Part shown: positions 1 through 64,000 of the stretch, piece by piece
Layout of the letters: every line of letters starts with the position of its first letter
Numbering within the stretch: the first letter of the stretch is position 1
Position numbers and translations under genes: made by a program
The notes under the pieces: generated by a model
What the model saw: the letters and a program-made list of their open reading frames with translations, nothing else
Database searches by the model: none
What the model was told of the DNA's origin: nothing
Source: Candidatus Parcubacteria bacterium
GTDB lineage: Bacteria; Patescibacteriota; Minisyncoccia; Phycocordibacterales; Zambryskibacteraceae
Assembly (NCBI GenBank): GCA_019658995.1
Contig: JAIFWN010000002.1
Location: 29,262-93,261 of the forward strand
Direction of reading: 5' to 3'
DNA: 64,000 nucleotides

Positions 1-120
1 AGAGTTGCCCAAGGTGTGACCGTAACCCGGGTAGAGTCCCTCTATTTCGTAAACGCCGGTTACCCCTTCCTCGGAGACGATCCGCGGTTTCGAAGGAAGA
101 AGAATTGTGTAATCAGCCAT
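1..120 (-). CDS. rpoA: DNA-directed RNA polymerase alpha subunit, N-terminal fragment (gene runs off the window start)
   Basis: Reverse-strand translation from the ATG at 118-120 gives MADYTILLPSKPRIVSEEGVTGVYEIEGLYPGYGHTLGNS, a typical RpoA N-terminus. It lies immediately downstream of rpsD, as in the conserved rpsM-rpsK-rpsD-rpoA order. Confidence 0.8.
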   Translation of the reverse strand, partial: MADYTILLPSKPRIVSEEGVTGVYEIEGLYPGYGHTLGNS

Positions 121-139
121 AATGTTTTAATTATTTAAA

Positions 140-745
140 TTATCTGCTATAGAACTCGATGACCTGTCCGAGATCGAATACCGCCTGGTTCGGAACGTAA
201 ACCGGTTTGCCAACCACTTTTGCCTCGAGATTCTCAGGACTTACGGTGAGCCATGCCGGAATCGCGCCGGCTTTTATACGCTCACCCGCCTCGCCGAAAA
301 GGGCGCTAGCTCTGCTGCCCTCTCTCACACCGACAGTGTCACCCTCCTTGAGCGAGATCGAGGGGATGGTTACCCTGCGGCCGTTGACCGTCGCGTGTCC
401 GTGGGCCGCCATCTGGCGCGCCTGGAGACGGGTCTTGGCAAAGCCAGCTCTGTAGAGGATATTATCCAGCCGGGATTCGAGAAATTGGAAGAGTTTCTGG
501 GTCGGTTCGGTTGAGTTTAGGGACAGCTTCACATACTTGGCAAACTGCCTTTCGGTAATGCCGTACGAGAAGCGCGCCTTCTGCTTCTCTATGAGCTGCT
601 TGCCGAACTCCGACTTCGGCCTTGTTGGCATCTGATCGTTCTTCTCCTTGCGCGAAAGCGAGAGCGCATATCTCTGCGTCTGAGTCTTTTCGAATATGGG
701 TGCCCCGAGGCGGCGAGCAAGTTTGTATTTTGGTCCGATTCTCAT
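140..745 (-). CDS. rpsD: 30S ribosomal protein S4
   Basis: The 201-aa ORF is full-length S4-like (MRIGPKYKLARRLG...). It sits in the rpsM-rpsK-rpsD-rpoA cluster. Confidence 0.95.
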   Translation of the reverse strand: MRIGPKYKLARRLGAPIFEKTQTQRYALSLSRKEKNDQMPTRPKSEFGKQLIEKQKARFSYGITERQFAKYVKLSLNSTEPTQKLFQFLESRLDNILYRAGFAKTRLQARQMAAHGHATVNGRRVTIPSISLKEGDTVGVREGSRASALFGEAGERIKAGAIPAWLTVSPENLEAKVVGKPVYVPNQAVFDLGQVIEFYSR

Positions 746-760
746 ATGTTTATTGAAATT

Positions 761-1204
761 TTATGCGCGTCGCGGCTTAGGCTTCTTGGGACCGTTATGC
801 GGCACGGGTGTCACATCGCTTATAGTGGTGAGGTTGATTCCCTTGGAAATAAAACCCCGGATCGCTGATTCGCGTCCGGAGCCTACACCCTTTACCTTTA
901 CCTGCACCTCCTTGACACCAAAGGTGGCCGCCTTGTCTCCAATGGTCTCGCCAATCTTAGCCGCAGCGAAGGGGGTGCCCTTCTTCGCCCCCTTGAATCC
1001 GAGAGCTCCTGAGGTTGACCATGCCAGAGTGTTGCCCTTCATATCGGTAAGAACGAGCTTGGTATTGTTGTATGTAGACTCAATGCTGAGGATTCCGCTC
1101 TCCACGCGTTTCTTCTGGGTTGATTTGACTGCGGTAGAAGCATCAGCCGCTTTTGCCGCCTCCTCACCCTTCTCTCCTGTTTCTATGATTCTTTTCTTTC
1201 CCAT
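761..1204 (-). CDS. rpsK: 30S ribosomal protein S11
   Basis: The 147-aa ORF has the S11 signature (…GNTLAWSTSGALGFKGAKKGTPFAA…) and lies between rpsM and rpsD. Confidence 0.95.
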   Translation of the reverse strand: MGKKRIIETGEKGEEAAKAADASTAVKSTQKKRVESGILSIESTYNNTKLVLTDMKGNTLAWSTSGALGFKGAKKGTPFAAAKIGETIGDKAATFGVKEVQVKVKGVGSGRESAIRGFISKGINLTTISDVTPVPHNGPKKPKPRRA

Positions 1205-1211
1205 TTTTATT

Positions 1212-1592
1212 TTATGTCTTCTCTACCACACGGCGGCCCGTACCCATGGTCTTTCTGACATTGCCTCGGCGTGTGCGGGAGTTAGTCTTGGTACGCTGAC
1301 CGCGGACCGGAAGACCTCTCTGATGCCGTACTCCCCGGTACGCCTTAATGTCCTTGAGCCTCTTGATGTTGCCCGCCACTTCGCGCTTCAGATCTCCTTC
1401 GAGAGTGAGCTTCTCCACCAGAGTGCGGATACGATTCTCCTCCTCAATTGAAATATCTTTGGGCTTCTTTGCGACGTCGACCTTAGCCTCAGCGAGGATG
1501 TCCGAAGCGCGAGATCTGCCAATGCCAAAGAGGACCGTTAGGCCGATATCAATACGCTTCTCCTCTGGGATAGTTATGCCTAATATTCTCAT
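1212..1592 (-). CDS. rpsM: 30S ribosomal protein S13
   Basis: The 126-aa ORF begins [19 protein letters not shown]… and has a C-terminal R/K-rich tail typical of S13. Confidence 0.95.
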   Translation of the reverse strand: MRILGITIPEEKRIDIGLTVLFGIGRSRASDILAEAKVDVAKKPKDISIEEENRIRTLVEKLTLEGDLKREVAGNIKRLKDIKAYRGVRHQRGLPVRGQRTKTNSRTRRGNVRKTMGTGRRVVEKT

Positions 1593-1708
1593 TAACCCTG
1601 TCGCTGTTTATGCCTCTGGTTAGCTTTGCAAATAACGTATACGTATCCTTTTCGCCTCACGATCTGGCATTTGGAGCACATTTTCTTGACCGATGCCTTG
1701 ACTTTCAT
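1592..1708 (-). CDS. rpmJ: 50S ribosomal protein L36 (small ORF below the ORF-track size cut-off)
   Basis: Hand translation of the minus strand gives [29 protein letters not shown]…QRHKQRQG*. Its TAA overlaps the rpsM ATG (TAATG). My manual reading suggests a 1-nt frame inconsistency. The displayed line lengths and the ORF-track coordinates disagree by 1 nt in this region, so the gene is probably intact. Confidence 0.7.
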
Positions 1709-1757
1709 AGGTGAACGAATATTCTAACCGACCCTTAGTTTCCTGTCAATATTCACT

Positions 1758-1973
1758 TTATAGACGTTTGATGATACGAGCTTTGCCTCCGTATGGCTCG
1801 AGTTCCAAGACCACCTTGTCACCCACGAGGACCCGTATACGGTGAAGGCGCATTTTACCGGAAAGGTAGGCCAAAATCTCCTCTTCTGCTCCGTCGAGTT
1901 TGACCCTGAACATGATATTAGGGAGTGCTTCCGTGACTATGCCGGTACGCTCTAGCTCTTGTTTTTCAGCCAT
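1758..1973 (-). CDS. infA: translation initiation factor IF-1
   Basis: The 71-aa ORF has the S1-like IF-1 sequence (…GIVTEALPNIMFRVKLDGAEEEILAYLSGKMR…). Confidence 0.9.
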   Translation of the reverse strand: MAEKQELERTGIVTEALPNIMFRVKLDGAEEEILAYLSGKMRLHRIRVLVGDKVVLELEPYGGKARIIKRL

Positions 1974-3223
1974 TAGTATTCGGCTACTATCTTAATCTTT
2001 GCAGAGTCATTTGGAAAGGCCGACTTCCAGAAGGGCCTGATCATGGTTCTCGCACTCTCTATGGAAGGATAGTTCTTAAGGACTTTATCAACATCATCCC
2101 TCTGCACTCCTATGAGGTCGGATGCCAGGGCCGGCTCATCTGTAATGAAGCGGAGCTGGGCCGTTCCGGCCGCTTTTATCCGGATAGGTCCGCCACTGGC
2201 GAGGTCGGGCGCATTCGGTCCGGAGAAGGTTATATCGATTTTGGAAAAGTCCGGGATCTCTACCTGGCTGCCGACATTCTGGGCACCAAGTTTCTGAAGT
2301 GCGAGATACTGGGCAAGATCTCCTCTCTTGAAGATTGCGGCCGAGAGATCCCCGCGCTCTTTGACGGTTGCGGTATTGTCTGCGGAGGCCTCGGCCGGCA
2401 GGATTTCATAAGTAATAGTTGCAAGCCCGGGGAAAAGCACGTAATCGGACGGCATCTGGGCTCTTGCCTGATTCAGAAGTTCGCTCCTAAGTTCCTCGTC
2501 CAGAGTATCTTTAGCCTTGGCTACGTCTGCCGGACTGGCTTTCTTCCTAGTTCCGGTGAATCCGCCGGCCATGGCCGTTTTGCTCCTGGCATAGACCAGC
2601 TCATACCGCGGACCGCCCTTGAGACCGGGCAGTGTGAAGTCGGAGAGAGGAATGTTATACGAGGCACCGGGTTCTGCGGCAACCGCCAGGGTTTCCAGAC
2701 TTCCCTTGGCCGGGATGCTTACATCGCTTTGTATTCTGTAGATTTTTCCATCGGTAGTTTCGAGTCTGGTGGTTTTTACGAGCTTCTGCACGGTATCCTG
2801 CTGGTTGTAGATGATGACGGTACCCCTGGCGGATTCCTCGACAGTCTCTTCTCCGGAGGCTGGTATGCTCTGGCTCTTCTCACCGGAGAGCTTGATGATG
2901 CTATATGCAAGCTGTCCGAAAGCGGCCGACTGATACGCCGTGTATGCGTCACCGCTGAATGCAAGGTCAGACATTTTCGGCTTATAAGCAAGGGTGGCAC
3001 CGCTCATGAGAGAGAAAGCGATAAGAGCTATGACAAGCACGGCGACTACGCCGCTGATCCAGAGATTCCTGTTCTTATGATTTTTATGCTTCCTGGGTGT
3101 GAGGATTTCCTCCGGTTCGGTCACCTGAGATACTGAGACCGGCTCTATGCGTCTGACTGGCACACTGACATCCCTTATGGATCTCCTCCTCGGCGGCACC
3201 ATGTCTTCGATGTTCTTCGGCAT
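1973..3223 (-). CDS. hypothetical membrane-anchored protein (basic N-terminus, single TM, large extracytoplasmic domain)
   Basis: The 416-aa ORF overlaps infA by 1 nt. It has a hydrophobic segment WISGVVAVLVIALIAFSLM and no recognisable catalytic motif. Confidence 0.6.
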   Translation of the reverse strand: MPKNIEDMVPPRRRSIRDVSVPVRRIEPVSVSQVTEPEEILTPRKHKNHKNRNLWISGVVAVLVIALIAFSLMSGATLAYKPKMSDLAFSGDAYTAYQSAAFGQLAYSIIKLSGEKSQSIPASGEETVEESARGTVIIYNQQDTVQKLVKTTRLETTDGKIYRIQSDVSIPAKGSLETLAVAAEPGASYNIPLSDFTLPGLKGGPRYELVYARSKTAMAGGFTGTRKKASPADVAKAKDTLDEELRSELLNQARAQMPSDYVLFPGLATITYEILPAEASADNTATVKERGDLSAAIFKRGDLAQYLALQKLGAQNVGSQVEIPDFSKIDITFSGPNAPDLASGGPIRIKAAGTAQLRFITDEPALASDLIGVQRDDVDKVLKNYPSIESARTMIRPFWKSAFPNDSAKIKIVAEY

Positions 3224-3239
3224 TTTTATTAATTTTATA

Positions 3240-4409
3240 TTATTTCAGCAGGTTTGAGAAGGAGGAAAGCAGCAATATCTTCTCATCACCCAGCATCTCC
3301 GGCGACGCCCTTACAAGTTCTCTTGTGAAAGTGTTGGTATCTCCAAGGAGAATGATGCGTCGCCCGGTGAGAACGCTCTCCAAAAATGTTTTCATCAGCT
3401 TTTCGAAGCCGCTTGGCACCACCAGGAAGACTGAATACGGCACAGCGCTGCCTTCGGGAATACTCTCATCCATCTGGCGCCACAGCGATATCCATTTTTC
3501 CTCGACTTCTATGAATACACTGTCTATGGCTCCGGTTGTAGCCTGATCCAAAACTCCGGAGGCAAAGAGCGAGAGGTACGAATATGCGAGCTGGATCGGT
3601 ATTCCGAGCTTTTCCGCCACGGCCTTGGCTATGGATGCCGGGCCGAAGGCGAGCGTCGCGGCAAAGGCGGAACTTCCATGCCGCAGAAACAATACATCAG
3701 TAAATTCTAAAGTCATATCTATGAGCAGAGCCGAGTGCAGACTCTGGAATGAATGCGATAAAACCTTGAAGAAAGCGAACATGAAGCTATGCGTCGCCAT
3801 ACCCCTTCTTATACCGATTGATTTTACAAGCTCGCTTCCTACACTGCGCAGCAGATCCCTGCTGGCGGCACTGAGAAGAAAGCTTACTTCTGCTTTCTCG
3901 ACCCTGTCGCTCAGCGGAGCCTCAGACTCATATCCGTTCAGGTACAGATTGGTAATGGCGGATTCGAATATTTCATCTTGCGAACTATTGTCGTTCCTGA
4001 GTCTTTCCCTGAAGAGTACTTCCTCCTCACTTATAACATTCCTTAACATACTTTTATCAAGAACAAACCCCCCGGGCTTAGCCAGAATCACGGTTTTAAG
4101 ATGGGAGCGGAGCCATGGTGAAGAGAAAGTCACAAGAGCCCTGTGTACAGCACTGCCATAACCGCTTTTGGAAAGATTCGGTATATCTTTGGCGATGGAT
4201 GCAAGAGTTGTTCGCAGTGAAGCGAGCATCGGAACTTCCGGGTATTCTTCTGCGGGATTACTCCCGGTCGTAAACGGTGTACGAATCTTGGACGTTAGCG
4301 CGGGAGTGCCCTTGGGATCGGTATGTACAAGCGCGGCCGCGGTCGATCCGGAGGATATATCGACCACAAGGATGTTTTCACCGGAATCTTTCCGATTCAA
4401 AAAACTCAT
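3240..4409 (-). CDS. hypothetical protein, possibly an actin-like ATPase fold (FtsA/PilM-like)
   Basis: The 389-aa ORF has an N-terminal ILVVDISSGSTAAALV segment resembling the phosphate-1 motif of actin/Hsp70-fold ATPases. The assignment is tentative. Confidence 0.5.
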   Translation of the reverse strand: MSFLNRKDSGENILVVDISSGSTAAALVHTDPKGTPALTSKIRTPFTTGSNPAEEYPEVPMLASLRTTLASIAKDIPNLSKSGYGSAVHRALVTFSSPWLRSHLKTVILAKPGGFVLDKSMLRNVISEEEVLFRERLRNDNSSQDEIFESAITNLYLNGYESEAPLSDRVEKAEVSFLLSAASRDLLRSVGSELVKSIGIRRGMATHSFMFAFFKVLSHSFQSLHSALLIDMTLEFTDVLFLRHGSSAFAATLAFGPASIAKAVAEKLGIPIQLAYSYLSLFASGVLDQATTGAIDSVFIEVEEKWISLWRQMDESIPEGSAVPYSVFLVVPSGFEKLMKTFLESVLTGRRIILLGDTNTFTRELVRASPEMLGDEKILLLSSFSNLLK

Positions 4410-4413
4410 TATC

Positions 4414-6288
4414 CTATTGTAGCACCGCTTTGATACGGCGAACTCCTACGGAAACCGCTTCTTCCTTCTGGATTTTGAATATTCCCAATTCACTCGTATT
4501 TGAGACGTGCGGCCCGCCGCAAAGCTCTTTGGAGTAAGTGCCAATTGAGTAGACAGAAACTTGATCCGGATACTTTTGGTCAAAGAAGTGGAGTGCCCCG
4601 GACTTAATAGCTTCATTTTTATCCATAGTCACATTTTGCACCGGTATAGCCTCCTTGATCTTCTTATTTACGATATCCTCAACTCTCAACTTCTCCTCAT
4701 CGGTCATTTTGCGTGGGAAGGCAAAATCGAAACGCAGCCGCTCTGGTGTGATGTTACTTCCCTCTTGCTGTACCTCTGGCCCAAGTACGTCTCTTAGCGC
4801 TTGATGCAACAGGTGTGTAGTGGTGTGATATTTAACTTCTACGTCCGAATGTCCAGCCAATCCACCTTTGAATTTCTGCTCTGCACCTGCACGAGATAGC
4901 TCTCGATGCTTTTCAATTTCTTGATTGAACTCACTTTGTAGCCTCTTATAATCTTGAGGGAAAAAATAATGCTTGTTATGTGATTTTAATTCCTCGAGTG
5001 TCATTTCGAATGGAAACCCAAATGTCTGATAGAAATCAAACAACCATTTTCCTGTGACCTCAGATGGTGGAAAATCCCACATCTGAATATCATCCGGACC
5101 ATGCACAAGGCTTACATGATGAACTTTATAAGTCTGTCCTGGTCTACCTATCTGAGCCTCAATTTTTCTATGTAAAATTTTGAGGCCCTTTTCGAGAGTT
5201 TTCCTAAATTTATGCTCTTCCTCTAAAATTACCTCTCTTATGTACTCTTCGTCACCAAAATCATAGACTCCTCTATATTTATTTGTTACCAAGTCAATTA
5301 CTTCTCCAATTGCGTGCATTTCCACACCTAATTTGTCCGCATAACGCACAGCCCTTCTTATTATGCGTCTTAATACATAACCTTTATCAGTATTCGCAGG
5401 AATTACATGATCGGCGATTATAAATACTGACGTTCGGATATGATCGGCAACTATTCTTTCGGATCTTATATCTGAGCTCTTTTTTAGTTCATCAATTTTA
5501 GACATTATTGAAATGAAGAGGTCTGTATCAAAGATGCTATCCTTCTTTTGCAAAACCATTGCTAAGCGCTCGAGACCTGCACCGGTGTCGACATTTCGAC
5601 TAGGAAGCTTCCCAACTACTTTGCCATCCTTCTTTTCATATTCCATGAAGACATCATTCCAGATCTCAACAATTTTTTGTTCATTATCAGCCTTTAGAAA
5701 TTCCTCATGAGTTAGATCACCGAGTCCCTCTGGTGTTATGTCGTAATACATTTCAGTATCTGGACCGGACGGACCATTGTCCCCAGCGCTCCACCAGTTC
5801 TTATCGGCTGGCAGGAAATAGATACGATTTTCAGGTATATATTTCTTCCATATTTCCGCAGCTTCGTTATCACGTGGTGCATTTTCGTCTCCAGCGAACA
5901 CTGTTATATAAAGCCTATTCGGATCAAGGCCGAAACCCTCTTCTTTATCAGTTAGTAATTCGTAACTCCATTTAATTGCATCTTCCTTGAAATAATCTCC
6001 GAGTGACCAGTTCCCTAGCATTTCAAAGAAGGTGTCATGGGTTTTGTCTCCAACCTCCTCAATATCCTGAGTCCTGACGCTTTTCTGCACATTAGCAAGC
6101 CTTTTACCTTTTGGATGATCTTTGCCAAGGAGATACGGGATAAGGGGCTGCATGCCGGCAGAAATAAAGAGAGTTTTATTGGTCTTCTCCGACTCATCAG
6201 GCGCAACTAACGAGGCTGAAGGGATAATGGCGTGTCCCCTCTTTTCAAAAAAAGCGAGAAATCGCTTGCGGATTTCCTGTGATTCCAT
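4414..6288 (-). CDS. alaS: alanine--tRNA ligase, short form without the C-terminal C-Ala/DHHA1 domain
   Basis: The 624-aa ORF has the class II AlaRS catalytic core (FFEMLGNWSLGDYFK, DTGAGLERL) and editing-domain motifs (HTTTHLLHQAL … CGGPHV). The protein ends directly after the editing domain. Confidence 0.9.
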   Translation of the reverse strand: MESQEIRKRFLAFFEKRGHAIIPSASLVAPDESEKTNKTLFISAGMQPLIPYLLGKDHPKGKRLANVQKSVRTQDIEEVGDKTHDTFFEMLGNWSLGDYFKEDAIKWSYELLTDKEEGFGLDPNRLYITVFAGDENAPRDNEAAEIWKKYIPENRIYFLPADKNWWSAGDNGPSGPDTEMYYDITPEGLGDLTHEEFLKADNEQKIVEIWNDVFMEYEKKDGKVVGKLPSRNVDTGAGLERLAMVLQKKDSIFDTDLFISIMSKIDELKKSSDIRSERIVADHIRTSVFIIADHVIPANTDKGYVLRRIIRRAVRYADKLGVEMHAIGEVIDLVTNKYRGVYDFGDEEYIREVILEEEHKFRKTLEKGLKILHRKIEAQIGRPGQTYKVHHVSLVHGPDDIQMWDFPPSEVTGKWLFDFYQTFGFPFEMTLEELKSHNKHYFFPQDYKRLQSEFNQEIEKHRELSRAGAEQKFKGGLAGHSDVEVKYHTTTHLLHQALRDVLGPEVQQEGSNITPERLRFDFAFPRKMTDEEKLRVEDIVNKKIKEAIPVQNVTMDKNEAIKSGALHFFDQKYPDQVSVYSIGTYSKELCGGPHVSNTSELGIFKIQKEEAVSVGVRRIKAVLQ

Positions 6289-6331
6289 GGCAAGATACTA
6301 GCAGTTTGAAGAACAAAGAAAAAGACCCGAC

Positions 6332-6808
6332 TTAACGAGCCTTCTTTTTATGGATAACTGCTCTCCAGCGGTCGACACCCTCGCTCGAAAATCTGGCAAT
6401 GTTTTCGATAGTGAAATAGACGGGCATGCTCGCATTGAGCGTATCCGCAATCGTGGATTCGATTGCCCTCAGCCCAGCTTCACAGGCGTTTTTGCTCACT
6501 CCAGCACCAGCTTCAAGCTGGCGGAGGAGTTGCTCTCGCTCGAGTTCCGGGAATCGCGAATCCTCATCGTGAGCATCTTTCTTCAGGAGGTAGTAGAGGG
6601 TATCACGTCTCTTATTCATGCCGTTGAGCGCCTTAAGTGACAGGGTGGTCGCGAAAACGGATACGAATGCCTCGATTTCTACAAATGCCACGTCATGAAC
6701 CGCTTGCTGAATTGCCCTTCCAGCTAAGACAAAAGTCTGCTCGTAGGTAATCGTCCGTGAACTTGGCATTGATCTCCCTATGGAATCATTCTGCCGGCAG
6801 ATTAGCAC
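6332..6808 (-). CDS. hypothetical protein, possibly a RecX-like regulator (true start may be the internal Met near 6769)
   Basis: The ORF is about 145-158 aa and helical in character. It lies directly upstream of alaS, as in the recA-recX-alaS arrangement of many bacteria. Sequence similarity is weak. Confidence 0.35.
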   Translation of the reverse strand: MLICRQNDSIGRSMPSSRTITYEQTFVLAGRAIQQAVHDVAFVEIEAFVSVFATTLSLKALNGMNKRRDTLYYLLKKDAHDEDSRFPELEREQLLRQLEAGAGVSKNACEAGLRAIESTIADTLNASMPVYFTIENIARFSSEGVDRWRAVIHKKKAR

Positions 6809-6823
6809 TTGTCGGCCCGGATA

Positions 6824-7414
6824 TCAAATGAGAGTTTTAAGAACCTTAAAATCTTCAATTAACGTAGATTTGAGATGCTGGTTATAGATTGCTGCGGCGG
6901 GGTGGAAGAGGGGTACAACCTTAACCTTTTGTCCTTCGATCTCAGTGTCAAAGACTTTGCCATGTAAGTTCGAGATCGGACCAAGTTCCCAGTCTAGGCT
7001 GTACCTATTCATTACATACTGCATTGAGAAGCGGCCTAGGGTAGCTATGACCTTGGGCTTGATAATCTCAATCTGACGATCCATGAAGGGTGCATAGAGA
7101 GCAATCTCCTCAGGAAATGGGTCTCTGTTCTTAGGAGGGCGATCCTTAACTATATTTGTTATGTAGACTTCTTCTCTCGGGATTCCAACAGAAGCCAGAA
7201 GTTCGTCCAGGAACTTCCCAGCCCGCCCCACGAACGGTCTGCCGGTCTTGGCTTCATTCTCCCCCGGAGCTTCTCCTATAAATATTATTGAGGCATCGTG
7301 ACTCCCCTCCCCTATAACTGGGAAATATTTCTCTTTCTTACGCAGATCAGCAAGATCACCGGAGATCTTGATTACCTCGTCCTTAATTTTCTTTAGCTCC
7401 TCAGTCTTACTCAT
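6824..7414 (-). CDS. uracil-DNA glycosylase, family 4
   Basis: The protein carries the family 4 UDG motifs GEAPGENEAKTGRPFVGRAGKFLDELL and HPAAA. The likely start is the internal Met (MSKTEEL), which removes the overlap with the upstream gene. Confidence 0.8.
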   Translation of the reverse strand: MSKTEELKKIKDEVIKISGDLADLRKKEKYFPVIGEGSHDASIIFIGEAPGENEAKTGRPFVGRAGKFLDELLASVGIPREEVYITNIVKDRPPKNRDPFPEEIALYAPFMDRQIEIIKPKVIATLGRFSMQYVMNRYSLDWELGPISNLHGKVFDTEIEGQKVKVVPLFHPAAAIYNQHLKSTLIEDFKVLKTLI

Positions 7415-7415
7415 G

Positions 7416-8123
7416 CTAGAACGGAGCCGATTCTGTATTCGGCAAGTCCTCAAAAGTCATACGCTTATATACAGCCCTGACAGTTTCTACATCTCGCATG
7501 CAATATTCGCAAATCTCTTTAACTTTTCCTTCTTTATAAAACTTCCACACCTCTGAGCCATCGATACCATCCTTAGGAGTCGGTATACCCAGAGCGAGCG
7601 ATATATGCTCGATAGTTTTGTTGCTCCATTTCTCTCTCCAATTGTTCCACTCCCATTGGGTGTCGAAGATCGGGAGATTCATATAACGCGCAAAATCCAG
7701 ATATTTTACCCCGGCAGGGAGTCTAAATTTGCTAACGCCTAAAGTTAAATATTTATCCCAGCTCGGTCTTACACCGAGAATGACAGATCGCTGCATGATG
7801 AATGGTAAATCGAAATCTCGAATATTGTGGCCGACGAATAGATCGGCGCGGCCGGCAACTTCCCAGAATTTTCTTACCATCTCTGTCTCGTCTCCTGAGA
7901 AAGATTGCACAGGTTCATTATTGAGCGCATAAGCTATGGTACATATACGGCCATATGTCCCGTCAAAAGAAGTTTGCTCAAAAAATTCCTCAAACGTCAT
8001 GAACTCTTCTTCCCCATCTCTTTCTTTATGTTTCTTCTGCTTTCGCTCATACAAATAGCGAAGTGTTTTTTCTGCGCTCTCGGGCGCGGGAATGGTTTCG
8101 ATATCGAAATACAGCTTATTCAT
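7416..8123 (-). CDS. predicted 3'-5' exonuclease, RNase H-like fold (PolB-exonuclease-related, DEDDy type)
   Basis: The 235-aa ORF has an N-terminal FDIETIP (Exo I), HNIRDFDLPF (Exo II) and YCMRDVETV (Exo III with Tyr). Confidence 0.7.
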   Translation of the reverse strand: MNKLYFDIETIPAPESAEKTLRYLYERKQKKHKERDGEEEFMTFEEFFEQTSFDGTYGRICTIAYALNNEPVQSFSGDETEMVRKFWEVAGRADLFVGHNIRDFDLPFIMQRSVILGVRPSWDKYLTLGVSKFRLPAGVKYLDFARYMNLPIFDTQWEWNNWREKWSNKTIEHISLALGIPTPKDGIDGSEVWKFYKEGKVKEICEYCMRDVETVRAVYKRMTFEDLPNTESAPF

Positions 8124-8128
8124 TCTTC

Positions 8129-8557
8129 TTATTTATTTTTCCGGGCGATCATTTGCTCAACAAACCATAGGGCGGTAAAAACAAGGAGCGTAACCACTGT
8201 AGTGAAAACAGCCAGGGAGATCTGACCGAATCCGACGGCCATACCGACGCCGGCGGTGAGCCAGAGCCCGGCAGCGGTAGTGAGGCCAGAGAGCTGGTGG
8301 TTTTGGAAGATAATGACGCCTCCGCACAGGAATCCTATACCCATAATAATGGCCGCCGCCGTGCGCATAGGATCGAAGCTGTACAGATTACTGCCAGAGA
8401 CCACCAATTCCGAGAGTATAACGAAGAGAGATGACCCCATGGCCACAAGACCGTAAGTGCGCATGCCGGCGGTCTTGTGGGCAAAGGTGCGCTCAAGTCC
8501 GATGGCCAGACCCAGTCCGAGTGCAATGAGAATCCTGACAAATGCGACGGTCATCAT
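8129..8557 (-). CDS. MgtC/SapB family membrane protein
   Basis: The 142-aa ORF has an N-terminal GLERTFAHKTAGMRTYGLVAMGS motif and four predicted TM helices, characteristic of the MgtC family. Confidence 0.75.
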   Translation of the reverse strand: MMTVAFVRILIALGLGLAIGLERTFAHKTAGMRTYGLVAMGSSLFVILSELVVSGSNLYSFDPMRTAAAIIMGIGFLCGGVIIFQNHQLSGLTTAAGLWLTAGVGMAVGFGQISLAVFTTVVTLLVFTALWFVEQMIARKNK

Positions 8558-9273
8558 ATGATTTTCGCTGGAGTATTCTTATAAATAATATTCAGGAGAT
8601 GCGGGCAGTCGAGTATCATGTCTTCCAGGTTACCTTTCTCCGGATAGTTCCATCCTATCATAGTCAAGTTCTGGCAGATTCCGTAATGGATAGCTGTCGA
8701 GGAGAACTTGGTGTTCGTAATAAGCCAGCCTTCGGAAAGTTTCCTGTCTCTGCCTCCATAGCTGAAAGTGTTTTCCTTAAGATCGTCGATGCGCGCCTTC
8801 ACATATAGAGCAACCTTGAGATCAGTCTTTGTGCCAAGTTCGTTATGAAATTTGGCTTCGACCATAATGAGCTTCTTATCATTCCACGCGACTACATCCA
8901 CTTCGTGCGGCACGCATCCGCCGAGAACCGTCTGGTCGGTAAGAGTCTCGAAACCCTGACCCTTAAGAACCTCTGCTATCAGATTCTCGAATGGAAATCC
9001 GGTCGGCCCCATCTCCATAAGCGCGCGGCGCAGACTGTACTTCTGAGCTACCGGCTTCTTCCAATCACTTAAAATTTTGAAGGCGTGGTTATAGATATCT
9101 TTGGTGGTCATGCCGTCCTTAAGCTCGTTCATCATGTGGGCCATTACGGCGGCCACGGCATCCTCATCCGCTCCGGCACGCAGGAGCGAAGCCCGCAATT
9201 TGGCGGGTTCGAAAGCTTCCCGCATTCCGCTCTCCTTCACTATTTCGATCTGCTTCTCGGCAGTGGCTAGCAT
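8554..9273 (-). CDS. ATP-cone domain protein fused to an Mrr-like (PD-(D/E)xK) restriction-endonuclease catalytic domain
   Basis: The N-terminal ~90 aa match the ATP-cone pattern (IEIVKESGMREAFEPAKLRASLLRAG…). The C-terminal half has an Mrr_cat-like FENLIAEVLKGQGFE…HEVDVVAW…IMVEAKFH motif. Confidence 0.6.
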   Translation of the reverse strand: MLATAEKQIEIVKESGMREAFEPAKLRASLLRAGADEDAVAAVMAHMMNELKDGMTTKDIYNHAFKILSDWKKPVAQKYSLRRALMEMGPTGFPFENLIAEVLKGQGFETLTDQTVLGGCVPHEVDVVAWNDKKLIMVEAKFHNELGTKTDLKVALYVKARIDDLKENTFSYGGRDRKLSEGWLITNTKFSSTAIHYGICQNLTMIGWNYPEKGNLEDMILDCPHLLNIIYKNTPAKII

Positions 9274-10347
9274 TTACCCAATTATACCACCACCCAAACA
9301 TGCCTCACCGTCGTAAAAAACTATGGATTGGCCCGGGGCGGCAGTTTGCGGGTGGCTGAATTCCACCTCTTTTTGATGCAGAATTACCGGAAATTTGTCC
9401 TGCCTGTATCTGATACGGGCTTCTAAGTGCTTGCTTTTGGGTTCTATAAGCCAGTTTGTATGTTCAAGACCGACTTTGCCAGGTAAGTATGAAGAAACCG
9501 TATGCGGATTATCAGAAACGATGACAGTATTCTTCACCACATCTTTGGCAACTACGAAATATGGCTTTGATTCCGGAGCCTTCTTGGTGATTTCCAGCCC
9601 ATGGCGCTCACCGATAGTGTAGAGCAATGCCCCATTATGCTTACCTATGACCTCGCCGTTTGTATCTAACACTTCACCAGGCTCAGTATGGATAAAGTGT
9701 GAGAGGAATTCCTCTATATCCACGTCTCCGAGGAAGCAGATACCCTGGCTGTCCTTCTTATCCGCTGTCGGTAAACCAAATTTCTTAGCTAGTTTACGCA
9801 CTTCTTCCTTATGCAAGTGTCCGACCGGAAAAAGCACATGCTCAAGGTCTCCCGGGGTCAAAGTCCAGAGGAAGTAGCTCTGATCCTTGTCTTTGTCTGT
9901 GCCTTCGAGTAATTTGCCATCGACATTACGGGCATAATGGCCTGTGGCGATGTAATTCGCACCCATCTCCTTAGCACTTTTCCAAAAAGCTCCGAACTTG
10001 ATTTCCTTGTTGCACATTACATCCGGGTTAGGCGTATGGCCCTTCCGATATTCTTCGATCATGTAATCCGCTACACCCCTTTTGTACTCGTCGGAAAAGT
10101 CAAAGAAAAGAAAAGGGATGTCGAGCCGTGCCGCCACTCTCATGGCATCTCTTCTCTCCTCTCTCCAAGTACAGGGTAAAAAGTCCGGTTGCCAGACCTT
10201 TATGAAAACCCCGGTGACATCGTAGCCCCGCTCTTTTAAGAGTGCCGCCGAGACGGCGCTGTCTACGCCCCCGGAGAGGCCGACGAATACCTTATCTTTA
10301 GAGATATTTCTGGATATTTCTTGTGTGCTCTTCAAGGGTCTTAGCAT
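9274..10347 (-). CDS. mnmA: tRNA-specific 2-thiouridylase MnmA
   Basis: The protein has the PP-loop VFVGLSGGVDSAV and conserved TGHYAR, YFL and GICF motifs. The ORF-track N-terminal extension to 10494 overlaps mltG and is probably spurious; the internal Met is used as the start. Confidence 0.85.
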   Translation of the reverse strand: MLRPLKSTQEISRNISKDKVFVGLSGGVDSAVSAALLKERGYDVTGVFIKVWQPDFLPCTWREERRDAMRVAARLDIPFLFFDFSDEYKRGVADYMIEEYRKGHTPNPDVMCNKEIKFGAFWKSAKEMGANYIATGHYARNVDGKLLEGTDKDKDQSYFLWTLTPGDLEHVLFPVGHLHKEEVRKLAKKFGLPTADKKDSQGICFLGDVDIEEFLSHFIHTEPGEVLDTNGEVIGKHNGALLYTIGERHGLEITKKAPESKPYFVVAKDVVKNTVIVSDNPHTVSSYLPGKVGLEHTNWLIEPKSKHLEARIRYRQDKFPVILHQKEVEFSHPQTAAPGQSIVFYDGEACLGGGIIG

Positions 10348-11182
10348 AGTGGGTATTGCCTTCTTTGTCACTGAGGAAGTAGAGGTATGGAGAAGTTTCG
10401 GGATTTGCAGCGGCTTTGATGGATACAAGGCCCGGGTTGTTGATGGGTTTTGGAGGCAGGCCCGCTGTCCTGTAAGTATCAGGCGCAGCATCAACCTGGA
10501 GAGGCATACCTATGGAAATGCGCTTCCAGAGAATGCCGGAGACAAGCCTTTTATCCCTCTCTGTCTGGACTTCGGCCTCTATGACGGAGGCCATCCTGAT
10601 GATTTCATCCTTCGAGCGTTTGGAGTCCGAGATTTCTTTCTCTAAAGTTGCGATTTTTTTATCGAAGTTGCTTTGCATAAGCTCTATGACAGATCCAGCT
10701 GTAGCGTTTATTTGTATGAAATAAGTATCCGGGAACATGTACCCCTCGGGTGCAAGGGATTTAAAGATATCCTTATCGAAGAACGGAAACCTTTCGTCGA
10801 AAAGAGGTGCAATCTCGCTGACTTTGTATCCCTCGGGTATCGTGACCTTTACCAGAGTCAGATCGTGAGAGCCTCTGACCATTCTCCAGGCTAAAGTTAC
10901 AGCATTTTGGGGCTTTCTCAGATTATAGTCGCCCGCCTGTACACCCCTCTCTCCTCCCATGGTGATAACTGCGGCACGGAACCACAAAGCCGAGCGCACG
11001 ACATTTTGCTTTTCGAGCTCGTGAGAGAGCGCCGCGAGGCTGGCACCCTTTTTAATCGTTATGATATTCCCTGCTGGAAAATATCTGGGAGCGGCAAACG
11101 CCAGGACAAAACACAAATTAAACAAAAAAAGCCCCCCGAATACGTATAGCCTCCAGTCCCGCAAAGTTTCCTTCCAAGTCAT
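10298..11182 (-). CDS. mltG: endolytic murein transglycosylase MltG (YceG-like)
   Basis: The protein has an N-terminal TM helix followed by a YceG domain (…TIPEGYKVSEIAPLF…VIEAEV…YLYF…). The start is taken at the internal Met MTWKETL. Confidence 0.8.
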   Translation of the reverse strand: MTWKETLRDWRLYVFGGLFLFNLCFVLAFAAPRYFPAGNIITIKKGASLAALSHELEKQNVVRSALWFRAAVITMGGERGVQAGDYNLRKPQNAVTLAWRMVRGSHDLTLVKVTIPEGYKVSEIAPLFDERFPFFDKDIFKSLAPEGYMFPDTYFIQINATAGSVIELMQSNFDKKIATLEKEISDSKRSKDEIIRMASVIEAEVQTERDKRLVSGILWKRISIGMPLQVDAAPDTYRTAGLPPKPINNPGLVSIKAAANPETSPYLYFLSDKEGNTHYAKTLEEHTRNIQKYL

Positions 11183-11183
11183 A

Positions 11184-12425
11184 TCAAATGGGCAAGTTAG
11201 CCGGCGCCTCGGCCTTCTTCGAAGGTATACGCTGAAGTGTCGGCGTAGCCGCAACCCCACCCGGGAAGTGGAAAATGGTAGCCAGCTCCTCGGTAGTTAG
11301 AATGAACGGCTTGCCGTTGAAATTTTTGAACGGCGGAGCGAAGAAGGATCGCCTCTTGTAGGCTTCGAGAAGCTGCCTCTCTCTCTGGGCTTTTTCTTTG
11401 CCGAAAGGATCCTGCCACGGGTATTCGAAAGACGCGCTAAAACCGGGCTTGAAACCGTTCAGGGCGCCGGAACCGAACTGGGACATACTGCCTATGAGCC
11501 CTCCGATATTGGTAGGACTGTAGACTTCCTTGTCAGCAAAGTAAGTTGCCCGAATCATTGTATCGAAGGCAGTCTTACCTGTAGTGCGTTCGATAGCAGA
11601 TATCACGTCCTTTTGACCCTGGCTCAAGTGTTTCGTAGAGTCTACCGTCTTGTCGTCCTTATCCTTGAGAATGCCTTCCTTCAAAATTTTCTTGATCTCC
11701 TTTTTTACATTATCTCTCCAGTCTGGTTTCGTAATGATTCTTCCGAGTTTCAGTCCCTCCTTGGTGTGCGCCCGTATGAGTATCTGTATCCAGGCTTGCT
11801 CCCCCTTCCTCATAGAACCCAGGAACTCAAGAACAGCCACAAGAGGATCGTTCTTGAACTCCTCCTTTGGATCCTTATCGAGTCCGTAATCCACATATGT
11901 CTTAATGGGATACGGATCCGGTTTGGTGAGAGCAAATTGCCCGAACCAGCCGAAAGTTATCTTTTCCGGATCCCTATGCACACCGAGCGAATAATCGGAT
12001 GCCTCATGTATTTCTATATTTGGGAACTGGGCATAGAGCTGAGCCTCCACCCTTCTCCTGTATCCCTCGTGACACCAGATGAAGAAGTGCACAGAACCTC
12101 CGATCGAAACCAGCTCGAGAGAGAACCACGGGCGCATTGCTCCCTCTACATACACCTTGATAAGACTCCCGGAGATCGGGTTATAAAGAGTGTTCAAAAA
12201 GAGTTCCATGGCCTGAGGTGATTTACTCATTTCCCGCGGAAGTTTGATCTCAAGGAGCACGCTACCCTGTTTGCGTACCCACTCGCGCCGCTTGAGCTCT
12301 ATCCAGATATCAAAAAGAAAGCCCACCACAAAGGCTGTTATCCAGAGAGGCGAGGTCACCCTGGCAATGTGAAGGAAGTTGCGTACGAACTCAGTATCGA
12401 AAGAGGCAGAGAGCGCATCTAGCAT
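11184..12425 (-). CDS. hypothetical protein with an N-terminal TM helix
   Basis: The 413-aa ORF is tightly packed with its neighbours and has no recognisable catalytic motif. Confidence 0.6.
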   Translation of the reverse strand: MLDALSASFDTEFVRNFLHIARVTSPLWITAFVVGFLFDIWIELKRREWVRKQGSVLLEIKLPREMSKSPQAMELFLNTLYNPISGSLIKVYVEGAMRPWFSLELVSIGGSVHFFIWCHEGYRRRVEAQLYAQFPNIEIHEASDYSLGVHRDPEKITFGWFGQFALTKPDPYPIKTYVDYGLDKDPKEEFKNDPLVAVLEFLGSMRKGEQAWIQILIRAHTKEGLKLGRIITKPDWRDNVKKEIKKILKEGILKDKDDKTVDSTKHLSQGQKDVISAIERTTGKTAFDTMIRATYFADKEVYSPTNIGGLIGSMSQFGSGALNGFKPGFSASFEYPWQDPFGKEKAQRERQLLEAYKRRSFFAPPFKNFNGKPFILTTEELATIFHFPGGVAATPTLQRIPSKKAEAPANLPI

Positions 12426-12464
12426 CTATTTATATTAGCACGCCCGCCTGCGCAGGCAGGAATC

Positions 12465-13523
12465 CTAGACGGCGTGGTAGCGTCCGGAAGGATCCTTCTT
12501 AAAATATTTTGGATTCTGAAGGTTAACCATAATGGTGTTTTCCTTGACGTAACGCTCCTTCAGCACTTTTTTGATCACCTCGTCCTTAGTTAAAGGGCCC
12601 TCCTTCTCCAGAATTTTCTTGATCACGTCTTTGACCACACCGGACATGTAACCCCATTCGGCAAGAGCATAAAGTCCGCGACCGACGAGGACGAAACGCG
12701 GATCCTTTATAAGCTCGTTGTGAGTAGTTGCTACGTGGGCCTTCTTATCAAAATACTGGGAAATTGCCTTAGCCACCTCCTTAAAATGTATAGGTGAGCC
12801 ATGTTTTCTTATGACCAGAAAAGCATAGTCACGCATGCCTTTGGCATTGACGTTAGGCGAAGTGGCACGTCCCCACTCTCCCAGAGGATTCTTGCCAATC
12901 TTGTTCGATATTGAGAGCCAACGCTTGATGACCTCCTCGTTCTTGTACTTGTCATTCAGATCCTTTACCTCTTCGAGGAAGTCATCTATGAGGTCGCTCT
13001 CGAGCACCAGCTCATCATCGGAAAGTTTGGAATAAAGCTTGCGAAGGGCTCCCTGTATGCGCTTGGCGAGCTCCGGATCGACATGCCAGCGGTGCTTGAA
13101 CTCCTCGTCCTCCTTCTCGCGTATAAACTCCTCACCGATAACCAGGAGAAAGTTCAAATGATTCTGGGTGGACTGGTCTTTGGACAAATGCTTGAGGAGA
13201 TCCTTTTCCGAAACAATGCCCCCGAGCTCAAGCACCAGGGCCTTAAGCTCGTCGAACACCGGGCGGAGATCCTTATACTCCTTAGATTTCCTTATGATTG
13301 TGAGAGAGTGGTTCTCTATCTGCCGTACACGCTCGCGGGTAATCTCGTATTTCTTGCCGATGGCATCCAGAGTCATCCTTGTGGCTTTAACGCCGAGGCC
13401 GTATCTGTTTTCGATTACATCTTGACCGCGTTTGGAGAGGACGGAAAGCAGGCGCTTCGTGACCGCCTTAGGTTTGAAACTAAGTGTGAACTTATCACTC
13501 ATGACTTCTGCTATTTCTATCAC
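12465..13523 (-). CDS. sigma-70 region 4 HTH fused to a HARE-HTH (RpoE/delta-like) domain protein
   Basis: The N-terminus has LSKRGQDVIENRYGLGVKATRMTLDAIGKKYEITRERVRQIENHSL, a canonical sigma-70 region 4. The C-terminus has HFKEVAKAISQYF…DPRFVLVGRGLYALAEWGY, a HARE-HTH signature. Confidence 0.65.
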   Translation of the reverse strand: MIEIAEVMSDKFTLSFKPKAVTKRLLSVLSKRGQDVIENRYGLGVKATRMTLDAIGKKYEITRERVRQIENHSLTIIRKSKEYKDLRPVFDELKALVLELGGIVSEKDLLKHLSKDQSTQNHLNFLLVIGEEFIREKEDEEFKHRWHVDPELAKRIQGALRKLYSKLSDDELVLESDLIDDFLEEVKDLNDKYKNEEVIKRWLSISNKIGKNPLGEWGRATSPNVNAKGMRDYAFLVIRKHGSPIHFKEVAKAISQYFDKKAHVATTHNELIKDPRFVLVGRGLYALAEWGYMSGVVKDVIKKILEKEGPLTKDEVIKKVLKERYVKENTIMVNLQNPKYFKKDPSGRYHAV

Positions 13524-13549
13524 CCCCCGCTATCCATGTCAAGTACTAG

Positions 13550-16288
13550 TCAAGAAACGACAAAGTTGATGATTTTACCCGGCACTATAATAACTTTTTT
13601 GACTTCCCTATTCTCAAGCCACTTGCTAACTTCTGGCAGATCTTTTGTTAATTTCTCGAGCTCATCTTTAGAAATTTCCTTAGGGACAGTCAAGCTTGCG
13701 CGTACCTTGCCGTTTACCTGTATAGCTACTGTGATTTCATCCCTTATCAGTTTAGATTCATCATATTTGGGCCAGATTTCCTTCTGTAACGAAGATCGGT
13801 GGCCAAGTATCTCCCAGAGTTCCTCGGTAATGTGGGGAGCGAATGGTGAGAGTACAAGTAAAAAGTTTTGAAATTCCTCCATGGATATCTTCTCTTTCTT
13901 CTCGAGCAAGTTGGCCCAGACCATCATCGCTGAAACTGCGGTGTTGAAACCCATACTTTCTATGTCTTCGGACACTTTTTTTATAGTTGAATGCATTGCT
14001 TGCTCGTCTGAGACCCCGCCGAGCTTGTCCTGCAGCCTCCAAACACGCTCCAGAAATCTTCTCGGACCTACAAGCGCGTCATCGTTCCATTGAATCGCCT
14101 GCTCGAACGGGCCCATGAACATCTCATAGAGCCGCAGGGTATCGGCGCCGAAACGGTCTATTATCGAATCGGGATTAACTACATTACCCTTAGATTTGCT
14201 CATCTTGTCCCCCTGAGGCGCTAGTATTACTCCTTGAGAGGTACGCTTTTTATAAGGTTCGCTCGTGGGCACGAGACCGAGATCGAATAAGAACTTATTC
14301 CAGAAACGGGAGTACAGAAGATGGAGCGTGGTGTGTTCCATGCCACCGTTATACCAATCAATAGGCATCCAATGTTTAAGTTTACTCTTTGATGCAAACT
14401 CCTGGTCATTTTTCGGATCCGTATAACGGTAGAAATACCATGAAGAACCAGCCCAATTTGGCATGACGTCCGTCTCTCTTTTGGCTTCGCCACTACATTT
14501 AGGACACTTAATATTTACCCACTCCTCCACATTGGCCAGAGGTGACTCGCCGGTATCGGTAGGTTGGTACTTGTCTATCTTAGGCAGTTCTACGGGTAAA
14601 TCCTTCTCTGGAACTGCCACGTAACCACACTTCTCGCAATGTATTATTGGTATCGGCTCGCCCCAGTACCGCTGGCGGGAAAAAATCCAGTCGCGGAGTT
14701 TGTATCGAGTCACCTTTTTGCCAAACTTCTCGGCGATCTTCAGTCGTGCTTCATCGATTGGCATACCATCGAACTCACCGGAATTCATGAGGAAGCCGAT
14801 CTCTTCGAACTTACCACCCTCGGTCGAGCCAGCTGCGGCGTATAAGTTATTGCCCCGGGATCTGTTCCAGGCCAGACGCATATCCGGATTGGTTATGAAA
14901 GATTCCATCTCTTCAGGAGTCAGCCAGAAGAGTCGGTGGAGCTTGCGCTCTTCTTCCGCGACATTTGCCATGTCACCATCTTTTAATTTGTATAGAACTG
15001 GTTCGAAGTGGGCAAAGCGATTCACGTTCTTCTCAGTTTGGAAGAATTGGGCATGGATCTTACCAGGTATTACCTTCATGATCTCCGGATTTTTGTATCC
15101 CGTCTCTTCCACTATCTCGCGCAGACCGGCATCAGCCGCGCTCTCACCCTCTTCGATACCCCCGATACTGAAACCTCTCCAGCCGGTGGTACCCCAATCT
15201 ACTCCGAGATATTTGTCCTCTGACCAGTGCTTGATAATTGAAACTACGGCGCGACGCTCCTTTACCGGCACATCGGTGCGAAACCCGTCCTTGCCGCCGA
15301 TCTTTCTCACCAACGGTTCGATAACTTCTTTAAGCGGCAAAACGTGTTTCCTAGCAAACTCGTAGTCTCGCTCGTCGTGCGCGGGCACGCCCATAATAGC
15401 TCCTGTGCCGTAGTCGGCCATCACATACTCAGATTCCCAGACTGGGATTTTTTCTTTCGTAGCCGGATTGGTCACATATTGGCCGGTAAACCTGTCTTCC
15501 TTCCCCGCCTTAACGATAAAAGTAGCTCCGAAGATCGTGTCCGGTCTCGTGGTAAAGACCTCGATATCATCAAACTTAACTAAAGCCCCTTCGCTCCTTC
15601 CTATCCAGTTTCTCTGCTGAGCCTTAACGCTCTCCGGATAATCCACATCATCCAGATCCTTCAAAAGTCTCTCGGCATATTTGGTAATAGCGAGCATCCA
15701 CTGCTCCTTCTCGCGCTTTTCCACTACCGTGCCGCAACGTTCGCAGCGACCATCGACCACCTCCTCATTTGCGAGCACTATTTTATCTTTAGGACACCAG
15801 TTCACCTCCGTCTTGGCCTTGTACGCCAAACCTTTTTCGAAAAACTTCAGGAATATCCACTGCGTCCACTTGTAATACTTGGGATCAGTCGTGTTTACCT
15901 CGCGCGACCAATCGAAGGACAAGCCGAGTGACTTCATCTGCTTCCGGAAGTTGTCAGTATTCTCTTTTGTGATCTCCGCGGGTTGGCGTCCGGTCTTAAT
16001 AGCGTAGTTTTCCGTCGGCAGACCGAAGGCGTCCCAGCCTATCGGATATAGAACGTTATAGCCCTGCATACGTCGCTTGCGCGAGACTATATCTAAAGCG
16101 GTGTAGCTTCGTACATGGCCCACATGCAACCCGTCTCCGGAGGGATACGGGAACTCGATAAGCGAATACCACTTAGGCTTCTTACCGAGAATTGGGAAAG
16201 GGCTCGGATCTTTGGCTTCAAATGCCTTTTCCTCCTCCCATTTCCTCTGCCACTTCTGCTCTATCTCTTTAGGTTCATATTCTCTCAT
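13550..16288 (-). CDS. leuS: leucine--tRNA ligase with an inserted Nudix hydrolase domain
   Basis: The protein has HVGHVRSY (HIGH), TTRPDT and GTGAIMGVPAHDERDYEFA (CP1 editing), NSGEFDG and KMSKS motifs. An insertion of about 170 aa between the AHD and NSGEF motifs contains a perfect Nudix box, GGIEEGESAADAGLREIVEETGY. Confidence 0.9.
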   Translation of the reverse strand: MREYEPKEIEQKWQRKWEEEKAFEAKDPSPFPILGKKPKWYSLIEFPYPSGDGLHVGHVRSYTALDIVSRKRRMQGYNVLYPIGWDAFGLPTENYAIKTGRQPAEITKENTDNFRKQMKSLGLSFDWSREVNTTDPKYYKWTQWIFLKFFEKGLAYKAKTEVNWCPKDKIVLANEEVVDGRCERCGTVVEKREKEQWMLAITKYAERLLKDLDDVDYPESVKAQQRNWIGRSEGALVKFDDIEVFTTRPDTIFGATFIVKAGKEDRFTGQYVTNPATKEKIPVWESEYVMADYGTGAIMGVPAHDERDYEFARKHVLPLKEVIEPLVRKIGGKDGFRTDVPVKERRAVVSIIKHWSEDKYLGVDWGTTGWRGFSIGGIEEGESAADAGLREIVEETGYKNPEIMKVIPGKIHAQFFQTEKNVNRFAHFEPVLYKLKDGDMANVAEEERKLHRLFWLTPEEMESFITNPDMRLAWNRSRGNNLYAAAGSTEGGKFEEIGFLMNSGEFDGMPIDEARLKIAEKFGKKVTRYKLRDWIFSRQRYWGEPIPIIHCEKCGYVAVPEKDLPVELPKIDKYQPTDTGESPLANVEEWVNIKCPKCSGEAKRETDVMPNWAGSSWYFYRYTDPKNDQEFASKSKLKHWMPIDWYNGGMEHTTLHLLYSRFWNKFLFDLGLVPTSEPYKKRTSQGVILAPQGDKMSKSKGNVVNPDSIIDRFGADTLRLYEMFMGPFEQAIQWNDDALVGPRRFLERVWRLQDKLGGVSDEQAMHSTIKKVSEDIESMGFNTAVSAMMVWANLLEKKEKISMEEFQNFLLVLSPFAPHITEELWEILGHRSSLQKEIWPKYDESKLIRDEITVAIQVNGKVRASLTVPKEISKDELEKLTKDLPEVSKWLENREVKKVIIVPGKIINFVVS
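14806..15316 (-). other. Nudix hydrolase domain inserted inside leuS (Nudix box at about 15095..15163)
   Basis: The consensus GX5EX7REUXEEXGU is matched exactly by G-GIEEG-E-SAADAGL-RE-I-V-EE-T-G-Y. The reading frame was verified on the DNA at 15095-15178. Confidence 0.8.
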
Positions 16289-16294
16289 CGGAGA

Positions 16295-17257
16295 TTATCT
16301 CTTGATCGGAGGATAGAAGTCGGGATCGATAGTGCGATCATAGCAATAGTGCCCAGCCGGGTGCGCCCAGTTATTCTGGCCCTTCATCATCGCCGGTTCG
16401 GAAGACATTGTTGCGCGGAAAGGCATCATTGGATAAACACCGCCGCCGTAGTTTATATTCTCGGGAGTTTCGCGGTCGAAATAAGCACAGAGCTTGAAGG
16501 AGAGATTCCCGGTTTTCTGATATTCGTAAGGTAAGCCAGAAGCCGGGTCGGAAGGAATATTCCAACCGGAGAGCTCGTTTTTGGCCAGATCGTCCATGCT
16601 TACGGGCAAAGCTTCTTTCTGCTGCCAGTAGCTTATAACTTGCCACTGGATATTCTCGAGATGCATTACTCTGTCGGAGTCGCGACGGTATGCTCTCTGC
16701 GTTGCTGGCGAGCCAAGGACGACGAATCCGGCAATTATCGAACCTGCCACAAGCACAGTGGCGAGGATCCTCCAGGCCATTCTGTTTCGTGCAGTCAGCT
16801 TATTCCAGAGATCCTGCAGATAGTAAACAAAGACGGTGCCGGCGACGACCAGCACTGCGAGAACCTTAAGCAGAAAGCCGGTAGTGATCTCCTGTCCGTC
16901 AAGGAACTGGTAAACCAGAGTAATGAGATCTATAGCTACGGCGATGCCGGCGAAGAAGAGGGTTACATACACGAGCCACTTGCGGAGTGCCGCATCACGG
17001 AGCGAAGGATCGCTCTGATAGCTTCTTTGCACCAGCCAGGAGAGGACGATGAAGAGCGGAAAGACGATAATCAGGGTTGCTACCGGGAGGCTTATGGGGC
17101 TCGAGACGTAGTAGTACGAGGCGTACTCGGGCATCCTCGGAAATGCGGTATCAATGATTCTGAATAAGAGATTTATAAGTGCAATGGCTCCTGCATAAAG
17201 TGCAGCCAGAGCTCCAATCTGCAAAAAGAAATCCTTGGCGGTGATTTTGGTATTCAT
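16295..17257 (-). CDS. hypothetical integral membrane protein with multiple TM helices
   Basis: The 320-aa ORF has at least five hydrophobic helices and a hydrophilic C-terminal domain. Confidence 0.6.
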   Translation of the reverse strand: MNTKITAKDFFLQIGALAALYAGAIALINLLFRIIDTAFPRMPEYASYYYVSSPISLPVATLIIVFPLFIVLSWLVQRSYQSDPSLRDAALRKWLVYVTLFFAGIAVAIDLITLVYQFLDGQEITTGFLLKVLAVLVVAGTVFVYYLQDLWNKLTARNRMAWRILATVLVAGSIIAGFVVLGSPATQRAYRRDSDRVMHLENIQWQVISYWQQKEALPVSMDDLAKNELSGWNIPSDPASGLPYEYQKTGNLSFKLCAYFDRETPENINYGGGVYPMMPFRATMSSEPAMMKGQNNWAHPAGHYCYDRTIDPDFYPPIKR

Positions 17258-17264
17258 AGGTCTA

Positions 17265-18081
17265 TTATATCAAAAACTCGACTACGTCGCCGTCTTGCAC
17301 GATATACTCTTTGCCTTCCGTACGTACCCAGCCTTTGGCCTTAGCAGCGGGATATGATCCGGCTTCCAGAAGTTTGTCGTAGTGTATTACTTCTGCCCGT
17401 ATAAACTTCTCCATGAAGTCCGTGTGGATCGATTTGGCTGCGAATGGTGCAGTGGCTCCACGCTTCCCTGGTCCAGGCTCTAGACTCCTTCTCCCCCGTA
17501 GTGAAGAAAGTGATGAGATTTAGGAGGTCGTAGCTGGCTTGTACGAGTTTATCGAGACCCGTGCCGAAGATCGGATCTATTTCTATATACGGTCCTGGGA
17601 TCTTGTCTAAAATTTCCCTGTGGTTGTCCGCCGCTTCGGAAGTGTTCACTACATAGAGTATGGGCTTGTCGATGCCGGCAGCCTTGAGCTCCATATTGAT
17701 AATCTCGATATCGAAGAGCGGATCGACTTTGTCGTACACATGAATGATGTCTTTGTCTTCAAAAATTCTGACTACTTCTATAATTGCGTCGACTTCTCGG
17801 ATATGAGAGAGGAATTTGTTACCCAGGCCCGCCCCCTCACTTGCTCCTTTAACTAAGCCAGCAATGTCGACGAATTCGACTACGGCTGGGATAGTCTTCT
17901 TCGATTTGCTCATGGCCGAAAGCTTATCCAGGCGCTCGTCCGGCACAGGCACGATACCGACAGACGGATCTATGGTGCAGAAGGGGTAATTCTCCGCCGG
18001 CACGCTCTTCTTGGTAAGCGCATTGAAGAGCGTGCTCTTCCCAACATTCGGCAATCCTACGATACCAATTGACAGAGACAT
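17265..18081 (-). pseudogene. ychF: ribosome-binding ATPase YchF (short CPR-type), interrupted by a frameshift near 17466
   Basis: The N-terminus has [18 protein letters not shown] and the protein runs through …[13 protein letters not shown]. The conserved C-terminus ([34 protein letters not shown]…KGWVRTEGKEYIVQDGDVVEF*) continues in a different frame and ends at 17265. The ORF track confirms that the annotated frame ends in nonsense sequence. Confidence 0.7.
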
Positions 18082-18130
18082 ATTGAATCAGTATTGTAGC
18101 GAAAGAAAACAACAACCACAAGGATGTCTC

Positions 18131-18421
18131 ATGCTGGGTCAAGCTTCCGTTTTGTTCCTCCAATACCGAGTGCCTGGAGATTGGATTTCCCTTCTGGTAA
18201 TCGCGCTCATATCTTGCCTGCTGTATTTGGCGAGCGATCAGTCAAATCGGAAGAAACTGTGGTATCTAGGCTGTGTTCTACTCTCGATGTACGGCCTAGC
18301 CTTGATCATCAGTTTCGATTGGCTGATAGGCCTGATTCTTTGTGTAGCCGGTATTTGGTTTGCCTTTCTTACGCATACGTACTGGCCACAACCATCATCT
18401 AATGTACCGCGGTCGTCATGA
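18131..18421 (+). CDS. hypothetical small membrane protein (3 TM)
   Basis: The in-frame ATG at 18131 is preceded by an AGGA element. The product is strongly hydrophobic (LLVIALISCLLYL…, LIGLILCVAGIWFAF). The longer track ORF (18011..) overlaps ychF. Confidence 0.35.
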   Translation: MLGQASVLFLQYRVPGDWISLLVIALISCLLYLASDQSNRKKLWYLGCVLLSMYGLALIISFDWLIGLILCVAGIWFAFLTHTYWPQPSSNVPRSS

Positions 18422-18504
18422 CTGCGGTTGTTTTAACTAAATTAGCTTGACTTATTATACAATAAATAGTACTCTACGTATAGACTCAGAGATGGGAGAA
18501 CCCC

Positions 18505-18720
18505 ATGGCGACCCAGGCCGGCCCTAGATTGCATGTCCACACGAACGGTGGATTCGTAACCCTCGAGAAGACGCCCCGCGGCACCATATCCTTCAAAGTT
18601 GAAGGTGGCAGCATGTTCGGGGGCCAAGCCTCTTCGAGACCGAGCGAGTGCGATCAAAGGGATACCGAGGAAGTAGCACAGTGGTTTCGGGAGCAATTCC
18701 CCGCCACTCAGAGCTACTGA
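18505..18720 (+). CDS. hypothetical small protein (71 aa)
   Basis: A GGGAGAA element lies 5 nt upstream of the ATG. An upstream TTGACT/AT-rich promoter-like sequence and a strong intrinsic terminator immediately downstream support an independent transcription unit. Confidence 0.4.
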   Translation: MATQAGPRLHVHTNGGFVTLEKTPRGTISFKVEGGSMFGGQASSRPSECDQRDTEEVAQWFREQFPATQSY

Positions 18721-18725
18721 CCTGA

Positions 18726-18756
18726 ATACGAAAGACCGCGACGAGGCGGTCTTTTT
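18726..18756 (+). terminator. rho-independent terminator
   Basis: The sequence agaccgcgacgaggcggtc forms a stem, followed by tttttt. Confidence 0.6.
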
Positions 18757-18758
18757 TA

Positions 18759-19340
18759 CTACTTAGCTTTTCTGCCTAAGTTGAAAACTTTGCGCTTGAT
18801 GCGCTCGCGGCGGCCAGTAGTGCCGAAGTGCTTCAAATATCCAAATTGTTTCTTGCGGATGGGGCTGAAGCCGGCAAACCAGAGGATACCCTTCCGGAGC
18901 TCGTTGGTGGTATCGCCAAAGACAAGCCATTGGGCGAGGGGGATGGTGTCTGAGGTAATGATCATGCGGGCCGACTTTCCCTTCATGAGCTTCTTCCAGC
19001 TGAAGTCACCGGTGAAGTTGAAGGCGAAGCCAGGCAGCCATACCCTGTCGAAGAGTCCCTTCAAAAGAGCCGGCATGGTAGACCACCAAGATGGATAAAG
19101 GACGACGAAGTGGTCGCACCAGCGCATGTTCTCCTGGAAGGCCAGGAGGTCCGGCTCGAGCTCCTGCCGCACCTTGTAGCCATGATGGAGGATGGGATCG
19201 AACTGCATGTCCCCGATATTCATCCGGCGCACTTCATGTCCGGCCCCAGAGGCTCCGCGCTCATATTCGGAGGCCAGAGTACTATTAAAGGAATCCTTGT
19301 CAGGGTGACCAAGGAGTATAAATACTTTCTTTTGTTTCAT
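18759..19340 (-). CDS. flavodoxin-like fold NAD(P)H-dependent oxidoreductase (NQO/KefF family)
   Basis: The 193-aa ORF starts MKQKKVFILLGHPDKDSFNSTLA and shows the typical NQO1-like pattern. Confidence 0.7.
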   Translation of the reverse strand: MKQKKVFILLGHPDKDSFNSTLASEYERGASGAGHEVRRMNIGDMQFDPILHHGYKVRQELEPDLLAFQENMRWCDHFVVLYPSWWSTMPALLKGLFDRVWLPGFAFNFTGDFSWKKLMKGKSARMIITSDTIPLAQWLVFGDTTNELRKGILWFAGFSPIRKKQFGYLKHFGTTGRRERIKRKVFNLGRKAK

Positions 19341-19582
19341 CGCATTAACTTCTGAAATTCTGCCTGGTGCTCGCGCATCACGGCCATAGTAGCCTCCATC
19401 TCGCTCTGTCCGCTCTTCTTGCGCTTCTCCACCTCCTTGCCAATTTTTTTAAAAAATTCTGGATTTCTCTCCATCACGCCCATGATCATATCTCTCTGGG
19501 CTTCAGGTACCCCCTTGAGCTTGTGCTTCAGCACCTGCCTCAGCATAAAATCTTTTATTCCCATGATTGTATTATATACCAT
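19337..19582 (-). CDS. hypothetical small protein
   Basis: The 81-aa ORF is a charged helical protein, translationally coupled by a 4-nt overlap to the downstream flavoprotein gene. Confidence 0.4.
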   Translation of the reverse strand: MVYNTIMGIKDFMLRQVLKHKLKGVPEAQRDMIMGVMERNPEFFKKIGKEVEKRKKSGQSEMEATMAVMREHQAEFQKLMR

Positions 19583-19591
19583 TAGCCAAAG

Positions 19592-19626
19592 CGCCCTGAC
19601 CGTAAGGTCCAGGGCGCTTTTTTAAT
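19592..19626. terminator. intergenic GC-rich hairpin with flanking A/T tracts (terminator-like, strand ambiguous)
   Basis: The sequence aagcgccctg-accgtaaggt-ccagggcgctt forms the hairpin. It is followed by ttttt on the plus strand and preceded by aaaaaa when read on the minus strand. It lies between two minus-strand small genes. Confidence 0.45.
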
Positions 19627-19641
19627 CCTTCAACCTTTAAA

Positions 19642-19803
19642 CTAGGCGTTCTTGGGGAGAATCTTATACATGCCGGTACCACAGACGGTGCAGGTACCCT
19701 TAGCAGCCGGACGGCCGGGCTTTATCTCAACCCTCTTCACGTCCTTCATTTCGCGCTTCTCTTTGCATTTAACGCAGTATCCTATTACTTTTTCTTCAGC
19801 CAT
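19642..19803 (-). CDS. small zinc-ribbon protein (53 aa, 2x CxxC), not in the ORF track
   Basis: Hand translation gives MAEEKVIGYCVKCKEKREMKDVKRVEIKPGRPAAKGTCTVCGTGMYKILPKNA*. It resembles small conserved zinc-ribbon hypothetical proteins. Confidence 0.55.
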   Translation of the reverse strand: MAEEKVIGYCVKCKEKREMKDVKRVEIKPGRPAAKGTCTVCGTGMYKILPKNA

Positions 19804-19861
19804 AAATCTTTATTGCTTATAATTACCTTGTAAAGCCTAGCACAGCCCGGGGAAAAATGGG

Positions 19862-19934
19862 TGGACCCTATCGGATTCGAACCGATGACCTCCTCATTGC
19901 AAATGAGGCGCTCTACCAACTAAGCTAAGGGCCC
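19862..19934 (-). tRNA. tRNA-Ala (anticodon UGC)
   Basis: The sequence GGGCCCTTAGCTTAGTTGGTAGAGCGCCTCATTTGCAATGAGGAGGTCATCGGTTCGAATCCGATAGGGTCCA folds as a cloverleaf with anticodon loop tTGCa. It has the G3:U70 alanine identity pair and discriminator A. The CCA is not fully encoded. Confidence 0.9.
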
Positions 19935-20315
19935 GTAAAGACCTATATTACTCGACGGTGTCTATAAATTCAAGCAGAATAAGGCCAAAAAGAGGCTTAC
20001 CCCCATTTCTACCCTGTATACAAGAGTTCATAGGCTATGAAAGTTTCCCGCTCAAATTAACCACGTTTGACAACCTGCTGGTAGGCTTGTATTGTGAAAA
20101 AGGACTATCCAAGCCCGAGGTTTGCATGATTCTTCCCGATTCCGCCCCAGATGTCATCCCCGCACTGGTACTTGGAACTCTCGGCAGTGTTGTCCTCGCC
20201 AAAAGCGTTCACTTTGTAGTGAGAACCGCGAAGTGGAAGCCTCTTCCTCAGGATATAGGCTCGCGGGACCGAGAGTGTCCATCAAGATTCAGCCTCCCGA
20301 AGGCAAGACAAGGTG

Positions 20316-20343
20316 AACCCGTCACGTGACGGGTTATTTTATA
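20316..20343 (+). terminator. perfect 20-nt palindromic hairpin followed by a U-rich tract
   Basis: The palindrome aacccgtcac/gtgacgggtt is followed by atttta. It lies at the ddl stop and at the 3' end of a ~370-nt non-coding stretch on the plus strand. Confidence 0.5.
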
Positions 20344-21220
20344 CTGCAAGAGACACTACATGCTCGATAAATTCCTTAGGCGAGATGCCAACCGATGAGA
20401 GTGAGGCCGACAAGGCCGAATCTTGGTCGAATTCAGGCAGAGCGTTAGTTTCCAGTATATAAATTCTTCCCTTGGATGTAACGACAAAATCCGAGGATGA
20501 ATAATGCCTGAGGCCGAGAGACTTATGTGCCTCTCTGGCCATATGCTCGATTTGTTTATGAATACTTGGCTTAAATTCATTCGGAGAGGGTATAAGTGTG
20601 TATAAGTCCTGATCTCTGAACCTTTCCATTACTGCGCAGCTGGCTTCTGTGCCTCGTATATACTCCTCGACCATTACTCTTTCGGCATGGCTGAAGGCTC
20701 CGGCTACCGCGTGCTTCAGTTCCTCGAAACTATGCACCATCTCCTCTCCGAGAGAGAATCTCCCGTGTACCGGCTTTACCATTACCGGATGAACATAGGT
20801 GCGAAAAATATGCAGAAGATCATCTAAGGATGCGTCATGGGTGACTACTTCATGTTTCGGTGTAAGCAGTCCGCTCTTGGCATAGATGTTCTTGGCAAGA
20901 TCTTTACTGAAAGAGATGGTCAGCCCCAGAGTTCCTGAACCTGTATGCGGCATGTTTAAGTTGGAGAGCAGTCTGCTCACCTCGCCATCTTCGCCATAAT
21001 TTCCATGAAGAGCGTTCCAAACCAGGTCTATATGTATAAGAGCCTTTTGCGGATCCTGCCTGCGACCCATGATGTGCCACTCGCCGTTCTTCGATATAAA
21101 AACATCCACTGGCTCATACTTCTCCGGCATCTCACGCAGAAGCGAGAGGACGTGTCCGCCCGTCTTAAGGGAGTTCTCATAATGTGCGGACGGCCCGCCG
21201 CGAAGAACTGCTATGCGCAT
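20339..21220 (-). CDS. ddl: D-alanine--D-alanine ligase
   Basis: The protein starts MRIAVLRGGPSAHYENSL… and has an ATP-grasp C-terminal half. The start is taken at the internal Met rather than the extended ORF. Confidence 0.85.
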   Translation of the reverse strand: MRIAVLRGGPSAHYENSLKTGGHVLSLLREMPEKYEPVDVFISKNGEWHIMGRRQDPQKALIHIDLVWNALHGNYGEDGEVSRLLSNLNMPHTGSGTLGLTISFSKDLAKNIYAKSGLLTPKHEVVTHDASLDDLLHIFRTYVHPVMVKPVHGRFSLGEEMVHSFEELKHAVAGAFSHAERVMVEEYIRGTEASCAVMERFRDQDLYTLIPSPNEFKPSIHKQIEHMAREAHKSLGLRHYSSSDFVVTSKGRIYILETNALPEFDQDSALSASLSSVGISPKEFIEHVVSLAV

Positions 21221-21227
21221 CCATAGA

Positions 21228-22469
21228 TTATATCCTAAAACCTTTGCCGCGCAGTTTGCGGTGATAGCCAATAGCAAAGCGATGCGCGTCGGCATTGGCC
21301 AGAAGTATCGATTTACCCCAAGCTTTTATAATTTTTTCATCTCCAAGAATATGTTTGGCCTTGTGCCTCTCATCCTTCACTACCGCGACAACCTCGATCT
21401 TCTGATTCTTGAAAACTTCTTTAGCAGCGTTTAGCTGGCCGACTCCTCCGTCTATCACCACTACCTGCGGCATGTCCCACTCCGGGTGGTTAAGCCTTCT
21501 GGTGATAACCTCCTTCAAATTCCCTACATCATCGTTTTTATCTACTCTGATTTTGAATTTACGGTACTGGCTCTTATTGAGCTCTCCGTCTTCTACCACG
21601 ACCATCACACCCACTGCTTGCTTGCCGCTCATGTGAGCAATGTCATAGGCTTCAATACGCACCGTGTCTGCAGAGTGAGTGCGCTCTATGTCGCGTTTGA
21701 TGAGAGCCATGTCCTGAATATGCTCAAGGGCATAGAGAGTGTGCTTAATCTTATCGGCCTCCTCGAATTTCTGCTCCTTAGCTAAGGACTTCATCTCCTT
21801 CTCCAGATCTTTGATAAGTTCGACCTTCTTGCCTTCAAAGAAGAGCTGAATGCGCTTCACTTGCTTTCGATACTCGCGTTTAGTAATCCAACCGGCACAA
21901 GGACCTGGGCAAAGACCGATCTGGGCATTGAAGCAGGGTTTGCCGGCTCGCCCCGCCGTGGCGGGGTAAACTTTACACTTCTCATCCCGATACGGGAATA
22001 TTCTGCGAATAATTTTGAGTGCCTCTCGAAGCTCACTCCCATGCGGAAAGGGTCCGTACACCGCTTTCGACTTGTAACCTTTTTCCTCAAGCTTCTGCTC
22101 AAGGCCGCGGCCCCTGATCACTATCAATCTAGGAAAGTCTTCATCGGTGATAATTACGTAGTTGCTGCTCTTATCATCCCGATCCTTGGAGTTGTAATAG
22201 GGTTTATGTTTCTTGATCTGGTGAGCCTCTAGCATCAGAGCCTCGAGCACGGAGTCGGTAGTAGTGTGAGCGATGGTGACTGCCTCACCGATCATTTTTA
22301 CCAAAAGCGGACCGCGAGTGTGTATAAGATCTGAACCGAAGTAGCTCTTGACCCTGTCTTTAAGCGAAGTGGCTTTACCTATATACAAAATCTCCTTCTT
22401 TGGCCCAAAGAAATAGTAAACACCCGGACAATCCGGCAGATCGAGTTTCTGTAGCTCTTGACTTTTCAT
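21228..22469 (-). CDS. uvrC: excinuclease ABC subunit C, short form lacking the C-terminal HhH2 domain
   Basis: The protein has a GIY-YIG motif (GVYYFFGPKKEILYIGKATSLKDRVKSY), a Cys-rich region, a UVR domain (KFEEADKIKHTLYALEHI) and a C-terminal RNase H-like endonuclease domain (AYDIAHMSGKQ…VIDGGVGQL). Confidence 0.85.
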   Translation of the reverse strand: MKSQELQKLDLPDCPGVYYFFGPKKEILYIGKATSLKDRVKSYFGSDLIHTRGPLLVKMIGEAVTIAHTTTDSVLEALMLEAHQIKKHKPYYNSKDRDDKSSNYVIITDEDFPRLIVIRGRGLEQKLEEKGYKSKAVYGPFPHGSELREALKIIRRIFPYRDEKCKVYPATAGRAGKPCFNAQIGLCPGPCAGWITKREYRKQVKRIQLFFEGKKVELIKDLEKEMKSLAKEQKFEEADKIKHTLYALEHIQDMALIKRDIERTHSADTVRIEAYDIAHMSGKQAVGVMVVVEDGELNKSQYRKFKIRVDKNDDVGNLKEVITRRLNHPEWDMPQVVVIDGGVGQLNAAKEVFKNQKIEVVAVVKDERHKAKHILGDEKIIKAWGKSILLANADAHRFAIGYHRKLRGKGFRI

Positions 22470-22522
22470 TTGTGATATATTACTATATGGACAGAACACA
22501 CACAAACTCAACTGGAGAGAAC

Positions 22523-22837
22523 ATGAAAAGACATGGAATCGCCAGGTCGAGAACGAAGAGGGATAAGCGGAATCGACGTGCCCAGGTGGAGCTTCAAGAG
22601 TCTACGACCGAGAAGGAACTCGAGAGAGAATCTCAGAGCCTCTGCCCGAGTGTCGAAGAGATCGCCGCGGGTTCGTCCGGACTTCTAACTCAGTCCATGG
22701 AGGATCTGATGGGTCAGGACCATGGAGCGCCTCCCGCACAACAGAGCAGCACAGACGAGGGTTGGCGACCTTTTGATGACGGTCCTGGATTCGATGGGCG
22801 TGGATGGGGACGAGATCCCACGCGAGATGTCCTCTAG
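22523..22837 (+). CDS. hypothetical low-complexity protein with a basic N-terminus and acidic C-terminus
   Basis: The start is taken at the ATG preceded by GGAGAG. The gene is divergent from uvrC and is followed by a terminator. Confidence 0.35.
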   Translation: MKRHGIARSRTKRDKRNRRAQVELQESTTEKELERESQSLCPSVEEIAAGSSGLLTQSMEDLMGQDHGAPPAQQSSTDEGWRPFDDGPGFDGRGWGRDPTRDVL

Positions 22838-22846
22838 CTATCCTGA

Positions 22847-22884
22847 GTGCGTAGGCAAGACCTGCGCACTTTTCTTTTTATTTC
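22847..22884 (+). terminator. rho-independent terminator
   Basis: The sequence gtgcgtagg-caag-acctgcgcac forms the stem, followed by ttttcttttt. Confidence 0.5.
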
Positions 22885-25490
22885 CTCTTACTCTTTCCTA
22901 AAACCTTCCGCAGATACTCCCCTGTATGCGTGTCAGTATTGGCCACCTCTTCCGGCGTGCCTTTGGCTACGAGCTTCCCTCCCCCGTCGCCGCCATCCGG
23001 GCCGATATCTATCACATAGTCAGCACTTTTTATGAAGTCCAGATTATGTTCGATGACCACTACAGTATTGCCGCTCTGTACCAGCTTCTGCAGAATTTCG
23101 ATCAGCTTCTTCACATCTTCATAATGCAAGCCGATAGTCGGCTCGTCCAAGAGATAAATCGTCTTTTGCAGATGCGGACGATAGAGTTCCGAGGCGATCT
23201 TAACTCTCTGGGCCTCGCCGCCTGAGAGCGTTGTGGCGCTCTGACCGAGTTTCAAGTATCCGAGGCCCACATCATTAAGAGTTTTCAGCCTGTCATATAT
23301 GCTCGGTATGTCTTCGAAGAACCCGATTGCTTCTTCTACAGTCATCTCCAGAATGTCATAGATGGACTTCTTTTTATAGTGCACCTCGAGAGTCTCCTTC
23401 ATGAACCTTTTTCCCCTACATACATCGCAGGGTACGTAGACGGTTGGCAAGAAGTGCATCTCTACCTCAATCATGCCGTTACCCTGACATGTCTCGCATC
23501 GGCCGCCCTTGACATTGAAACTGAAGCGGTTGGCTTTCCAACCTCTGGCCCTGGCTTCTTCGGACGTGGCGAACAATTCACGGATAAATGTGAAGGCGCC
23601 TGTATATGTGGCAGGGTTACTTCTTGGAGTTCTGCCGATCGCTGACTGATCTATGAGAATTGCACGGCTCAAATACTCCGTGCCGGTAAAGCTCTGGGCA
23701 TTGTAGGTAGCCGCACTTCTGTACTTCTTCTCCAATCTTGCCTGCAGGTTTTTGTAAAGAATTTCATAAACGAAAGAGGATTTGCCTGAGCCTGATACTC
23801 CAGTGACAGCAATGAGCCGGCCGAGCGGAACATCGACGTTCATGTGTTTTATATTGAAGATCTTGCCTCCGCGTATTTGTACCATACCCTTCTCGCTTTC
23901 CCTCCTTTCCTCGGGAATTTCTATCTTTTCCTCGCCACGGAGATACGCAAGCGTGAGCGAACCCGAAGTATTTTTCTTCGCAGTCAGGAGTTCCTCTAGA
24001 TCACCGGATACCACTACCTCTCCGCCGTGTCTGCCCGCACCGGGACCGATATCTACAATGTAATCAGAGGAGTAAATAGTGTCCTCGTCGTGCTCGACCA
24101 CGATAATAGTGTTGCCGAGATCGCGGAGATCTATAAGGGTTTTAATGAGCCTTGCGTTGTCACGAGAGTGGAGACCGATAGTCGGTTCGTCCAAAACATA
24201 TAGAGCACCGACCAATCCCGAACCGAGCTGGCTAGCCAAGCGTATGCGCTGGGCCTCACCGCCGGAGAGGGTATGGGCTCGGCGGTCGAGCGAGAGATAC
24301 TCGATGCCGACATTTAGCATAAACTCGAGCCTCGCGCTTATCTCTTTGGTCACGACGCTTGAAATTCCCTTCTCTCTTGCAGTCAGCCTTAATTTCTTGA
24401 AGAATTCATCGCACTCTTTGATGGAGAGAGCTGTAATCTCGACAATGTTCTTGCCGCCGACCAAAACTTTCAAAGCCTCTTCGCGCAGTCTCTGGCCCTT
24501 GCACTTCGGACACGGCTCATGGCTGAAGAAATACTTCGTACCCAGACCATTGCACTCCGGACAGGCTCCGTAAGGCGAGTTGAATGAGAAGAGTCTCGGT
24601 TCGATCTCCGGGAAGGAGAAACCGTCGAAGGGACACGACCACTTGGCAGACATTAGAAACTCTTCCGGATTTTCCTGCTTATTGGCCATATCCCTGAATC
24701 GCAGGACTACAAGACCCTCGGACTCGTGGATAGCCTTCTCTATAGATTCAGAAAGCCGCTCCTCAGCGCTCTTTGGATCGGTTTTAAATTCATTTAGGCT
24801 GACGGCGTCCACAAGTACCGATATGGAATGCTGTTTGGTCTTCGTAAGCTCTATGCGCTCGCGTAAGTTCTTCCTCACGTTGTCTACCAGGACTTCGCCG
24901 TAGCCCTTGCCCAAGAGATCATAGAGAAGCTGGTAGTACTCGCCCTTCCTGCCGCGTACAATGGGAGAGAATATTTCGGCATATACTGGCAGATCGATCT
25001 TCTTGCCCTTAGGCATAGTGGCCATCTTCTCCCCGATTTTGGCCAATATAAAATTCTTGATCTCTTCATTAGACAGTTTCTGAATCTCGCGGCCGCAGAC
25101 AAGGCAGTGCGGGCGGCCGATACGTGCGTATAGAATACGCAGATAATCATAAATCTCGGTGATGGTAGCCACCGTCGAGCGAGGGTTATTGGAGCGTGAC
25201 TTCTGGTCAATCGAGATAGCTGGCGAGAGGCCGATAATCTCATCGACATCGGGCTTTTGCATCTGATGCAAGAACTGGCGGGCATATGAGGAGAGACTTT
25301 CAACGTAGCGCCTCTGACCCTCGGCAAAGATAGTATCGAAGGCGAGCGATGATTTGCCCGATCCGGAAAGACCGGTGAAAACCACCATTTTACCTCGCGG
25401 CATCTCAACCGTAATGTTCTTAAGGTTGTGCGTCCTGGCGCCCTTCACTATGATTTTCTCCTCTGAGAGGTTCTTTTTGTCTTTTGACAT
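22878..25490 (-). CDS. uvrA: excinuclease ABC subunit A
   Basis: The 870-aa ORF has two ABC ATPase modules ([21 protein letters not shown]), zinc-finger Cys motifs and LSGGE signatures. Confidence 0.95.
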
Positions 25491-25548
25491 AGCAGCTGGC
25501 CCCTGGGGCAGGCCCTAGGGGTTAATATAGGCATTTTAACACACTCCT

Positions 25549-27558
25549 CTACTCTTTTCCTGGCTTTTTCATCCTAGCTTCAAGGGCACGGATTTCATCT
25601 CGAAGGATCGCGGCGGACTCGAAATCGAGGTCATGCACGGCTTCTTCCATCTCTTTCATTTTCGACTTTATCAGTTTCTTCGGATTCTTTTTGAAAAATT
25701 CTTCATCGGTTGCCAGGAGTATGTCCACCGCCTGGTGATGCTCACGCTCGAGGGTGTCGGTAATGTCTTTAATTTTTTTAAGTATAGTCTTCGGAGTAAT
25801 CCCATGCTTTTTGTTGTACTCGAGCTGTATCTTTCTCCTGCGATTGGTCTCTCCTATAGCCCTCTCAATAGAGCCTGTGACATTGTCCGCATACAGGTAA
25901 ACCCGGCCCTCGATGTTACGGGCTGCGCGGCCAATGATCTGGATAAGCGAAGTCTCAGAGCGCAAGAATCCTTCCTTATCGGCATCGAGAATACCGATAA
26001 ACATTACCTCAGGTAGGTCGAGTCCTTCGCGTAGGAGATTCACCCCCACCAGCACATCGAACTCGCCACGGCGAAACTGGGTAAGAATCTCGATGCGCTC
26101 TATGGTCTTGATATCGCTGTGAAGGTAAGCGGCCTTGATCTTCCTCTCTTTGAGGTATTCCGAGAGATCTTCGGCCATGCGCTTGGTGAGGGTCGTTGCA
26201 ATGGCCCGGCCGCCTTTGGCAATGACCTTCTCGGCCTCTTCGATGAAGTCAAAAATCTGGCCTCTATAATTTCCCTTTTCCTGTATCGGACGCACAGTCA
26301 CCTCGGGATCAATGAGACCTGTAGGCCGGATGACTTGTTCTACAACTTTTCCGGATTTCTCTTTCTCGAATTTGCCCGGTGTAGCTGAAGTGAAAATAAT
26401 TTGATTCGTCCTCTCCAGGAATTCCTCAAATCTAAGTGGTCTGTTGTCGAGTGCGCTAGGCAATCTGAAGCCGTGCTCGATAAGCGTCTCCTTGCGTGAC
26501 TTATCACCGGCATACATGCCTCCGATCTGCGATACTGTCACATGAGACTCATCTATGACAGTCAGAAAATCCTTTGGGAAATACGAGAGCAAGGTATCAG
26601 GAGCTTCTCCGGGTTTACGACCGCTGAAGTGGCGTGAATAATTCTCTATACCATTCGTGTATCCGATTTCGCGGATGAGGGCAAGATCGTAAGTAGTTCT
26701 CCTCTTTAATCTCTCTGCTTCCAAAATTTTCCCTCCTTTCTTCAGCTCCTCAAGCCTGTCTTCCAATTCACTCTTAATACTCTGAAGCGCCCTCTTTGCC
26801 TGATCATCCTGGGTGATGAAGTGTTTGGCCGGGAATATGAAGTAGTTCTCGGGCTCGGAAACGATTGTGCGGGAGGTTGCATCAATGCGCTTGATAGCGG
26901 CGATCCGGCCCTCCTCAATTTCAATCCTATAAATCATCCTCTCCCCAGTGGGCATAATCTCAATGGCGTTGCCAAGGGCTCGAAATTGCCCGGGCTTCAC
27001 ATCGAGACTGGTACGGGAGAAGTGAATGCGTATGAGTTCGCGGATAAAGTCAGCACGGCTGATATCCTGACCAACTTTCACCTTGATATTTACCTTTTCA
27101 TACTCCTCGGGAGAGCCAAGACCGTATATGCAGGAAACAGAGGCTACGATAATCACATCTTTGCGTGTCAGGAGAGCCTGAGTCGAGGCGTGACGAAGAC
27201 GATCTATTTCCTCATTTATCATGGCTTCTTTCTCTATATAAGTATCTGTCACCGGCATGTAAGCCTCCGGCTGGTAATAGTCGTAATAGGAGACGAAGTA
27301 GTGCACGGCGTTCTCAGGGAAAAACTCTCTATACTCCTGGGCAAGCTGGGCTGCCAAGGTCTTGTTGTGCGCAATGACAAGGGTGGGCTTGCCAATGTTT
27401 TGTATGACATTAGCCGCGGTGAAAGTCTTGCCCGAGCCGGTAACACCCAGAAGGGTCTGGAATTTGTGACCCTCCTTGATGCCTTCTGTGAGCTCCTTGA
27501 TAGCTTTGGGCTGATCACCCGCCGGCTCCCACTCCTTCTTAATCTTAAAAACTGACAT
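25549..27558 (-). CDS. uvrB: excinuclease ABC subunit B
   Basis: The 669-aa ORF has a GVTGSGKT Walker A motif, a helicase core and a C-terminal UVR domain (…LRDEIRALEARM…). Confidence 0.95.
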   Translation of the reverse strand: MSVFKIKKEWEPAGDQPKAIKELTEGIKEGHKFQTLLGVTGSGKTFTAANVIQNIGKPTLVIAHNKTLAAQLAQEYREFFPENAVHYFVSYYDYYQPEAYMPVTDTYIEKEAMINEEIDRLRHASTQALLTRKDVIIVASVSCIYGLGSPEEYEKVNIKVKVGQDISRADFIRELIRIHFSRTSLDVKPGQFRALGNAIEIMPTGERMIYRIEIEEGRIAAIKRIDATSRTIVSEPENYFIFPAKHFITQDDQAKRALQSIKSELEDRLEELKKGGKILEAERLKRRTTYDLALIREIGYTNGIENYSRHFSGRKPGEAPDTLLSYFPKDFLTVIDESHVTVSQIGGMYAGDKSRKETLIEHGFRLPSALDNRPLRFEEFLERTNQIIFTSATPGKFEKEKSGKVVEQVIRPTGLIDPEVTVRPIQEKGNYRGQIFDFIEEAEKVIAKGGRAIATTLTKRMAEDLSEYLKERKIKAAYLHSDIKTIERIEILTQFRRGEFDVLVGVNLLREGLDLPEVMFIGILDADKEGFLRSETSLIQIIGRAARNIEGRVYLYADNVTGSIERAIGETNRRRKIQLEYNKKHGITPKTILKKIKDITDTLEREHHQAVDILLATDEEFFKKNPKKLIKSKMKEMEEAVHDLDFESAAILRDEIRALEARMKKPGKE

Positions 27559-27579
27559 CTCCGTAGTATAAACTTTTGC

Positions 27580-27611
27580 TTCAGTGAAAACAAAAAAGCC
27601 CCTTAGGGGCT
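27580..27611 (-). terminator. rho-independent terminator of the RT gene
   Basis: A 6-bp hairpin (agcccc-tta-ggggct) overlaps the RT stop codon. On the minus strand it is followed by UUUUUUGUUUU. Confidence 0.6.
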
Positions 27612-28599
27612 AGAATGGAACATCATCGTCGTCATCGAGAGAGCCCCAAGGATCGCCAGTCTGAATGCCAATGGGAGCCCTTCCTTGTGGTGGCGGAATG
27701 AAGGGCTTCTTCCGTGTCTGGTGCCGCAACTGTGCATACTCGGAGAAAACCTTGGTCTCGAGCCTATTGCGCGGTCTAGAAGCATCGGTAGAGGCTTGCA
27801 AGAGCCCGATCATGCCATGAACTCTCTGGAGCAGTTTGGGATCCTCCGAGCGCTCCGCTACATGCATGAGACCGCGGATTTTGTACAGATACCAGCGCGG
27901 CAGATACACCCGGCCGCCGTATTCAAGCCCGATACCGTTGATCTCAATACGATGCTTCTTGAGATCGAGGACTCGGCTCTTGTGGTGGCCGATACGTAAT
28001 CCAGACAGCGATATGAGCTCGCGGATCTTCTCCCTCTTGCGTGCTCCGATCACCTGTTTTGATGAGAACGTCAGATCGTCAAGATACCGACTGTAGGTAA
28101 CCTCATGACGTAGGCAATACTCGCGCATTTGCCCATCCATAAGAACAGCACAATAGATGTTGAAGAGATCCGGAGAGCTCGGTGAACCGGTAATGAGCCC
28201 TCCCTGCTCGGTCATGCAGAACTGACGGAGAAAGGCGTACACCTCAGATTCTCTGACCTGAGTGTCCAGACCGGCGAGCACTGCGGCTAGCCGGTGGCTA
28301 TCCACAGAGTCGAAGGCGCTAGAGATATCCGTCAAATAGAAATATCGGTTGTGCCGATGCCTCAGTACATTGCGCAGTGCACTACCGCCTGGCTTCGAGG
28401 CAGCAGAGGTGAGATCCACCGCCTTAATACGCCGCAAATTGATCACAAGCCGATCGTGCAGGTACTTCATCGCCTCGTTCGGCGTGTGCAATGTTCTCAT
28501 CCTGGAGGTACGTCCAAGAGGATTGACATCGCGCTTCTGCCAGGCCTTGAACTCGGCCTTCGTGCCTGATCGAGGCAGATCGATGCCGTCAAAGATCAT
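27610..28599 (-). CDS. reverse transcriptase, standalone (retron-like or unclassified RT), with an acidic DDDDDVPF C-terminus
   Basis: The protein has an RT finger/palm region …YFYLTDISSAFDSV (motif A-like), ITGSPSSPDLFNIYC (motif B, QGxxxSP type) and YSRYLDDLTFS (YxDD). A post-palm LRIGHHKSRV…RIEINGIGL segment resembles the retron thumb/VTG region. A strong AAGGAGG SD lies 4 nt before the ATG. Confidence 0.85.
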   Translation of the reverse strand: MIFDGIDLPRSGTKAEFKAWQKRDVNPLGRTSRMRTLHTPNEAMKYLHDRLVINLRRIKAVDLTSAASKPGGSALRNVLRHRHNRYFYLTDISSAFDSVDSHRLAAVLAGLDTQVRESEVYAFLRQFCMTEQGGLITGSPSSPDLFNIYCAVLMDGQMREYCLRHEVTYSRYLDDLTFSSKQVIGARKREKIRELISLSGLRIGHHKSRVLDLKKHRIEINGIGLEYGGRVYLPRWYLYKIRGLMHVAERSEDPKLLQRVHGMIGLLQASTDASRPRNRLETKVFSEYAQLRHQTRKKPFIPPPQGRAPIGIQTGDPWGSLDDDDDVPF

Positions 28600-28685
28600 G
28601 CATCCTCCTTATGTGTCTAGCGCCATGCTATCGCGCCACTATGTCATTTGCAAGAAAAATCCCGCAAAGCGGGGTGTGGCTCGGG

Positions 28686-28929
28686 GGTTCTGGGAGATGA
28701 AGCTCTTATGCGGTTTCCCTAGTACCGGTGTGAACCGATACATATCGAGAAAGAGGATCGGGTGCACGTTCTCCGTCTTCGGGAGAAGAGGAGAGCGCGA
28801 ACGCTCGGGGAGATCGCCTTGAGGCAATTCCCTCTTCGCTGTGAATACAGCGAACGTGATGGTTGAACATGTGTGGACACCAGTACTACTCTACCTTCAA
28901 ACAAACACTGCACCTGCTCTCCCAGAACC
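28686..28929 (-). ncRNA. candidate structured ncRNA upstream of the RT (retron msr/msd-like), bounded by a 12-bp perfect inverted repeat
   Basis: The sequence ggttctgggaga at 28686-28697 has its exact reverse complement at 28918-28929. The interior is non-coding and rich in short perfect hairpins, for example uucgcugu-auuc-acagcgaa and gagcg-uucg-cgcuc. Confidence 0.35.
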
Positions 28930-28941
28930 GCATATCTTGGT

Positions 28942-30159
<1,218 letters not shown>

Positions 30160-30252
30160 TCAGTTCTTTACCATAGCATACGTCATGGATGAGCCTTTCA
30201 TCCGTCTACTTGGGCGGATAGTACCTTCCCAAAACCCTCCCAGGAGGTACTC

Positions 30253-30972
30253 TTGCTAATGGCTGTACCCCAGGCTTCGTTAGAACGGTCGCCCAAAAGC
30301 CCCGACCATATTCCAGATACTTCAAGGATCAGGAATACTGCCGCCGAGATCATGTTCAGACACGATCGGGAAGCAGAGGATCTCGATGATCGAATGTATC
30401 TCTCCAAATGGAGCCTCACGAATCACAGTACCCGCCTCTCGATGATTATGGGGACGATTTGCCGGAAACGGAATCTTGCTCCCATGCTTGTGCAGCTTGG
30501 TGAGGATATGGGTTTTCTCCACGATGTGAGCAAGGCGCACCCTGCAAACAGCAAGCATCGTGAACGTCGTGAATGGAGCGAGAGTGAGCGGGTAGAATTT
30601 CGCTGCCGGCACCCAGCCGATTCGGCCCTCTGGATCGAGAGCTTTCGGAACCAGGTGTGCATCGATGACTGGTCACCCTACTACGAATGGCTGATAACCG
30701 GTGTTACATGCCACCACGACCCTAGCGGCATCAAAGACCCGCCATGGCTCATCCAGATGGTCTACGATGTCTGTTTCGCGGATAAATTCGAAAGCGCGAT
30801 GGAGGATCGAGAAAACCCAAAGATGGGCCAGGGCGGAGCGGTTGAGTTCGTGCAGAGTTACGAGATCGAGCGTGAGAATCCGAATCACTCTTTGAGATTG
30901 CGCTACATATTTTCATCGAAGCTCATCATCGCAGAGCTCTATGGGTTGAATCTTGAGGAGCTGGACGCCTAA
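30253..30972 (+). CDS. hypothetical protein, Cys/His-rich (start uncertain)
   Basis: The 239-aa ORF is divergent from tgt. It is the first gene of a three-gene plus-strand island of hypothetical proteins. Confidence 0.45.
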   Translation: MLMAVPQASLERSPKSPDHIPDTSRIRNTAAEIMFRHDREAEDLDDRMYLSKWSLTNHSTRLSMIMGTICRKRNLAPMLVQLGEDMGFLHDVSKAHPANSKHRERREWSESERVEFRCRHPADSALWIESFRNQVCIDDWSPYYEWLITGVTCHHDPSGIKDPPWLIQMVYDVCFADKFESAMEDRENPKMGQGGAVEFVQSYEIERENPNHSLRLRYIFSSKLIIAELYGLNLEELDA

Positions 30973-30976
30973 TTTG

Positions 30977-31020
30977 CGTCCGGTTTTTTATTTGACAAAG
31001 CCAGTTTTTATGATAATTTG
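30977..31020 (+). repeat. direct repeat copy 1 (44 bp): terminator 3' arm, U-tract and sigma70-like promoter (TTGACA-16-TAATTT)
   Basis: The sequence cgtccggttttttatttgacaaagccagtttttatgataatttg is identical to the copy at 31473-31516. It is preceded by the hairpin gacgc-ctaattt-gcgtc. Confidence 0.7.
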
Positions 31021-31051
31021 ACGAGAGACTCACTCAACCTATGGGGCTTCT

Positions 31052-31468
31052 ATGAAGGAGCTTCCTTCATCCACTAGAGATCTGAAACTCCTCTTTAAAT
31101 CAGCAACAAGAGAATCTGTATTACGAGGCGGAACCCGCAGCAGAGAACAGCTCGAGGAAATCGAGCAGAGGTGGAGGCAGGCATCCACCATAGAGCTCAC
31201 AGTTGCATCAAGTAAGGAAGAGTTGTTCTCCGCTTGTGAGAACTCCTCACCTTACGTGCAGGAGCTTCTGCCGGCGTTACGCCGCCTTATGGATCTCTGT
31301 GATTCCTCAGAAGATGGGATTCGGCTTCTGCCTTTGATGGGTGATGCCCCTGAGAGCATCAGGAGAAAAATACTCGTCAAAGCATTCAAGTTGACCCCTC
31401 ACTCGACTGCCAGGACAATCAGCAAATTGCTAAGGGAAAAAGAAGGCTTTTATACTCCGGACGACTAA
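31052..31468 (+). CDS. hypothetical protein (138 aa)
   Basis: The ORF is flanked on both sides by the identical 44-bp terminator/promoter cassette. Confidence 0.5.
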   Translation: MKELPSSTRDLKLLFKSATRESVLRGGTRSREQLEEIEQRWRQASTIELTVASSKEELFSACENSSPYVQELLPALRRLMDLCDSSEDGIRLLPLMGDAPESIRRKILVKAFKLTPHSTARTISKLLREKEGFYTPDD

Positions 31469-31472
31469 CCCT

Positions 31473-31516
31473 CGTCCGGTTTTTTATTTGACAAAGCCAG
31501 TTTTTATGATAATTTG
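31473..31516 (+). repeat. direct repeat copy 2 (44 bp): terminator (ccggacga-ctaaccc-tcgtccgg + U6) plus identical promoter
   Basis: The sequence is identical to 30977-31020. The -35 TTGACA is at about 31488-31493 and the -10 TAATTT at about 31510-31515. Confidence 0.7.
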
Positions 31517-31554
31517 TAGAAGGATGTCCATCACAACTCCTACTGGAGAAAATT

Positions 31555-32316
31555 ATGAGCCCGGTGTGGATTATCGTTGCCTTTCTGCTTGCTCCGACTT
31601 ACCTGTGGTTCAGAGACCGTAAGGATGGGAAGTTACTTCGCTTGCTGGAGAACATTTTCGCTAAGGGAGACGTCGAGTACGCTTTATCGCAGCTCGAAAA
31701 TGTATCACCCTACAAAAATACGATCTGGAAAGCGCTCGTCATGTGGATCATCACATTCGCAGACAAGGCCTATTTGCTGAAAGACCTTTGGCACGATGAG
31801 ACGAAGCGAATCCATTGGGATACATATCCCTACTCACGTATCGAACCGATCCTCTTCGCTAGATGGGATATGCTTTCGGCACAAGAGCTGTCAAGGATTG
31901 CTGAGGACAGGAATTGGAACGTCGCCTTCAATACCTTTCTGAATACCAGAGAAGGCAGCACTCCTCAGCTTAACGCCTTCGGACTTCTACTCGAGTGGAC
32001 CAGGAGTTTTGCGGAGGGCTATACACTAGCATGCTCCTGCAATAGCGAGAGTGCTTATCGCAGTCATGCTGCCAAGCGCGCCTCGGAGTTCGCTACGAAT
32101 CCCGAGGAAATCCGGCAGCTTCTGGATTTGGAGGGCCTATCGGAGAATCCAGATCTATGGGCAAAGTTCGCCGAGCTCATAGACAGCTCTGACAGGCTCT
32201 CTTACATCATGGCCAAAACTCCGGTGAGCAGCCGGGCATGGATGATAGCCTTCGAGAAGCTCAAGGCCATGGAAGATCCGGCACAAGAGCACTCCAGCAC
32301 CTTCGCAGCGCCTTAA
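31555..32316 (+). CDS. hypothetical protein with an N-terminal TM helix (253 aa)
   Basis: A GGAGAAAATT SD precedes the ATG. The gene is driven by the second copy of the repeated promoter. Confidence 0.5.
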   Translation: MSPVWIIVAFLLAPTYLWFRDRKDGKLLRLLENIFAKGDVEYALSQLENVSPYKNTIWKALVMWIITFADKAYLLKDLWHDETKRIHWDTYPYSRIEPILFARWDMLSAQELSRIAEDRNWNVAFNTFLNTREGSTPQLNAFGLLLEWTRSFAEGYTLACSCNSESAYRSHAAKRASEFATNPEEIRQLLDLEGLSENPDLWAKFAELIDSSDRLSYIMAKTPVSSRAWMIAFEKLKAMEDPAQEHSSTFAAP

Positions 32317-32336
32317 CCGGCGCTGTTTTTTATTTT
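32296..32336 (+). terminator. rho-independent terminator
   Basis: The sequence cagcgcc-ttaacc-ggcgctg forms the stem, followed by ttttttatttttt. It lies between convergent genes. Confidence 0.55.
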
Positions 32337-33343
32337 TTAGCGATTATAGATTTTTTATAGATATCCAGATGCTGGAGAGCGATACCGGTGCCTAGAGCTA
32401 CGCAGTATAAAGCATCTTTGGCTAGAATGGCTTTCACTCCGGTGCGGCGTAAAACCAGTTCGGGAAAATTTCGGAGCTGAGAAGAGCCGCCGGTCATAAT
32501 AATGCCCTTATCTATAATGTCCGATGAGAGTTCCGGCGGAGTGTCCTGGAAAACATCCTTGATAGCCCCGATCATATCTCGAAGCTCGCGCGATATGGCC
32601 TTGGTAACCTCATTAGTTTTCAGCTCCACAGTACGCGGCAAACCGAGGACGAAGTCGCGCCCGTTGACCTTCATAGTAAGCTCATCCTCGATCGGTATGG
32701 CACTCCCGATCTGAATCTTGATTTCTTCCGCAGTCTTATCCCCTATTGAAAGATTATATGTGCGTTTAACATACTCTTGTATGGCTGCATCTATCTTATT
32801 TCCCGCTACTTTTACCGATGTTGAGGCTACGATACCGCCCAAGGAGATAACCGCTACGTCCGTAGTGCCGCCGCCAATATCTACGATCATATGCCCGGCC
32901 GCCTCCTGTATTGGTATACCCGCACCAATAGCCGCAAGTATGGGCTCCTTAACCACATACGCATTCTTGGCTCCGGCCTTTAGCGCCGCTTCTATAACGG
33001 CCCGACGCTCCGTGGAAGTAACACCGGCCGGTACTGATACGAGAACATCGGGCTTAAAAATATTCCATTTTCCCAGCGATTTGTTTATATAGTAGCGGAG
33101 CATGGCCTCGGTTACGCGATAGTCAGCTATGACCCCGTCCTTCATCGGCCGGTAAGCCACAATATCCTCCGGCGTGCGGCCTATCATAGTCTTGGCTTCG
33201 GCCCCGATAGCCAGAATCCGGTTGTCATCTTCTGATACCGCTACAACCGATGGCTCGTTGAGGACGATGCCGGTACCGGGCACGAAAACCAGAATGTTAG
33301 TTGTACCCAAATCTATACCCAATTTTCGAGAAAAGCTCCGCAT
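32330..33343 (-). CDS. mreB: rod shape-determining protein MreB
   Basis: The 337-aa ORF has the actin-like motifs GIDLGTTN, …DIGGGTTD… and …IMTGGSSQL…. Confidence 0.9.
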   Translation of the reverse strand: MRSFSRKLGIDLGTTNILVFVPGTGIVLNEPSVVAVSEDDNRILAIGAEAKTMIGRTPEDIVAYRPMKDGVIADYRVTEAMLRYYINKSLGKWNIFKPDVLVSVPAGVTSTERRAVIEAALKAGAKNAYVVKEPILAAIGAGIPIQEAAGHMIVDIGGGTTDVAVISLGGIVASTSVKVAGNKIDAAIQEYVKRTYNLSIGDKTAEEIKIQIGSAIPIEDELTMKVNGRDFVLGLPRTVELKTNEVTKAISRELRDMIGAIKDVFQDTPPELSSDIIDKGIIMTGGSSQLRNFPELVLRRTGVKAILAKDALYCVALGTGIALQHLDIYKKSIIAKK

Positions 33344-33389
33344 GGGCTTTAATATAGCCTCTTAGCTATAATGAGGCAATCTACGATTT

Positions 33390-35255
33390 ATGAGTAAGCC
33401 CATGCAGATAGTCGAAGTCATACCAATAGTCAAAGGCATTACCAGGCCCACTCTTTCCTATTTCACCAAAGATAAGTTCGAGCCGGGAAGCTTTGTCCGA
33501 GTACCTGTAAGAAGCGGGGTCACACTTGGCATAGTCAGCACTTCTGTCGACGCGCATAAGGCCAAGAGCTCGATTAAAGGAGCTGATTTCGTTCTTCGCA
33601 AATTATCCATGGTAGAAAAAGCCGGAGGACTCTCCGAACCCTTTATGCAAGCAGTCAAGGATACTGCCGACTTCTACGCAGTTACGAGCGGCAGTATTTT
33701 GAGCGTCCTCGTGCCAAAAATTTTCCTCGAGCATCCTGAACTTCTCTCCAAGCAAAAGAAGGATAATAAGAAAAAGCAAATCAAAGAATTAAAGATTGTT
33801 CAGCTCGGAGACGAAGAGCGCTACCGCGAGTACCGAGGAATCGTCCGTGAATGCTTTGCCCGAAGCACTTCCGCTATGATCGTAGTACCCACCAGGGAGG
33901 ACGCCTTGAGAGCCGAGAGTCTTCTCTCATACGGCATAGAACGCTTTGTCTACAATATAACCAGTCAGTCGCCGAATAAGCTCAAGAAACTGCTCAAAAA
34001 CGCAAGGGATGAGAAGCACCCCATACTTGTGATAACCACTCCGTCGCTAGTGGCTTTCGACCGGACTGACCTCGACACGTACATCCTGGAGAAAGAAAAC
34101 TCCAGGGCTTATCGGGTCCTCTCCCGCCCGTTCATTCATATAAAGAATTTTCTCAAATATTTTACGAAGGCCAAAGGAGCAACGCTTATACTTGGCGATT
34201 CGGTCTTATCACTAGAAACTCTTTGGCGAGAGAGGGAGGGAGAATACGCGGAATTCTCTCCACTGACCTGGCGGCTGAAGCAGAGTGCCGAAGCCGAGAT
34301 CATAGATATGCGGGTCAAAAAAAACTTTGACATACTCTCTGAGAGACTGATAGAGAGAATCAAACATTCGCTGGCTTTAAATAAGAAAGTATTCCTCTTC
34401 GGTGTGCGCAAAGGCGTGGCCTCAGCCACAATCTGCGGAGATTGCGGCTCGCTTCTACTTTGCAGAAACTGCCAGGCTCCGCTCGTCCTCCACTCCGAGC
34501 CGCTTTATCTTTGTCATCACTGCGGAGCCAAGCGCATCGCTGATACCCGGTGCGATACATGCCAGAGCTGGAAACTTACCCCGCTTGGCCTCGGCACTGA
34601 TCGTATAGCCCTCGAATGTGCCAAGATTTTCCCTGATGCCGAAGTAATCGTCATAGATAAGGATCATGCATCCACGCAGTCAGAGGCTAGGTCTTTGGTC
34701 AGGAAATTCGAAGAGAGTGAACGCGCTATACTGGTGGGCACGGAGCTGGCACTCCAATATATACAGAGAGTACCTGTAGTAGCCGCAGTCTCGCTCGATA
34801 CATTGTTTGCCGTGCCGGATTTTTATATAAATGAGAGGATCTTCTATCTGGTAACACGCCTGAGAGAAGCAGCTGAGGAGCACTTCATCCTGCAAACCAG
34901 GAACGCCGGCACCGAGATACTCGATTTTGCGGCCGCTGGCAATATTCTGGACTTCTACCGCACAGAGATAGCCGAGAGAGAGGGTCTGTCCTATCCACCG
35001 TTCTCAATTTTCATAAAAGTCAGTGCCGACGAACTACCTGAGAAGATAGAGAGAGAGGCCGCGGGTCTGCAGGCATCTTTCGGCTCTTTCAATCCGCACT
35101 TTAGGCTCGAGACCAGGGGGAAGGGAGGCAAGCAAACTCTTTCGATGATTCTGCGCCAGCCCGGGGATCGGTGGCCGCACAAGGAGCTTCGCGACAAACT
35201 GCTTTTGCTTCCGCCGGACTTTACGGTTAAAGTAGACCCCGAGAGCATACTCTGA
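33390..35255 (+). CDS. priA: primosomal protein N' (PriA)-like, with degenerate helicase ATPase motifs
   Basis: The protein has a PriA N-terminal 3'-DNA-binding region (VEVIPIVKGITRPTLSYF…VRVPVRSGVTLGIVS) and a characteristic Cys-rich zinc region (CGDCGSLLLCRNCQAPLV…CHHCG…CDTCQS). No GxxxxGK[ST] Walker A is present, and the Walker B position reads LEKEN instead of DEEH. Confidence 0.6.
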   Translation: MSKPMQIVEVIPIVKGITRPTLSYFTKDKFEPGSFVRVPVRSGVTLGIVSTSVDAHKAKSSIKGADFVLRKLSMVEKAGGLSEPFMQAVKDTADFYAVTSGSILSVLVPKIFLEHPELLSKQKKDNKKKQIKELKIVQLGDEERYREYRGIVRECFARSTSAMIVVPTREDALRAESLLSYGIERFVYNITSQSPNKLKKLLKNARDEKHPILVITTPSLVAFDRTDLDTYILEKENSRAYRVLSRPFIHIKNFLKYFTKAKGATLILGDSVLSLETLWREREGEYAEFSPLTWRLKQSAEAEIIDMRVKKNFDILSERLIERIKHSLALNKKVFLFGVRKGVASATICGDCGSLLLCRNCQAPLVLHSEPLYLCHHCGAKRIADTRCDTCQSWKLTPLGLGTDRIALECAKIFPDAEVIVIDKDHASTQSEARSLVRKFEESERAILVGTELALQYIQRVPVVAAVSLDTLFAVPDFYINERIFYLVTRLREAAEEHFILQTRNAGTEILDFAAAGNILDFYRTEIAEREGLSYPPFSIFIKVSADELPEKIEREAAGLQASFGSFNPHFRLETRGKGGKQTLSMILRQPGDRWPHKELRDKLLLLPPDFTVKVDPESIL

Positions 35256-35256
35256 T

Positions 35257-35799
35257 ATGAAAATCCTTCAGAAAGAAGACCCAGTCCTGCGCAAGATCGC
35301 CCTTGAGGTGCCTATTAAGGATATCCAGTCAAAAAAAATCCAGAGTGTCATAAAGAAAATGAGTAAGATTCTCTCGACTCAGGATGACGGAGTTGCTATT
35401 GCCGCTCCCCAAATCGGAGAGAGTCTCAGAATCTTCGTCGTAAGCGGCAAGGTCTTCACGATGAAGCGCGGCAAGGATAGGAAGATGCACGCTGATGCGG
35501 ACGCACAGCTTCTGCCGGATATGATTTTCATAAATCCTAAGATCACTAAACTTTCAAAGAAAAAGCAAAGCATGGAGGAAGGATGCCTTTCGGTACGCTG
35601 GCTTTATGGCAGAGTTGTAAGAAGCGAAAAGGCCACAGTCCATGCTTACGACGAGCATGGAAAAGCTTTTACCAAGGGTGCCTCGGGCCTTCTTGCCCAG
35701 GCCTTTCAGCATGAAATTGATCACCTTGACGGGATACTCTTCATAGATAAAGCTACGGATATAGAAGATCTTCCTCCCGAAACTGCAAAAAATGAGTAA
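35257..35799 (+). CDS. def: peptide deformylase
   Basis: The protein has the three conserved motifs GVAIAAPQIG, EGCLS and QHEIDHLDG. Confidence 0.9.
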   Translation: MKILQKEDPVLRKIALEVPIKDIQSKKIQSVIKKMSKILSTQDDGVAIAAPQIGESLRIFVVSGKVFTMKRGKDRKMHADADAQLLPDMIFINPKITKLSKKKQSMEEGCLSVRWLYGRVVRSEKATVHAYDEHGKAFTKGASGLLAQAFQHEIDHLDGILFIDKATDIEDLPPETAKNE

Positions 35800-36511
35800 A
35801 CCTTCTTTTATATTTTTTGGTTCCTCAAAATTTTCCAGATATGTTCTGGATACGCTCATAGATCATGGTTATGAGCCGGTGCTGAACATAACGTCTGCCA
35901 AAACTCCCCTGCCCGCACTTCCGGATGCGGAAGTATTTATAGTGGCATCTTTTGGCAAGATATTGCCGGCTGACATCATATATAAGCCAAAGTACAAAAC
36001 TCTTAATGTCCATCCGTCGCTTCTTCCGAAACTCCGCGGCCCCTCGCCCATTCAGGGAGCCATACTAAGCGGTGAGGAAACGGGGGTGACGATCATGCGC
36101 ATGAATGAAAAGATGGATGAAGGTCCCATTGTGGCCGTGAAAAAGGTCAAATTTGAAAACTTGCCGGAGAGATACATCGAGGCTGAGAAAGCGCTTGGTG
36201 TAGCAGGGGGAGAACTGCTGACAGAAATCCTGCCTAAGTGGACAGCCGGAGAAATAGAGGAAATTCCACAGAACGACTCGGAATCGACCTACACCAGGAT
36301 GATAAGAAAGGAGGATGCGGATATATCCAAGGATCCGCCGGAAACAGCTCTAAAAAAGATCCGAGCCTATGAAGTCTGGCCGCGGGCACGCATTGGAGAG
36401 CTGATTGTGACAGAAGCTCACATCGAAGACGGCAAACTGGTTCTGGATAAAGTCATACCGCCGGGCAAGAAAGAGATGATCTATGCCGATTACCTGCGAG
36501 GCCGGCATTAG
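35792..36511 (+). CDS. fmt: methionyl-tRNA formyltransferase (short form)
   Basis: The protein has the motifs NVHPSLLPKLRGPSPIQGAIL and MDEGPI. It follows def with an 8-nt overlap. Confidence 0.85.
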   Translation: MSKPSFIFFGSSKFSRYVLDTLIDHGYEPVLNITSAKTPLPALPDAEVFIVASFGKILPADIIYKPKYKTLNVHPSLLPKLRGPSPIQGAILSGEETGVTIMRMNEKMDEGPIVAVKKVKFENLPERYIEAEKALGVAGGELLTEILPKWTAGEIEEIPQNDSESTYTRMIRKEDADISKDPPETALKKIRAYEVWPRARIGELIVTEAHIEDGKLVLDKVIPPGKKEMIYADYLRGRH

Positions 36512-36894
36512 AATTTCTTCCGGAATTTGAAGCGGCTGGAAAACCCCCGCATCATATCCTTAATCACTCGGCCTCCGTGTCGCAGGAGATGCCTCCTTTT
36601 GCCTTTGACCCTGGTGACCTCGCGGACAATCTCATCCTTGACCTCGTCTATGGCTCTGTACAGGTCGCTTGTTTCCCTCGAAGCATAGAAATCCGCTCCT
36701 CCGCCGGCGATGCGCACTTCGGCCCTGAAGACTTCTCCCTGCTTGTGGTGGTTGGTGTTCCGGCCAAGCTCAACCGCCATTACCGGGTCAGAGGCATCCG
36801 CCAAATACTTGCGAACCTTGCTCAGGCGCTTTTCAGCGTATGACAAAATCTCCGGCGTAAGTTCTATGCCGGTTGCCTTAATATTCATTTTCAT
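36508..36894 (-). CDS. hpf: ribosome hibernation promoting factor (HPF/RaiA family)
   Basis: The ORF starts MKMNIKATGIELTPEILSYAEKRLSKV… and has the typical S30AE fold sequence. Confidence 0.8.
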   Translation of the reverse strand: MKMNIKATGIELTPEILSYAEKRLSKVRKYLADASDPVMAVELGRNTNHHKQGEVFRAEVRIAGGGADFYASRETSDLYRAIDEVKDEIVREVTRVKGKRRHLLRHGGRVIKDMMRGFSSRFKFRKKF

Positions 36895-36909
36895 TACTTT
36901 AGTATACCT

Positions 36910-37047
36910 CTAGCTGCGGCCTGCCTGAGCATCCTCCTCGGCTTCATCGGCCATTTTATCCGCAGCCTCGGCATGATCCTTGGATGCCTGAGCCTTATTC
37001 TCTTTCGCCTCCTGATCCTGCTTTTCGGTTTCGCTTCTGTCTGCCAT
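36910..37047 (-). CDS. possible small acidic protein (45 aa), below the ORF-track threshold
   Basis: Hand translation gives MADRSETEKQDQEAKENKAQASKDHAEAADKMADEAEEDAQAGRS*. No clear RBS was seen, so support is weak. Confidence 0.25.
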   Translation of the reverse strand: MADRSETEKQDQEAKENKAQASKDHAEAADKMADEAEEDAQAGRS

Positions 37048-37048
37048 G

Positions 37049-37447
37049 TTATTTAAAATTAACTCTTAACGAGTGTATAAGACGGACGAGACAGAGGATT
37101 ATGGCGCCAACCATCCCTGCCAGAATATCGCTCAAGGTATCACCAAGTGATGGAATATAGTACGGCATAGAAAATCCTCTTACATACCAGCCGCCGAATT
37201 CCCAGACCTCCCACAAAAAGCTGCCGAGAACTGCACTCATAATTATGGAGCTGTAAAGAAACTCCCTCGGTAAAGTCAGCTTGCGCGAAAACCAGAGCCA
37301 CAGACACCCAAACATGATACCCGCAAGAATATGCAGAACTATATCCGCATACCAGAAGCGCGAATAAATACCGAGCGGACGCAAGAAAAAGTAATTAACC
37401 AGCTGAACTCCGAAAAGCATCACTGCCCAAAGTAGATTGCGATCCAT
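37049..37447 (-). CDS. hypothetical membrane protein (4 TM)
   Basis: The 132-aa ORF is hydrophobic. Confidence 0.5.
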   Translation of the reverse strand: MDRNLLWAVMLFGVQLVNYFFLRPLGIYSRFWYADIVLHILAGIMFGCLWLWFSRKLTLPREFLYSSIIMSAVLGSFLWEVWEFGGWYVRGFSMPYYIPSLGDTLSDILAGMVGAIILCLVRLIHSLRVNFK

Positions 37448-37480
37448 AATTACAAAGACGTACAGGATAGGTAAAAATGC

Positions 37481-38389
37481 CTAGTTCCCTGTCAGGGATC
37501 TAGGCATTTTGAAATCTGAGCCGATCATCACTCCGAGATGCAGGAGATAGCTCTTGGCAAAGCGTTTTGACGAGACAAAGTCCCTCGTTGCGATGCTCTT
37601 CAAGTATTCCCTGACATCTTCTTCGTCGGCACCGGGGGCACTCTCCAGGAACTCCGACACCGCCCCGCTGATGTATCCGGTGGACATCGAAGTTCCTGAC
37701 CGACTCTCCTGGAGAACTTTGCTGTTTCCGGTTTTCGCCAGCAGGACATTGTCGCCGGGAGCGTAGAAATCAATACATGGTCCCCATGCGGTTCTCGATG
37801 CTATACCGTAATTGCCGGACCCCATAAAGGTCAGCGACCCTACAGCTATGACGCCCGGAGAGTTAGCGGGCGAGATTCGGCATGCGTTCATGTTGAAGTT
37901 GCCTCCGGCCGCCACTACAATCATGCCGGCATCGCGAAGCCTCTTGACAATAGTATCGACCCACGCTACCCGGAAGGTCGTATCGACGAAGATGGACAGA
38001 TTAGCCACGGCACTGCCCTTGCCGTGCCTCCTGTAGTGCTCGATGGCAGCATCAGCTCCTCTGGAGAGAACAGCCATATTGCCCTTCAGCGTCTTGCATT
38101 TGATGATCCTGATATCGAATACCACTGCATTAGGGTTTACACCCAGGGTTTTACCGGCTATGGCGCTTGCCACGGCGGTACCGTGTCCATTGCAGGAAAC
38201 AGTGTCCTCCGGATAGCCGATAAACCCCATATGCACCCTTCCCCTGAGCTCCGGATGCGTAGCGGATATGCCGCTGTCAAAAACGTAAACGCTCACCGGC
38301 CTCGGCGGTTCGAGAATGCTCGACCGCATTGCGGCTCCCGTGCCGAGAAGAGCAAAGGAGAGCAGCATAACTAAAAGTCTGCTCCGCAT
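37481..38389 (-). CDS. secreted subtilisin-like serine protease (S8 family)
   Basis: The catalytic triad motifs are VFDSGI (Asp), NGHGTAVAS (His) and SGTSMSTG (Ser). A signal peptide MRSRLLVMLLSFALLGTGAAM is present if the start is the internal Met; the longer ORF extends to 38578. Confidence 0.8.
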   Translation of the reverse strand: MRSRLLVMLLSFALLGTGAAMRSSILEPPRPVSVYVFDSGISATHPELRGRVHMGFIGYPEDTVSCNGHGTAVASAIAGKTLGVNPNAVVFDIRIIKCKTLKGNMAVLSRGADAAIEHYRRHGKGSAVANLSIFVDTTFRVAWVDTIVKRLRDAGMIVVAAGGNFNMNACRISPANSPGVIAVGSLTFMGSGNYGIASRTAWGPCIDFYAPGDNVLLAKTGNSKVLQESRSGTSMSTGYISGAVSEFLESAPGADEEDVREYLKSIATRDFVSSKRFAKSYLLHLGVMIGSDFKMPRSLTGN

Positions 38390-38457
38390 GGTCCACCTCC
38401 ATAGAAAAGAGCTCTGCAGCAATTGTCTTACCGCAGAGCTCTTTGTGTCAATTGACT

Positions 38458-38643
38458 CTAGCGCCTCTTGAGTGCCTGGTACGAAAGGTATCCAGCTACA
38501 ATGACCGCTACCCAGCTCGCCCACATGGGCACGAACGAGGTGCCGAACGCAACCGGCGTCGCAGTAAGAGCTCTCCAAAGGTGCAGGACCGCAACAAGGA
38601 GAAATATCGTACCGGATGCCTTCATGTATGAACTATGGCTCAT
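38458..38643 (-). CDS. hypothetical small membrane protein (2 TM, 61 aa)
   Basis: The product is hydrophobic. A perfect TATAAT lies upstream near 38670. The ORF overlaps the alternative long start of the protease ORF. Confidence 0.35.
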   Translation of the reverse strand: MSHSSYMKASGTIFLLVAVLHLWRALTATPVAFGTSFVPMWASWVAVIVAGYLSYQALKRR

Positions 38644-38726
38644 TTGAATTTAACTATTGCTAACTCATCCATTATAATCCCGAATTTGACATCGGAAACG
38701 GCATGTGTGGATAAAAAAGCGATTCA

Positions 38727-40100
38727 CTATCTTTGATCATGCGGATCAAAGATAGATGGTGACAGCTTCTCTCCATTAAGTATCCGGGAAATTCGCTTGC
38801 CTCCGTATATAGAAGGCAATATTCCGACTCCATTGCATCCGAGATTATACATAAGAACGGGGTTCAAGGGCTCAGGACCGACGCGCCGAACACCGTTCGG
38901 CGTATAACCCATGAGTCCATGCCAGCTGAAAATGTATTCGATCTTCTTGTTGGGATCGATGTCGTAGAGCGATTTTACGAAGCTGTCGGTCTCTTTCGAC
39001 ACCTCGTCCTTGTACTCGTATTCAAAAACATATTCTTCCCTGTCAGGGATAGCATGCTGAGGACCACCGAGGCATATGAGGTTATGCCTGCCGTGGTTGT
39101 ACTCATAAGCTCTCCTAGTGAGGTAAAAATACGGATCCTCCATATCATCGAATCCCGGCTGCGGAGTAAGATAATAGCTTATGGCTATAGGAGATTTATT
39201 CATAGTCTCGATATAGCCACTCATCCTGCCGACTACTCCATTGATATCATGATGAAAGCGCGTATCTATCCCGAGACCTGCCGCATTGAAAATCTCAAGA
39301 TTTTCGAACCCATTAGTACAAAGCACGACCCGCCTGACAGTAGCACTGCATGTACCTACATCCAAAAGAGCATGATCATCCTTGAGGACAACCTTATGTA
39401 CTTTGGAATTTTCAAAGATTGAAAACCTGCCGGCATATTTCTTGAGCAGATACTGCGCCACTTCCTCGGTGAAAAGTGCCGAATTCAACACTCCCCTAGG
39501 CTGTTCCGAGACGGCAATGAATCCTGACTTTCCTGTCTCGAGGCGATCGAGCACCTCCTTGTGCGGCACCAGAGTGTAGAAACCAGCGTATTTCTCGGAT
39601 ATATTTTTGCCGAAGTCAGCGTCTTCGGATATGTAGAGCATCTCTGGCTTAAGGCCTCCCGCAGCGCGTAAAATATTTTTCTTCAGATGATCCATGACCT
39701 GATCGAAAGTGGAGAAACCATCATATCCGATGAAGCGGGAAAAATAGATATCGAGCCCTGCCTCGGTATAAATTTGGTCTATCAGTTCCCAAGCCAGTTC
39801 GATGTCACGTTGCCCTTCCGTAGCAAGAACCGCTCCAAACTCCTCTACAAGTTCATGAAACGGACGCTCGAAATAGCTCGCTACCTGTCCGGCATTGTGT
39901 CCTGTGGCACCGTGGGCAATCTTACCCGCCTCGAGAAGAACTATACTCTTGTCGGTATCACGAAGGGCAAAGAAAGCCGTGGAGATGCCGGCGATACCCC
40001 CGCCGACGATAGCCACATCGGCTTCGATATCACTATGCAGTGCCACAATTGGCCTCGTGCGGCTGATCTGGTGTATCCAGGGAGAATAATTTTTAGACAT
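38727..40100 (-). CDS. FAD-dependent oxidoreductase (DAO/glycine oxidase-like)
   Basis: The protein has an N-terminal Rossmann dinucleotide-binding motif DVAIVGGGIAGISTA. Confidence 0.75.
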   Translation of the reverse strand: MSKNYSPWIHQISRTRPIVALHSDIEADVAIVGGGIAGISTAFFALRDTDKSIVLLEAGKIAHGATGHNAGQVASYFERPFHELVEEFGAVLATEGQRDIELAWELIDQIYTEAGLDIYFSRFIGYDGFSTFDQVMDHLKKNILRAAGGLKPEMLYISEDADFGKNISEKYAGFYTLVPHKEVLDRLETGKSGFIAVSEQPRGVLNSALFTEEVAQYLLKKYAGRFSIFENSKVHKVVLKDDHALLDVGTCSATVRRVVLCTNGFENLEIFNAAGLGIDTRFHHDINGVVGRMSGYIETMNKSPIAISYYLTPQPGFDDMEDPYFYLTRRAYEYNHGRHNLICLGGPQHAIPDREEYVFEYEYKDEVSKETDSFVKSLYDIDPNKKIEYIFSWHGLMGYTPNGVRRVGPEPLNPVLMYNLGCNGVGILPSIYGGKRISRILNGEKLSPSIFDPHDQR

Positions 40101-40183
40101 TCAGTGTATGAATTTTAGCATAAAGGGAAACCATCTCATTTGGGACAAATGTGAGACAGTCTCATCTAGCGGGTCAATGTTTG

Positions 40184-40256
40184 CTCCGCGACCAGGGCTC
40201 GAACCTGGGACATCCTCCTTAACAGGGAGGCGCTCTACCAACTGAGCTATCGCGGA
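40184..40256 (-). tRNA. tRNA-Asn (anticodon GUU)
   Basis: The sequence TCCGCGATAGCTCAGTTGGTAGAGCGCCTCCCTGTTAAGGAGGATGTCCCAGGTTCGAGCCCTGGTCGCGGAG folds as a cloverleaf with anticodon loop cuGUUaa. Confidence 0.9.
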
Positions 40257-40495
40257 ATATATTTTCTAACAAATTCTCTACCTCTATAAGACTTGAGCTG
40301 TTTCTCTCGCACTAGGGCTTTCTGTCGCGATTCTACTTCCTCAGTGTAGACAAGCTCCCATCTGCCGCCACCTCTGGATGTATATCCTTTAAGTATTCCA
40401 CTTCTATGCAAATCTAAGCGATTTTTCAGATCTTTAGTCTGACCAATGTAGATTTGGTCACGCTCAGAATTGTATAGAGCATAAACGGTATACAT
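40247..40495 (-). CDS. small GIY-YIG nuclease-domain protein (82 aa)
   Basis: The protein has MYTVYALYNSERDQIYIGQTKDLKNRLDLH, matching the GIY-x10-YIG module. Its last codons (KYIPR*) are encoded by the first nucleotides of tRNA-Asn. Confidence 0.7.
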   Translation of the reverse strand: MYTVYALYNSERDQIYIGQTKDLKNRLDLHRSGILKGYTSRGGGRWELVYTEEVESRQKALVREKQLKSYRGREFVRKYIPR

Positions 40496-40515
40496 CCCTT
40501 GTCTATCCGCTCTAC

Positions 40516-40560
40516 CATCCGCCAGCTGGCGGAGAGCTATCGCGGAATATGAGGATCATA
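40516..40560 (-). repeat. degenerate partial duplicate of the tRNA-Asn 5' half (acceptor and D-arm with a 16-nt insertion)
   Basis: On the minus strand the sequence atattccgcgatagctc[tccgccagctggcgga]tggtagagcgg matches atattccgcgatagctcagttggtagagcgcc of the genuine tRNA. Seventeen nt are identical, after which a GGTAGAGCG block resumes. Confidence 0.6.
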
Positions 40561-40585
40561 CCAAAACAGCACCGGAGAATAAAGA

Positions 40586-41005
40586 CTAAGGGCAAATGAC
40601 CACATCGCCCGGATCGGCTGCCAGATATTTCGATCCCCTGGCATCCACGCACCAGTATCCCCCGCCTCCCGTGAGATTGGCCGAGACAGCGTAATCGGCG
40701 CCATTGGCATTACAGGTCAAGTGGGTCTCGGCTGGATAACTTGCCTCGGTCGTATAGGTAGACATGTTCAGCTCACTTGTAGCAAACATCCCTGACGAGC
40801 AGTCCGAGGCGCTGCCGAAGGTGCCGGCAGACTCATGATAATTTTCCGCGGCGGTACGAAGACTCGTGAGCTGGGATTTGATCTTGGAGTCATTACTCCT
40901 CCCTCTTGCGCTGCTTAAACCACTAAGTATAAGAGTAGAGAGTATAGCGATGATGGCTATAGACATCAGCAATTCTATGAGAGTGAAGCCCTTGCTCGTA
41001 TGCAT
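40586..41005 (-). CDS. type IV pilin / pseudopilin with a prepilin-type N-terminal methylation motif
   Basis: The N-terminus KGFTLIELLMSIAIIAIL is the class III signal peptide. A TATAAT lies just upstream. Confidence 0.8.
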   Translation of the reverse strand: MHTSKGFTLIELLMSIAIIAILSTLILSGLSSARGRSNDSKIKSQLTSLRTAAENYHESAGTFGSASDCSSGMFATSELNMSTYTTEASYPAETHLTCNANGADYAVSANLTGGGGYWCVDARGSKYLAADPGDVVICP

Positions 41006-41017
41006 GAGCTAATTATA

Positions 41018-41046
41018 CATAAAGAAAAAGCCACCCAAGGGTGGCT
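41018..41046 (-). terminator. rho-independent terminator
   Basis: An 8-bp hairpin agccaccc/gggtggct is followed by UUUUUCUUU on the minus strand. Confidence 0.6.
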
Positions 41047-41047
41047 A

Positions 41048-42172
41048 TCAATCAAAAAGTGTTACCTGGAACTTATCTCGCAGTACAAGCTTACGCTCCT
41101 CTGGTTCAGGCGGCCGCGAAGCCAGCACCCTAGGCACATCAAGAAGTAATATCTGCTCGTTGTGCGGTCTGGGCCTCTCACCACGGATTTCAAGAAAACC
41201 GTTGTTGTATTGCCTTGCTGATGGCAGGCTCCAGCGGCAAACGCTTTCAACCGAACATTGTCCACAGGTGGAATAGTACCTATCTACCCGTTCCATTGGC
41301 CAGCTTAGACGCTTGGCAAATACTTCGGTAGCCCTTCCACGATAACCGGAGGTACTTGACCCGTTGCCTTGGCTGACGCTACAGAAATCGCGCGAGAGAT
41401 ACCATAGAGCATTGGAGAAGTCGATAACATCATCGACAGTCGCGCAATACTTGAGGTAGAGCTCACGAGCTACTGGCGAAACTTCGTAGAACTCGTAGCG
41501 GGTTCCGGGCCCCATTTCAAGAGCCAGCAGGGATTCCGTGGATGCCATCACCCTGATGTTGTGCGTATCCACGGGACCGGGATGCATCAGCGGCTTGACC
41601 AGCTTCGCATTGATCAGAAAATAGAGGAACATACTGACCATCTTGTGGCGAAGGCCCATGAATCCGGTTGGAGAGCTTGGATCTCCCTTCCCATTCATGA
41701 AGGTCTCGCAAAGTTCCTCATAATTCCGGGCCTTATCGAAAATGAGCAACGGATTGCTGTCCCAGAAACGCGCCAGCTTCTTGAGATTGAAATTCCAGAA
41801 CCTGACAGTCTCTCGAACGTTGAATCCAAGTCCATTCTCTTTCAGAATCTTGTGCATCCTCGCACGTAGGTTCATGAGTCTGAAGCCGTGCAACATGAAG
41901 GTTTGAGGATCAAACATCCAAGGATGCTCGTCGTAAACCTTGCAAAGCCTCAGGAAGGCCTGCGCGCTATCGATCCGACCCCTCATGTAGAGAAGCCCAA
42001 CCAAGAGCCATACTGCGTGCTGGACACTGCCGGGAATGAGAGTCCTCGGCAGCCTTGCCGGCACCGGCTCAGCATGATCGAATGGCGGAAGCTTACGCCT
42101 CCAGGCGTCGATGAGGGTCCGCACGACCCACTCGGCGCGTTCGTGATTGATCACGTATCGCGGTTGGGTCAT
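41048..42172 (-). CDS. HhH-GPD superfamily DNA glycosylase-like protein (divergent, with an atypical C-terminal Cys cluster)
   Basis: The protein has …GFMGLRHKMVSMFLYF…PVDTHNIRVMAS… (HhH followed by a PVDTH Gly/Pro-Asp loop) and a C-terminal CGQCSVESVC (C-x2-C-x5-C) plus upstream Cys residues. Confidence 0.45.
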   Translation of the reverse strand: MTQPRYVINHERAEWVVRTLIDAWRRKLPPFDHAEPVPARLPRTLIPGSVQHAVWLLVGLLYMRGRIDSAQAFLRLCKVYDEHPWMFDPQTFMLHGFRLMNLRARMHKILKENGLGFNVRETVRFWNFNLKKLARFWDSNPLLIFDKARNYEELCETFMNGKGDPSSPTGFMGLRHKMVSMFLYFLINAKLVKPLMHPGPVDTHNIRVMASTESLLALEMGPGTRYEFYEVSPVARELYLKYCATVDDVIDFSNALWYLSRDFCSVSQGNGSSTSGYRGRATEVFAKRLSWPMERVDRYYSTCGQCSVESVCRWSLPSARQYNNGFLEIRGERPRPHNEQILLLDVPRVLASRPPEPEERKLVLRDKFQVTLFD

Positions 42173-42309
42173 AAGTCCTCTTTGATTGAGAAGGTTCGAT
42201 CTAGTCTTGGAGCATTATATGTTGCAAAAGAAGGTTGTCTACTAGCGGAGACTTCGCCTCATCCTTATAATCTCAGTTAGATTATCGGACTTTAACAAGC
42301 GAGGACTCA

Positions 42310-43104
42310 ATGGCTAGCGCACATGCCGAGTATAACTGGCTGCGTTCGCGAGCCATGGATACTCAGGGTAAGGCAGGTCTGCTTTACGAATGCCTCATGG
42401 CCGAAGCTCTCGGCTGCGAAATTTCAGAACGCGGCAAAGCCGAATATGCTGATATTTACTCCGAAAGGCTAGGTATCCGTGTTGAAATCAAGGCCCGTGG
42501 TGATAACAATCCACACGGATTCAGGGTCGATCAGATACTGCATTACGAATGGGACCTGCCTGCAGAGCTGAGACATACACTTTACGCCGTTGTCCTGTAC
42601 AGAAGCAGACGTGCGATACGCAAGGGCGAGGCTCCGCCCAATGGATTCAGTACCAAGACAACAATGGTTTCGATGCTTCGCTTTCTCAAGACTGACGAGC
42701 AAAGAAACCAGTTCTGGGCAGAAAATGTGACTGTCGTATACCTTCTTGACCTCCGAGTCATCAACGGCCTGGAAAGCCTCTTGGGTACGGTCAAGGGCCA
42801 TTTTGCCGGCAGACCAGATGAGATGGATCTTGTAGTAAATCGAACAGTACTCACTGAATTGTTTCAAGACGCGAGCCTCACAAGCTCGCTGAAGAAGCTC
42901 CATCTGAGTCCATCGGGATGGGCAAAGGGTGTATACCCGATGAAGGTACGCTTCCAGTGTCCGATCATGGATCCGGATGTAAGCGGTCGAGTGATCAGAC
43001 ACCAAACCCTTGACTCAGGCTTCACCATGATTACTCTGGTTCGCCGGAATCTCCACGCCCAGTTGGCTCAGGAGATATCAGCAAGGACTCTCGCACTCGT
43101 GTGA
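42310..43104 (+). CDS. hypothetical protein, possibly a PD-(D/E)xK nuclease fold
   Basis: The protein has an …EYADIYSERLGIRVEIKAR… D…E-x-K-like motif. The gene is divergent from the glycosylase-like gene. Confidence 0.35.
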   Translation: MASAHAEYNWLRSRAMDTQGKAGLLYECLMAEALGCEISERGKAEYADIYSERLGIRVEIKARGDNNPHGFRVDQILHYEWDLPAELRHTLYAVVLYRSRRAIRKGEAPPNGFSTKTTMVSMLRFLKTDEQRNQFWAENVTVVYLLDLRVINGLESLLGTVKGHFAGRPDEMDLVVNRTVLTELFQDASLTSSLKKLHLSPSGWAKGVYPMKVRFQCPIMDPDVSGRVIRHQTLDSGFTMITLVRRNLHAQLAQEISARTLALV

Positions 43105-43132
43105 GGGTCTTTTTTATTGTTATAATAAAGAT

Positions 43133-43681
43133 ATGAAAACTCTCCTTGGCCTCATAGTGGTGGCTGTTATAGCCTTCTTCGGCTGGCAGTATTGGCAAGA
43201 TCATGCAAACATCACTGGCCCAGATATAAAGATTTCCAAGGATACGAGCAGACCAGATCCTTCCAATGCGACCTTCGACTTCGAGGACGGCCCAATCACT
43301 CTGAAAAACGGTTCGGCAAGCACCGAACTTGCGCCGGGAAGCGTCCTCTCACTCGATACCGAGATTACCAGGGACATAACCTACGGAGACGTGAACGGCG
43401 ACGGCAAAAATGACGCCGCACTCATCATCCTGCAGTCCGGCGGAGGCTCAGGCATGTTCGTATATATTGCCGCTTATGTTTCCGGTAACGTTAGTTACAA
43501 GGGTTCCAATGCAATACTTCTCGGTGATCGTGTCTCTCCACAGACTGTATCGATAAACGGAGATGGAATCGTAACCGTAAAATATTTAGACAGAAGATCC
43601 GGTGAGCCGCTGGCCGCCGAACCGACCATAGAGGTAACCAAGTATTTCGTATACCGCGGAGGCCAGCTTGAAGAAAGGTAG
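43133..43681 (+). CDS. hypothetical membrane-anchored or secreted protein
   Basis: The 182-aa ORF has an N-terminal TM/signal (MKTLLGLIVVAVIAFFGW) and a Gly/Asp-rich beta-like domain. Confidence 0.5.
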   Translation: MKTLLGLIVVAVIAFFGWQYWQDHANITGPDIKISKDTSRPDPSNATFDFEDGPITLKNGSASTELAPGSVLSLDTEITRDITYGDVNGDGKNDAALIILQSGGGSGMFVYIAAYVSGNVSYKGSNAILLGDRVSPQTVSINGDGIVTVKYLDRRSGEPLAAEPTIEVTKYFVYRGGQLEER

Positions 43682-43707
43682 AAAACGTGCTTTAATTGTT
43701 CCTCATG

Positions 43708-45489
43708 CAAATCAGGAACATCGCTATTATCGCGCACGTCGACCACGGCAAGACTACGCTCACTGACGCCATCCTCCGCCAGAACGGAATGTTTGCCGAG
43801 GGCGAGAGCATGGACAGCAATGCCCTGGAGAAGGAGCGCGGTATCACTATTTATGCCAAAAATACCTCCCTCTTCTACAAGGATACAAAAATAAACATCG
43901 TAGACACTCCGGGCCACTCTGACTTCGGCTCTGAAGTCGAGCGGGTGCTGCGTTCCATAGACACGGTGCTCCTAGTAGTCGATGCGCAGGAAGGACCTAT
44001 GCCCCAGACCCGCTTCGTCTTGAAGAAATCCCTGGAACTCGGTCTGAAGCCTATAGTAGTTATCAATAAAATAGACAAACCGGCCGCTCGCCCCGACGCC
44101 GTCCACGAGATGGTACTCGAACTCTTCCTAGAACTCGGTGCCGATAACGACCAGATCAACTTTCCCACTGTTTATGCCATCGGCCGCGAGGGCATTGCTA
44201 AGAAAAATTTGACTGATGAATCCAAAGATCTTTCACCCCTACTCGATGTCGTATTGGAAAAGGTCCCGCCAGCTCCGCAGAATCTTGAAGTGCCTGCTCG
44301 CCTTCAGCCCTTCAATCTGGCATACGACAACTTCCTAGGCCGTCTGGCTATTGCTCGTATATACGATGGCAAGATTTGTAACGGACAGGAGGTCTGGGTC
44401 AAAAAGCCTAATGGCGAGAGCTATAAAGGTAAGATCACCAAACTCTTCACCTTTGAGGGTATCAAGCGCATCGAGAGTGCTGAGGCTGTGGCTGGTGACA
44501 TTGTCATGCTCGCAGGATTTTCAGAAATTTATATTGGCGATACCATTGTCGGTTCTCCGGACTCCGAAGCCCTGCCAGCAATTAATGTCGACGAGCCAAC
44601 CATATCTCTCCGGTTCCTAGTGAACGACTCACCCTTCGCCGGCAAGGAGGGTAAGTTCGTCACTGGCCGTCAGATTCGCGAGCGGCTCGAAAGGGAACTC
44701 GAGGTGAACGTGGGGCTCAGAGTCGACTTCTCATCGAGCGAATTTCTCACAGTTTACGGACGCGGCGAACTTCATATCGCCATTCTTTGCGAGAACATGC
44801 GCCGGGAGGGCTTTGAGCTTCAGGTCTCCCAGCCACACGTCATTATGAAGGAGGAGAACGGAGTTAAGACCGAACCGTATGAGGAGGTCGTCATCGACGT
44901 GCCTGAGGAGATGAGCGGAACCATCATATCCCACCTGACAGCCAAGCGTGCCCAGCTTATGGATATGAAAACTGAGAATGGCCAGACCCGCATAATCTTC
45001 GAAGCACCGACAAGGGCGCTTCTCGGCTATCGGGGACAGTTCATTGTGGATACCAAGGGTTTGGGTATCTTTGCCTCCCGCTTCACGGGATTCAAGGAAT
45101 ATGCGGGCCAGATCGAACACCACGATGTTGGCTCGATGATCTCGATGGAGAACGGCAAGGCCCTGGCCTTCGCCCTCGATAACCTGCAGCAGAGGGGTGT
45201 GCTTTATATAGAGCCGTCTGACGAAGTGTATGAGGGTCAGGTTATCGGCAATACCTCCAAGGGCGAGGATTTGTATGTGAACCCAACCAAGGGCAAGCAG
45301 CTCACCAACATGCGCGCATCCGGTTCTGACGAGGGTATCTTTCTAGTTCCGGCTTGGAAATTATCAATCGAGAGGGCAATGGAAATCATGAAAGATGATG
45401 AATACATAGAGATCACTCCCGAGTCCGTGCGTTTACGGAAGCAGCTTCTGACCCAGCAGTCCCGTGCCAAGGCTCAGAGAAAGGCTTAG
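43708..45489 (+). CDS. typA: translational GTPase TypA/BipA
   Basis: The protein has G motifs AHVDHGKTTL, DTPGH and NKIDK, plus an EF-G-like domain architecture. The start is taken at MQIRNIAII. Confidence 0.9.
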   Translation, partial: QIRNIAIIAHVDHGKTTLTDAILRQNGMFAEGESMDSNALEKERGITIYAKNTSLFYKDTKINIVDTPGHSDFGSEVERVLRSIDTVLLVVDAQEGPMPQTRFVLKKSLELGLKPIVVINKIDKPAARPDAVHEMVLELFLELGADNDQINFPTVYAIGREGIAKKNLTDESKDLSPLLDVVLEKVPPAPQNLEVPARLQPFNLAYDNFLGRLAIARIYDGKICNGQEVWVKKPNGESYKGKITKLFTFEGIKRIESAEAVAGDIVMLAGFSEIYIGDTIVGSPDSEALPAINVDEPTISLRFLVNDSPFAGKEGKFVTGRQIRERLERELEVNVGLRVDFSSSEFLTVYGRGELHIAILCENMRREGFELQVSQPHVIMKEENGVKTEPYEEVVIDVPEEMSGTIISHLTAKRAQLMDMKTENGQTRIIFEAPTRALLGYRGQFIVDTKGLGIFASRFTGFKEYAGQIEHHDVGSMISMENGKALAFALDNLQQRGVLYIEPSDEVYEGQVIGNTSKGEDLYVNPTKGKQLTNMRASGSDEGIFLVPAWKLSIERAMEIMKDDEYIEITPESVRLRKQLLTQQSRAKAQRKA

Positions 45490-45506
45490 GCTAGCGGCCG
45501 AGGGAT

Positions 45507-45896
45507 TTAAAATAAAATCCCCACACGCTTTTGGTGCGGGGGATTTCTGGTTTTCAGCGGCGCGAATTTGCCATGCTTCCTGTAATACACGGCATCGTCG
45601 TAAAATATTAGCAAGGCTTTGCGATCTTGGATTTGAGACGGAAAGAAATTGGCGCAGACTGGACCGGTGATTATCGATGGCGCTTTCCTTAGCTGAGCAG
45701 CCAAAGTATCGTTTACCATCTTTCCGGCTTTGGCATCCCTATCAGTGGCAAGTCGCCCCAGACCGTAAGCAGCCAGCACTCGGACACAAACATTCAGGCT
45801 ATCTGGTTTGGGACTGCTCTGCTGAATATCCTCGGATATAGCTGACACTGATGTACAGAAAAGAAGCATAATGATACAAACTGCGAATTTCTTCAT
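45507..45896 (-). CDS. hypothetical secreted small protein (signal peptide)
   Basis: The N-terminus MKKFAVCIIMLLFCTSVSAISE looks like a signal peptide. The C-terminal part overlaps the terminator hairpin. Confidence 0.4.
   Translation of the reverse strand: MKKFAVCIIMLLFCTSVSAISEDIQQSSPKPDSLNVCVRVLAAYGLGRLATDRDAKAGKMVNDTLAAQLRKAPSIITGPVCANFFPSQIQDRKALLIFYDDAVYYRKHGKFAPLKTRNPPHQKRVGILF
45516..45550. terminator. bidirectional terminator-like hairpin
   Basis: The stem atccccacac…gtgcggggat has one mismatch. It is flanked by a U-tract on each strand. It lies inside the predicted C-terminus of ORF 45507..45896, which casts doubt on that ORF end. Confidence 0.45.
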
Positions 45897-45943
45897 GGGA
45901 TCTCACTAGAATGTCTTCAGAAAAAGACGTTCGTTTTAACCTG

Positions 45944-46684
45944 TTATTGCAATTTATGTTCTCCTACTCTCGTGCGTTTGATGCTATATGCCAGAGCGTG
46001 AGTGTCGAGCAATTTGCCCATCTCGTGGGCCAGGCTGCGAATATATGTGCCGCTTGAGACATCGGCTTTGAATTTGGAGATCAGGGCCAGCTCTCCGGGC
46101 TTGAGCATGCGCTTCCAGAGCGAAGCGATTTCTTCTTGTCTGAAGTCGCCCTTCACTAGGTCAATGTTTTTCAAAATCTCTTCAAGAATTTCACTCTGCT
46201 TAAGCATCCTTGTCCGGATGTGCTCTATGTTGAAAATTTTTATCTGCCTGGTTGGTATATCAACCTCATCAATCTTTCCCTCTCTGGCCCAGGCATGGAG
46301 TGGTTTACCCCCTACGGTGCGCGAAGAGTAAGCCGGATAGACCTGTGTCTTCTTGTTAGCAATGACTTTCAGCATCTTAGGCATCTTCTTTTCCAAATCC
46401 AGAGGCATGCGTCCCGTGGCGGTTATTAGCCCGAGCGTGTCGTAAGTATCGGTTTCAAAACCCCATAGCACCTCAAACTCGTAAGCTTTGTCCCACTCCA
46501 GGTATTCATCCTTATTACGTGTATCTCCAGCAAGAACGAAGAGAAGTCCTTCGGCCATCGGATCGAGCCGACCAAGGTAGGTCATAGGAGTATTCTCATA
46601 TTCCGGCCTCCCGGCCTTAAACCGCTCGATGCATTCAAGCGGCGTTTCGCCCAGGCGTTTATAGAGTTTCAATATCTCGCTCAT
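45944..46684 (-). CDS. truB: tRNA pseudouridine(55) synthase TruB
   Basis: The protein has …TYLGRLDPMAEGLLFVLAGD…, the catalytic Asp motif of the TruB family. The start is taken at MSEILKL. Confidence 0.8.
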   Translation of the reverse strand: MSEILKLYKRLGETPLECIERFKAGRPEYENTPMTYLGRLDPMAEGLLFVLAGDTRNKDEYLEWDKAYEFEVLWGFETDTYDTLGLITATGRMPLDLEKKMPKMLKVIANKKTQVYPAYSSRTVGGKPLHAWAREGKIDEVDIPTRQIKIFNIEHIRTRMLKQSEILEEILKNIDLVKGDFRQEEIASLWKRMLKPGELALISKFKADVSSGTYIRSLAHEMGKLLDTHALAYSIKRTRVGEHKLQ

Positions 46685-46700
46685 ACAGTATAATAACCAC

Positions 46701-47567
46701 ATGTCTAAGCTAGAAACCAGCTCCTACAAGGGTGTACGTGATTTCTACCCGGAGGATATGGCTGTCCAGAACTATATATTTGGCATCTGGCGGAAGGTGG
46801 CCGAAGACTTCGGCTATGTCGAATATAGCGCCTCCATCCTTGAGCCGGCCGAACTTTACAAAAGCAAGACCAGTGAGGAAATAGTAACCGAGCAGACATT
46901 CTCATTCGTCGACCGTGGCGGACGAGAGGTAGTGCTCCGTCCCGAAATGACCCCAACGCTGGCTCGTATGGTTGCCGCCCGCCGCCGTACGCTCAAATTC
47001 CCTCTCAGGTGGTACTCGATACCAAATGTCTTCCGCTATGAGCGGCCCCAGCGCGGACGCCGGCGCGAACACTGGCAGCTTAATTGCGATCTCATGGGCA
47101 TCGGCGGAGTGGAGGCAGAAGTCGAGATAATCACCCTTGCATACAAAATTATGAAGGAGTTCGGGGCTAAGGACGAGGACTTCTCAATACGAATAAGCAG
47201 CAGAAAGGCCCTTCCGGCAGGTACAGATATGGAACAAGTTAGAAAGATTGACCGCGGGGAGGATATCGGAGTAGAAATTACAGAGACTGAGGAAATCCGT
47301 AATCTCCTTACAGAGCTCGGGAAAACAGGAATTAAAAATGTGGTCTTTGATCCGAAAATTGTGCGCGGTTTTGACTACTACACCGGAATAGTATTCGAGG
47401 TATTCGACACGCATGAGGACAACCGGCGATCTCTCTTCGGCGGAGGCAGATATGACAATCTTCTGGAAGTTTTTGGAGTTGACCCCATACCAACGGTCGG
47501 CTTCGGCATGGGTGATATTACGATTCGCGATTTCCTGGAAACACACAAGTTACCTACACATAAGTAA
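46701..47567 (+). CDS. hisS: histidine--tRNA ligase, catalytic core only (no C-terminal anticodon-binding domain)
   Basis: The protein has motif 1/2/3 elements: GVRDFYPEDM, LRPEMTPTLAR, FRYERPQRGRRREHWQ, GGGRYDNL and GFGMG. It ends at 288 aa and the next gene starts 4 nt later. Confidence 0.8.
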   Translation: MSKLETSSYKGVRDFYPEDMAVQNYIFGIWRKVAEDFGYVEYSASILEPAELYKSKTSEEIVTEQTFSFVDRGGREVVLRPEMTPTLARMVAARRRTLKFPLRWYSIPNVFRYERPQRGRRREHWQLNCDLMGIGGVEAEVEIITLAYKIMKEFGAKDEDFSIRISSRKALPAGTDMEQVRKIDRGEDIGVEITETEEIRNLLTELGKTGIKNVVFDPKIVRGFDYYTGIVFEVFDTHEDNRRSLFGGGRYDNLLEVFGVDPIPTVGFGMGDITIRDFLETHKLPTHK

Positions 47568-47570
47568 ATA

Positions 47571-48146
47571 ATGCGCAAAATCGTATTTGACATTGAGACG
47601 AGTAATTCGCCGTCTGACGTTGGCAAATGGGATCCTACGCTACTTGATATTGCTATTGTAGCTATACACGATTCCGAAACGGATCAGTACACAACCTACA
47701 CTGTCGAGGAACTCGGTAAACTCTGGCCGGTCATCGAGCATGCGGACATGCTCATAGGTTTCGCCTCAGACCGTTTTGATGTCCCACTTTTGAATAAATA
47801 CTATCCCGGTGACCTTTTCAAAATAAGATCCCTGGATATCCTGACCGAAATCAAGAAGACTTATGGCCGACGCATGAAGCTCGACCAGCTGGCCGCTGGG
47901 ACGCTTGGGAAAAGAAAAAGCGGCCATGGCCTCGACGCCATACAGTGGTGGCGCAGTGGCGAGGTAGAGAAGGTTCGGGCTTACTGCATCGATGATGTGA
48001 AGCTCACCAAGGAGCTCTATGATTACGCTCGTGCCAATAGCAAACTGATTTTCAAGGAGGCGGGCAAGCTTCATGAGATAAAATTGGATACTGCCCTATG
48101 GGAAGCTCCAAGCGAGCATAAAATTACATATACTCTGCCATTCTAA
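47571..48146 (+). CDS. predicted 3'-5' exonuclease, RNase H-like fold (paralogue of the 7416..8123 gene)
   Basis: The protein has VFDIETSN, …FDVPLL… and YCIDDVKLTKELY motifs. Confidence 0.65.
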   Translation: MRKIVFDIETSNSPSDVGKWDPTLLDIAIVAIHDSETDQYTTYTVEELGKLWPVIEHADMLIGFASDRFDVPLLNKYYPGDLFKIRSLDILTEIKKTYGRRMKLDQLAAGTLGKRKSGHGLDAIQWWRSGEVEKVRAYCIDDVKLTKELYDYARANSKLIFKEAGKLHEIKLDTALWEAPSEHKITYTLPF

Positions 48147-48622
48147 TGGATACTCTTTTTATATTCGGAGCTAAATACCTATGGATTGCTTCAGTCTTAA
48201 TTGCCGTCTATGTGTTTTGGAGATCAGGGAGAAGAATATCGATGATCAAATTTGGCATTTTCCTCTTCCCTATCTCACTAATCATTGCCAAAGTGGCTAA
48301 CCACATCATAAACAATCCCCGTCCGTTCGTTGTTGAAAATTTCACACCGCTAATCTCTCACGCGGCCGATAACGGCTTCCCATCTGACCACGTGCTCCTG
48401 GTCTCTGCTCTGGCGGCAGTTGTTACCCCTTTCAGCCGGAAGTGGTCTCTGGTTCTGTGGTTCATAACCATTTTTGTGGCAATATCAAGGGTAGAAACAG
48501 GCGTTCACCATGCAGCCGACGTCATCGGGAGCATCATCATTTCAATACTCGTCGCCGGGATGATATACTTCTTTAGTAAAAATAAATCCAATGCCGCCGA
48601 CAGCAACCCAGAATACAAATAG
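48146..48622 (+). CDS. PAP2 family phosphatase (undecaprenyl-diphosphatase/BcrC-like)
   Basis: The protein has KxxxxxxRP-like, PSDH and SRVETGVHHAADV motifs in a multi-TM protein. Confidence 0.8.
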   Translation: MDTLFIFGAKYLWIASVLIAVYVFWRSGRRISMIKFGIFLFPISLIIAKVANHIINNPRPFVVENFTPLISHAADNGFPSDHVLLVSALAAVVTPFSRKWSLVLWFITIFVAISRVETGVHHAADVIGSIIISILVAGMIYFFSKNKSNAADSNPEYK

Positions 48623-49292
48623 GAATGCCGTAAGCATCCCTCTGGCCATCATCGCAGCCGGAGCCATGATAGCGGCGGCTGTATATTTCGGCGGAGGCAA
48701 AGCGATTATCGGCGGCAACCCGCTTCCGAATGATGCCTCTCAGGTAAAGATCGAACCGGTAAGTAACGCCGACCACTTGTTTGGAAGCAGAAATGCCGAA
48801 GTAGTGATAATCGAGTATTCGGATCTTGAGTGCCCGTTCTGCAAAGCTTTCCACAGCACCATGCACCAGATCGTGGATATGTATCAGGGCAGGGTCGCCT
48901 GGGTTTATCGCCACTTCCCAATTGCCGAACTCCATTCCAGAGCACATAAGGAAGCGGAAGCTTCCGAGTGCGCGTTTGACCAGGGAGGCAATGACACTTT
49001 TTGGAAATATATAGACAAGGTGTTCGCCATTACAGGCACCAACAACACCCTTGATCCGGCAGAACTGCCGAAGATTGCCCAGAGCCTTGGACTCGATGTA
49101 GCTAAGTTCAATGAGTGTCTCTCGAGTGGCAAGTATGCAGAAGCTATAAATAAATCCGTTGAGGCTTCTATCGCAGCCGGGGCGCTAGGAACCCCTTACT
49201 CCATAATCGTCAAAGGCGATAGGAAGATCGAGATCAACGGAGCCGAGCCATTTGAAAGTATTAAAGCTAAAATCGATTCACTTCTTAAGTGA
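48591..49292 (+). CDS. DsbA-like thiol:disulfide oxidoreductase (thioredoxin fold, CPFC active site)
   Basis: The protein has an N-terminal TM anchor, an YSDLECPFCKAFH motif and a C-terminal cis-Pro region. Confidence 0.75.
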   Translation: MPPTATQNTNRNAVSIPLAIIAAGAMIAAAVYFGGGKAIIGGNPLPNDASQVKIEPVSNADHLFGSRNAEVVIIEYSDLECPFCKAFHSTMHQIVDMYQGRVAWVYRHFPIAELHSRAHKEAEASECAFDQGGNDTFWKYIDKVFAITGTNNTLDPAELPKIAQSLGLDVAKFNECLSSGKYAEAINKSVEASIAAGALGTPYSIIVKGDRKIEINGAEPFESIKAKIDSLLK

Positions 49293-49301
49293 GCACGTCC
49301 C

Positions 49302-50117
49302 CTATTCGATAAGTCCCCAGCGATAGATTTCCAAAGAATTTTTGCCTTCGAACATATCAGAGGGGTTCGGCAGAAATATTTTTCTGGTCCGGATTTCTTT
49401 GGTAGCGTCGGAGAGCAATCGGTGGAAGAGTAAGAACTCCTGCTCATGTTCGCGAAAATCGATGACATGCTTTCGGAGTTGAGGTTTACCGTCTTTGTTC
49501 TTTGTCTTCTTGCATTCATAGACGATGAACTTACCGACCGGTCGGCCAAATTCGGAGAGTACTGTGTAGTAATTGAAGAGGGCCTGGATCATGAAAAGCG
49601 GATTATCGAGACCGAGCGATCCGAACGAACCCATGAATTTGTGATCGACTATATCTACAGCTCCTGGCTCAGTACGGGACTCCACCACCAAGTCAGATAT
49701 TGCCTTGACCGGAATATCGATGCCTGGGATGCGAGCGATAACCTTCACTTCTACGCCTAAGACCTTGTGACGCGGCGGTTTCGCCAGATAAAAGGATACT
49801 GCCTGGCGATACTCTGCCTCCATATGAGCACGTTTTTTCTTCTTTTCAGCGAGTGATTCGGCTTTCCCAAAGTTGATCTCGAAGTCCGGCACCTCCCTGA
49901 GATACAGAAGGCCTTGTTCAATAGCAAACTCCTGGGTACCGCCCTTGTAATAATGCTCAAGAGCCGTGTGCGCAGCCCGCCCTATGACCGAAGCTGGTGT
50001 GGCTGGTGTATCGAAAACACCTTCTACATACCTCTTATGCCACGCCAGGGGGTTACGGAGGTAGGTAACAAGGGAGGAGTAGCTCCAATGCTTGATTGGG
50101 TATTTATTCCTCTTCAT
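49302..50117 (-). CDS. PD-(D/E)xK nuclease superfamily protein (RecB/Cas4-like nuclease domain, no Fe-S cysteines)
   Basis: The N-terminal WSYSSLVTYLRNPLAWHKRYV, …ISDLVVE… and DIVDHKF resemble motifs I-III of RecB-family nucleases. Confidence 0.5.
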   Translation of the reverse strand: MKRNKYPIKHWSYSSLVTYLRNPLAWHKRYVEGVFDTPATPASVIGRAAHTALEHYYKGGTQEFAIEQGLLYLREVPDFEINFGKAESLAEKKKKRAHMEAEYRQAVSFYLAKPPRHKVLGVEVKVIARIPGIDIPVKAISDLVVESRTEPGAVDIVDHKFMGSFGSLGLDNPLFMIQALFNYYTVLSEFGRPVGKFIVYECKKTKNKDGKPQLRKHVIDFREHEQEFLLFHRLLSDATKEIRTRKIFLPNPSDMFEGKNSLEIYRWGLIE

Positions 50118-50183
50118 AGCCCTATTTTAGCATTTGTCGAAAAAATCCGAGTCTTTCGTCTATAGAAGAAGACTATTGAGGAG

Positions 50184-50690
50184 ATGACTATGAGGCCTGC
50201 AATGATAATCGGCTGGATCTTCCTCGTTCTTTCGTTTGTGGTAGCTTGTATGCTCGCGTCGGACATGTATTACGGAGTTGAGCTCGCTGCTCGCGAACAT
50301 GCCAAGATCATGGCATTTCTTGCCACTGCGGCCATGCCATGGTTCCTCTTCGATATCTGTCTGAAACTGCGGGAGATCCAGCAGGAACAGCTCGCGCTCG
50401 CGCGAGCTGTTTTAATACCCTCTCAGTCTGTTTATCTTATCGTGCTGACGGATCTTCTCGTGAGCTTTGGCCTCAATTTGGCGGATGCGCTCGCGGGTAA
50501 CGCCGAAAACTCTGCCGACTTCCTCAAGAGTATGAGTATAGCCGTCGGTCAGGCCGTGGCGCATTTCCAGGATCTTTCTTTCTTTCGGCGGCAGATCGTT
50601 CAGTATTTCCTTGACCTGGTCCGAGATGATACGTCGCGAGCTCTCCTCAGCCGGGGAAAGTATTTTGTCATCGGCCAGAAAGTCCCCTAG
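50184..50690 (+). CDS. doubtful ORF; only the first ~76 codons are free of antisense overlap with rpoD
   Basis: The N-terminus is hydrophobic (one TM). The remaining 280 nt are antisense to the conserved rpoD region 4. Confidence 0.2.
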
Positions 50691-51617
50691 CTTGGATTTG
50701 CCGTCATCGCCTTCCTCTCCGACAGGGCTCTCAAGGGATACCGTAGACTGGTCAATCTTTTCTATCTGATAAATTTTTTCGACATCCAAATTCATTTCCA
50801 TGGCAATTTCCTCCGGCAGCGGTTCACGTCCGAGATCTTGCGTCAGTCTCCGGACGACTTGCTTGTATTTCGCGATAGTTTCGACCATGTGCACCGGTAC
50901 GCGGATGGTGCGGCTCTGGTCGGCAAGCGCACGGGTAATGGCCTGCCTGATCCACCAGGTAGCATAAGTGGAAAATTTATAACCCTTGGTCCAGTCGAAC
51001 TTTTCCACTGCCTTGTAGAGACCCAGATTCCCTTCTTGTATGAGGTCGAGGAGAGTAAGATCGGGAGAGCGGTTGGCGTATTTTTTGGCTATGGAGACCA
51101 CCAGACGCAGGTTGGCCTGCGCCAAGAGATTCCTTGCTTCCACATCCCCGGCTTCGATGCGCTTGGCAAGCTCCTTCTCCATATTACCGGATATGAGCGG
51201 ATAACGGCCTATTTCCTTAAGATACATCTGAATAGAGTCGTATGCAGAGTCAGATTTTGAGTAATACTTCTTATCGTCATCGGTGTTGTGAATCTCGAGA
51301 AGCCCCCCTCCTTCCAATACATCCACACCGGCACTGTGGAGCTTCTCATACAGCTCGTCCAGGAAAATAATATTTGTCTCGACATTCGGGAATTCCTTGA
51401 GTATCTCATCATAGGTAATGAAGCCGCGCTCCTTGCCGCGGACTATGAGCCGGTTGACCCTGGTCTCTGCCTCCTGAGCCTTCTTGGAAAGAGCTCTCGG
51501 TTTGACGGGTTTCGCCGCTTTCTTTTTTATAACCTTTTTGGCATGGCCCTTTTTGACCCGCGATTTTACGCCGGTCTTCTTTGCCTTTTGTTTCTTTTTT
51601 TGTTTCTTTTTGGGCAT
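50412..51617 (-). CDS. rpoD: RNA polymerase sigma factor RpoD (sigma-70) with a lysine-rich N-terminus
   Basis: Regions 2-4 are conserved (…[18 protein letters not shown]…[13 protein letters not shown]…[23 protein letters not shown]…). The N-terminus is [12 protein letters not shown]. Confidence 0.9.
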
Positions 51618-51642
51618 TAACTTTTTATTTTACAACACTTTT

Positions 51643-53223
51643 TTATATTCGGCGCTTCCCCTCATCCAGCTTCCTGGATAAGACTTCGAATTCCCTGAGA
51701 ATCTCATCGCCTCCCTCACCGCGGAAGAGCTTCGTCTGAAGCATTTTCCTCTCTCCCTCGAGATCGATTTCCGTGAGTCTGCTCCTCAGCAAAGACTCTT
51801 CCCTGAGGAGTGCCCTGCCCTCTTCAGACGCCTCTGGAAAATCTTTCTGCCATGCCAGAACTTCCTTCAATCGCTCCTCAATAAGATCCCTCAAGGGTAA
51901 GGTGACTTTGCTTTCGATATCGTTTTCATTTACCGTCGCTCGTCCGGATACCTCCGGAGCCTTGACGCGCTTGAGATCTTCAAGTATCACTTCTTCCCTT
52001 ATGCCGGTACGCTTGGCAATAAGCGAGACGAAATGCGAACGTTCTATGGCACTTTGGACCAAAGCAAGGATCGGAAGGATCTTCTTCTCTACAGCCTTGC
52101 CGATCTTACGCGAATCCTTCTCAGCCTTGAGAACTTCATCCAGAAATATTTCTATAGCGCTTTTCGACGAGCGCAGAACATCCTTCCACCTCTCAGGATC
52201 TTCTTTGGCAAGATCGGCCGGATCTTTGCCGTCCGGCAATTTCGCCACCTTTACTTCCATGCCCAGGCTAAGAGCGAGGATCGTACTTTTCTCGGCCGCT
52301 TTCACTCCCGCAGTGTCGCCATCGAAAGCCAGTATTATACGGGGAGAGAGGCGCTTCAGCCGTTCCAGGTGAGCTTCGGTGAATGCGGTACCCGAAGAAG
52401 CGACAGTATTCCTTACCCCGGCCTGGTGCGAAAGCACCAAATCGAGCTGGCCCTCGACAAGAATGGCATAATCCTTCCTTCTTATATCCTCGCGGGCTTT
52501 GTCCAAACCGTAGAGAACTTCGCTTTTGGTAAACAGCGGCGTATCGGGACTGTTTAAGTACTTCGGCTCGACATCCTTACCTAATGCGCGGCCGGAAAAG
52601 GCTATAACCTGTCCTCTCGGATCAAAAAGCGGAAAAATGATGCGTCCGCGGAAGACATCGTACGGCTCCTTGTCCTTATGATCTTCGCTCCTCTTGATCA
52701 GTCCCGCTCTTATCAGGACCTCATCGCTATGGCCGAGAGTCGACATGAACTCCCGGAGTAGTCTCCACTCTTCGGGCACGTATCCCAGGCGCCAGGTCTT
52801 TATGCTTCCTTCGTTTACGCCCCGCTCGGCGAGATACTTAAGCGCTTCGGGAGATTTTTTCAGCTCATTCTCAAAGTACAATGTGGCGTCCTCGAGAACA
52901 GAATAGAGCTTATCCTTGTCATTCTTGCCCTCGCCCCTTTCGAATGTGAGCTCCACACCGGCGCGATCGGCAAGAGTTCTGAGAGCCTGCTTGAAATCTA
53001 CCCCCTCCATCTCCTTGACGAACGTGAAAATGTCCCCCCTGGCTCCGCAGCCAAAGCAGTAGTAGCTCTGGCGCGACGGGGAGATCATGAAGCTCGCAGT
53101 CTTCTCATTGTGGAAGGGGCATTTAGCTTTGAAATTCTGCCCCGCCTTCTGAAGCTGTACGTAACTTCCTATGACCTCCTCGACACTCAGACGTTCTTTG
53201 ATTGCTTCAACATTTCCTCGCAT
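51643..53223 (-). CDS. dnaG: DNA primase
   Basis: The protein has a zinc ribbon (CPFHNEKTASF…CFGCGARGD) and a TOPRIM domain (…EGQLDLV…AFDGDTAG…). Confidence 0.9.
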   Translation of the reverse strand: MRGNVEAIKERLSVEEVIGSYVQLQKAGQNFKAKCPFHNEKTASFMISPSRQSYYCFGCGARGDIFTFVKEMEGVDFKQALRTLADRAGVELTFERGEGKNDKDKLYSVLEDATLYFENELKKSPEALKYLAERGVNEGSIKTWRLGYVPEEWRLLREFMSTLGHSDEVLIRAGLIKRSEDHKDKEPYDVFRGRIIFPLFDPRGQVIAFSGRALGKDVEPKYLNSPDTPLFTKSEVLYGLDKAREDIRRKDYAILVEGQLDLVLSHQAGVRNTVASSGTAFTEAHLERLKRLSPRIILAFDGDTAGVKAAEKSTILALSLGMEVKVAKLPDGKDPADLAKEDPERWKDVLRSSKSAIEIFLDEVLKAEKDSRKIGKAVEKKILPILALVQSAIERSHFVSLIAKRTGIREEVILEDLKRVKAPEVSGRATVNENDIESKVTLPLRDLIEERLKEVLAWQKDFPEASEEGRALLREESLLRSRLTEIDLEGERKMLQTKLFRGEGGDEILREFEVLSRKLDEGKRRI

Positions 53224-56200
53224 ATGAGTTTCTCTTTAAATCCGCCCTTGAAACCTGTACCTGCGGGAATCAGTCTGCCAATGATAACATTTTCCTTTAG
53301 TCCGAGGAGTTCGTCATCGGCGCCGCGGATAGCAGCCTGGATGAGCACCCTGGGAGTATGCTGGAAAGAGGCCGCCGAGAGGAAAGAGGCGCGGGATAGA
53401 GAAACTTCGGTGATACCCATGATGACCGGATCAGCTTTGACATCGGTACCGGTGAGCTCTGAGACCTCGACTACATCACCGCGGGTATAGGTGGTTGTAC
53501 CGGCATCCCTGACTTTTCTCCTTGCGAACATCTGTCTGATAATGAGCTCAATGTGCTTGTGGGAGACTGCGGCACCCTGGAGTTCATAGAGTTTGGAGAC
53601 CTCGTGAATGATATATTCAGATGTTGCTTCTTTGCCGGCATAGCGGAAGAGTTCATCCAGATCGGCCGAGCCGTCTGTCAGAAGTTCGCCTTTTTTGACC
53701 GTTGCGCCGACGCGAGTAAGAATACTTCTTGAAGGAGCCACTACATACTCTGTCTCCAGTTTCTTGGCCTTGGCAGTCTTAGCCTCGCTTTCATCCGGCA
53801 GGAGAACGATAATGCGATCATGACCGTCCATCTTGATCTCGCTTACGGTTCCGTTGACATGAGCGATGACGGCCGGATTTTTGGGTTTTCGTTTTTCGAA
53901 TATTTCTTCGACGCGAGGGAGGCCGGCAGTGATGTCACCTGCGGTCGAGGCCACGCCTCCGGCATGGAAGGTTCTCATGGTGAGCTGAGTTCCCGGTTCA
54001 CCGATAGCCTGGGCGGCTACCGTACCGACAGCTTCGCCAAGTTCCACGACCTTATTGCTGCCGTGATCGATGCCATAGCATCTCACACAGATGCCGTGCT
54101 CGCTCTTACAGACCATCGGACTTCTCACTGAAACGCTTTCAATATTCGATTTGTCTATCGTTTCCGCATCGTGCTTTTCTATGTAATGACCGGTTTTGAA
54201 TATCACATCACCCTTATCATTCACTACGTCCTTTGCAATGAAGCGGCCACGTACGGATTTGGATAGTGGGATCTGGATACCAGAAGCGGTTTTCCTGGTA
54301 ACGACAATTCCCTCCTTTGTACCGCAATCCTCTTCGGTAACGATTTCATCCTGGGCAACGTCGAAGAGACGGCGGGTAAGGTAACCTGCCTTGGCGGTGT
54401 TGAGTGCGGTGTCAGTAAGACCTTTGCGCGAACCGTGGGTGGTGATGAAGTACTCAAGAGGAGTAAGACCCTCCTTATAGCAGGAGGTTATCGGGAATTC
54501 CAGAGATTCTCCGGCGACATTGGTAATAATACCTTTCATGCCGGCCATCTGGTTTAGATTGCCGAAAGAGCCGCGAGCACCTGAATATGTCATGTCATAA
54601 ACGGAGTCTTTGGTGGAAAGAGTGCCGGGTATGAGTGCTTCGATTTCTGATTTTATGCTCTGCCAGATCTCGACCGACTTCTGTATCCTCTCTTTTTCGG
54701 AGAGAAGGCCGTCATTCCACTGGTCAATAACCTTCTGCACTTCTGTCCTGCCCTTCTCGATAATCTTGTCTTTTTCCGCGGGGATCTTCACATCATCTAT
54801 TCCCCAGGTCACTCCGGAAGTGGTGGCGTAGCGGAATCCGAAATCCTTGATCTTGTCGGCGATGGCCGGCAATGCCTCAATGCCGTACCGCTCAATGAGA
54901 TCGTCAACCAGATCTCCCATCTTCTTCTTGTCTATTTCATGATTGAGGAACGGATAATGGGAAGGGAGTATAGAGTTGAAGAGAAGTCTGCCGACGGAGG
55001 TCTCGAATATCTTGCCCTCGAAGTGCTTGTACTTGTCGCTCTCGGTTGCAAGAACCTTAATCTTGGCCCTGAAGCTGACAACGTCGAAGTCGTATGCGGT
55101 GATAGCCGCGTTGGGACTCGAGTAATATCTTCCCTCTCCCTTCTCGCCCGGAATGATGCGCGTCATCCAGTATGTGCCAAGAGCGATGTCGAGCATCTTG
55201 TTAGTGATCACCGGTTCGCCGTTGCCCGGCTTCAATATATTTTTGTCAGCGGCCATAATCAGACGCGCTTCGGCCTGAGATTCATCCGAGAGCGGAACGT
55301 GCACAGCCATCTGATCTCCGTCGAAGTCAGCGTTGAAGGCAGTACATACGAGCGGGTGGAGCTGAATAGCGTTGCCTTCGATAAGTATCGGCTGGAAAGC
55401 CTGAATACCGAGGCGGTGGAGAGTAGGCGCACGGTTCAAGAGCACGTACTTGTTCCTGATCACCTCCTCGAGTATTGCCCAGACCTCAGGGATAGCGTCT
55501 TCGATCAAGCGGCGCGCACCCGGGATGTTGTACGCGAGCTCGCGCTTTAAGAGTTCTGAAATGATAAACGGCTTGAAGAGCTCGAGCGCCATGTGTTTGG
55601 GTAGGCCGCACTGATGGAGCTTCAGTTCGGGACCGACGACAATGACTGATCGGCCGGAATAATCCACGCGCTTACCCAGGAGGTTTTGACGGAAGAGGCC
55701 CCGCTTGCCCTTAAGATTATCCGAGAGCGATTTGAGCGGGCGGCGCTGTGCCTGTGAACCCCCGGATGAACCGTGACGGATAGTATTGTCTATGAGAGCA
55801 TCCACAGCCTCCTGAAGAATTCTCTTCTCGTTTCTCAAAATGACATCGGGGGCATTGATCTCCTTCAGTTTTTTCAGGCGGTTGTTGCGGTTGATGACAC
55901 GGCGGTAGAGGTCGTTGACGTCTGAAGTAGCGTATCGTCCGCCGTCAAGGGGCACCATCGGGCGTATAGCTGGAGGTATAACCGGGATCCTGGTGAGGAA
56001 CATCCACTCCGGCCTGACGCCTGCGGTAATCATCCACTGCACTGTAGATGCACGCTTATGGAGTCTCAGGAGTTCCGTAGCCGGAGCCTTGGTAATCTCC
56101 TCTTCGAGCTCCGAGTGCAGCTTCTTCAGATCAATCGACTTCAAAATGTTGAAGATTGCCTCCGCCCCGATACCGGCTTCAAATATAGTTGAGTACTTCA

Positions 56201-56822
56201 TGCCGAAGCGGTGGTACTCGACTTCGTCGAGTACGCGTCCAGGCACGAGCGACTCGATGTCATGCCTGGTTTGAGTAGCCAGCTCTTTCAGAGCTTCTTT
56301 GGCCTTGTCGTCATGAAGACTCTTAACTTTGGATTTGAACTCGCTTTCAAGATCCCTCATCACACGGGACTTCTCACTCTCGCTTACTGATGTGACTATG
56401 TAGCCGGCAAAATATATAACCTTTTCAAGGTCGGCTACCGGTATACCCATGACAAGAGAGATGCGCGAAGGCACGTTCTTCAGGAACCATATATGGGCAA
56501 CCGGGGAAGCGAGCTCGATGTGGCCCATTCTCTCGCGCCGTACGATGGAACGGGTAATCTCCACGCCGCACTTCTCGCAGATAATACCCTTGTACCGGAT
56601 ACCGCGATATTTGCCGCAATAACATTCGAAGTCCCTGTCGGGGCCGAATATCTTCTCGTCGAAGAGGCCGTTACGCTCAGATCTCTGTGTGCGGTAGTTG
56701 ATGGTTTCAGGCTTGGTAACTTCGCCGTATGACCACTCCTTGATGCGCTCAGGACTGGCAAGCTTGATGCCTATGAGGTCGAAGTCCTTGGTGTCGATTG
56801 TTTTTCTGTTGGTGTAGTTCAT
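53187..56822 (-). CDS. rpoC: DNA-directed RNA polymerase subunit beta'
   Basis: The 1211-aa ORF has an N-terminal zinc motif (CYCGKYRG…CEKCGVE) and the NADFDGDQM catalytic motif. Confidence 0.95.
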   Translation of the reverse strand: MNYTNRKTIDTKDFDLIGIKLASPERIKEWSYGEVTKPETINYRTQRSERNGLFDEKIFGPDRDFECYCGKYRGIRYKGIICEKCGVEITRSIVRRERMGHIELASPVAHIWFLKNVPSRISLVMGIPVADLEKVIYFAGYIVTSVSESEKSRVMRDLESEFKSKVKSLHDDKAKEALKELATQTRHDIESLVPGRVLDEVEYHRFGMKYSTIFEAGIGAEAIFNILKSIDLKKLHSELEEEITKAPATELLRLHKRASTVQWMITAGVRPEWMFLTRIPVIPPAIRPMVPLDGGRYATSDVNDLYRRVINRNNRLKKLKEINAPDVILRNEKRILQEAVDALIDNTIRHGSSGGSQAQRRPLKSLSDNLKGKRGLFRQNLLGKRVDYSGRSVIVVGPELKLHQCGLPKHMALELFKPFIISELLKRELAYNIPGARRLIEDAIPEVWAILEEVIRNKYVLLNRAPTLHRLGIQAFQPILIEGNAIQLHPLVCTAFNADFDGDQMAVHVPLSDESQAEARLIMAADKNILKPGNGEPVITNKMLDIALGTYWMTRIIPGEKGEGRYYSSPNAAITAYDFDVVSFRAKIKVLATESDKYKHFEGKIFETSVGRLLFNSILPSHYPFLNHEIDKKKMGDLVDDLIERYGIEALPAIADKIKDFGFRYATTSGVTWGIDDVKIPAEKDKIIEKGRTEVQKVIDQWNDGLLSEKERIQKSVEIWQSIKSEIEALIPGTLSTKDSVYDMTYSGARGSFGNLNQMAGMKGIITNVAGESLEFPITSCYKEGLTPLEYFITTHGSRKGLTDTALNTAKAGYLTRRLFDVAQDEIVTEEDCGTKEGIVVTRKTASGIQIPLSKSVRGRFIAKDVVNDKGDVIFKTGHYIEKHDAETIDKSNIESVSVRSPMVCKSEHGICVRCYGIDHGSNKVVELGEAVGTVAAQAIGEPGTQLTMRTFHAGGVASTAGDITAGLPRVEEIFEKRKPKNPAVIAHVNGTVSEIKMDGHDRIIVLLPDESEAKTAKAKKLETEYVVAPSRSILTRVGATVKKGELLTDGSADLDELFRYAGKEATSEYIIHEVSKLYELQGAAVSHKHIELIIRQMFARRKVRDAGTTTYTRGDVVEVSELTGTDVKADPVIMGITEVSLSRASFLSAASFQHTPRVLIQAAIRGADDELLGLKENVIIGRLIPAGTGFKGGFKEKLICEEMLKQSKNV

Positions 56823-56828
56823 GAGGGT

Positions 56829-59800
56829 TTAGTTAGTTGCCTCGGGCTTCCTTTTTTTCACATCTATATCGAGTGCCAGACCTCTCAAGTTGTTTACCAA
56901 GACGTTGAATGATGCTGGGGTGCCTGGTTCCTGGATCTTCTCACCCTTGACTATCGCATCGAAAGCCGCAGATCGTCCCTGAATGTCGTCGGACTTTATG
57001 GTAAGCATTTCGCGGAGCGTGTGTCCCACGCCGTGACCGAGAAGCGCCCAGACTTCCATTTCTCCGAATCTCTGACCTCCGTTCTGGGCCTTACCCCCGA
57101 GCGGCTGCTGGGTAATGAGGGAGTACGGACCGATAGATCGCATATGAATCTTATCCTCAACCATGTGGTGGAGCTTCAGGATGTACATATAGCCGACTGC
57201 GATCTCCTGATCGAAGGCCTCTCCTGTACGGCCGTCGAAGAGTCTCATCTTTCCATTTTCCTTAAAGCCGGCCTTCTTGAGTTCCGCCTTAATTTCCTCC
57301 TCCTCAGCACCGGCAAACGGAGGAACAATGGCCTGATAATTGAGTGTATTCGCAGCTAGACCTAAATGCATTTCAAGAATTTGCCCCAGGTTCATGCGGC
57401 TCGGCACACCGAGCGGAGTGAGAATGATATCTATGGGAGTGCCGTCTGCCATATATGGCATATCTTCGACCGGCAGGATCTTCGATATAACACCCTTATT
57501 ACCGTGGCGGCCAGCGAGCTTGTCACCGACTGAAACGTTACGGAGCTGAGCGACCTGTATATGAATCTGCTTTAGGATTCCGCTCTCCAGCTTATCTCCC
57601 CTTTCCCGCGAGAAGACCTGGACTGATATGATGCGTCCGCGCTTGCCTCCTTCCATACGCTTAGACGTATCCTTGACATCACGAGCCTTTTCACCGAAGA
57701 GCGAACGGAGCAAGCGTTCCTCCGGAGTAAGCTGGCTCTCGCCCTTCGGAGTAATCTTGCCTACAAGAATATCGCCCGGTCTGACTTCTGCGCCTACACG
57801 AATAATGCCGTCTTCAGCCAAGTTCTTAAGCTTGCTCTCTCCGACATTCGGGATGTCGCAGGTAATGACCTCCGGACCAAGTTTGGTATCGCGGACGTTC
57901 ACGATAAAGTCCTCTATATGTATGGAGGTGAACTTGGACTCCTTCACCAGTCTTTCGGATAGGATGATTGCGTCTTCGTAGTTGGCGCCGCTCCAGCTCA
58001 TGAAGGCCACCAGTATGTTTTGTCCCAGAGCCATTTGGCCGTGTTCTGAAGAAGAGGTATCGGCAATAACTTCGCCTTTTTTGACCTTCTGTCCGACTTC
58101 CACAGACGGACGCTGATGGAAAGCGGTGAAGCCGTTTGTCATGGAGAAGTTCACGAGCGGGAACTTGTGATCATCGCCTTTATTGTCGGTAAGGACTATC
58201 GATTTGCCGTCAACATAAGTGATAGAGCCGGCGCATGGAGCAATAACGAGCCGTCCGGTGTCGCGCACAGCCTTCTCTTCTATACCAGTAGCAACAAGCG
58301 GAGCCTCGGGGATGATACACGGAGTTGCCTGCTTCTGCATGTTGCTACCCATCAGAGCGCGGTTGGCATCATCGTGGTTAAGAAACGGGATCATTGAGGT
58401 GGCTATGGAGAAAGCCTGATTAGTAGCGACATCTATATAGTCGACTTTCTCGCGTCGCACGGTGTGGGGCTCGCCCTTATGGCGGACGTCGATAATATCA
58501 TTCACCAGTTTTCCGCCCTCACCCACCGGAGTGGCGGCGTGAGCGATGTTGTACTGCTCTTCCTCGAGAGCATTCAGATATTTGATCTCGCCGGTTATCG
58601 CACCGTCTCTGACAACTGCATAAGGTGTCTCGATCATACCGAAGTCATTGACCTTGGCGTAACTCGAAAGGCGTAGTATTAGGCCGATGTTCGGACCTTC
58701 TGGCGTGTGGATGGGACAGAGCCTGCCGTAGTGGCTTGGATGCACGTCGCGGACCTCATAGCCGGCACGGGCTCGGTTGAGTCCACCAGGACCGAGAGCA
58801 GAGAGGGTGCGGAGATGCTCTATCTCCGTGAGCGCGTTCTCCTGCTGCATGAACTGCGAGAGCTGGTTTGTGGTGAAGAACTCCTTCATCCTGGCCTGCA
58901 ATGGCTTCGGAGAAATGAACTGTACCGGCAAAGTGACGTCGGTATCGATAGTGGACATCCTGTTCTGAATGTTTCTCTTGATCTGAGCCATGCCGACGCG
59001 TATCTTCTGCTGGAAGAGCTCTCCTACGTACCGCACGCGACGGCTTCCCAGATGATCGATGTCGTCCGGCATGGCATTCGGAGTGACATTCAGGTGCACG
59101 ATGTGTGAGACGATTATCTTCATATCTTCGAGCGAAAGGGTGCGGCGATCCATTTCCTTGTCACTCTGTTTGAGGTGGAAGCGGTTGTTGAAGCGGAAAC
59201 GCCCGACTCGGGAGAGGTCGTAGCGCTCGGTGTCAAAGATAGAACGCACGAATTCGCGGGCGTTCTCGGCCGAAGCCAGATCGCCGTCACGGAGTCTCTT
59301 ATGGATTTCGATAGCCGCCTCGTCCTCGGTAGTAGTATGATCCTTGGCCAAAGTCTTCTCTATATATGGACGTGCCTCGGACTGGTCAGCAAAAAGACCA
59401 AGGATTTTCTCATTGGTAGCCGCACCGAAAGCCCGCAGAAGCGTAGTGACAGGAAATTTTCTTTTCCTGTCTATGCGCACGTTTATGACTCCGTCTGCAT
59501 CCGTCTCGAACTCTATCCAGGCGCCTCTGGCCGGAATAACTTTCGCTCCGAAAGTTTTCTTGGTTTTGACTTCCTGCGAGGTGAAGAATACGCCGAAAGA
59601 GCGCGCCAGCTGGGGTACGACTACACGTTCGATACCGGAGATGATGAAAGTTCCATGATCCGTCATGAGCGGGAAGTCCGCCATAAAGAGCTCCTGCTCC
59701 TTCTCAGTCTTCTGGATAAAGTTCTTTAGGCGGATTTTGACGCGAAGCGGTGCTTCGTAAGACATCTTCTTCTCCTTTGCCTCATACTCGTCCATCTTCG

Positions 59801-60014
59801 GCTTGTCTAGCTCGAAGCCGACGAAGTCGAGCTGGAACTTGCGCTCAGAAAAATCCTTGATGGATGAGAACTCCTGAAAAACCTCTTTAAGACCCGTCTC
59901 TATAAGCCACTTGAAACTATCGACCTGCGAAACCACAAGGTTTGGCATGTCAGTGAGCGGCTCGCGGAAACGGCCGAAGAACTTCTTCGGCCTTGCCGAG
60001 GACTTAATTGACAT
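56829..60014 (-). CDS. rpoB: DNA-directed RNA polymerase subunit beta
   Basis: The 1061-aa ORF has conserved beta-subunit blocks (…GRHGNKGV…, …LGGQRFGEME…). Confidence 0.95.
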   Translation of the reverse strand: MSIKSSARPKKFFGRFREPLTDMPNLVVSQVDSFKWLIETGLKEVFQEFSSIKDFSERKFQLDFVGFELDKPKMDEYEAKEKKMSYEAPLRVKIRLKNFIQKTEKEQELFMADFPLMTDHGTFIISGIERVVVPQLARSFGVFFTSQEVKTKKTFGAKVIPARGAWIEFETDADGVINVRIDRKRKFPVTTLLRAFGAATNEKILGLFADQSEARPYIEKTLAKDHTTTEDEAAIEIHKRLRDGDLASAENAREFVRSIFDTERYDLSRVGRFRFNNRFHLKQSDKEMDRRTLSLEDMKIIVSHIVHLNVTPNAMPDDIDHLGSRRVRYVGELFQQKIRVGMAQIKRNIQNRMSTIDTDVTLPVQFISPKPLQARMKEFFTTNQLSQFMQQENALTEIEHLRTLSALGPGGLNRARAGYEVRDVHPSHYGRLCPIHTPEGPNIGLILRLSSYAKVNDFGMIETPYAVVRDGAITGEIKYLNALEEEQYNIAHAATPVGEGGKLVNDIIDVRHKGEPHTVRREKVDYIDVATNQAFSIATSMIPFLNHDDANRALMGSNMQKQATPCIIPEAPLVATGIEEKAVRDTGRLVIAPCAGSITYVDGKSIVLTDNKGDDHKFPLVNFSMTNGFTAFHQRPSVEVGQKVKKGEVIADTSSSEHGQMALGQNILVAFMSWSGANYEDAIILSERLVKESKFTSIHIEDFIVNVRDTKLGPEVITCDIPNVGESKLKNLAEDGIIRVGAEVRPGDILVGKITPKGESQLTPEERLLRSLFGEKARDVKDTSKRMEGGKRGRIISVQVFSRERGDKLESGILKQIHIQVAQLRNVSVGDKLAGRHGNKGVISKILPVEDMPYMADGTPIDIILTPLGVPSRMNLGQILEMHLGLAANTLNYQAIVPPFAGAEEEEIKAELKKAGFKENGKMRLFDGRTGEAFDQEIAVGYMYILKLHHMVEDKIHMRSIGPYSLITQQPLGGKAQNGGQRFGEMEVWALLGHGVGHTLREMLTIKSDDIQGRSAAFDAIVKGEKIQEPGTPASFNVLVNNLRGLALDIDVKKRKPEATN

Positions 60015-60117
60015 TATTTATGAATATTAAAAACTCGTAAACAGGCTGTTGGTAAAGTCTCTCCCAAACTTTACTTCGGTCGTAACTAAATCAGAGTTCG
60101 AAGTTGATGCGTAGTTT

Positions 60118-60150
60118 ACACTACCCCTGTTTTTCTGTCAAATATAGCCT
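60118..60150 (-). promoter_or_regulatory. putative sigma70-type promoter for rpoBC (TTGACA-17-TAAACT), with a ~100-nt 5' leader
   Basis: On the minus strand the sequence reads tattTTGACAgaaaaacaggggtagtgTAAACTacg. Confidence 0.4.
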
Positions 60151-60576
60151 CTATACAACCATCCACGCGTAGATGAGAGCGGTAACGACGAGAGAAACGA
60201 GTTGGTTGGCAGCATTGAGGAAGAATAATCCCCAGGGCTTAGCATCCCAGAGCACGGAGCCGACAGTTATAGGAACTTGGAAACCGAGCCATATCCAGAA
60301 AACGAGCATAAGGGCACCGCCAACCGCTGAGACAAGCAATGACTGCGCGAGCGAGAAGAAGACGAACGGAGTAATGAGTCCGAGGATAATAGTAACGATG
60401 TATCCACGAGTTGCCGTGGCACCCTTAGATTTCATCTCATCCATGCTCATCGAGCCATGACCCGAGAGGCTTACCCACAGATTCTTGAACACCATTCCAT
60501 ACCAGAGCCAGCCTACGACGAAGTTCGCAATAACCGCGACTAATATGGCCAGCCAATTGTTTGTATATATCATCAT
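60151..60576 (-). CDS. hypothetical membrane protein (DUF1761-like, 4 TM)
   Basis: The 141-aa ORF is hydrophobic. Confidence 0.55.
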   Translation of the reverse strand: MMIYTNNWLAILVAVIANFVVGWLWYGMVFKNLWVSLSGHGSMSMDEMKSKGATATRGYIVTIILGLITPFVFFSLAQSLLVSAVGGALMLVFWIWLGFQVPITVGSVLWDAKPWGLFFLNAANQLVSLVVTALIYAWMVV

Positions 60577-60581
60577 GAAAA

Positions 60582-61229
60582 TTATTTATCTGTTTTTCGC
60601 TTGCTTTTCCACTCTTCAATTTTAGCATGGTTGCCTGAGAGCAGAACCTTGGGTACTGCATAAGCCTTGCCCTTATATTTGAAGCTCTCCGGCCGGGTAT
60701 AAACATCCGGCGAAGCCGTTCGCGACTCCTCGATCGAACCGAGATTGCCGAGCACTCCCGGCACATGACGGGAGATAGTGTCTATGATCAACTGGGCCGG
60801 CAGCTCGCCTCCGGTAAGGACAAAAGGACCAATAGAAACTTCATCCGTTTTAAAAACCTTCTTTACTCTTGCATCTATGCCCTCATAGCGGCCAGAGACG
60901 ATAATCACGTCCTTGTACTTCTTCGCAACACTGGCCGCGTAAGAGTTGGTAAATTGCTTACCGCTCGGTGTAAGGAAAATAATCTTCACCTTAGACCTTA
61001 GGCCTTTGGCCCTCTGGATTGCCTTTATGACGGGTTCTGCCTGTATGACCATGCCAGGGCCTCCTGCATATGGGGGTCTGTCTATCCTCTTCCATTTGTC
61101 TTTGGTGAAATCGCGCGGATTATAGAAACTCACTTTTATCTTTTTATCTTCAATAGCACGCTTCAAGATCGACTCGCCGAGATAAGAGTCGAACGCCTTG
61201 GGAAATAAAGTGATTATATGGAAGTGCAC
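60582..61229 (-). CDS. trmD: tRNA (guanine37-N1)-methyltransferase
   Basis: The protein starts MHFHIITLFP… and has SPOUT knot motifs (…CGRYEGIDAR…VSIGPFVLTGGEL…). Confidence 0.9.
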   Translation of the reverse strand: MHFHIITLFPKAFDSYLGESILKRAIEDKKIKVSFYNPRDFTKDKWKRIDRPPYAGGPGMVIQAEPVIKAIQRAKGLRSKVKIIFLTPSGKQFTNSYAASVAKKYKDVIIVSGRYEGIDARVKKVFKTDEVSIGPFVLTGGELPAQLIIDTISRHVPGVLGNLGSIEESRTASPDVYTRPESFKYKGKAYAVPKVLLSGNHAKIEEWKSKRKTDK

Positions 61230-61567
61230 TATTCCAGATTGAGATCAGCGAAGGCTTCGTCGAGAGTCTTGGAAGCCCTGGGGACCGAAGACTCTTCCCG
61301 CGGAGGCATTATTCTTTGTCCGCCGGCCGGCTCATTGATCTTCAGATTCACACGAGCATTGTTCTTCATGCCAACCACTCGGAGTAGTATGCGGATGGCC
61401 TTGGCGGTATTGCCAGAGCGGCCTATGACCTTGCCCATGTCATCGGGGTGCACATCAAGAGTCATAAGCACCCCCATCTCATCAACCGTCCTCTTGATCT
61501 TTACGGAATCCGGATGTTCAACCAATGCTTTTATCAAAAATTCCAGAAACTGTACGTCGTCGTTCAT
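61229..61567 (-). CDS. KH-domain RNA-binding protein (YlqC/UPF0109 family)
   Basis: The protein has …MGKVIGRSGNTAKAIRILL…, a GxxG KH loop. It lies between rpsP and trmD as in many bacteria. Confidence 0.8.
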   Translation of the reverse strand: MNDDVQFLEFLIKALVEHPDSVKIKRTVDEMGVLMTLDVHPDDMGKVIGRSGNTAKAIRILLRVVGMKNNARVNLKINEPAGGQRIMPPREESSVPRASKTLDEAFADLNLE

Positions 61568-61600
61568 GTTCGTTCAGGATTAACGGAAATAACGGACTGT

Positions 61601-62008
61601 CTAGGCCTCTGTAGCCTCTGTAGATTCTATCACGCCTTGGTCCGCCGTAGGCTCTGGCGAAGGGGACGGTTCGACCGCGGATGCCGGAGCAGCCTCAGCC
61701 GCAGGTGTCGCAGTCGTGGGTTCTGCCTCCTTGGCAATCGGACTTTTCCTGGGCAAAACGTTAATTTTTTTAGCATCGATAACCTTATGTGTTACCAGAA
61801 GGTTGTGTACCGTTCCGGTCGGCTTGGCTCCCTGCTTGAGCCAGTAATTTATGCGATCGGTCTTAAGGAGATCGGAGGTTTTGCGGGCATCATAAGAGCC
61901 GAGCACCTCTTTGAGGCGGCCGCTCTTAGTGGAATTCTCGGATTCGGTCAGAACAATACGAAAAGCTGGCTCCGATTTCCTCCCGACTCTCTGTAATCTT
62001 ATCTTTAA
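61601..62008 (-). CDS. rpsP: 30S ribosomal protein S16 with a Pro/Ala/Glu-rich C-terminal extension
   Basis: The protein starts MLKIRLQRVGRKSEPAFRIVLTES…. The start is taken at the internal MLKIRL rather than at 62029. Confidence 0.9.
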   Translation of the reverse strand, partial: LKIRLQRVGRKSEPAFRIVLTESENSTKSGRLKEVLGSYDARKTSDLLKTDRINYWLKQGAKPTGTVHNLLVTHKVIDAKKINVLPRKSPIAKEAEPTTATPAAEAAPASAVEPSPSPEPTADQGVIESTEATEA

Positions 62009-62102
62009 CATGAGCCACCAGAGTAACAAAAAAGTCCTATGTGGTCAATAGAAAGACTTCCTCGAAGCCAACGTTGTGCTATATTGTCGGAGAATATATA
62101 GA

Positions 62103-64000
62103 ATGAAGAACACCTTCGAAGGCACAATCAAAGTCACCGGCAAAGGGGTTGGTTATTTCAAGATACCAGATGCCGATGTGGATCTTGAGATTCAGCCTGA
62201 GAACATCAACACCGCTCTCAACGGCGACACCGTAAGGGTCGAGCCGCTGGACAAAGAACTCTACGGCCGCAAGCAGGCCAGGGTGACAGATATAGTAAGG
62301 AGGAAGAAAACTCACTTCGTCGGCGTTTTCGATAACGGATTCGTCATACCAGACGACAAGCGCATGTACCGCGATATCTTCGTGGACAAATCCGAGGCCA
62401 AAGGCGGCCCGTCTGCGCAGGCGGGCGACAAGGTCTTATCCGAGATCACCGAGTGGACCGATCCGGGCAAAAGTCCTGAGGGTCGTATCATAAGAATCAT
62501 CGGCCGGAAGGGTGAGCACAATACCGAAATGCTCGGCATTGTATATGAGTCCGGATTTGAGGTCGACTTCCCACATGAGGTGGAAAAGGAAGCGGCAGAA
62601 TGGAAAGAAAAATGGGCCAAGGAGGACCACCTCAAGGATCGCAAAGACTTCCGTGATACCACCACATTCACCATCGATCCTGTCGACGCTAAGGACTTCG
62701 ATGATGCCATATCTTTTAAAAAACTGGAGAACGGCGATTATGAGATTGGCATCCACATAGCCGACGTCTCGCATTTTGTACAACCTAAGACCGCTCTTGA
62801 TGATGAGGCTGTGAAGCGCGGCACGTCCATATATCTCGTTGACCGCACTATACCAATGCTCCCAGAGATTCTCAGTAATGATCTCTGTTCTTTAAACCCG
62901 AATGAGGACAAATACGCCTTCTCGGCCGTTTTCATCATGAATCTTGAGGGTGAGGTCAAGGAGAGATGGTTCGGTAAAACTCTCATCAATTCCGACAAAC
63001 GCTTCTCATATGAAGAAGCCCAGCAGGTACTCGATGACGGCAAAGGACCGTTCCTGGAAGAACTTATGACCCTCAACAAGATTGCATACAAGCTCCGGGA
63101 GGAGAAGTTCAAAAACGGTGCCATCGAATTCGAGACCGACGAGGTCAAATTCGTCCTTGATGAAAGCGGTAAGCCCGTGAAAGTCGTACGCAAAATAAGG
63201 AAGGATACTCACAAGCTCATTGAGGACTTCATGCTTTTGGCCAACCGCGAAGTGGCCACGCACATGCACAGCGTGGGGAAAAGCAATACTAAGACGGCCT
63301 TCGTCTACCGCATACACGACTCTCCGGACCGCGACAAGATCATAAACCTGGCGACCTTCGTGAAAGCTCTCGGCTTTGAGCTCAAGCACAAGGACGGCGA
63401 GACGACCGCCGAAGATATCGGCAAGATGATCCGCTCAGTCGAGGGCTCGCCTGCGGAAGCACTGGTGAAGACCGCCGCCATACGCAGCATGTCCAAGGCT
63501 ATCTATTCGACTTCTAACATTGGGCATTTCGGCCTGGCTTTCGAGTATTACACCCACTTCACCTCGCCTATCCGCCGCTATCCGGACCTTATGGTGCACA
63601 GACTTCTATATAGGTATCTCACCCATGGAAAAATCGAAGCCGATGAAGTTGCTAAGTATCAGCGCCTCTCCGACGAGTCAAGCGAGCGCGAGCTTGAAGC
63701 TGCCGAAGCCGAGCGCGCATCTATTAAATACAAGCAGGTTGAGTACATGTCGGGTCATGTCGGTCAGGAATTTGAAGCTTTGGTTTCCGGAGTCTCGGAA
63801 TGGGGTGTGTATGTGGAGGAAATAGAAACAAAGGCCGAGGGTATGGTTCGCCTCAAGGATATGACCGACGACTTCTACGAGCTGAATGAAAAGTTATACG
63901 CCATTGTCGGCAAACGCACCGGCAAGAAGTACTCCCTCGGCGATAAAGTCAAAGTTAAACTAATGAACGCAGACCTGGACAGGAAGACCCTCGATTTCGC
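62103..64000 (+). CDS. rnr: ribonuclease R (RNB family 3'-5' exoribonuclease), 5' partial that continues past the window end
   Basis: Hand translation gives an N-terminal cold-shock/OB region followed by RNB motifs (…DAKDFDDAIS…IHIADVSHFV…LVDRTIPMLPE…) and a downstream S1-like region. No stop codon occurs before position 64000. Confidence 0.9.
   Translation, partial: MKNTFEGTIKVTGKGVGYFKIPDADVDLEIQPENINTALNGDTVRVEPLDKELYGRKQARVTDIVRRKKTHFVGVFDNGFVIPDDKRMYRDIFVDKSEAKGGPSAQAGDKVLSEITEWTDPGKSPEGRIIRIIGRKGEHNTEMLGIVYESGFEVDFPHEVEKEAAEWKEKWAKEDHLKDRKDFRDTTTFTIDPVDAKDFDDAISFKKLENGDYEIGIHIADVSHFVQPKTALDDEAVKRGTSIYLVDRTIPMLPEILSNDLCSLNPNEDKYAFSAVFIMNLEGEVKERWFGKTLINSDKRFSYEEAQQVLDDGKGPFLEELMTLNKIAYKLREEKFKNGAIEFETDEVKFVLDESGKPVKVVRKIRKDTHKLIEDFMLLANREVATHMHSVGKSNTKTAFVYRIHDSPDRDKIINLATFVKALGFELKHKDGETTAEDIGKMIRSVEGSPAEALVKTAAIRSMSKAIYSTSNIGHFGLAFEYYTHFTSPIRRYPDLMVHRLLYRYLTHGKIEADEVAKYQRLSDESSERELEAAEAERASIKYKQVEYMSGHVGQEFEALVSGVSEWGVYVEEIETKAEGMVRLKDMTDDFYELNEKLYAIVGKRTGKKYSLGDKVKVKLMNADLDRKTLDF

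Follow-up and report, generated by a model that had tools for sequence, protein, structure and literature searches.

An apparently active Nudix hydrolase domain inserted within the CP1 editing domain of leucyl-tRNA synthetase in Parcubacteria

Few enzymes are as conserved as the synthetases, and the architecture of bacterial leucyl-tRNA synthetase (LeuRS) is held to vary mainly by loss, either of CP1 or of the leucine-specific domain, which is found in most bacterial LeuRSs and is not defining. Dinucleoside polyphosphates arise in aminoacyl-tRNA synthetases (aaRSs) by attack of ATP or another NTP on the aminoacyl-adenylate; LeuRS is not known as one of the classical strong producers of Ap4A. 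The aaRSs are the chief cellular source of Ap4A and Ap4N, which Nudix enzymes cut asymmetrically (PMC13627108). According to Dunn et al. 1999, as summarised in PMC5389931, ApnA hydrolases have a Tyr in the X-loop, approximately 17 residues past the Nudix box. The known aminoacyl-AMP hydrolases are HIT-family enzymes (cited in PMC7157772). The minimal LeuRS of Mycoplasma mobile (3ziu) is without CP1 and has GKDG instead of the leucine-specific domain (PMC3643597). Here we describe a LeuRS with a Nudix hydrolase domain within CP1. The earlier note on this DNA was not aware of such a fusion having been described, and our literature search likewise found no paper on this architecture; no curated model for a Nudix-LeuRS was found in NCBIfam.

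The leuS gene lies in a window of 64 kb (the whole stretch of DNA that was analysed); the Nudix-bearing architecture explains why genes of this kind are labeled by NCBI only as 'class I tRNA ligase family protein'. In an NCBIfam profile search the protein scored 948.4 bits against TIGR00396 (leuS_bact, cut-off 548.4) in three stretches that are broken by the insert, and additional Pfam matches were to tRNA-synt_1, the LeuRS editing domain and Anticodon_1. The enzyme had been called otherwise canonical, and all of the motifs on which that description was based could be located in the translation: HIGH, as HVGH, at residues 55-58, TTRPDT at 246-251, AHDERD at 303-308, NSGEF at 502-506 and KMSKS at 695-699. 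Across 90 homologs both HIGH and KMSKS were invariant, as were the editing residues T251, D305, R307 and D308. The leucine-specific domain is absent from the window LeuRS, in which the region ahead of KMSKS reads SQGVILAPQGDKMSKS (APQGD before KMSKS). A full-length AF2 model had a pLDDT of 88.5 and TM scores of 0.74-0.79 to the T. thermophilus and E. coli LeuRSs. Judged by its motifs, the LeuRS that carries the module looks like a still functional synthetase and editor.

In the alignment, neither E. coli LeuRS nor the module-less orthologs have the inserted segment (Table 1). The spacing from HDERD..F to NSGEF is 190 residues, as against 34 in E. coli, so the net insertion is approximately 156 residues; about 170 had been noted from the sequence, at 14806-15316, coordinates that translate to residues 325-494. 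The shortening of the TTRPDT-to-HD segment was also borne out (58 residues versus 94 in E. coli, with an alignment deletion of about 40 residues). In the AF2 model, the β-strands of the hairpin flanking the module comprise residues 323-328 and 496-500, and the linker at residues 481-495 had pLDDT values of 51-63, with values below 50 at residues 487-492. As modeled, the module sits in frame in a surface β-hairpin of CP1, with a firm N-terminal and a flexible C-terminal connection. An intein-like element was considered and rejected: the boundaries (...VIEP/LVRK... and ...GGKF/EEIG...) are without the splice-junction residues looked for at the insert edges, namely an N-terminal Cys or Ser and a C-terminal His-Asn followed by Cys, Ser or Thr, and no Pfam match to a Hint/intein domain was found in the LeuRS protein.

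Table 1. Features of the Nudix-bearing leuS gene, in positions of the window
Feature	Position	Strand	Basis or remark
leuS, 912-aa bacterial-type leucyl-tRNA synthetase with insert	13550..16288	-	ORF, TIGR00396
N-terminal CP1 editing part, aa 231-324	15317..15598	-	Pfam tRNA-synt_1_2
TTRPDT	15536-15553	-	in N-terminal CP1 part
AHDERD	15365-15382	-	in N-terminal CP1 part
Inserted segment (Nudix module plus linkers), aa 325-494	14807..15316	-	translation
Nudix fold proper, aa 332-488	14825..15295	-	
Nudix box GGIEEGESAADAGLREIVEETGY, aa 376-398, catalytic E391, E394, E395	15095..15163	-	sequence
X-loop/hairpin and distal acidic residue: F415-F416, K420, N423, R424 ... E447	14948..15046	-	conservation
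C-terminal module linker, aa 481-495 (NLYAAAGSTEGGKFE), low confidence	14804..14848	-	AF2 pLDDT
C-terminal CP1 part, aa 495-529 (EIGFLMNSGEFDG...KIAEKF), closes the module-bearing hairpin	14702..14806	-	AF2 strands, E. coli alignment

A search with Pfam NUDIX (PF00293), which the earlier note had proposed, scored 37.5 bits with the whole protein and 41.0 bits with the insert alone, compared with a gathering score of 21.1. The Nudix box had been read as an exact match to GX5EX7REUXEEXGU, and this is correct for G376-x5-E382-x7-R390-E391-I-V-E394-E395-T-G397, but the final U position is occupied by Tyr (Y398), which is not aliphatic; Tyr is found there in 91% of the clade. The pattern RExxEExG had a single match across all six frames of the window, and this was in the LeuRS insert. 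Structure prediction gave the module a Nudix fold, with the α/β/α sandwich that characterizes it, at an AF2 pLDDT of 93.7 when modeled by itself and 88-97 as part of the whole protein, and in the AF2 model the Nudix box lies on a helix (residues 384-396) within a loop-helix-loop. Among 264 modules, E391 and E395 were conserved in 100% and E394 in 95%, the glycines G376, G377 and G397 in 98-99%, and the distal E447 in 91%. The X-loop and hairpin residues from F415-F416 to E447 are specific to the clade and near-invariant (91-99% of the same modules), and it is presumed that these residues and E447 bind substrate and metal. The catalytic glutamates have been kept regardless of a mean pairwise identity of only 39% between modules, compared with 68% between LeuRS cores, and it is likely that the module has retained catalytic activity. 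The insert thus has the features of a complete, autonomous Nudix pyrophosphohydrolase domain, apparently active, that belongs to a Patescibacteria-specific clade.

In a survey of related CPR LeuRSs, the module was present in 101 of the 120 closest relatives (Parcubacteria/Paceibacteria), whose assemblies come independently from NCBI, JGI, ENA and Logan. When only the insert was used as query, a word-indexed search for homologs gave no match. An exhaustive HMMER search with the insert was more informative, with LeuRSs or LeuRS fragments making up most of the best 150 matches. The clade is narrow (325 representative clusters at E≤1e-3) and overwhelmingly internal to LeuRS, where the module was found at no fewer than three distinct sites in one to three copies, including tandem modules at site B (P0210); one class II ProRS also hosts an inserted member. 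The module exists as a free-standing gene as well, in some genomes directly upstream of leuS in a neighborhood syntenic with that of the window. One such gene stops 1 nt short of a leuS that itself bears a Nudix domain and another adjoins a Nudix-less leuS whose product has 807 aa, and more divergent free-standing members have unrelated genes as neighbors, away from leuS. A truncated ORF that follows the free-standing P0277 in three assemblies was suspected of being leuS and proved to be an NAD-dependent epimerase. A scan of species-representative genomes with a single module found one true relative; a Phyllobacterium Nudix from the same scan was dismissed as generic, being without the motifs of the clade. 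The same hot spots in the LeuRSs of relatives were also seen to house HAD, α/β-hydrolase, DUF559/Vsr-like nuclease and nucleotidyltransferase-like segments, and some relatives have the Nudix domain and a HAD phosphatase together.

Seven close LeuRS orthologs, scattered in the core tree, are without the module. One of these is the nearest ortholog to the window core (79% identity, syntenic), and no Nudix gene was found in the 14 kb of sequence examined there. The seven losses, together with this nearest ortholog that has neither the module nor a Nudix gene nearby, indicate that the coupling of module and LeuRS is dispensable. The window gene itself is a mosaic, in which the core is closest to this module-less ortholog and the module is of the type of another LeuRS lineage, its nearest relative being 63% identical. 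For 31 of 83 proteins the module phylogeny disagreed with that of the host, and the closest pairs of modules were never much more alike than their host cores. The discordance reflects either exchange of the cassette by recombination or hidden paralogy, that is, tandem modules followed by differential loss, as P0210 might illustrate. The module behaves as an evolutionarily mobile cassette, with gain, loss, duplication, relocation and probable exchange in the history of the LeuRS lineages. Since a mosaic with a module from a different LeuRS lineage is also what might be seen if a chimeric join in assembly or binning had put a foreign Nudix fragment inside leuS, a possibility that the earlier note had raised against its own reading, we examined this explanation and consider it almost inconceivable. 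The same in-frame architecture recurs in approximately 100 assemblies drawn independently from four sources of data, which excludes the chimera, and the 63% identity of the nearest module leaves no donor able to yield a k-mer misjoin. Furthermore, both junctions of the insert are in frame and at a structural hairpin, the composition is uniform with no GC discontinuity across the insert, and the identical protein is found on a 94-kb NCBI contig ('Candidatus Parcubacteria bacterium').

The analysis shows the fold, the conserved catalytic residues, the intact LeuRS motifs and the repeated and varied links, physical and genomic, between this Nudix clade and aaRS genes; the identity of the substrate, and the functional benefit of tethering the module to LeuRS, are what we infer. 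The reading we favor, to which we would give about an even chance, is that the module is a tethered Nudix enzyme that hydrolyzes dinucleoside polyphosphates (Ap4A, Ap3A, Np4N) and clears the by-products of the synthetase from within an intact LeuRS. The aminoacyl-adenylate of LeuRS would be attacked by ATP or another NTP to give Ap4A, Ap3A or Np4N, and this by-product would be hydrolyzed by the Nudix module of the very enzyme that made it. Among solved structures the module came closest, at about 20% identity, to Ap4A/Ap6A/diadenosine-polyphosphate hydrolases, RppH and decapping Nudix enzymes; 3i7u, 4mpo, 1vc8, 9cxx and RppH were among the top matches, with other subfamilies close behind. The X-loop of the window module has F415-F416 at +17 and +18 from the box, with Phe in place of the canonical Tyr; among the 264 modules, position +17 is F in 83% and Y in 14% (F or Y in 97%), and position +18 is Y in 55% and F in 40%. 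Substrates of the Ap4A/ApnA type would fit both the closest structural neighbors and this X-loop aromatic. The best NCBIfam match was RppH/NudH for 37 of 39 modules, although weakly: the cut-off of the RppH equivalog (NCBIfam PRK00714 models), 118 bits, was missed by a wide margin, the best score being 30.7. This shortfall, the Phe in the window X-loop, the fact that LeuRS is not known as a strong Ap4A producer, the dispensable coupling and the divergent free-standing members away from leuS count against the favored reading.

That RppH match, and the high place of RppH, AvrM14 and oomycete decapping effectors in the structural comparison, might suggest instead that the module acts on RNA ends, in the manner of RppH or a decapping enzyme, removing a 5'-ppp or Np4-cap from synthetase-bound tRNA or other RNA, and both LeuRS and ProRS as hosts do bind tRNA acceptor ends. 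We regard this as distinctly unlikely, since the RppH cut-offs were not reached and the variable insertion sites give the module no fixed position relative to a bound tRNA; the same structural neighbors also hydrolyze free ApnA, so that action on RNA and on a free dinucleotide are not separable by this comparison. Another explanation is that the module is a generic housecleaning Nudix parked in permissive loops, with LeuRS as its carrier and no link to leucylation. An essential, constitutively expressed gene in a tiny genome would then simply serve as host, and the function would be that of the free-standing form. The range of LeuRS sites (at least three or four) and copy numbers (one to three), the unrelated domains (HAD, α/β-hydrolase, DUF559/Vsr-like, nucleotidyltransferase-like) that share the hot spots, the repeated loss seen in the seven dispersed orthologs, the free-standing members in unrelated gene contexts and the flexible linker to CP1 are all compatible with such parking. 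However, random parking would not be expected to give the specificity of the clade for aaRS hosts (LeuRS, ProRS once, and a place beside leuS for free members), and the catalytic residues are strongly constrained when fused; on balance we consider it unlikely.

CP1, which houses the module, binds the 3' end of tRNA, and it might be proposed that the module counters a nucleotide-based attack on leucylation, either by clearing the CCA end of the tRNA of a pyrophosphate or nucleotide adduct that a toxin had put there or by destroying a toxic nucleotide that targets LeuRS. Such a role in conflict or repair would explain a rapid turnover of modules, and the discordant phylogenies, the mosaic window gene, the multiple copies and the fast diversification of the modules relative to the core are of this kind; where a HAD phosphatase accompanies the Nudix domain, the two could dephosphorylate in two steps. 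Tandem duplication (as in P0210) with differential loss can also explain the turnover, though, and PADLOC defence-system models gave no meaningful match, nor were toxin or immunity genes present nearby in the neighborhoods examined. We consider this role improbable, and so too its wider form, in which the Nudix, HAD, α/β-hydrolase and nuclease inserts would be swapped modules of an arms race around tRNA-Leu and LeuRS that provide built-in repair or immunity. The least credible of the functional explanations is one the earlier note had entertained, pre-transfer proofreading, in which the Nudix domain would hydrolyze misactivated aminoacyl-adenylates leaving the synthetic site. The location inside the editing domain and the CP1 of the window LeuRS, shorter by about 40 residues, speak for it. 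Nudix enzymes cut pyrophosphate linkages, but an aminoacyl-adenylate is an acyl-phosphate and has no such bond, and since the post-transfer editing residues are invariant there is no decayed editing function to replace. Moreover, window-type modules mostly accompany a full-length CP1. The module also turns up elsewhere in LeuRS and in hosts other than LeuRS, and its varied sites, tandem copies, ProRS host and free-standing gene argue against a fixed geometry that would channel an adenylate from the synthetic site. We therefore judge proofreading to be highly improbable.

In Parcubacteria/Paceibacteria, a major bacterial radiation, LeuRS has become the carrier of one to three Nudix domains, whose catalytic sites are intact, and sometimes of further hydrolases. 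If the module degrades Ap4A/Np4N, this LeuRS would be the first example of a synthetase that makes an alarmone and is physically joined to the enzyme that degrades it, and ApnA homeostasis in minimally regulated organisms would become directly accessible to experiment. Action on RNA ends or toxins would imply a new tier of quality control for tRNAs and aaRSs, and in an arms-race role the synthetase would have repair or immunity built into it, for which no precedent has been described. The insertion sites also provide a natural map of permissive positions in LeuRS that may be useful for protein engineering.

The closest known systems to the module itself are the ApnA Nudix hydrolases and RppH/NudH, namely Aquifex aq_158 (3i7u), Chlamydia CT771 (4ilq/4mpo), Thermus Ndx1 (1vc8), M. 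tuberculosis Rv2985 (9cxx) and E. coli RppH (4s2x/7sp3). Identity to these structures is about 15-21%, and the module differs from them in having the near-invariant set of its own clade (R345, K420-x2-N423-R424, H451 and W455) and in lying inside an aaRS, whereas they are free-standing. The HIT-family enzymes Hint, which acts on lysyl-AMP, and MccH, which acts on processed microcin C (PMC7157772), are likewise small nucleotide hydrolases tied to aaRS chemistry, but they are phosphoramidases or acyl-AMP hydrolases rather than pyrophosphatases, have a different fold and are not fused to a synthetase. Like the LeuRS of M. mobile, the window LeuRS has no leucine-specific domain and a trimmed CP1; unlike that enzyme, which has only lost parts, it has kept its editing residues and gained a whole enzyme domain. 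An IleRS with an N-acetyltransferase domain (NF040702) and NadM-Nudix (NF003786) similarly join a housekeeping enzyme and a domain that processes small molecules in one polypeptide. In those proteins the domain is appended, whereas the LeuRS module is inserted within CP1 and, unlike them, occurs at alternative sites, varies in copy number and has probably been exchanged between lineages.

The leuS gene of the window encodes a bacterial-type leucyl-tRNA synthetase (LeuRS), which in a profile search matched TIGR00396 with 948 bits (cut-off 548) and gave Pfam matches to tRNA-synt_1, the LeuRS editing domain and the anticodon-binding domain. Every synthetase motif quoted in the earlier note was found in the ORF, and in an alignment of 90 homologs the HIGH and KMSKS residues and the editing residues T251, D305, R307 and D308 were invariant. 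The full-length AlphaFold2 model (pLDDT 88.5, pTM 0.77) was superposed on the LeuRSs of T. thermophilus, N. gonorrhoeae and E. coli with TM values of 0.70-0.79. The segment from TTRPDT to the HD motif had been described as short, and this was borne out by measurement, as approximately 40 aa following TTRPDT are missing from the CP1 editing domain in comparison with E. coli and with the long-CP1 Parcubacteria lineage. The leucine-specific domain is absent, and in the stretch aa 685-699, which ends with KMSKS, the sequence APQGD lies immediately N-terminal to that motif; this resembles the LeuRS of Mycoplasma mobile, in which GKDG replaces that domain.

Coordinates of the features discussed
Feature	Sequence	Position	Strand	Description or basis
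leuS	window	13550-16288	minus	bacterial-type leucyl-tRNA synthetase, single 912-aa ORF
Inserted segment	window	14807-15316	minus	aa 325-494; translation
KMSKS	window	14192-14206	minus	sequence
Antisense ORF	window	14700-15365	plus	221 aa
ychF-type GTPase gene	window	17262-18081	minus	frameshift near 17465
ychF ORF	window	17341-18081	minus	
Alanyl-tRNA synthetase	window	4414-6288	minus	624 aa
Block syntenic with L003	window	11184-18081		
Nearest core relative of LeuRS	L003 (Logan ERR15009265)	3924-6098		724 aa, module-less
Free-standing Nudix clade member	L004 (GCA_040384245.1)	10001-10492		163 aa
leuS	L004 (GCA_040384245.1)	11071-13494		807 aa
Prolyl-tRNA synthetase P0253	L012 (JGI 3300036940)	2906-4837		class II, internal Nudix

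The distance from HDERD..F to NSGEF is 190 residues in this protein and 34 in E. coli. The extra segment scored 41 bits with Pfam NUDIX (PF00293; gathering score 21.1) and contains a complete Nudix box, G376-x5-E-x7-R-E-I-x-E-E-x-G-Y398, the only match to RExxEExG in a six-frame translation of the 64-kb window. The Nudix insertion in CP1 claimed in the earlier note is thereby confirmed; its "exact" match to the box needs a single correction, in that the final "U" is a tyrosine. Nothing independent supports the antisense ORF that overlaps with the Nudix-coding stretch; it most probably arises from the composition of the coding strand.

An assembly artefact was ruled out by an identical NCBI protein on a 94-kb "Candidatus Parcubacteria bacterium" contig, by continuous base composition across the insert, and by a survey of the 120 best LeuRS relatives (most at 55-66% identity over the full length), 101 of which, from NCBI, JGI, ENA and Logan assemblies, carry PF00293. 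The assemblies of module-bearing relatives are named Parcubacteria, Paceibacterota, Zambryskibacteria, Nomurabacteria, Minisyncoccota and the like. The neighbors of leuS in the window (AlaRS, MnmA, a sigma-like/HARE-HTH protein, DUF5671, YchF, UvrA and UvrB) are ordinary Patescibacteria housekeeping genes. The ychF gene beside DUF5671 and leuS is frameshifted: its ORF terminates in nonsense sequence, and the C-terminal approximately 65 aa (...VVEFLI), which match the intact 271-aa ortholog on contig L003, resume in a different frame, reflecting either an indel introduced in sequencing or assembly, or a pseudogene. The AlaRS stops directly behind its tRNA_SAD editing motif; the C-terminal (C-Ala) domain that typical bacterial AlaRS enzymes have appears to be missing.

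Modeled alone with an alignment of 39 modules, the Nudix module formed a Nudix α/β/α sandwich (pLDDT 93.7, pTM 0.86), and within the full-length model it retained a pLDDT of 88-97. In the latter it protrudes from a CP1 β-hairpin (strands 323-328 and 496-500), with a low-confidence C-terminal linker (aa 481-495). Across 264 modules out of 243 proteins, the metal-binding glutamates E391, E394 and E395 were conserved at 100%, 95% and 100%, and G376, G377 and G397 at 98-99%. Clade-specific residues were R345 (97%), an aromatic at 415 (97%), K420 (99%), N423 (98%), R424 (91%), E447 (91%), H451 (81%) and W455 (97%). All these residues are kept even though the modules have diverged much more than their hosts (mean pairwise identity 39% and 68%), a pattern expected of an active enzyme under purifying selection. 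The best NCBIfam match was RppH/NudH for 37 of 39 modules, with weak scores far under the equivalog cut-offs. An X-loop tyrosine marks ApnA hydrolases (PMC5389931), and the modules have an aromatic residue in that position, at +17/+18 from the box. We conclude that the module represents a Nudix clade of its own, which resembles the ApnA/RppH branch most and belongs to no curated subfamily.

This clade is narrow: when 1.84 billion representatives were searched exhaustively by HMMER with the 170-aa insert as query, only 325 clusters in all were found at E<=1e-3. About 190 of the classified modules occupy the same position as in the window (site B, after core residue ~324, the core being LeuRS minus the module), 27 lie just before TTRPDT (site A), and a few follow core residues ~385 and ~430. 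About 39 fall outside recognizable LeuRS sequence; several of these are LeuRS fragments, and the non-LeuRS set includes one di-Nudix protein along with the prolyl-tRNA synthetase and the free-standing proteins described below. Two or three modules occur in certain LeuRSs (the proteins noted are P0121, P0122, P0065 and P0210), in tandem at one site, as with the two at site B of P0210, and/or at separate sites. The nearest relative of some site-A modules is a site-B module, which indicates duplication between sites.

In its evolution the module behaves like a cassette. Core and module identities to the window protein are anti-correlated (Spearman -0.80): the core averages 72% identity to the short-CP1 lineage and 64% to the long-CP1 lineage, whereas residues 321-480, exactly the module, show 53% to the module type of the long-CP1 lineage and 32% to that of the short-CP1 lineage, and each contrast held in 1000/1000 column bootstraps. 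In core sequence, the closest relative (79% identity; ranked first in 999/1000 bootstraps) is the module-less LeuRS of L003, a contig fully syntenic with the window block in the same gene order. It lacks both the module and the NSGEF-helix end of CP1 and has the linker KYKKAGFEDFG instead; six other module-less LeuRSs have a homologous short linker and likewise a replaced NSGEF segment. All seven are dispersed over the core tree, each sister to module-bearing enzymes, and several read VPADDERD in place of VPAHDERD. In 31 of 83 module-bearing LeuRSs, the nearest relative of the module resides in a clearly more distant host; homologs P0044 and P0087, for example, share 89% core identity but only 50% module identity. 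Either recombination between the strongly conserved flanks exchanged cassettes, or multi-module ancestors underwent differential loss; on both accounts, the module turns over far more quickly than one would expect of a domain in an essential enzyme. Other domains occupy the same LeuRS hot spots in frame in relatives of 1100-1500 aa (P0017, P0018, P0030, P0058, P0091 and P0116): a DUF559/Vsr-like nuclease, alone or together with a nucleotidyltransferase-like segment, before TTRPDT, and a Ser_hydrolase-type α/β-hydrolase or HAD phosphatase after the CP1/Zn-knuckle region.

The same clade occurs inside prolyl-tRNA synthetase P0253, between the anticodon-binding and ProRS-C_1 (C-terminal) domains; there the box has degenerated in its Gx5E part and has lysine in place of R390, while EIIEETGY and KDVNR are retained. 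Genuine free-standing members of about 160 aa exist on long contigs. Those closest to the window's lineage directly precede leuS within the same block of synteny (YchF, DUF5671, Nudix, LeuRS, sigma-like, DUF8128, YceG, MnmA), while more divergent members have unrelated gene contexts. On a JGI 3300071358 contig, the end of the Nudix gene lies 1 nt ahead of leuS, whose 951-aa product likewise contains a Nudix domain. On L004 and a Logan contig, it precedes an 807-aa leuS whose site B is uninterrupted; the L004 LeuRS carries no Nudix inside, and its T-rich editing motif reads DSVPQT, a degenerate form of TTRPDT. L004 also has an unrelated 148-aa Nudix gene 2 kb upstream. Fusion, insertion into a second synthetase and gene adjacency jointly support a functional link between the clade and synthetases, and the free-standing forms indicate that the enzyme can function alone.

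The best-supported reading, which we consider about evenly balanced between right and wrong, is that the module is a predicted tethered, autonomous ApnA/Np4N-type pyrophosphatase. Aminoacyl-tRNA synthetases are the principal source of Ap4A/Ap4N, made when ATP or another NTP attacks the aminoacyl-adenylate, and Nudix hydrolases split these products asymmetrically (PMC13627108). The tethered module would cleave the ApnA/Np4N made by its synthetase. That it is present in various LeuRS positions, inside ProRS and in a neighboring gene is consistent with a function that would need proximity or co-expression, and not with one dependent on precise docking. The variable placement, together with the intact editing residues, also makes unlikely the hydrolysis of misactivated aminoacyl-adenylates put forward in the earlier note; the aminoacyl-adenylate bond is, moreover, of the wrong type for Nudix chemistry.

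It is unlikely that LeuRS serves solely as a carrier in which a housecleaning enzyme is parked, and RppH-like action on RNA ends is distinctly doubtful. A role in conflict or repair, suggested by the rapid module turnover, we regard as highly improbable.

A full-text literature search found no description of a Nudix-LeuRS, in line with the earlier note, whose author was aware of none; a review of the Nudix clan (PMC5389931) nowhere mentions tRNA, and NCBIfam has no model for the architecture, NCBI naming these proteins just "class I tRNA ligase family protein". Each of the two component families is well known, and the architecture is that of a synthetase with an accessory catalytic domain; the cassette-like evolutionary behavior of the module is unusual and previously unreported.

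Follow-up and report, generated by a model that had tools for sequence, protein, structure and literature searches.

The window analysed here is a stretch of 64,000 nucleotides from a Candidatus Parcubacteria bacterium. On its minus strand, a gene for a retron-type reverse transcriptase (RT) of 329 amino acids lies between tgt and uvrB (Table 1). The gene starts with ATG, is preceded by a Shine-Dalgarno sequence and is followed by a terminator-like hairpin of its own. These features, the short gap to uvrB (51 nt) and the 342 nt of non-coding DNA between tgt and the RT gene agree with an earlier note on this DNA. The exact sequence of the window RT has no entry in the contig index.

Table 1. 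Features of the tgt-uvrB interval, listed in the direction of transcription
Feature	Position	Strand	Remarks
tgt	28942-30159	minus	
P0, 5' strand	28926-28934	minus	UAUGCGGUU; complementary to 28707-28715 (9 bp); overlaps a1 by 4 nt
a1	28918-28929	minus	5' arm of the closing inverted repeat, GGUUCUGGGAGA
Candidate priming (branching) G	28917	minus	first unpaired G after a1
H1-H2 tandem hairpin module	28806-28858	minus	msr-like; H1 28835-28854, H2 28808-28832
msd-like region	28769-28806	minus	UUCG hairpin 28793-28806; CU-rich tract 28781-28795; stem UUCUCC/GGAGAA 28769-28787
S2a	28746-28749	minus	CUCG; partner S2b 3' of a2
H3 hairpin	28723-28740	minus	UAUCGGU-UCAC-ACCGGUA; compensatory changes in 4 of 7 pairs
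Invariant block	28707-28719	minus	GGGAAACCGCAUA; contains the 3' strand of P0
a2	28686-28697	minus	3' arm of the closing inverted repeat, UCUCCCAGAACC
S2b	28680-28683	minus	CGAG, directly 3' of a2; partner S2a
Terminator-like hairpin between ncRNA and RT gene	28652-28673	minus	CCCGC-UUU-GCGGG and U-run; hairpin 28673-28661
Shine-Dalgarno sequence	28604-28610		AAGGAGG, 5' of the RT start codon
RT gene	27610-28599	minus	retron-type, 329 aa, ATG start
Terminator-like hairpin 3' of the RT stop codon	27587-27611	minus	followed by T-run; hairpin 27611-27597
uvrB	25549-27558	minus	

The catalytic residues of the RT are Asp91 and the YLDD box (Tyr172, Leu, Asp174 and Asp175). Region X, which in retron RTs lies between RT2 and RT3 and reads NAXXH with His as its most conserved residue (PMC7736814), is NVLRH (residues 77-81) with Ala replaced by Val. 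Region Y, the VTG motif of RT7 with Gly as its most conserved residue (PMC7736814), is replaced by ING and retains the Gly (G222) alone. In a profile alignment, the NVxRH and ING motifs of the RT family are placed on NAKIH and VTG of Ec83, respectively. His81, Asp91, Tyr172, Asp174, Asp175 and Gly222 are invariant in the family and Asn77 is conserved in at least 90% of its members. The YLDD box had been called atypical; it does differ from the canonical YADD, yet it is the consensus of the whole family. Most members are bare RTs of ~300 residues with RVT_1 as the only domain. One sub-clade, different from that of the window RT, carries a DnaG-type zinc ribbon as an add-on. Residues ~300-329 of the window RT are disordered and end in DDDDDVPF, a sequence that resembles the C-terminal tip of SSB. 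The corresponding tail of the RT in the related locus L164 is DSDLDDLPF.

In PADLOC, the best matches of the RT are all retron RT models (3.5e-31), with RT_VI (106 bits) and RT_II-A (104 bits) at the top. The best NCBIfam match is retron_St85_RT (1.5e-31), whose 110 bits compare with a cut-off of 235. A profile of the RT family searched against the PDB found Ec83 first (1.7e-31), followed by Ec86, Ec78, Ec67, Kva2 and Eco8, whereas group II RTs and Drt2 reached 5.7e-10 and 8e-9. The AlphaFold2 model of the RT has a pLDDT of 88.7. With this model, Foldseek returned retron RTs as the top 17 matches in the PDB; DRT2 and DRT9 are present in the list, in which the structures of DGR and group II enzymes come after all retron RTs. 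Altogether, retron models and structures outrank those of group II and DRT enzymes by more than 20 orders of magnitude. In both sequence and predicted fold, the RT resembles the retron RTs Ec83, Ec86 and Ec78 most, and the retron-like character proposed in the earlier note is supported.

Within the retrons, the position of the family is peripheral. It scores at most ~110 bits with every PADLOC model of types I-XIII, and all 42 members compared match all types about equally. Control retron RTs reach 220-390 bits with the model of their own type. The family is also farther from each type than the types are from one another (at most ~110 versus 150-390 bits). These uniformly low scores identify the family as an outlying clade. 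No type-specific model was reached among types I-XIII, including VI and II-A, and the RT was not assigned to a single type. At 50% identity, the clade falls into at least 226 clusters; its named members are nearly all Patescibacteria, with a patchy distribution across the CPR lineages.

The region upstream of the RT gene is bounded by a perfect 12-bp inverted repeat (GGTTCTGGGAGA/TCTCCCAGAACC), the arms of which are termed a1 and a2. For the minus-strand RNA 28680-28941, the folding energy is -98.9 kcal/mol, compared with -75.8 ± 4.8 kcal/mol for 200 shuffled sequences (z = -4.78), none of which is as stable. The bounding repeat, the structured interior and the G following its 5' arm had all been noted before and are borne out. 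This G is present at the a1 boundary in the three closest full-length RNAs (the window, L162 and L164). Family-wide, a G lies within ~2 nt of the boundary as often as chance predicts, and the boundary G is not uniform.

The most conserved part of the RNA is the tandem hairpin module H1-H2; R1, the model built for it, scores 37 bits on the window (E = 7.6e-5). The stem UUCUCC/GGAGAA of the msd-like region is 87.5% paired in the closest relatives, with compensatory changes in four of its six pairs. The UUCG hairpin pointed out in the earlier note does exist, but it is specific to the window, and even among the closest relatives it lacks conservation (45% of cells paired). S2a and S2b form a helix that crosses a1/a2 and creates a pseudoknot; in relatives this helix reads CUCAG/CUGAG, CUCGG/CCGAG or UCUCG/CGAGA. 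The P0 helix is either a pairing alternative to a1/a2 or a further pseudoknot. It is 96% paired, and one of its positions has three different Watson-Crick pairs among the window, L162 and L164. Over the four closest RNAs, 83.8% of the cells of the structure are paired versus 37-54% in slid controls. Hairpins equivalent to the one between the ncRNA and the RT gene are found in L161 and L164. A scan for sigma-70 consensus promoters found none at threshold. The RNA begins at most 8 nt from the stop codon of tgt, so that either it has a promoter within the tgt gene or it is derived from the tgt transcript by processing.

An RNA of the same family accompanies the RT throughout its homologs. Both are always on the same strand and, except in 12 loci with the RNA on the 3' side of the RT gene, ~15-110 nt apart. 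This does not extend to the loci with zinc-ribbon RTs (see below). The order of elements is a1, a spacer of ~40 nt, H1-H2, a long and variable msd-like hairpin, a UCAGCG box, a linker of 14-60 nt, a2 and a CGCUGA box. Some loci contain two tandem copies. The H1-H2 fold was recovered in 26 loci that were each folded singly. MAFFT and RNAalifold applied to the H1-H2 seed gave H1 alone, with H2 misaligned. The structure was therefore supplied, R1 was built from it and the sequences were realigned by R1. At E < 1, R1 has 64 matches in 748 kb, and all 64 are on the strand of the RT gene. All 18 pairs of H1-H2 show compensatory changes among 63 sequences (87.8% of cells paired). The covariation score of 0.743 is not reached by any of 500 shuffles (0.295) and is at most 0.244 in slid controls.

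A long-range stem equivalent to a1/a2 encloses H1-H2 in the homologous loci. The sequences of the arms differ and their complementarity is kept. In 27 of 55 anchors the stem outperforms each of 40 shuffles, and in 38 it outperforms at least 39 of them. In 43 family RNAs the stems have 10-18 bp, span 168-376 nt and keep a constant distance to H1 (median 41 nt). In the wider family, the S2 helix is UCAGCG(G)/(C)CGCUGA, with the compensatory variants UCAAUGG/UCAUUGA, UCAACG/CGUUGA, CCCCAAU/AUUGGGG and CUCAGCU/AGCUGAG. The base stem of the msd covaries as well, and the msd itself has 36-257 nt; the would-be template varies strongly in length and sequence. Many members share a conserved CU-rich tract after H2. 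With filters off, the best R1 match in the seven loci with DnaG-zinc-ribbon RTs has 16 bits on either strand, which also serves as a negative control; the RNA of this sub-clade, if there is any, has a different msr module. Rfam, in which a retron msr family is present, contains no counterpart. Nothing meaningful was found at E up to 10 in positions 27000-29500, nothing at the gathering score in the whole window, and none at E up to 0.1 in 20 family loci. The DNA upstream of the RT gene does encode a structured ncRNA, and this ncRNA is co-conserved with the RT.

The order tgt-ncRNA-RT-uvrB(-uvrA-uvrC) is kept in relatives with RTs of 49-60% identity. The module is thus no recent insertion, contrary to what the earlier note had supposed from its housekeeping surroundings. 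For 117 family loci, 669 neighboring ORFs of at least 50 residues were clustered (blastp at 1e-6), and no cluster extends to more than eight loci. No Cro/C1 HTH partner recurs among the neighbors. In the gene-called contexts the neighbors are housekeeping genes, and no unassigned conserved small ORF is found there. A PRTase gene lies near the RT in L166 and RNase H near a few others. UvrB was considered as a functional partner and rejected: it adjoins the RT in the sub-clade of the window alone, and the neighbor in L123 that clusters with it is RecG. Within the neighborhoods covered (the 64-kb window and short contigs), RT and ncRNA stand alone, with no conserved effector gene or domain.

We consider it probable that the locus is a two-component retron-type module, consisting of an RT and its cognate msr-msd-like ncRNA, and that the RT family represents a clade of retron RTs that is deep-branching, has not been described before and occurs almost only in CPR/Patescibacteria. 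The RNA of the window and of the family agrees with the published description of retron ncRNAs, namely adjacency to the RT, an a1/a2 inverted repeat of more than 8 bp (12 bp in the window) and several hairpins (PMC10849725). The resemblance to Eco1/Ec86 (II-A), Ec83/Ec78 (I-A) and type VI retrons includes RT sequence and fold, region X and the Gly of region Y, the length of ~300 residues, the same-strand ncRNA with short conserved hairpins close to a1 ahead of a long variable one, and, in the window RNA, a G at the a1 boundary. The msr-msd layout followed by the RT, which the earlier note proposed for the window, is supported. The CPR family differs from these retrons in its YLDD, NVxRH and ING motifs, in the missing effector, in its low scores with the type models, in its hosts and in a syntenic housekeeping setting in place of a defense island. 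Furthermore, the UCAGCG/CGCUGA helix across a1/a2 is an extra element that is absent from the published layout (PMC7736814, PMC10849725).

By analogy with retrons, the module probably produces msDNA. The RT would bind H1-H2, and the a1/a2 duplex would place the boundary G of a1 beside the template base just 5' of a2. From the 2'-OH of this G, the RT would prime synthesis, copy the linker, the UCAGCG box and the msd hairpin, and stop before H2. For the window RNA, the predicted product is a branched msDNA of ~100 nt. The UCAGCG/CGCUGA helix stacks on a1/a2 as a pseudoknot, with P0 added in the sub-clade of the window. Both helices probably fix the geometry of initiation or work as a switch that is released when the template is copied. 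Since the RT family is distant from every retron type, the mechanistic analogy may fail. Most likely, the complex of RT and msDNA works as a functional unit of its own, as a sensor, a decoy or a platform of single-stranded DNA, and not as the antitoxin for a linked toxin.

Retrons are currently viewed as three-part, toxin-antitoxin-like defense systems. A classical tripartite retron has to be weighed. Its RT and msDNA would act as antitoxin and sensor, following the example of Ec86, Sen2 and Eco8, and its toxin would be encoded at another site of the genome or would have escaped the clustering as a small or divergent protein. All characterized retrons need an effector (PMC7736814, PMC12916289), very small or fast-evolving partners could escape the thresholds used, and the patchy distribution is usual for defense genes; the PRTase and RNase H genes mentioned above could be counted on the same side. 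However, known effectors are nearly always adjacent or fused to the RT (PMC7736814). None recurs in the 117 loci with their housekeeping neighbors, and the window RT is squeezed in between tgt and uvrB, the latter only 51 nt away. This explanation is regarded as unlikely. Retron-Eco2 (Ec67), described as a 'minimal retron' (PMC12916289), likewise consists of one protein and an ncRNA, but that protein (596 aa) is a fusion of RT and Toprim nuclease effector, whereas most members of the CPR family are bare RTs.

The earlier note had also found the locus compatible with defense RTs of the DRT2/DRT9 (UG) type. On this reading, the RNA would be the template for rolling-circle or homopolymeric cDNA, for instance a 'never-ending' ORF, and no 2'-OH branch priming would occur. 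DRT2 (UG2) indeed shares the standalone RT, the upstream structured ncRNA and the lack of any further protein; a closing stem that joins the ends of the template, the conserved CU-rich tract and the presence of both enzymes in the Foldseek list point in the same direction. The RT belongs to another family, however. It scores 29.4 bits with Drt2 (cut-off 390), 21 with Drt3a (200) and 13 with Drt5 (550), and DRT2 lies far behind the retron RTs in the PDB profile search. Stop-free frames across the a1-a2 interior occur in 18 of 258 cases, which is about the chance rate, and the RNA has a highly variable template candidate in a retron-like layout. A DRT2/DRT9-like function is thus very unlikely, and the compatibility claimed for it was not upheld.

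It is similarly improbable that the RNA is a mere cis-regulatory leader or stability element of the RT mRNA, which is not reverse-transcribed while the RT uses other templates. In most loci a2 ends 16-50 nt 5' of the RT start codon, so RNA and RT are probably co-transcribed. But in the 12 loci with inverted order, the distance from the RT stop codon to the RNA downstream of it is 13-392 nt, and the RNA is not simply a leader. The terminator-like hairpins between RNA and RT gene in the window and two relatives, the tandem copies and the agreement with the retron ncRNA description (PMC10849725) also argue against it.

That the module is the remnant of a group II intron or of a DGR, or a relative of either, has a negligible probability: DGRs account for ~80% of CPR RTs (PMC8632793) and RVT_1 is common to all these classes, but the RT/maturase model TIGR04416 gives 31 bits (cut-off 300), the structures of both classes rank below every retron RT, no group II intron was found by Rfam in the window and 20 family loci, and the RNA region has no TR/VR-like second copy within the 64 kb (word size 7). 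CPR DGRs share the host group and an RT with an associated RNA template, whereas the retron-like family has neither a template/variable repeat pair nor an Avd-like accessory gene. On model scores, stop-free frames, repeat search and Rfam scans, the DRT2, DGR and group II readings were rejected.

For the two-component retron-type module, a more specific role can be put forward tentatively. The CPR clade may be a toxin-free retron lineage. Its RT-msDNA particle would be either a stably inherited component of the DNA metabolism of the host or a phage sensor or decoy that is sufficient by itself, and C-terminal add-ons would plug it into replication and repair. The putative SSB-tip mimic, DDDDDVPF in the window and DSDLDDLPF in L164, would attract enzymes that bind SSB, for example RNase H, exonucleases and PriA; the DnaG zinc ribbon would be the other add-on, in a different sub-clade. 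If true, this would be the first retron with a function other than abortive infection through a linked effector.

Within the literature covered, a search found nothing relevant on retrons in CPR, Patescibacteria, Saccharibacteria or Parcubacteria, or on effector-less retrons. Retrons are also mined as genome-editing tools, and compact RTs of ~300 residues with defined cognate RNAs are candidates for DNA writing. A large effector-less family with a defined RNA outside Rfam indicates that the RT-ncRNA core can persist alone. It does so in some of the smallest known bacterial genomes, among housekeeping genes and at a position that has been retained across long evolutionary distances. The finding is relevant to the role of msDNA on its own and to the origin of retrons, in which the core may have come first and effectors been recruited later. 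To the CPR, where DGRs were reported to be dominant, the family adds a retron-type RT.

The order tgt, non-coding gap, reverse transcriptase (RT) and uvrB is kept in the three closest relatives of the window locus, whose RTs share 60%, 58% and 49–53% identity with the window RT. uvrA and uvrC follow downstream in those relatives where the contig is long enough, and mreB lies ahead of tgt in L162 and L164 (such numbers denote homologous RT loci from other genomes or metagenomes). Since the order persists despite an RT identity of only 49–60%, the element is old at the tgt–uvrB position and not a recently inserted module, as had been proposed in the earlier note.

Coordinates of the RT/ncRNA locus in the window and of complete tandem ncRNA copies in two related loci
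Feature	Position	Strand	Remarks
uvrA	22878-25490	minus	downstream of RT
uvrB	25549-27558	minus	downstream of RT
RT ORF, 329 aa	27610-28599	minus	AAGGAGG Shine-Dalgarno; terminator-like hairpin past stop codon
Second terminator-like hairpin with U-run	28652-28673 (hairpin 28673-28661)	minus	between ncRNA and RT start
Inverted repeat (a1/a2), perfect 12 bp	28918-28929 / 28686-28697	minus-strand RNA	within 342-nt gap upstream of RT ORF
CU-rich tract	28781-28795	minus	
H1-H2 match	28806-28858	minus	37 bits, covariance model
16-nt block	28873-28888	minus	a1-H1 spacer
tgt	28942-30159	minus	upstream of RT
Two complete ncRNA copies, L100	84-342, 457-654		each with a1/a2 stem and CGCUGA box
Two complete ncRNA copies, L002	5358-5552, 5665-5918		each with a1/a2 stem and CGCUGA box

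Pfam recognizes RVT_1 only in the window RT. All top PADLOC matches are retron RT models (RT_VI, 3.5e-31; RT_II-A, 2.3e-30). The best NCBIfam match is retron_St85_RT (1.5e-31), followed by group II (1e-7) and Drt2 (4.6e-7), all of them falling well short of the curated cut-offs. The profile built from 42 family members ranks the solved structure of Ec83 first (1.7e-31), then Ec86, Ec78, Ec67, Kva2 and Eco8, with group II (5.7e-10) and Drt2 (8e-9) behind the retron RTs. The AlphaFold model of the window RT is confident (pLDDT 88.7) with the exception of the disordered residues 311–329, and its 17 best matches in the PDB are retron RTs (query TM-scores 0.56–0.70). As the best matches in all of these comparisons are retron RTs, the retron-like assignment of the enzyme is upheld.

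The catalytic aspartates, the histidine of the NAXXH motif and the glycine of the VTG triplet (motifs as defined in PMC7736814) are invariant in the family. In the window RT the retron NAXXH reads NVLRH and VTG reads ING; YLDD is the family consensus and not particular to the window gene. The 42 members score much alike on every retron type model, reaching no more than about 110 bits, whereas ordinary retron RTs recovered alongside them in the genome scan reach 220–390 bits on their own type and 150–200 bits on others. These scores place the family in an outlying retron-like clade that belongs to no described retron type.

Long conserved blocks are present in the tgt–RT gap of the four closest loci. 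The window ncRNA folds with −98.9 kcal/mol compared to −75.8 ± 4.8 kcal/mol for shuffled sequence (z = −4.78); Rfam has no match to it or to the ncRNAs of 20 family loci. Two adjacent, msr-like hairpins (H1–H2) recur family-wide, and both form in 26 of 26 sequences folded singly. Searched against 748 kb, the covariance model built on these 53 nt has 64 matches at E < 1, each on the RT strand (64/64). With filters off, nothing above 16 bits was detected in 57 kb of related loci used as a negative control. In the alignment of the matches, compensatory changes occur in 18 of 18 pairs, 87.8% of cells are paired and covariation scores 0.743, a value that none of 500 shuffles reaches (shuffles, 0.295; slid controls, at most 0.244). 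Fitting the alignment to the model biases these counts towards the structure; neither the folds of single sequences nor the strand bias depends on that alignment. With the 12-bp repeat, the fold energy and the family-wide covariation of H1–H2, the structured ncRNA suspected upstream of the RT is confirmed, while its UUCG hairpin is unconserved among the four closest RNAs. The spacer between a1 and H1 contains a 16-nt block (UAGUACUGGUGUCCAC) that L164 shares without a change (RT identity only ~50%); no partner for pairing with it was recognized.

A long-range stem search was anchored on H1–H2. The best enclosing stem (a1/a2) is found at a constant place, with a median of 41 nt from the a1 end to H1 and an a1–a2 span of 168–376 nt, and outscores each of its 40 shuffles at 27 of 55 anchors. 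The sequence of the arms varies between loci with complementarity kept. The hairpin between H2 and a2 is variable in length (36–257 nt), its base stem covaries (e.g. GGUUCGGG/CCCGAACC, AAGGUCAG/CUGACCUU, AAGGUUACGCU/AGCGUAAUCUU) and it is the msd-like part. On its 5′ strand, after H2, most members carry a polypyrimidine (CU-rich) tract of 10–20 nt, often preceded by a GGUUCG motif and located as in the window in many loci (e.g. L001, L084, L086, L087, L095). This tract could be an RT stop site or a segment that stays hybridised. A conserved (CC)UCAGCG(G) box, a 14–35-nt linker and a2 follow 3′ of the hairpin, and (C)CGCUGA(GG) lies directly 3′ of a2 in 34 of 43 RNAs. Both boxes are complementary, with compensatory variants. 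Since their helix crosses a1/a2, it forms a pseudoknot and could stack on a1/a2.

In the window sub-clade the box–box helix is short (CUCG/CGAG in the window; CUCAG/CUGAG, CUCGG/CCGAG and UCUCG/CGAGA in its relatives). The linker is longer than in the family and contains a hairpin (H3) and an invariant GGGAAACCGCA block, which can pair with the sequence flanking a1 on its 5′ side (helix P0). One position of P0 has three different Watson-Crick pairs in three sequences. For the four closest RNAs, 83.8% of cells are paired in the proposed full structure compared to 37–54% in slid controls, with 18 compensatory pairs compared to at most 7.

The terminator-like hairpin between ncRNA and RT has counterparts at equivalent positions in L161 and L164, which suggests that the ncRNA may be made in excess of the RT mRNA. 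In the window the ncRNA starts no more than 8 nt from the stop codon of tgt; thus, either its promoter would lie inside tgt or it would be cut from the tgt transcript. H1–H2 is located downstream of the RT in L003, L008, L010, L026, L098, L108, L112, L120, L123, L126, L127, L128 and L141, the ncRNA thus following the RT and not preceding it. The a1/a2 stem passes the shuffle filter in 12 of these 13 loci, with a1 starting 13–392 nt past the RT stop codon. Tandem ncRNA copies precede a single RT in L100, L002, L004 and L009; for the second H1–H2 copy of L004 and L009, no a1/a2 stem better than chance was found.

Residues ~300–329 of the window RT (27610–27700, minus strand) comprise a disordered linker rich in Pro and Gly and, after it, the terminal sequence ...GSLDDDDDVPF. 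This tail is very similar to the tip that is conserved at the C terminus of bacterial SSB (...DFDDDIPF in E. coli, ...DDDLPF in B. subtilis). Judged by this likeness, it may mimic the SSB tip and recruit SSB-binding enzymes. Other RTs end in ...DSDLDDLPF (the syntenic relative L164), ...TDDLNF (L018) or ...DDRDSSPF (L157), whereas most family members have a basic tail instead. The RT ORFs of L030, L032, L035, L139, L144, L153 and L157 (398–427 aa) form a sub-clade with a C-terminal zinc-ribbon fusion. The fused domain is a DnaG-type CHC2 zinc ribbon (PF01807, 86–106 bits in the four tested, L030, L032, L144 and L157); no Toprim or other catalytic domain is present in these fusions. An a1/a2-like repeat lies upstream of the RT in these loci, and no H1–H2 match was found there.

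The layout of ncRNA and RT in the family corresponds to the working definition of a retron ncRNA (PMC10849725), namely an a1/a2 repeat of more than 8 bp, a G close to the beginning, several hairpins and an adjoining retron RT. By analogy, the RT would bind H1–H2, prime from the candidate G at the a1 boundary (28917; uninformative across the family) and copy the linker and the msd hairpin, starting at the base 5′ of a2. DRT2-like templating by the upstream RNA, the alternative raised in the earlier note, is disfavoured by RT scores far below the retron matches and by a chance-level count of stop-free frames. The core RT/ncRNA retron-like reading is retained; recent insertion and the DRT alternative are given up on the kept synteny and the RT scores. 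The downstream and tandem arrangements, together with the terminator between ncRNA and RT, speak against an RNA that is purely a leader. DGRs account for ~80% of CPR (Patescibacteria) RTs according to a review (PMC8632793); a DGR is disfavoured here because there is no second copy of the RNA region in the window. Model scores and the Rfam result count against group II.

The retrons known so far act as guards of a toxin and as sensors of phage proteins; Eco8 detects phage SSB via its msDNA (PMC13402713), and the 'minimal' retron Eco2 carries a fused nuclease (PMC12916289). In contrast, the family RT has no such linked component. Among 669 ORFs, up to four on either side of the RT in 117 loci, no cluster occurs in more than eight loci, and the largest are generic ABC ATPases, uvrB/RecG helicases, an amino-acid permease and tgt. 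Independent gene calls and Pfam annotation for four further members revealed a 265–580-nt gene-free gap upstream of the RT and, as neighbours, LeuRS, TatD and MetRS; PRTase, SmpB and FtsH; a XerC-like recombinase and SpoU; FtsK and RecA. It is possible that an effector is encoded away from the RT locus. In L166, on a 268-kb contig, ~1.4 kb downstream of the RT (4906–6331) has no called gene. The module directly adjoins RNase P RNA in L083 (3130–3522) and lies beside tRNA genes in several loci (L120 218–291, L127 1495–1566, L118 1211–1284).

A word-indexed search identified 116 relatives of ~300 aa, the named ones being Parcubacteria or Patescibacteria. When 1.84 billion cluster representatives were searched exhaustively, at least 226 clusters were obtained at E ≤ 1e-30, and metagenomes contributed 80 more family loci. 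The 35 best loci in species-representative genomes are nearly all from CPR lineages (Paceibacterota, Saccharibacteria, Wildermuth-, Kerfeld-, Vogel-, Harrison-, Campbell-, Zambryski- and Andersenbacteria); two (L007 and L009) are labelled uncultured Gammaproteobacteria. A literature search found no account of CPR retrons or of this RT family, an absence that is not proof of novelty. The RT–ncRNA module is real and well supported. It is of the retron kind, effector-less at its locus, with a pseudoknotted RNA, nearly all CPR hosts and a stable genome position.

Follow-up and report, generated by a model that had tools for sequence, protein, structure and literature searches.

A minimal GIY-YIG nuclease gene ending inside tRNA-Asn in Patescibacteria: a likely selfish cassette in the 5′ part of the tRNA gene

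Among described systems, the phage GIY-YIG nuclease SegB is a homing enzyme that recognises a motif conserved in tRNAs and drives the amplification of segments at their genes (PMC2330249; PMC13096335). Transfer RNA genes are also classical integration sites in general. The GIY-YIG enzyme I-TevI binds not only its target but also an operator similar to it, and Slx1 cuts branched DNA in a structure-specific manner; UPF0213 proteins, to our knowledge, are neither linked to tRNA nor mobile. Here we analysed a window of 64 kb (the whole stretch of 64,000 nt) from a Candidatus Parcubacteria bacterium, in which a relic of a tRNA-Asn 5′ end, an 82-aa GIY-YIG ORF and an intact tRNA-Asn(GUU) follow one another on the minus strand. 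No description of a GIY-YIG/tRNA-Asn arrangement (Patescibacteria, Parcubacteria, UPF0213) was found in the literature searched, including full text, and the cassette appears to be undescribed.

Anatomy of the tRNA-Asn locus and its nuclease

The relic, the ORF and the tRNA all lie on the minus strand, and the features are listed below in the order in which that strand is read.

40555–40563, minus strand: putative native tRNA promoter, extended −10 box TGgTATGAT (read from sequence)
40534–40550, minus strand: left arm of the relic, the upstream copy of the 17-nt direct repeat (ATAT + tRNA nt 1–13; exact repeat)
40518–40533, no strand: PAL, perfect 16-nt palindrome TCCGCCAGCTGGCGGA, in place of relic tRNA nt 14–16
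40508–40517, minus strand: right arm of the relic, TGGTAGAGCG, equal to tRNA nt 17–26 (D-loop and 3′ strand of the D-stem; 10-nt exact repeat and local tRNA comparison)
40496–40507, minus strand: leader GATAGACAAGGG, 12 nt, between relic and ATG (read from sequence)
40247–40495, minus strand: GIY-YIG nuclease ORF, 82 aa + stop (ORF list; Pfam PF01541, E = 1.2e-15)
40244–40260, minus strand: downstream copy of the 17-nt direct repeat (ATAT + tRNA nt 1–13; exact repeat)
40183–40256, minus strand: intact tRNA-Asn, anticodon GUU (GTT), no encoded CCA (ARAGORN; Rfam RF00005)

The tRNA 3′ of the ORF is complete and scored 69.8 bits (E = 5.6e-15) with the Rfam tRNA model RF00005. The ORF runs into it and stops with TAG (40249–40247) at U8-A9-G10: the final sense codons ATT-CCG-CGA (I-P-R) together with TAG are nt −2 to +10 of the tRNA, the codons using nt 1–7, that is, the first 10 nt of tRNA-Asn double as the end of the ORF. 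The 17-nt repeat ATATTCCGCGATAGCTC has exactly two copies in the 64 kb, at 40534–40550 and 40244–40260 with a spacing of 290 nt, where 0.01 copies were expected from shuffles, and TGGTAGAGCG has its second copy at 40231–40240, within tRNA-Asn. Between the two arms of the relic, PAL displaces three nucleotides (A14, G15 and U16) with a net gain of 13 nt; it has the shape of a 6-bp stem with a 4-nt loop, the hairpin is present in the RNA fold prediction, and PAL occurs once in the window. Compared with an empty site, the locus carries ∼290 nt of extra DNA.

The 3′ end of the box TGgTATGAT lies 8 nt upstream of relic +1. This box is possibly the native tRNA promoter, which is inferred from its sequence and from a similar −10 box at an equal distance from tRNA +1 in empty sites; lacking a good −35, it went unreported in the consensus promoter scan. 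Around the locus, no RNA families besides tRNA were found with Rfam.

The ORF product is 100% identical to the NCBI entry 'GIY-YIG nuclease family protein [Candidatus Parcubacteria bacterium]' and matches Pfam PF01541 (GIY-YIG) over residues 1–71 with 57.9 bits against a cut-off of 22.6. Residues Y5, Y16-I17-G18, R26, H30 and E64 are invariant in 24 sequences, and by analogy with I-TevI we take Y5, Y16, R26 and E64 to be the GIY and YIG tyrosines, the catalytic Arg and the metal-binding Glu. The AF2 model (pLDDT 91.4) is alpha/beta with a three-stranded sheet (strands 2–9, 14–20 and 46–54, plus helices). Foldseek ranked 1zg2 first (UPF0213 BH0048, 32% identity) and Slx1 at ranks 2–5 (TM 0.60–0.69), and other structural matches were UvrC and I-TevI, the latter more distant than UPF0213/Slx1. 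The protein is a single catalytic domain, with no RING/zinc finger and no separate DNA-binding domain. Its invariant residues and a dN/dS of 0.035–0.15 indicate a functional, minimal UPF0213/Slx1-like nuclease under strong purifying selection, of which cleavage activity and specificity are inferred. All NCBIfam models stayed below their cut-offs, with a weak match to TIGR01453 ('group I intron endonuclease'), and PHROG gave no match. A defence system was considered and rejected, as PADLOC matches were only sub-threshold (E = 3e-4 over 29 residues).

A sequence-only reading of this locus had described a GIY-YIG ORF ending in tRNA-Asn with a duplicated tRNA 5′ half upstream, and its coordinates and repeats were confirmed. 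The 17 identical nt it assigned to the tRNA 5′ end held in part, being tRNA nt 1–13 preceded by 4 nt of upstream sequence; its '16-nt insertion' is corrected to a perfect palindrome swapped for 3 nt, and its 260-bp insert to about 290 nt. It had also suggested looking for further GIY-YIG copies beside tRNAs in the genome; within the 64-kb window, neither a second GIY-YIG copy nor further tRNA fragments were found. The label of a classic homing nuclease failed for an 82-aa catalytic domain that lacks a DNA-binding domain and is nearest to UPF0213/Slx1.

Recurrence, empty sites and decay across Patescibacteria

The site is tRNA-Asn, with the same arrangement, in 78 of 80 homologous loci from other Patescibacteria species; 65 of these calls were made with ARAGORN, seven concern group I intron-bearing genes scored with Rfam, and six loci, which are interrupted, truncated or masked, were read from sequence. 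The ORF stop falls exactly at tRNA nt 8–10 in 59/81 loci, and PAL lies 5′ of the ORF in 80/81, in one of two positions, with a nearly invariant stem and a variable loop. In 66 of the 78 parsed loci, relic and local tRNA agree at every position compared (13/13, 14/14 or 8/8). The relic extends to tRNA nt 26–37, variable anticodon stem included, with junction endpoints that vary between loci; in L077, L079, L036 and L031 it reaches exactly nt 35–37 and the ATG comes next. The C-terminal tripeptide of the nuclease varies with the local acceptor stem (IPR, IPG, IPL, IPV, IPA, IPT or IRE), and protein similarity partly follows the host tRNA type. At least 519 species representatives matched, and the arrangement spans many candidate phyla in independent assemblies from many studies.

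A match of ≥5 nt between the relic upstream and the ORF end was present in 17% of loci versus 4% in the null, only a modest excess. RNA pairing between the relic and the tRNA 3′ strand found no support as the cause of the co-variation: in the six loci with a relic–tRNA acceptor-strand mismatch, pairing was kept via G-U in two and broken in four. Group I introns occur in the anticodon loop of tRNA-Asn (after CTGT) in at least seven related loci, only inside the downstream tRNA, as separate entities beside the cassette.

In an orthologous pair of an occupied (L006) and an empty (L123) locus, 988 nt of upstream flank align at 79% identity, the sequence close to the promoter is almost the same in both, and the tRNA is 100% identical. 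L006 differs from L123 by a ∼317-nt insert edged by the duplicated tRNA 5′ end, and 16 nt of L123 align twice on L006. This identifies the relic as the 5′ end that the gene had before insertion, native promoter included. Insertion was accompanied by duplication of the target's own 5′ end, and the original 5′ end and native promoter were left upstream as a relic whose D-loop is broken by PAL; in the window, the promoter itself is inferred, and the left arm is assigned to the original 5′ end by analogy with this pair.

Moreover, 47 metagenome contigs share the tRNA-Asn allele of the window and have ≥250 nt of upstream sequence; 7 of them carry a GIY-YIG ORF, 3 an ORF-less mini-cassette and 3 a 3′ remnant of the ORF, and the remaining contigs have a −10 box 7–13 nt upstream of tRNA +1. 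ORF-less mini-cassettes were identified at L104, L116, L120, L015 and L070, ORF 3′ remnants at L121, L140, L143, L081, L093 and L095, and tandem copies or mini-cassettes at L015, L057, L061, L070, L078, L046 and L051. Three other GIY-YIG subfamilies sit at the same tRNA site with the same architecture, and other subfamilies bear different GC-rich hairpins. Two other targets are known, each with its own 5′ end duplicated: tRNA-Thr (L047), and the 5′ end of leuS (L040), where PAL is found at the relic/cassette junction and forms the exact left boundary of the moved unit. The duplication in L047 is all-Thr, which simple homing from a tRNA-Asn donor cannot yield. Together, the remnants, mini-cassettes, tandems, other subfamilies and the tRNA-Thr and leuS copies support insertion and loss: the site is empty in many relatives, and the cassette decays.

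In one species the cassette is fixed (10/10 contigs examined). Islands with serine recombinases or R-M genes vary downstream of tRNA-Asn in the same species. Recent interspecies transfer was not detected, since no ORF pair exceeded 90% nucleotide identity with unrelated flanks (the highest was 90%, L038/L043). For the window locus itself, no orthologous empty site was identified: the DAO-type oxidoreductase and the pilin that flank it had no exact match on record, and TypA/BipA, a more distant gene, is the only one that the metagenome loci share with the window. Contig ends fall within 60 nt of the tRNA on its 5′ side in 17/66 cases and on its 3′ side in 3/66; the cassette explains why metagenome assemblies of CPR bacteria break recurrently at tRNA-Asn.

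The earlier claim of insertion into a tRNA gene with a regenerated end is thus supported by empty alleles, by the L006/L123 pair and by the local tRNA-derived repeat. Empty-site alleles, which that claim implied, were found, as the ORF is missing from the majority of contigs that carry this tRNA-Asn allele, and a repeat not derived from tRNA, which would have refuted it, is excluded by the agreement of the repeat with the local tRNA in 66 of the 78 parsed loci. The term 'mobile-element footprint' held in part: the arrangement is much wider and steadier than a sporadic footprint, and recent movement is not shown for this genome.

PAL was also found outside the cassette. In ∼0.9 Mb of flanking Patescibacteria DNA it occurs far above chance, in frame inside ORFs (as PPAGG or RQLAD), with such copies at L026, L042 and L143 and in hpf. 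The copy in fmt of L046 is a replacement specific to its lineage, and 11 close homologues lack it; in hpf PAL has been retained through a compensatory double change; solo PALs also occur on contigs without a nearby GIY-YIG gene of the window type. In IMG/VR, PAL+GGTAG gave 0 matches, and PAL alone gave 55, mostly on high-GC contigs without GIY-YIG, which is near our chance estimate. A phage origin of the cassette was rejected on this IMG/VR result and the absence of a PHROG match.

Proposed mechanism and rival explanations

The locus is likely a selfish, target-specific nuclease cassette inserted in the 5′ part of tRNA-Asn, with its mode of movement and the role of PAL inferred. The cassette would comprise PAL, a short tRNA-derived stretch, the leader and the 82-aa GIY-YIG gene, with PAL as its functional left end. 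In our model, the native tRNA promoter would drive one transcript containing the relic, the PAL hairpin, the nuclease mRNA and tRNA-Asn; this is inferred, and transcription is untested. Cleavage by RNase P at tRNA +1 would free the tRNA and deprive the mRNA of its last three codons and stop, and hence tRNA maturation and synthesis of full-length nuclease would compete on each transcript, keeping the nuclease level low. The nuclease, being Slx1/UPF0213-like, would probably select a structure or short motif and nick or cut tRNA-Asn genes near the D-arm, and the cassette may enter either by copying from an occupied allele (homing-like repair) or by insertion across a staggered break. The second of these routes would account for the 14–40 bp duplication of the 5′ end.

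This model has weak points. An 82-aa protein without a DNA-binding domain leaves site specificity unexplained, and the intact tRNA of the occupied allele still holds the presumed target, with no immunity mechanism evident. The lack of recent interspecies transfer, the partial agreement of protein similarity with host tRNA type, fixation in one species, the all-Thr duplication of L047 and the merely modest excess of relic matches to the ORF end also count against it. Moreover, a host-useful gene remains possible, as purifying selection and phylum-wide breadth are also compatible with it.

The rival built on this last point, which we consider unlikely, is a domesticated housekeeping gene: a UPF0213-type host DNA-repair or structure-specific nuclease, fused once to a tRNA-Asn unit early in Patescibacteria and then inherited vertically with many losses, the relic and PAL being regulatory (a 5′ UTR hairpin or operator). 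In its favour are the presence in many candidate phyla, the low dN/dS, fixation within one species, the partial congruence of protein similarity with tRNA type, the lack of near-identical copies in unrelated flanks, and nearest solved relatives that are non-mobile UPF0213/Slx1 proteins. However, there is an orthologous empty site with an intact native promoter (L123), and the relic tracks local tRNA changes, for which one ancient event would need ongoing re-copying. Junctions vary (nt 26–37) and PAL takes one of two positions; three more GIY-YIG subfamilies show the same site and architecture; decayed remnants and mini-cassettes exist; and copies are found at tRNA-Thr and in leuS.

A bolder, likewise improbable reading treats PAL and the 82-aa GIY-YIG protein as the two parts of a new kind of mobile system, REP/RAYT-like, in which PAL is a minimal mobile or repair-templated element with GIY-YIG as the cognate nuclease. 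The 'home' copy would be the cassette at tRNA-Asn, and its enzyme would also have produced the solo PALs found elsewhere. The substrates of the nuclease would be hairpins or branched DNA, among them the D-arm DNA of tRNA genes, and it would make staggered breaks in highly transcribed genes, close to their 5′ ends; PAL would be the active left end, entry would duplicate the 5′ end of the gene and capture its promoter (in leuS, its start codon too), and PAL alone would also be left at other breaks, including in frame in protein-coding genes. If this were true, PAL would be the smallest known mobilisable DNA unit, and the cassette a promoter-capturing element that is harmless because its target is rebuilt. 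This reading is favoured by the association of PAL, with its almost invariant stem, with the window-type GIY-YIG family in 80/81 loci, by the different GC-rich hairpins of the other subfamilies, by the above-chance in-frame PALs in flanking DNA together with the fmt replacement and the hpf double change, and by PAL as the exact left edge of the leuS unit. Against it, copy number is low (one PAL in the 64-kb window here), solo PALs occur on contigs without a nearby GIY-YIG gene of the same family, nested PALs could come from slippage, the reading is without any enzymology, and no precedent for a 16-bp mobile unit is known to us.

It is very unlikely that the gene is a relic of an intron-encoded homing endonuclease, once placed in an anticodon-loop group I intron of tRNA-Asn and brought by rearrangement with an intact tRNA copy into the order 5′ exon, ORF, tRNA. 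Such introns do occur in tRNA-Asn of at least seven related loci, the relic ends exactly at nt 35–37 before the ATG in four loci, and there is the weak TIGR01453 match. However, no Intron_gpI match was found in 39900–40900 with E up to 10, introns and cassettes exist side by side as distinct units, leuS shows this architecture without having an intron, and the fold is nearer to UPF0213/Slx1 than to I-TevI.

Finally, an integrase-type tRNA-targeted island footprint (attL/attR), for which the islands varying downstream of tRNA-Asn in one species could be cited, or a chance or assembly duplication, is all but excluded, since the repeat is the 5′ and not the 3′ end of the tRNA and is taken from the local target at tRNA-Thr and leuS too, the ∼290-nt insert holds only the 249-nt GIY-YIG ORF without a tyrosine or serine recombinase, the 17-mer is expected only 0.01 times, and independent assemblies from many studies show the same structure.

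Comparison with known systems

The cassette is a widespread genetic element of Patescibacteria, found in hundreds of CPR species and seemingly unreported. The cost of entering an essential single-copy tRNA gene is met by duplication of the 5′ end, takeover of the promoter, and an ORF stop within the tRNA. A minimal GIY-YIG domain that lacks a DNA-binding module and is still target-specific bears on substrate choice by UPF0213/Slx1-like proteins, and the arrangement leads to the prediction, so far inferred, that tRNA processing is coupled to nuclease translation. The occurrence of PAL in frame in ordinary genes hints at an unrecognised insertion or repair process in reduced genomes.

Compared with DNA transposons, the cassette has a target-derived duplication of 14–40 bp, but the upstream copy is broken by PAL and continues beyond it with varying boundaries; no terminal inverted repeats were found at the cassette ends and no transposase domain. 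Like tRNA-targeted integrative elements, it is inserted in a tRNA gene with an intact tRNA restored and a partial copy at the other end. However, those elements encode an integrase, carry the replacement 3′ end themselves (attP) and are kilobases long, whereas the cassette lacks a recombinase and its duplicated 5′ end stems from the local target. With REP/RAYT systems it shares a single nuclease gene accompanied by its own short GC-rich palindrome, of which extra copies are dispersed; RAYT is an HUH/Y1 enzyme rather than GIY-YIG, and REPs are intergenic and abundant, whereas PAL is 16 bp, low-copy and in frame inside ORFs.

The GIY-YIG fold is shared with group I intron endonucleases (I-TevI), bacterial tRNA genes bear anticodon-loop introns, and tRNA genes of the same organisms bear group I introns. 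In contrast to these intron systems, the cassette has no ribozyme, its ORF is not spliced out, and the intact gene results from duplication. The best structural matches are UPF0213 (COG2827; BH0048, PDB 1zg2) and the Slx1 nuclease domain (PDB 6seh, 7cq3), which are likewise minimal GIY-YIG/URI domains of similar size, with 32–35% identity; Slx1 needs a RING/zinc domain and Slx4, whereas the cassette nuclease is single-domain.

Finally, T4/T6 SegB and free-standing GIY-YIG homing genes resemble the cassette in having a nuclease gene among or beside tRNA genes (PMC2330249; PMC13096335). As for homing genes, sites are occupied or empty among relatives, in a cycle of invasion, degeneration and loss, but the cassette nuclease has no DNA-binding domain and, unlike in duplication-free gene conversion, all three targets (tRNA-Asn, tRNA-Thr and leuS) have a duplicated 5′ end. 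The likeness to SegB extends to a conserved tRNA-gene motif as target, presence or absence among relatives, and duplication or amplification of tRNA-gene segments by the nuclease. SegB comes from phage, measures ∼220 aa, includes a DNA-binding region and recognises the T-psi-C motif, whereas the cassette nuclease is cellular (CPR) and is an 82-aa catalytic domain only; the cassette sits almost exclusively at tRNA-Asn, inside the 5′ half of the gene, with its ORF ending within the tRNA and a conserved palindrome nearly always present (80/81).

Anatomy of the cassette and its nuclease

Every feature of the cassette and its tRNA-Asn lies on the minus strand, where an intact tRNA-Asn gene is preceded by a GIY-YIG ORF and by a partial copy of the tRNA 5′ end (the relic), which is split by a palindrome (PAL).

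Features of the tRNA-Asn locus in the window
40563-40555, minus: -10-like box TGgTATGAT, read from sequence
40550-40534, minus: left arm of the relic, ATAT plus TCCGCGATAGCTC, i.e. 4 nt of upstream context and tRNA-Asn nt 1-13
40533-40518, in minus-strand order: PAL, perfect 16-nt palindrome TCCGCCAGCTGGCGGA
40517-40508, minus: right arm of the relic, TGGTAGAGCG, tRNA nt 17-26
Between right arm and ORF, minus: 12-nt leader
40495-40247, minus: GIY-YIG ORF, 82 aa (Pfam GIY-YIG, E=1.2e-15)
40256-40183, minus: intact tRNA-Asn(GUU), on which ARAGORN and Rfam agree

The cassette (PAL, a short tRNA-derived stretch, leader and ORF) thus lies inside the 5′ half of a tRNA gene, with a second copy of the target's 5′ end and a regenerated, intact tRNA. 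The 17-mer repeat has exactly two copies in the 64 kb, 290 nt apart, where 0.01 would be expected, and in the relic nt 14-16 (AGT) are exactly substituted by PAL. The putative native promoter, read from sequence, is kept upstream of the relic, with 8 nt between the -10-like box and ATAT, and the ORF terminates inside the tRNA. Because the terminal codons ATT CCG CGA TAG are tRNA nt -2 to +10, the stop codon is U8-A9-G10. A sequence-only reading had described a GIY-YIG ORF, a tRNA-Asn and a 5′ duplicate, which held, and its interpretation, insertion into a tRNA gene with regeneration of the disrupted end, is supported. Its 16-nt insertion held in part, the 16 nt being a palindrome that substitutes 3 nt, and its insert size of 260 bp failed, the extra DNA being ∼290 nt.

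An NCBI entry from Candidatus Parcubacteria matches the window protein at 100% identity, but no NCBIfam or PHROG family matches it, nor does any PADLOC family convincingly. Its AF2 model was confident (pLDDT 91), and the best solved structural matches were UPF0213 BH0048 and the Slx1 nuclease domain (TM up to 0.69, 35% identity), with I-TevI and UvrC ranked below them; the sole match of a PDB sequence search was a weak one to I-TevI. Codon comparison of aligned pairs gave dN/dS of 0.035-0.15. Taken together, the model, these matches and the low dN/dS make it likely that the protein is a functional nuclease of the Slx1/UPF0213 type, minimal and lacking a DNA-binding domain, nuclease activity being inferred from fold, conservation and selection.

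Between the tRNA and the TypA/BipA gene (43696-45489), window 40586-43681 holds a pilin-like gene and three ORFs that lack a Pfam match above cut-off, one of them of 374 aa (41048-42172). A TypA/BipA homologue lies ∼600 nt from the tRNA in L087, the one relative checked, and within a few kb in ten others, so the stretch looks variable.

A cassette family and its targets

Relatives were scanned with one genome per species, and at least 519 were found; the best 80 were compared, giving 81 loci with the window (L-numbers denote loci or contigs of other Patescibacteria, or metagenome contigs). Members of the 82/83-aa family come from many candidate phyla, share 55-67% identity and have 21 positions that never vary. 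tRNA-Asn(GTT) lies directly downstream in 65 loci (ARAGORN), is split in the anticodon loop by a group I intron in 7 (Rfam), and in 6 is likewise interrupted, cut by the contig end or masked (read from sequence); tRNA-Thr(CGT) is the target in one locus (L047) and leuS in another (L040). The window feature belongs to a widespread tRNA-Asn-targeting GIY-YIG cassette family, which is apparently undescribed, as full-text literature searches found no account of this cassette.

In each case the duplicated sequence comes from the local target, whether tRNA-Asn, tRNA-Thr or leuS. Relic arms copy the local tRNA, perfectly in 66 of 78 parsed loci, and the right arm extends to tRNA nt 26-37, host-specific anticodon stem included. 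The repeat also takes in 5-7 locus-specific nt ahead of +1 in 17% of tRNA-Asn loci, compared with 4% of shuffled pairs. The ORF stops exactly at tRNA nt 8-10 in 59/81 loci (window included), and the C-terminal tripeptide of the nuclease tracks the local acceptor stem (IPR, IPG, IPL, IPV, IPA, IPT or IRE). In L047 (2955-3309) a member of the family (67% identity) and PAL occupy tRNA-Thr(CGT), and both 5′-end copies are Thr-type. In L040 the cassette sits inside the 5′ end of leuS (1996-2301 and 2298 onward), in the order leuS-start relic (11 codons), PAL, GGCAGAAT..., GIY-YIG domain and regenerated leuS start; the domain is an in-frame fusion without an ATG of its own, and the regenerated start overlaps the nuclease stop. 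The moved unit there starts exactly at PAL, followed by the GGYAGA stretch.

Some further arrangements were seen at these targets. The leuS 5′ coding sequence of L040 has TAGCCCA-N7-TAGAGCGC, similar to a tRNA D-arm, and just downstream in L047 (3300-3360) lies further D-arm-like sequence, split by a long CCCGCC...GGCGGG hairpin. The tRNA-Asn 5′ site also hosts three further GIY-YIG subfamilies (84, 89 and 78 aa), ∼420 nt upstream of the tRNA in each of L134, L137, L086, L097 and L139, which show 36-40% identity to the window protein where tblastn gave an alignment; each comes with a relic of its own, split by differing GC-rich hairpins at nt 3/4, 7/8, 9/10 or 23/25. PAL copies downstream of tRNA-Asn (L035:3381; L037:3389 and 3557) are followed by tRNA 3′-end fragments (T-arm, acceptor 3′ strand), which points to similar events at the 3′ side. 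In L202-L210, one Jacksonbacteria-like species (protein P0040), upstream synteny is constant (dnaG, rpoD, AAA_28, GIY-YIG), whereas the content downstream of tRNA-Asn changes between an HTH gene, a type I R-M module, and a DNA methylase together with a large serine recombinase, a case of classical island integration at the tRNA 3′ side. Group I introns (59-88 bits) lie after CTGT in the anticodon loop in several cassette-bearing Patescibacteria, and in L005 and L041 an ORF is apparently within or adjoining the intron.

Rfam Intron_gpI matches in tRNA-Asn
L001:3264-3514
L005:3635-3879
L012:3261-3522
L013:3261-3497
L050:3290-3565
L056:1063-1334
L057:3348-3562

Empty and decayed sites, and the palindrome

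Metagenome contigs were scanned for the window's exact 34-nt anticodon-arm/T-arm sequence, which gave 66 contigs, and occupancy was scored on the 47 with ≥250 nt upstream. The window's family with PAL was found in 2/47 (L094, L100), other subfamilies abutting tRNA-Asn in 5/47 (L134, L137, L086, L097, L139), mini-cassettes without ORF in 3/47 (L104, L116, L120) and ORF 3′ remnants in 3/47 (L121, L140, L143); the remaining contigs are naive sites. There, a -10 box lies 7-13 nt 5′ of tRNA +1, the place occupied by TGgTATGAT in the window, and YAT is conserved at -3 to -1. An occupied locus, L006, and an empty one, L123, are orthologous: they share 79% identity across 988 nt of upstream flank, are almost the same close to the promoter and have tRNAs of 100% identity. 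In L006 there are ∼317 extra nt, and 16 nt of L123 align with both copies there. Hence, what stands upstream as a partial copy is the original 5′ end, native promoter included. The empty-site alleles that the sequence-only reading had proposed to look for thus exist, as naive contigs and as this pair. Moreover, tandem and ORF-less copies occur (L015, L057, L061, L070, L078, L046, L051), and the cassette is gained, decaying and lost among relatives.

Contig ends fall ≤60 nt from tRNA-Asn on the 5′ side in 17/66 contigs and on the 3′ side in 3/66, an excess that fits heterogeneity within populations at the 5′ side. Many contigs (L081, L093, L095, L114, L127, L130, L146; first 40-90 nt) start ∼52 nt upstream of tRNA-Asn, in a degenerate ORF remnant ...DKVLNIPR*, whose conserved TGATAAAGT resembles an extended -10 box and may now drive the tRNA.

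In 80/81 loci PAL is found a short way upstream of the ORF, 54 copies being exact; the 4 central bases account for almost all variation, and in one copy a stem change is compensated. It always substitutes 3 nt, which are nt 9-11 in nine loci and D-loop nt 14-16 (or 15-17) in most. The palindrome is nested or extended in L044, L050, L064, L066, L067 and L068, L006 and L094 have two hairpins each, and in the other subfamilies the relic is split elsewhere, by GC-rich hairpins of different sequence (CCCGCC...GGCGGG, CCTGCC...GGCAGG). About 10 further PAL occurrences were found in ∼0.9 Mb of other Patescibacteria DNA, where we estimate ∼0.01 by chance.

PAL copies away from the cassette
L026:299-314
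L042:376-391
L046:1562-1577, fmt
L143:2757-2772
L100:129-144, hpf
L104:3557-3572, hpf
L049:299-314, upstream of lepA
L004:3337-3352

Several non-cassette copies are in frame within ORFs, translated PPAGG or RQLAD. The copy in fmt of L046 is a replacement confined to its lineage (QPE-IRQLAD-DEF versus QPE-KID-EDF in 11 close homologues), and in hpf PAL is preserved via a compensatory double change (TCC..GGA to TTC..GAA). PAL might be the site of the nuclease or the scar of a repair, or else a small mobile unit or RNA element; this unexplained conserved palindrome may prove the more novel part of the cassette.

Proposed mechanism and known systems

In our model, the native promoter would produce one transcript with relic, PAL hairpin, mRNA and tRNA. 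The leader is predicted to fold around the PAL hairpin (-25.8 kcal/mol, z=-2.5), with the tRNA cloverleaf forming independently in the predicted centroid structure. An RNase P cut at tRNA +1 would free the tRNA and strip the last three codons and the stop codon from the mRNA, so any one transcript would allow either full-length translation or maturation of the tRNA. The nuclease is inferred to cut the DNA of tRNA-Asn genes in their D-arm region, the place that PAL marks in the relic. Within lineages the cassette may spread when repair copies it from an occupied allele, or when it is inserted across a staggered break; the latter would give a 14-40 bp duplication. If a lineage repeatedly lost the cassette and was invaded again, the relic would stay the same as the local tRNA and the nuclease would stay under purifying selection without between-species transfer. 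This model fits the absence of near-identical cassette copies in unrelated flanks (maximum 90% identity), the partial congruence of protein similarity with tRNA type, and fixation of the cassette in one species. Simple homing cannot account for the all-Thr duplication in L047, thus the insertion chemistry is not settled.

Phage SegB comes closest in function: this free-standing homing endonuclease of the GIY-YIG type recognises a motif conserved in tRNAs and brings about segmental amplification at their genes (PMC2330249, PMC13096335). In structure, the nearest relatives of the nuclease are UPF0213 and Slx1. Unlike integrase-type tRNA islands, the cassette has no recombinase, sits at the 5′ end and has a repeat derived from its target; it also lacks the ribozyme of intron-encoded endonucleases and the HUH enzyme of REP/RAYT. 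The cassette is likely a variation on the free-standing homing-nuclease theme.
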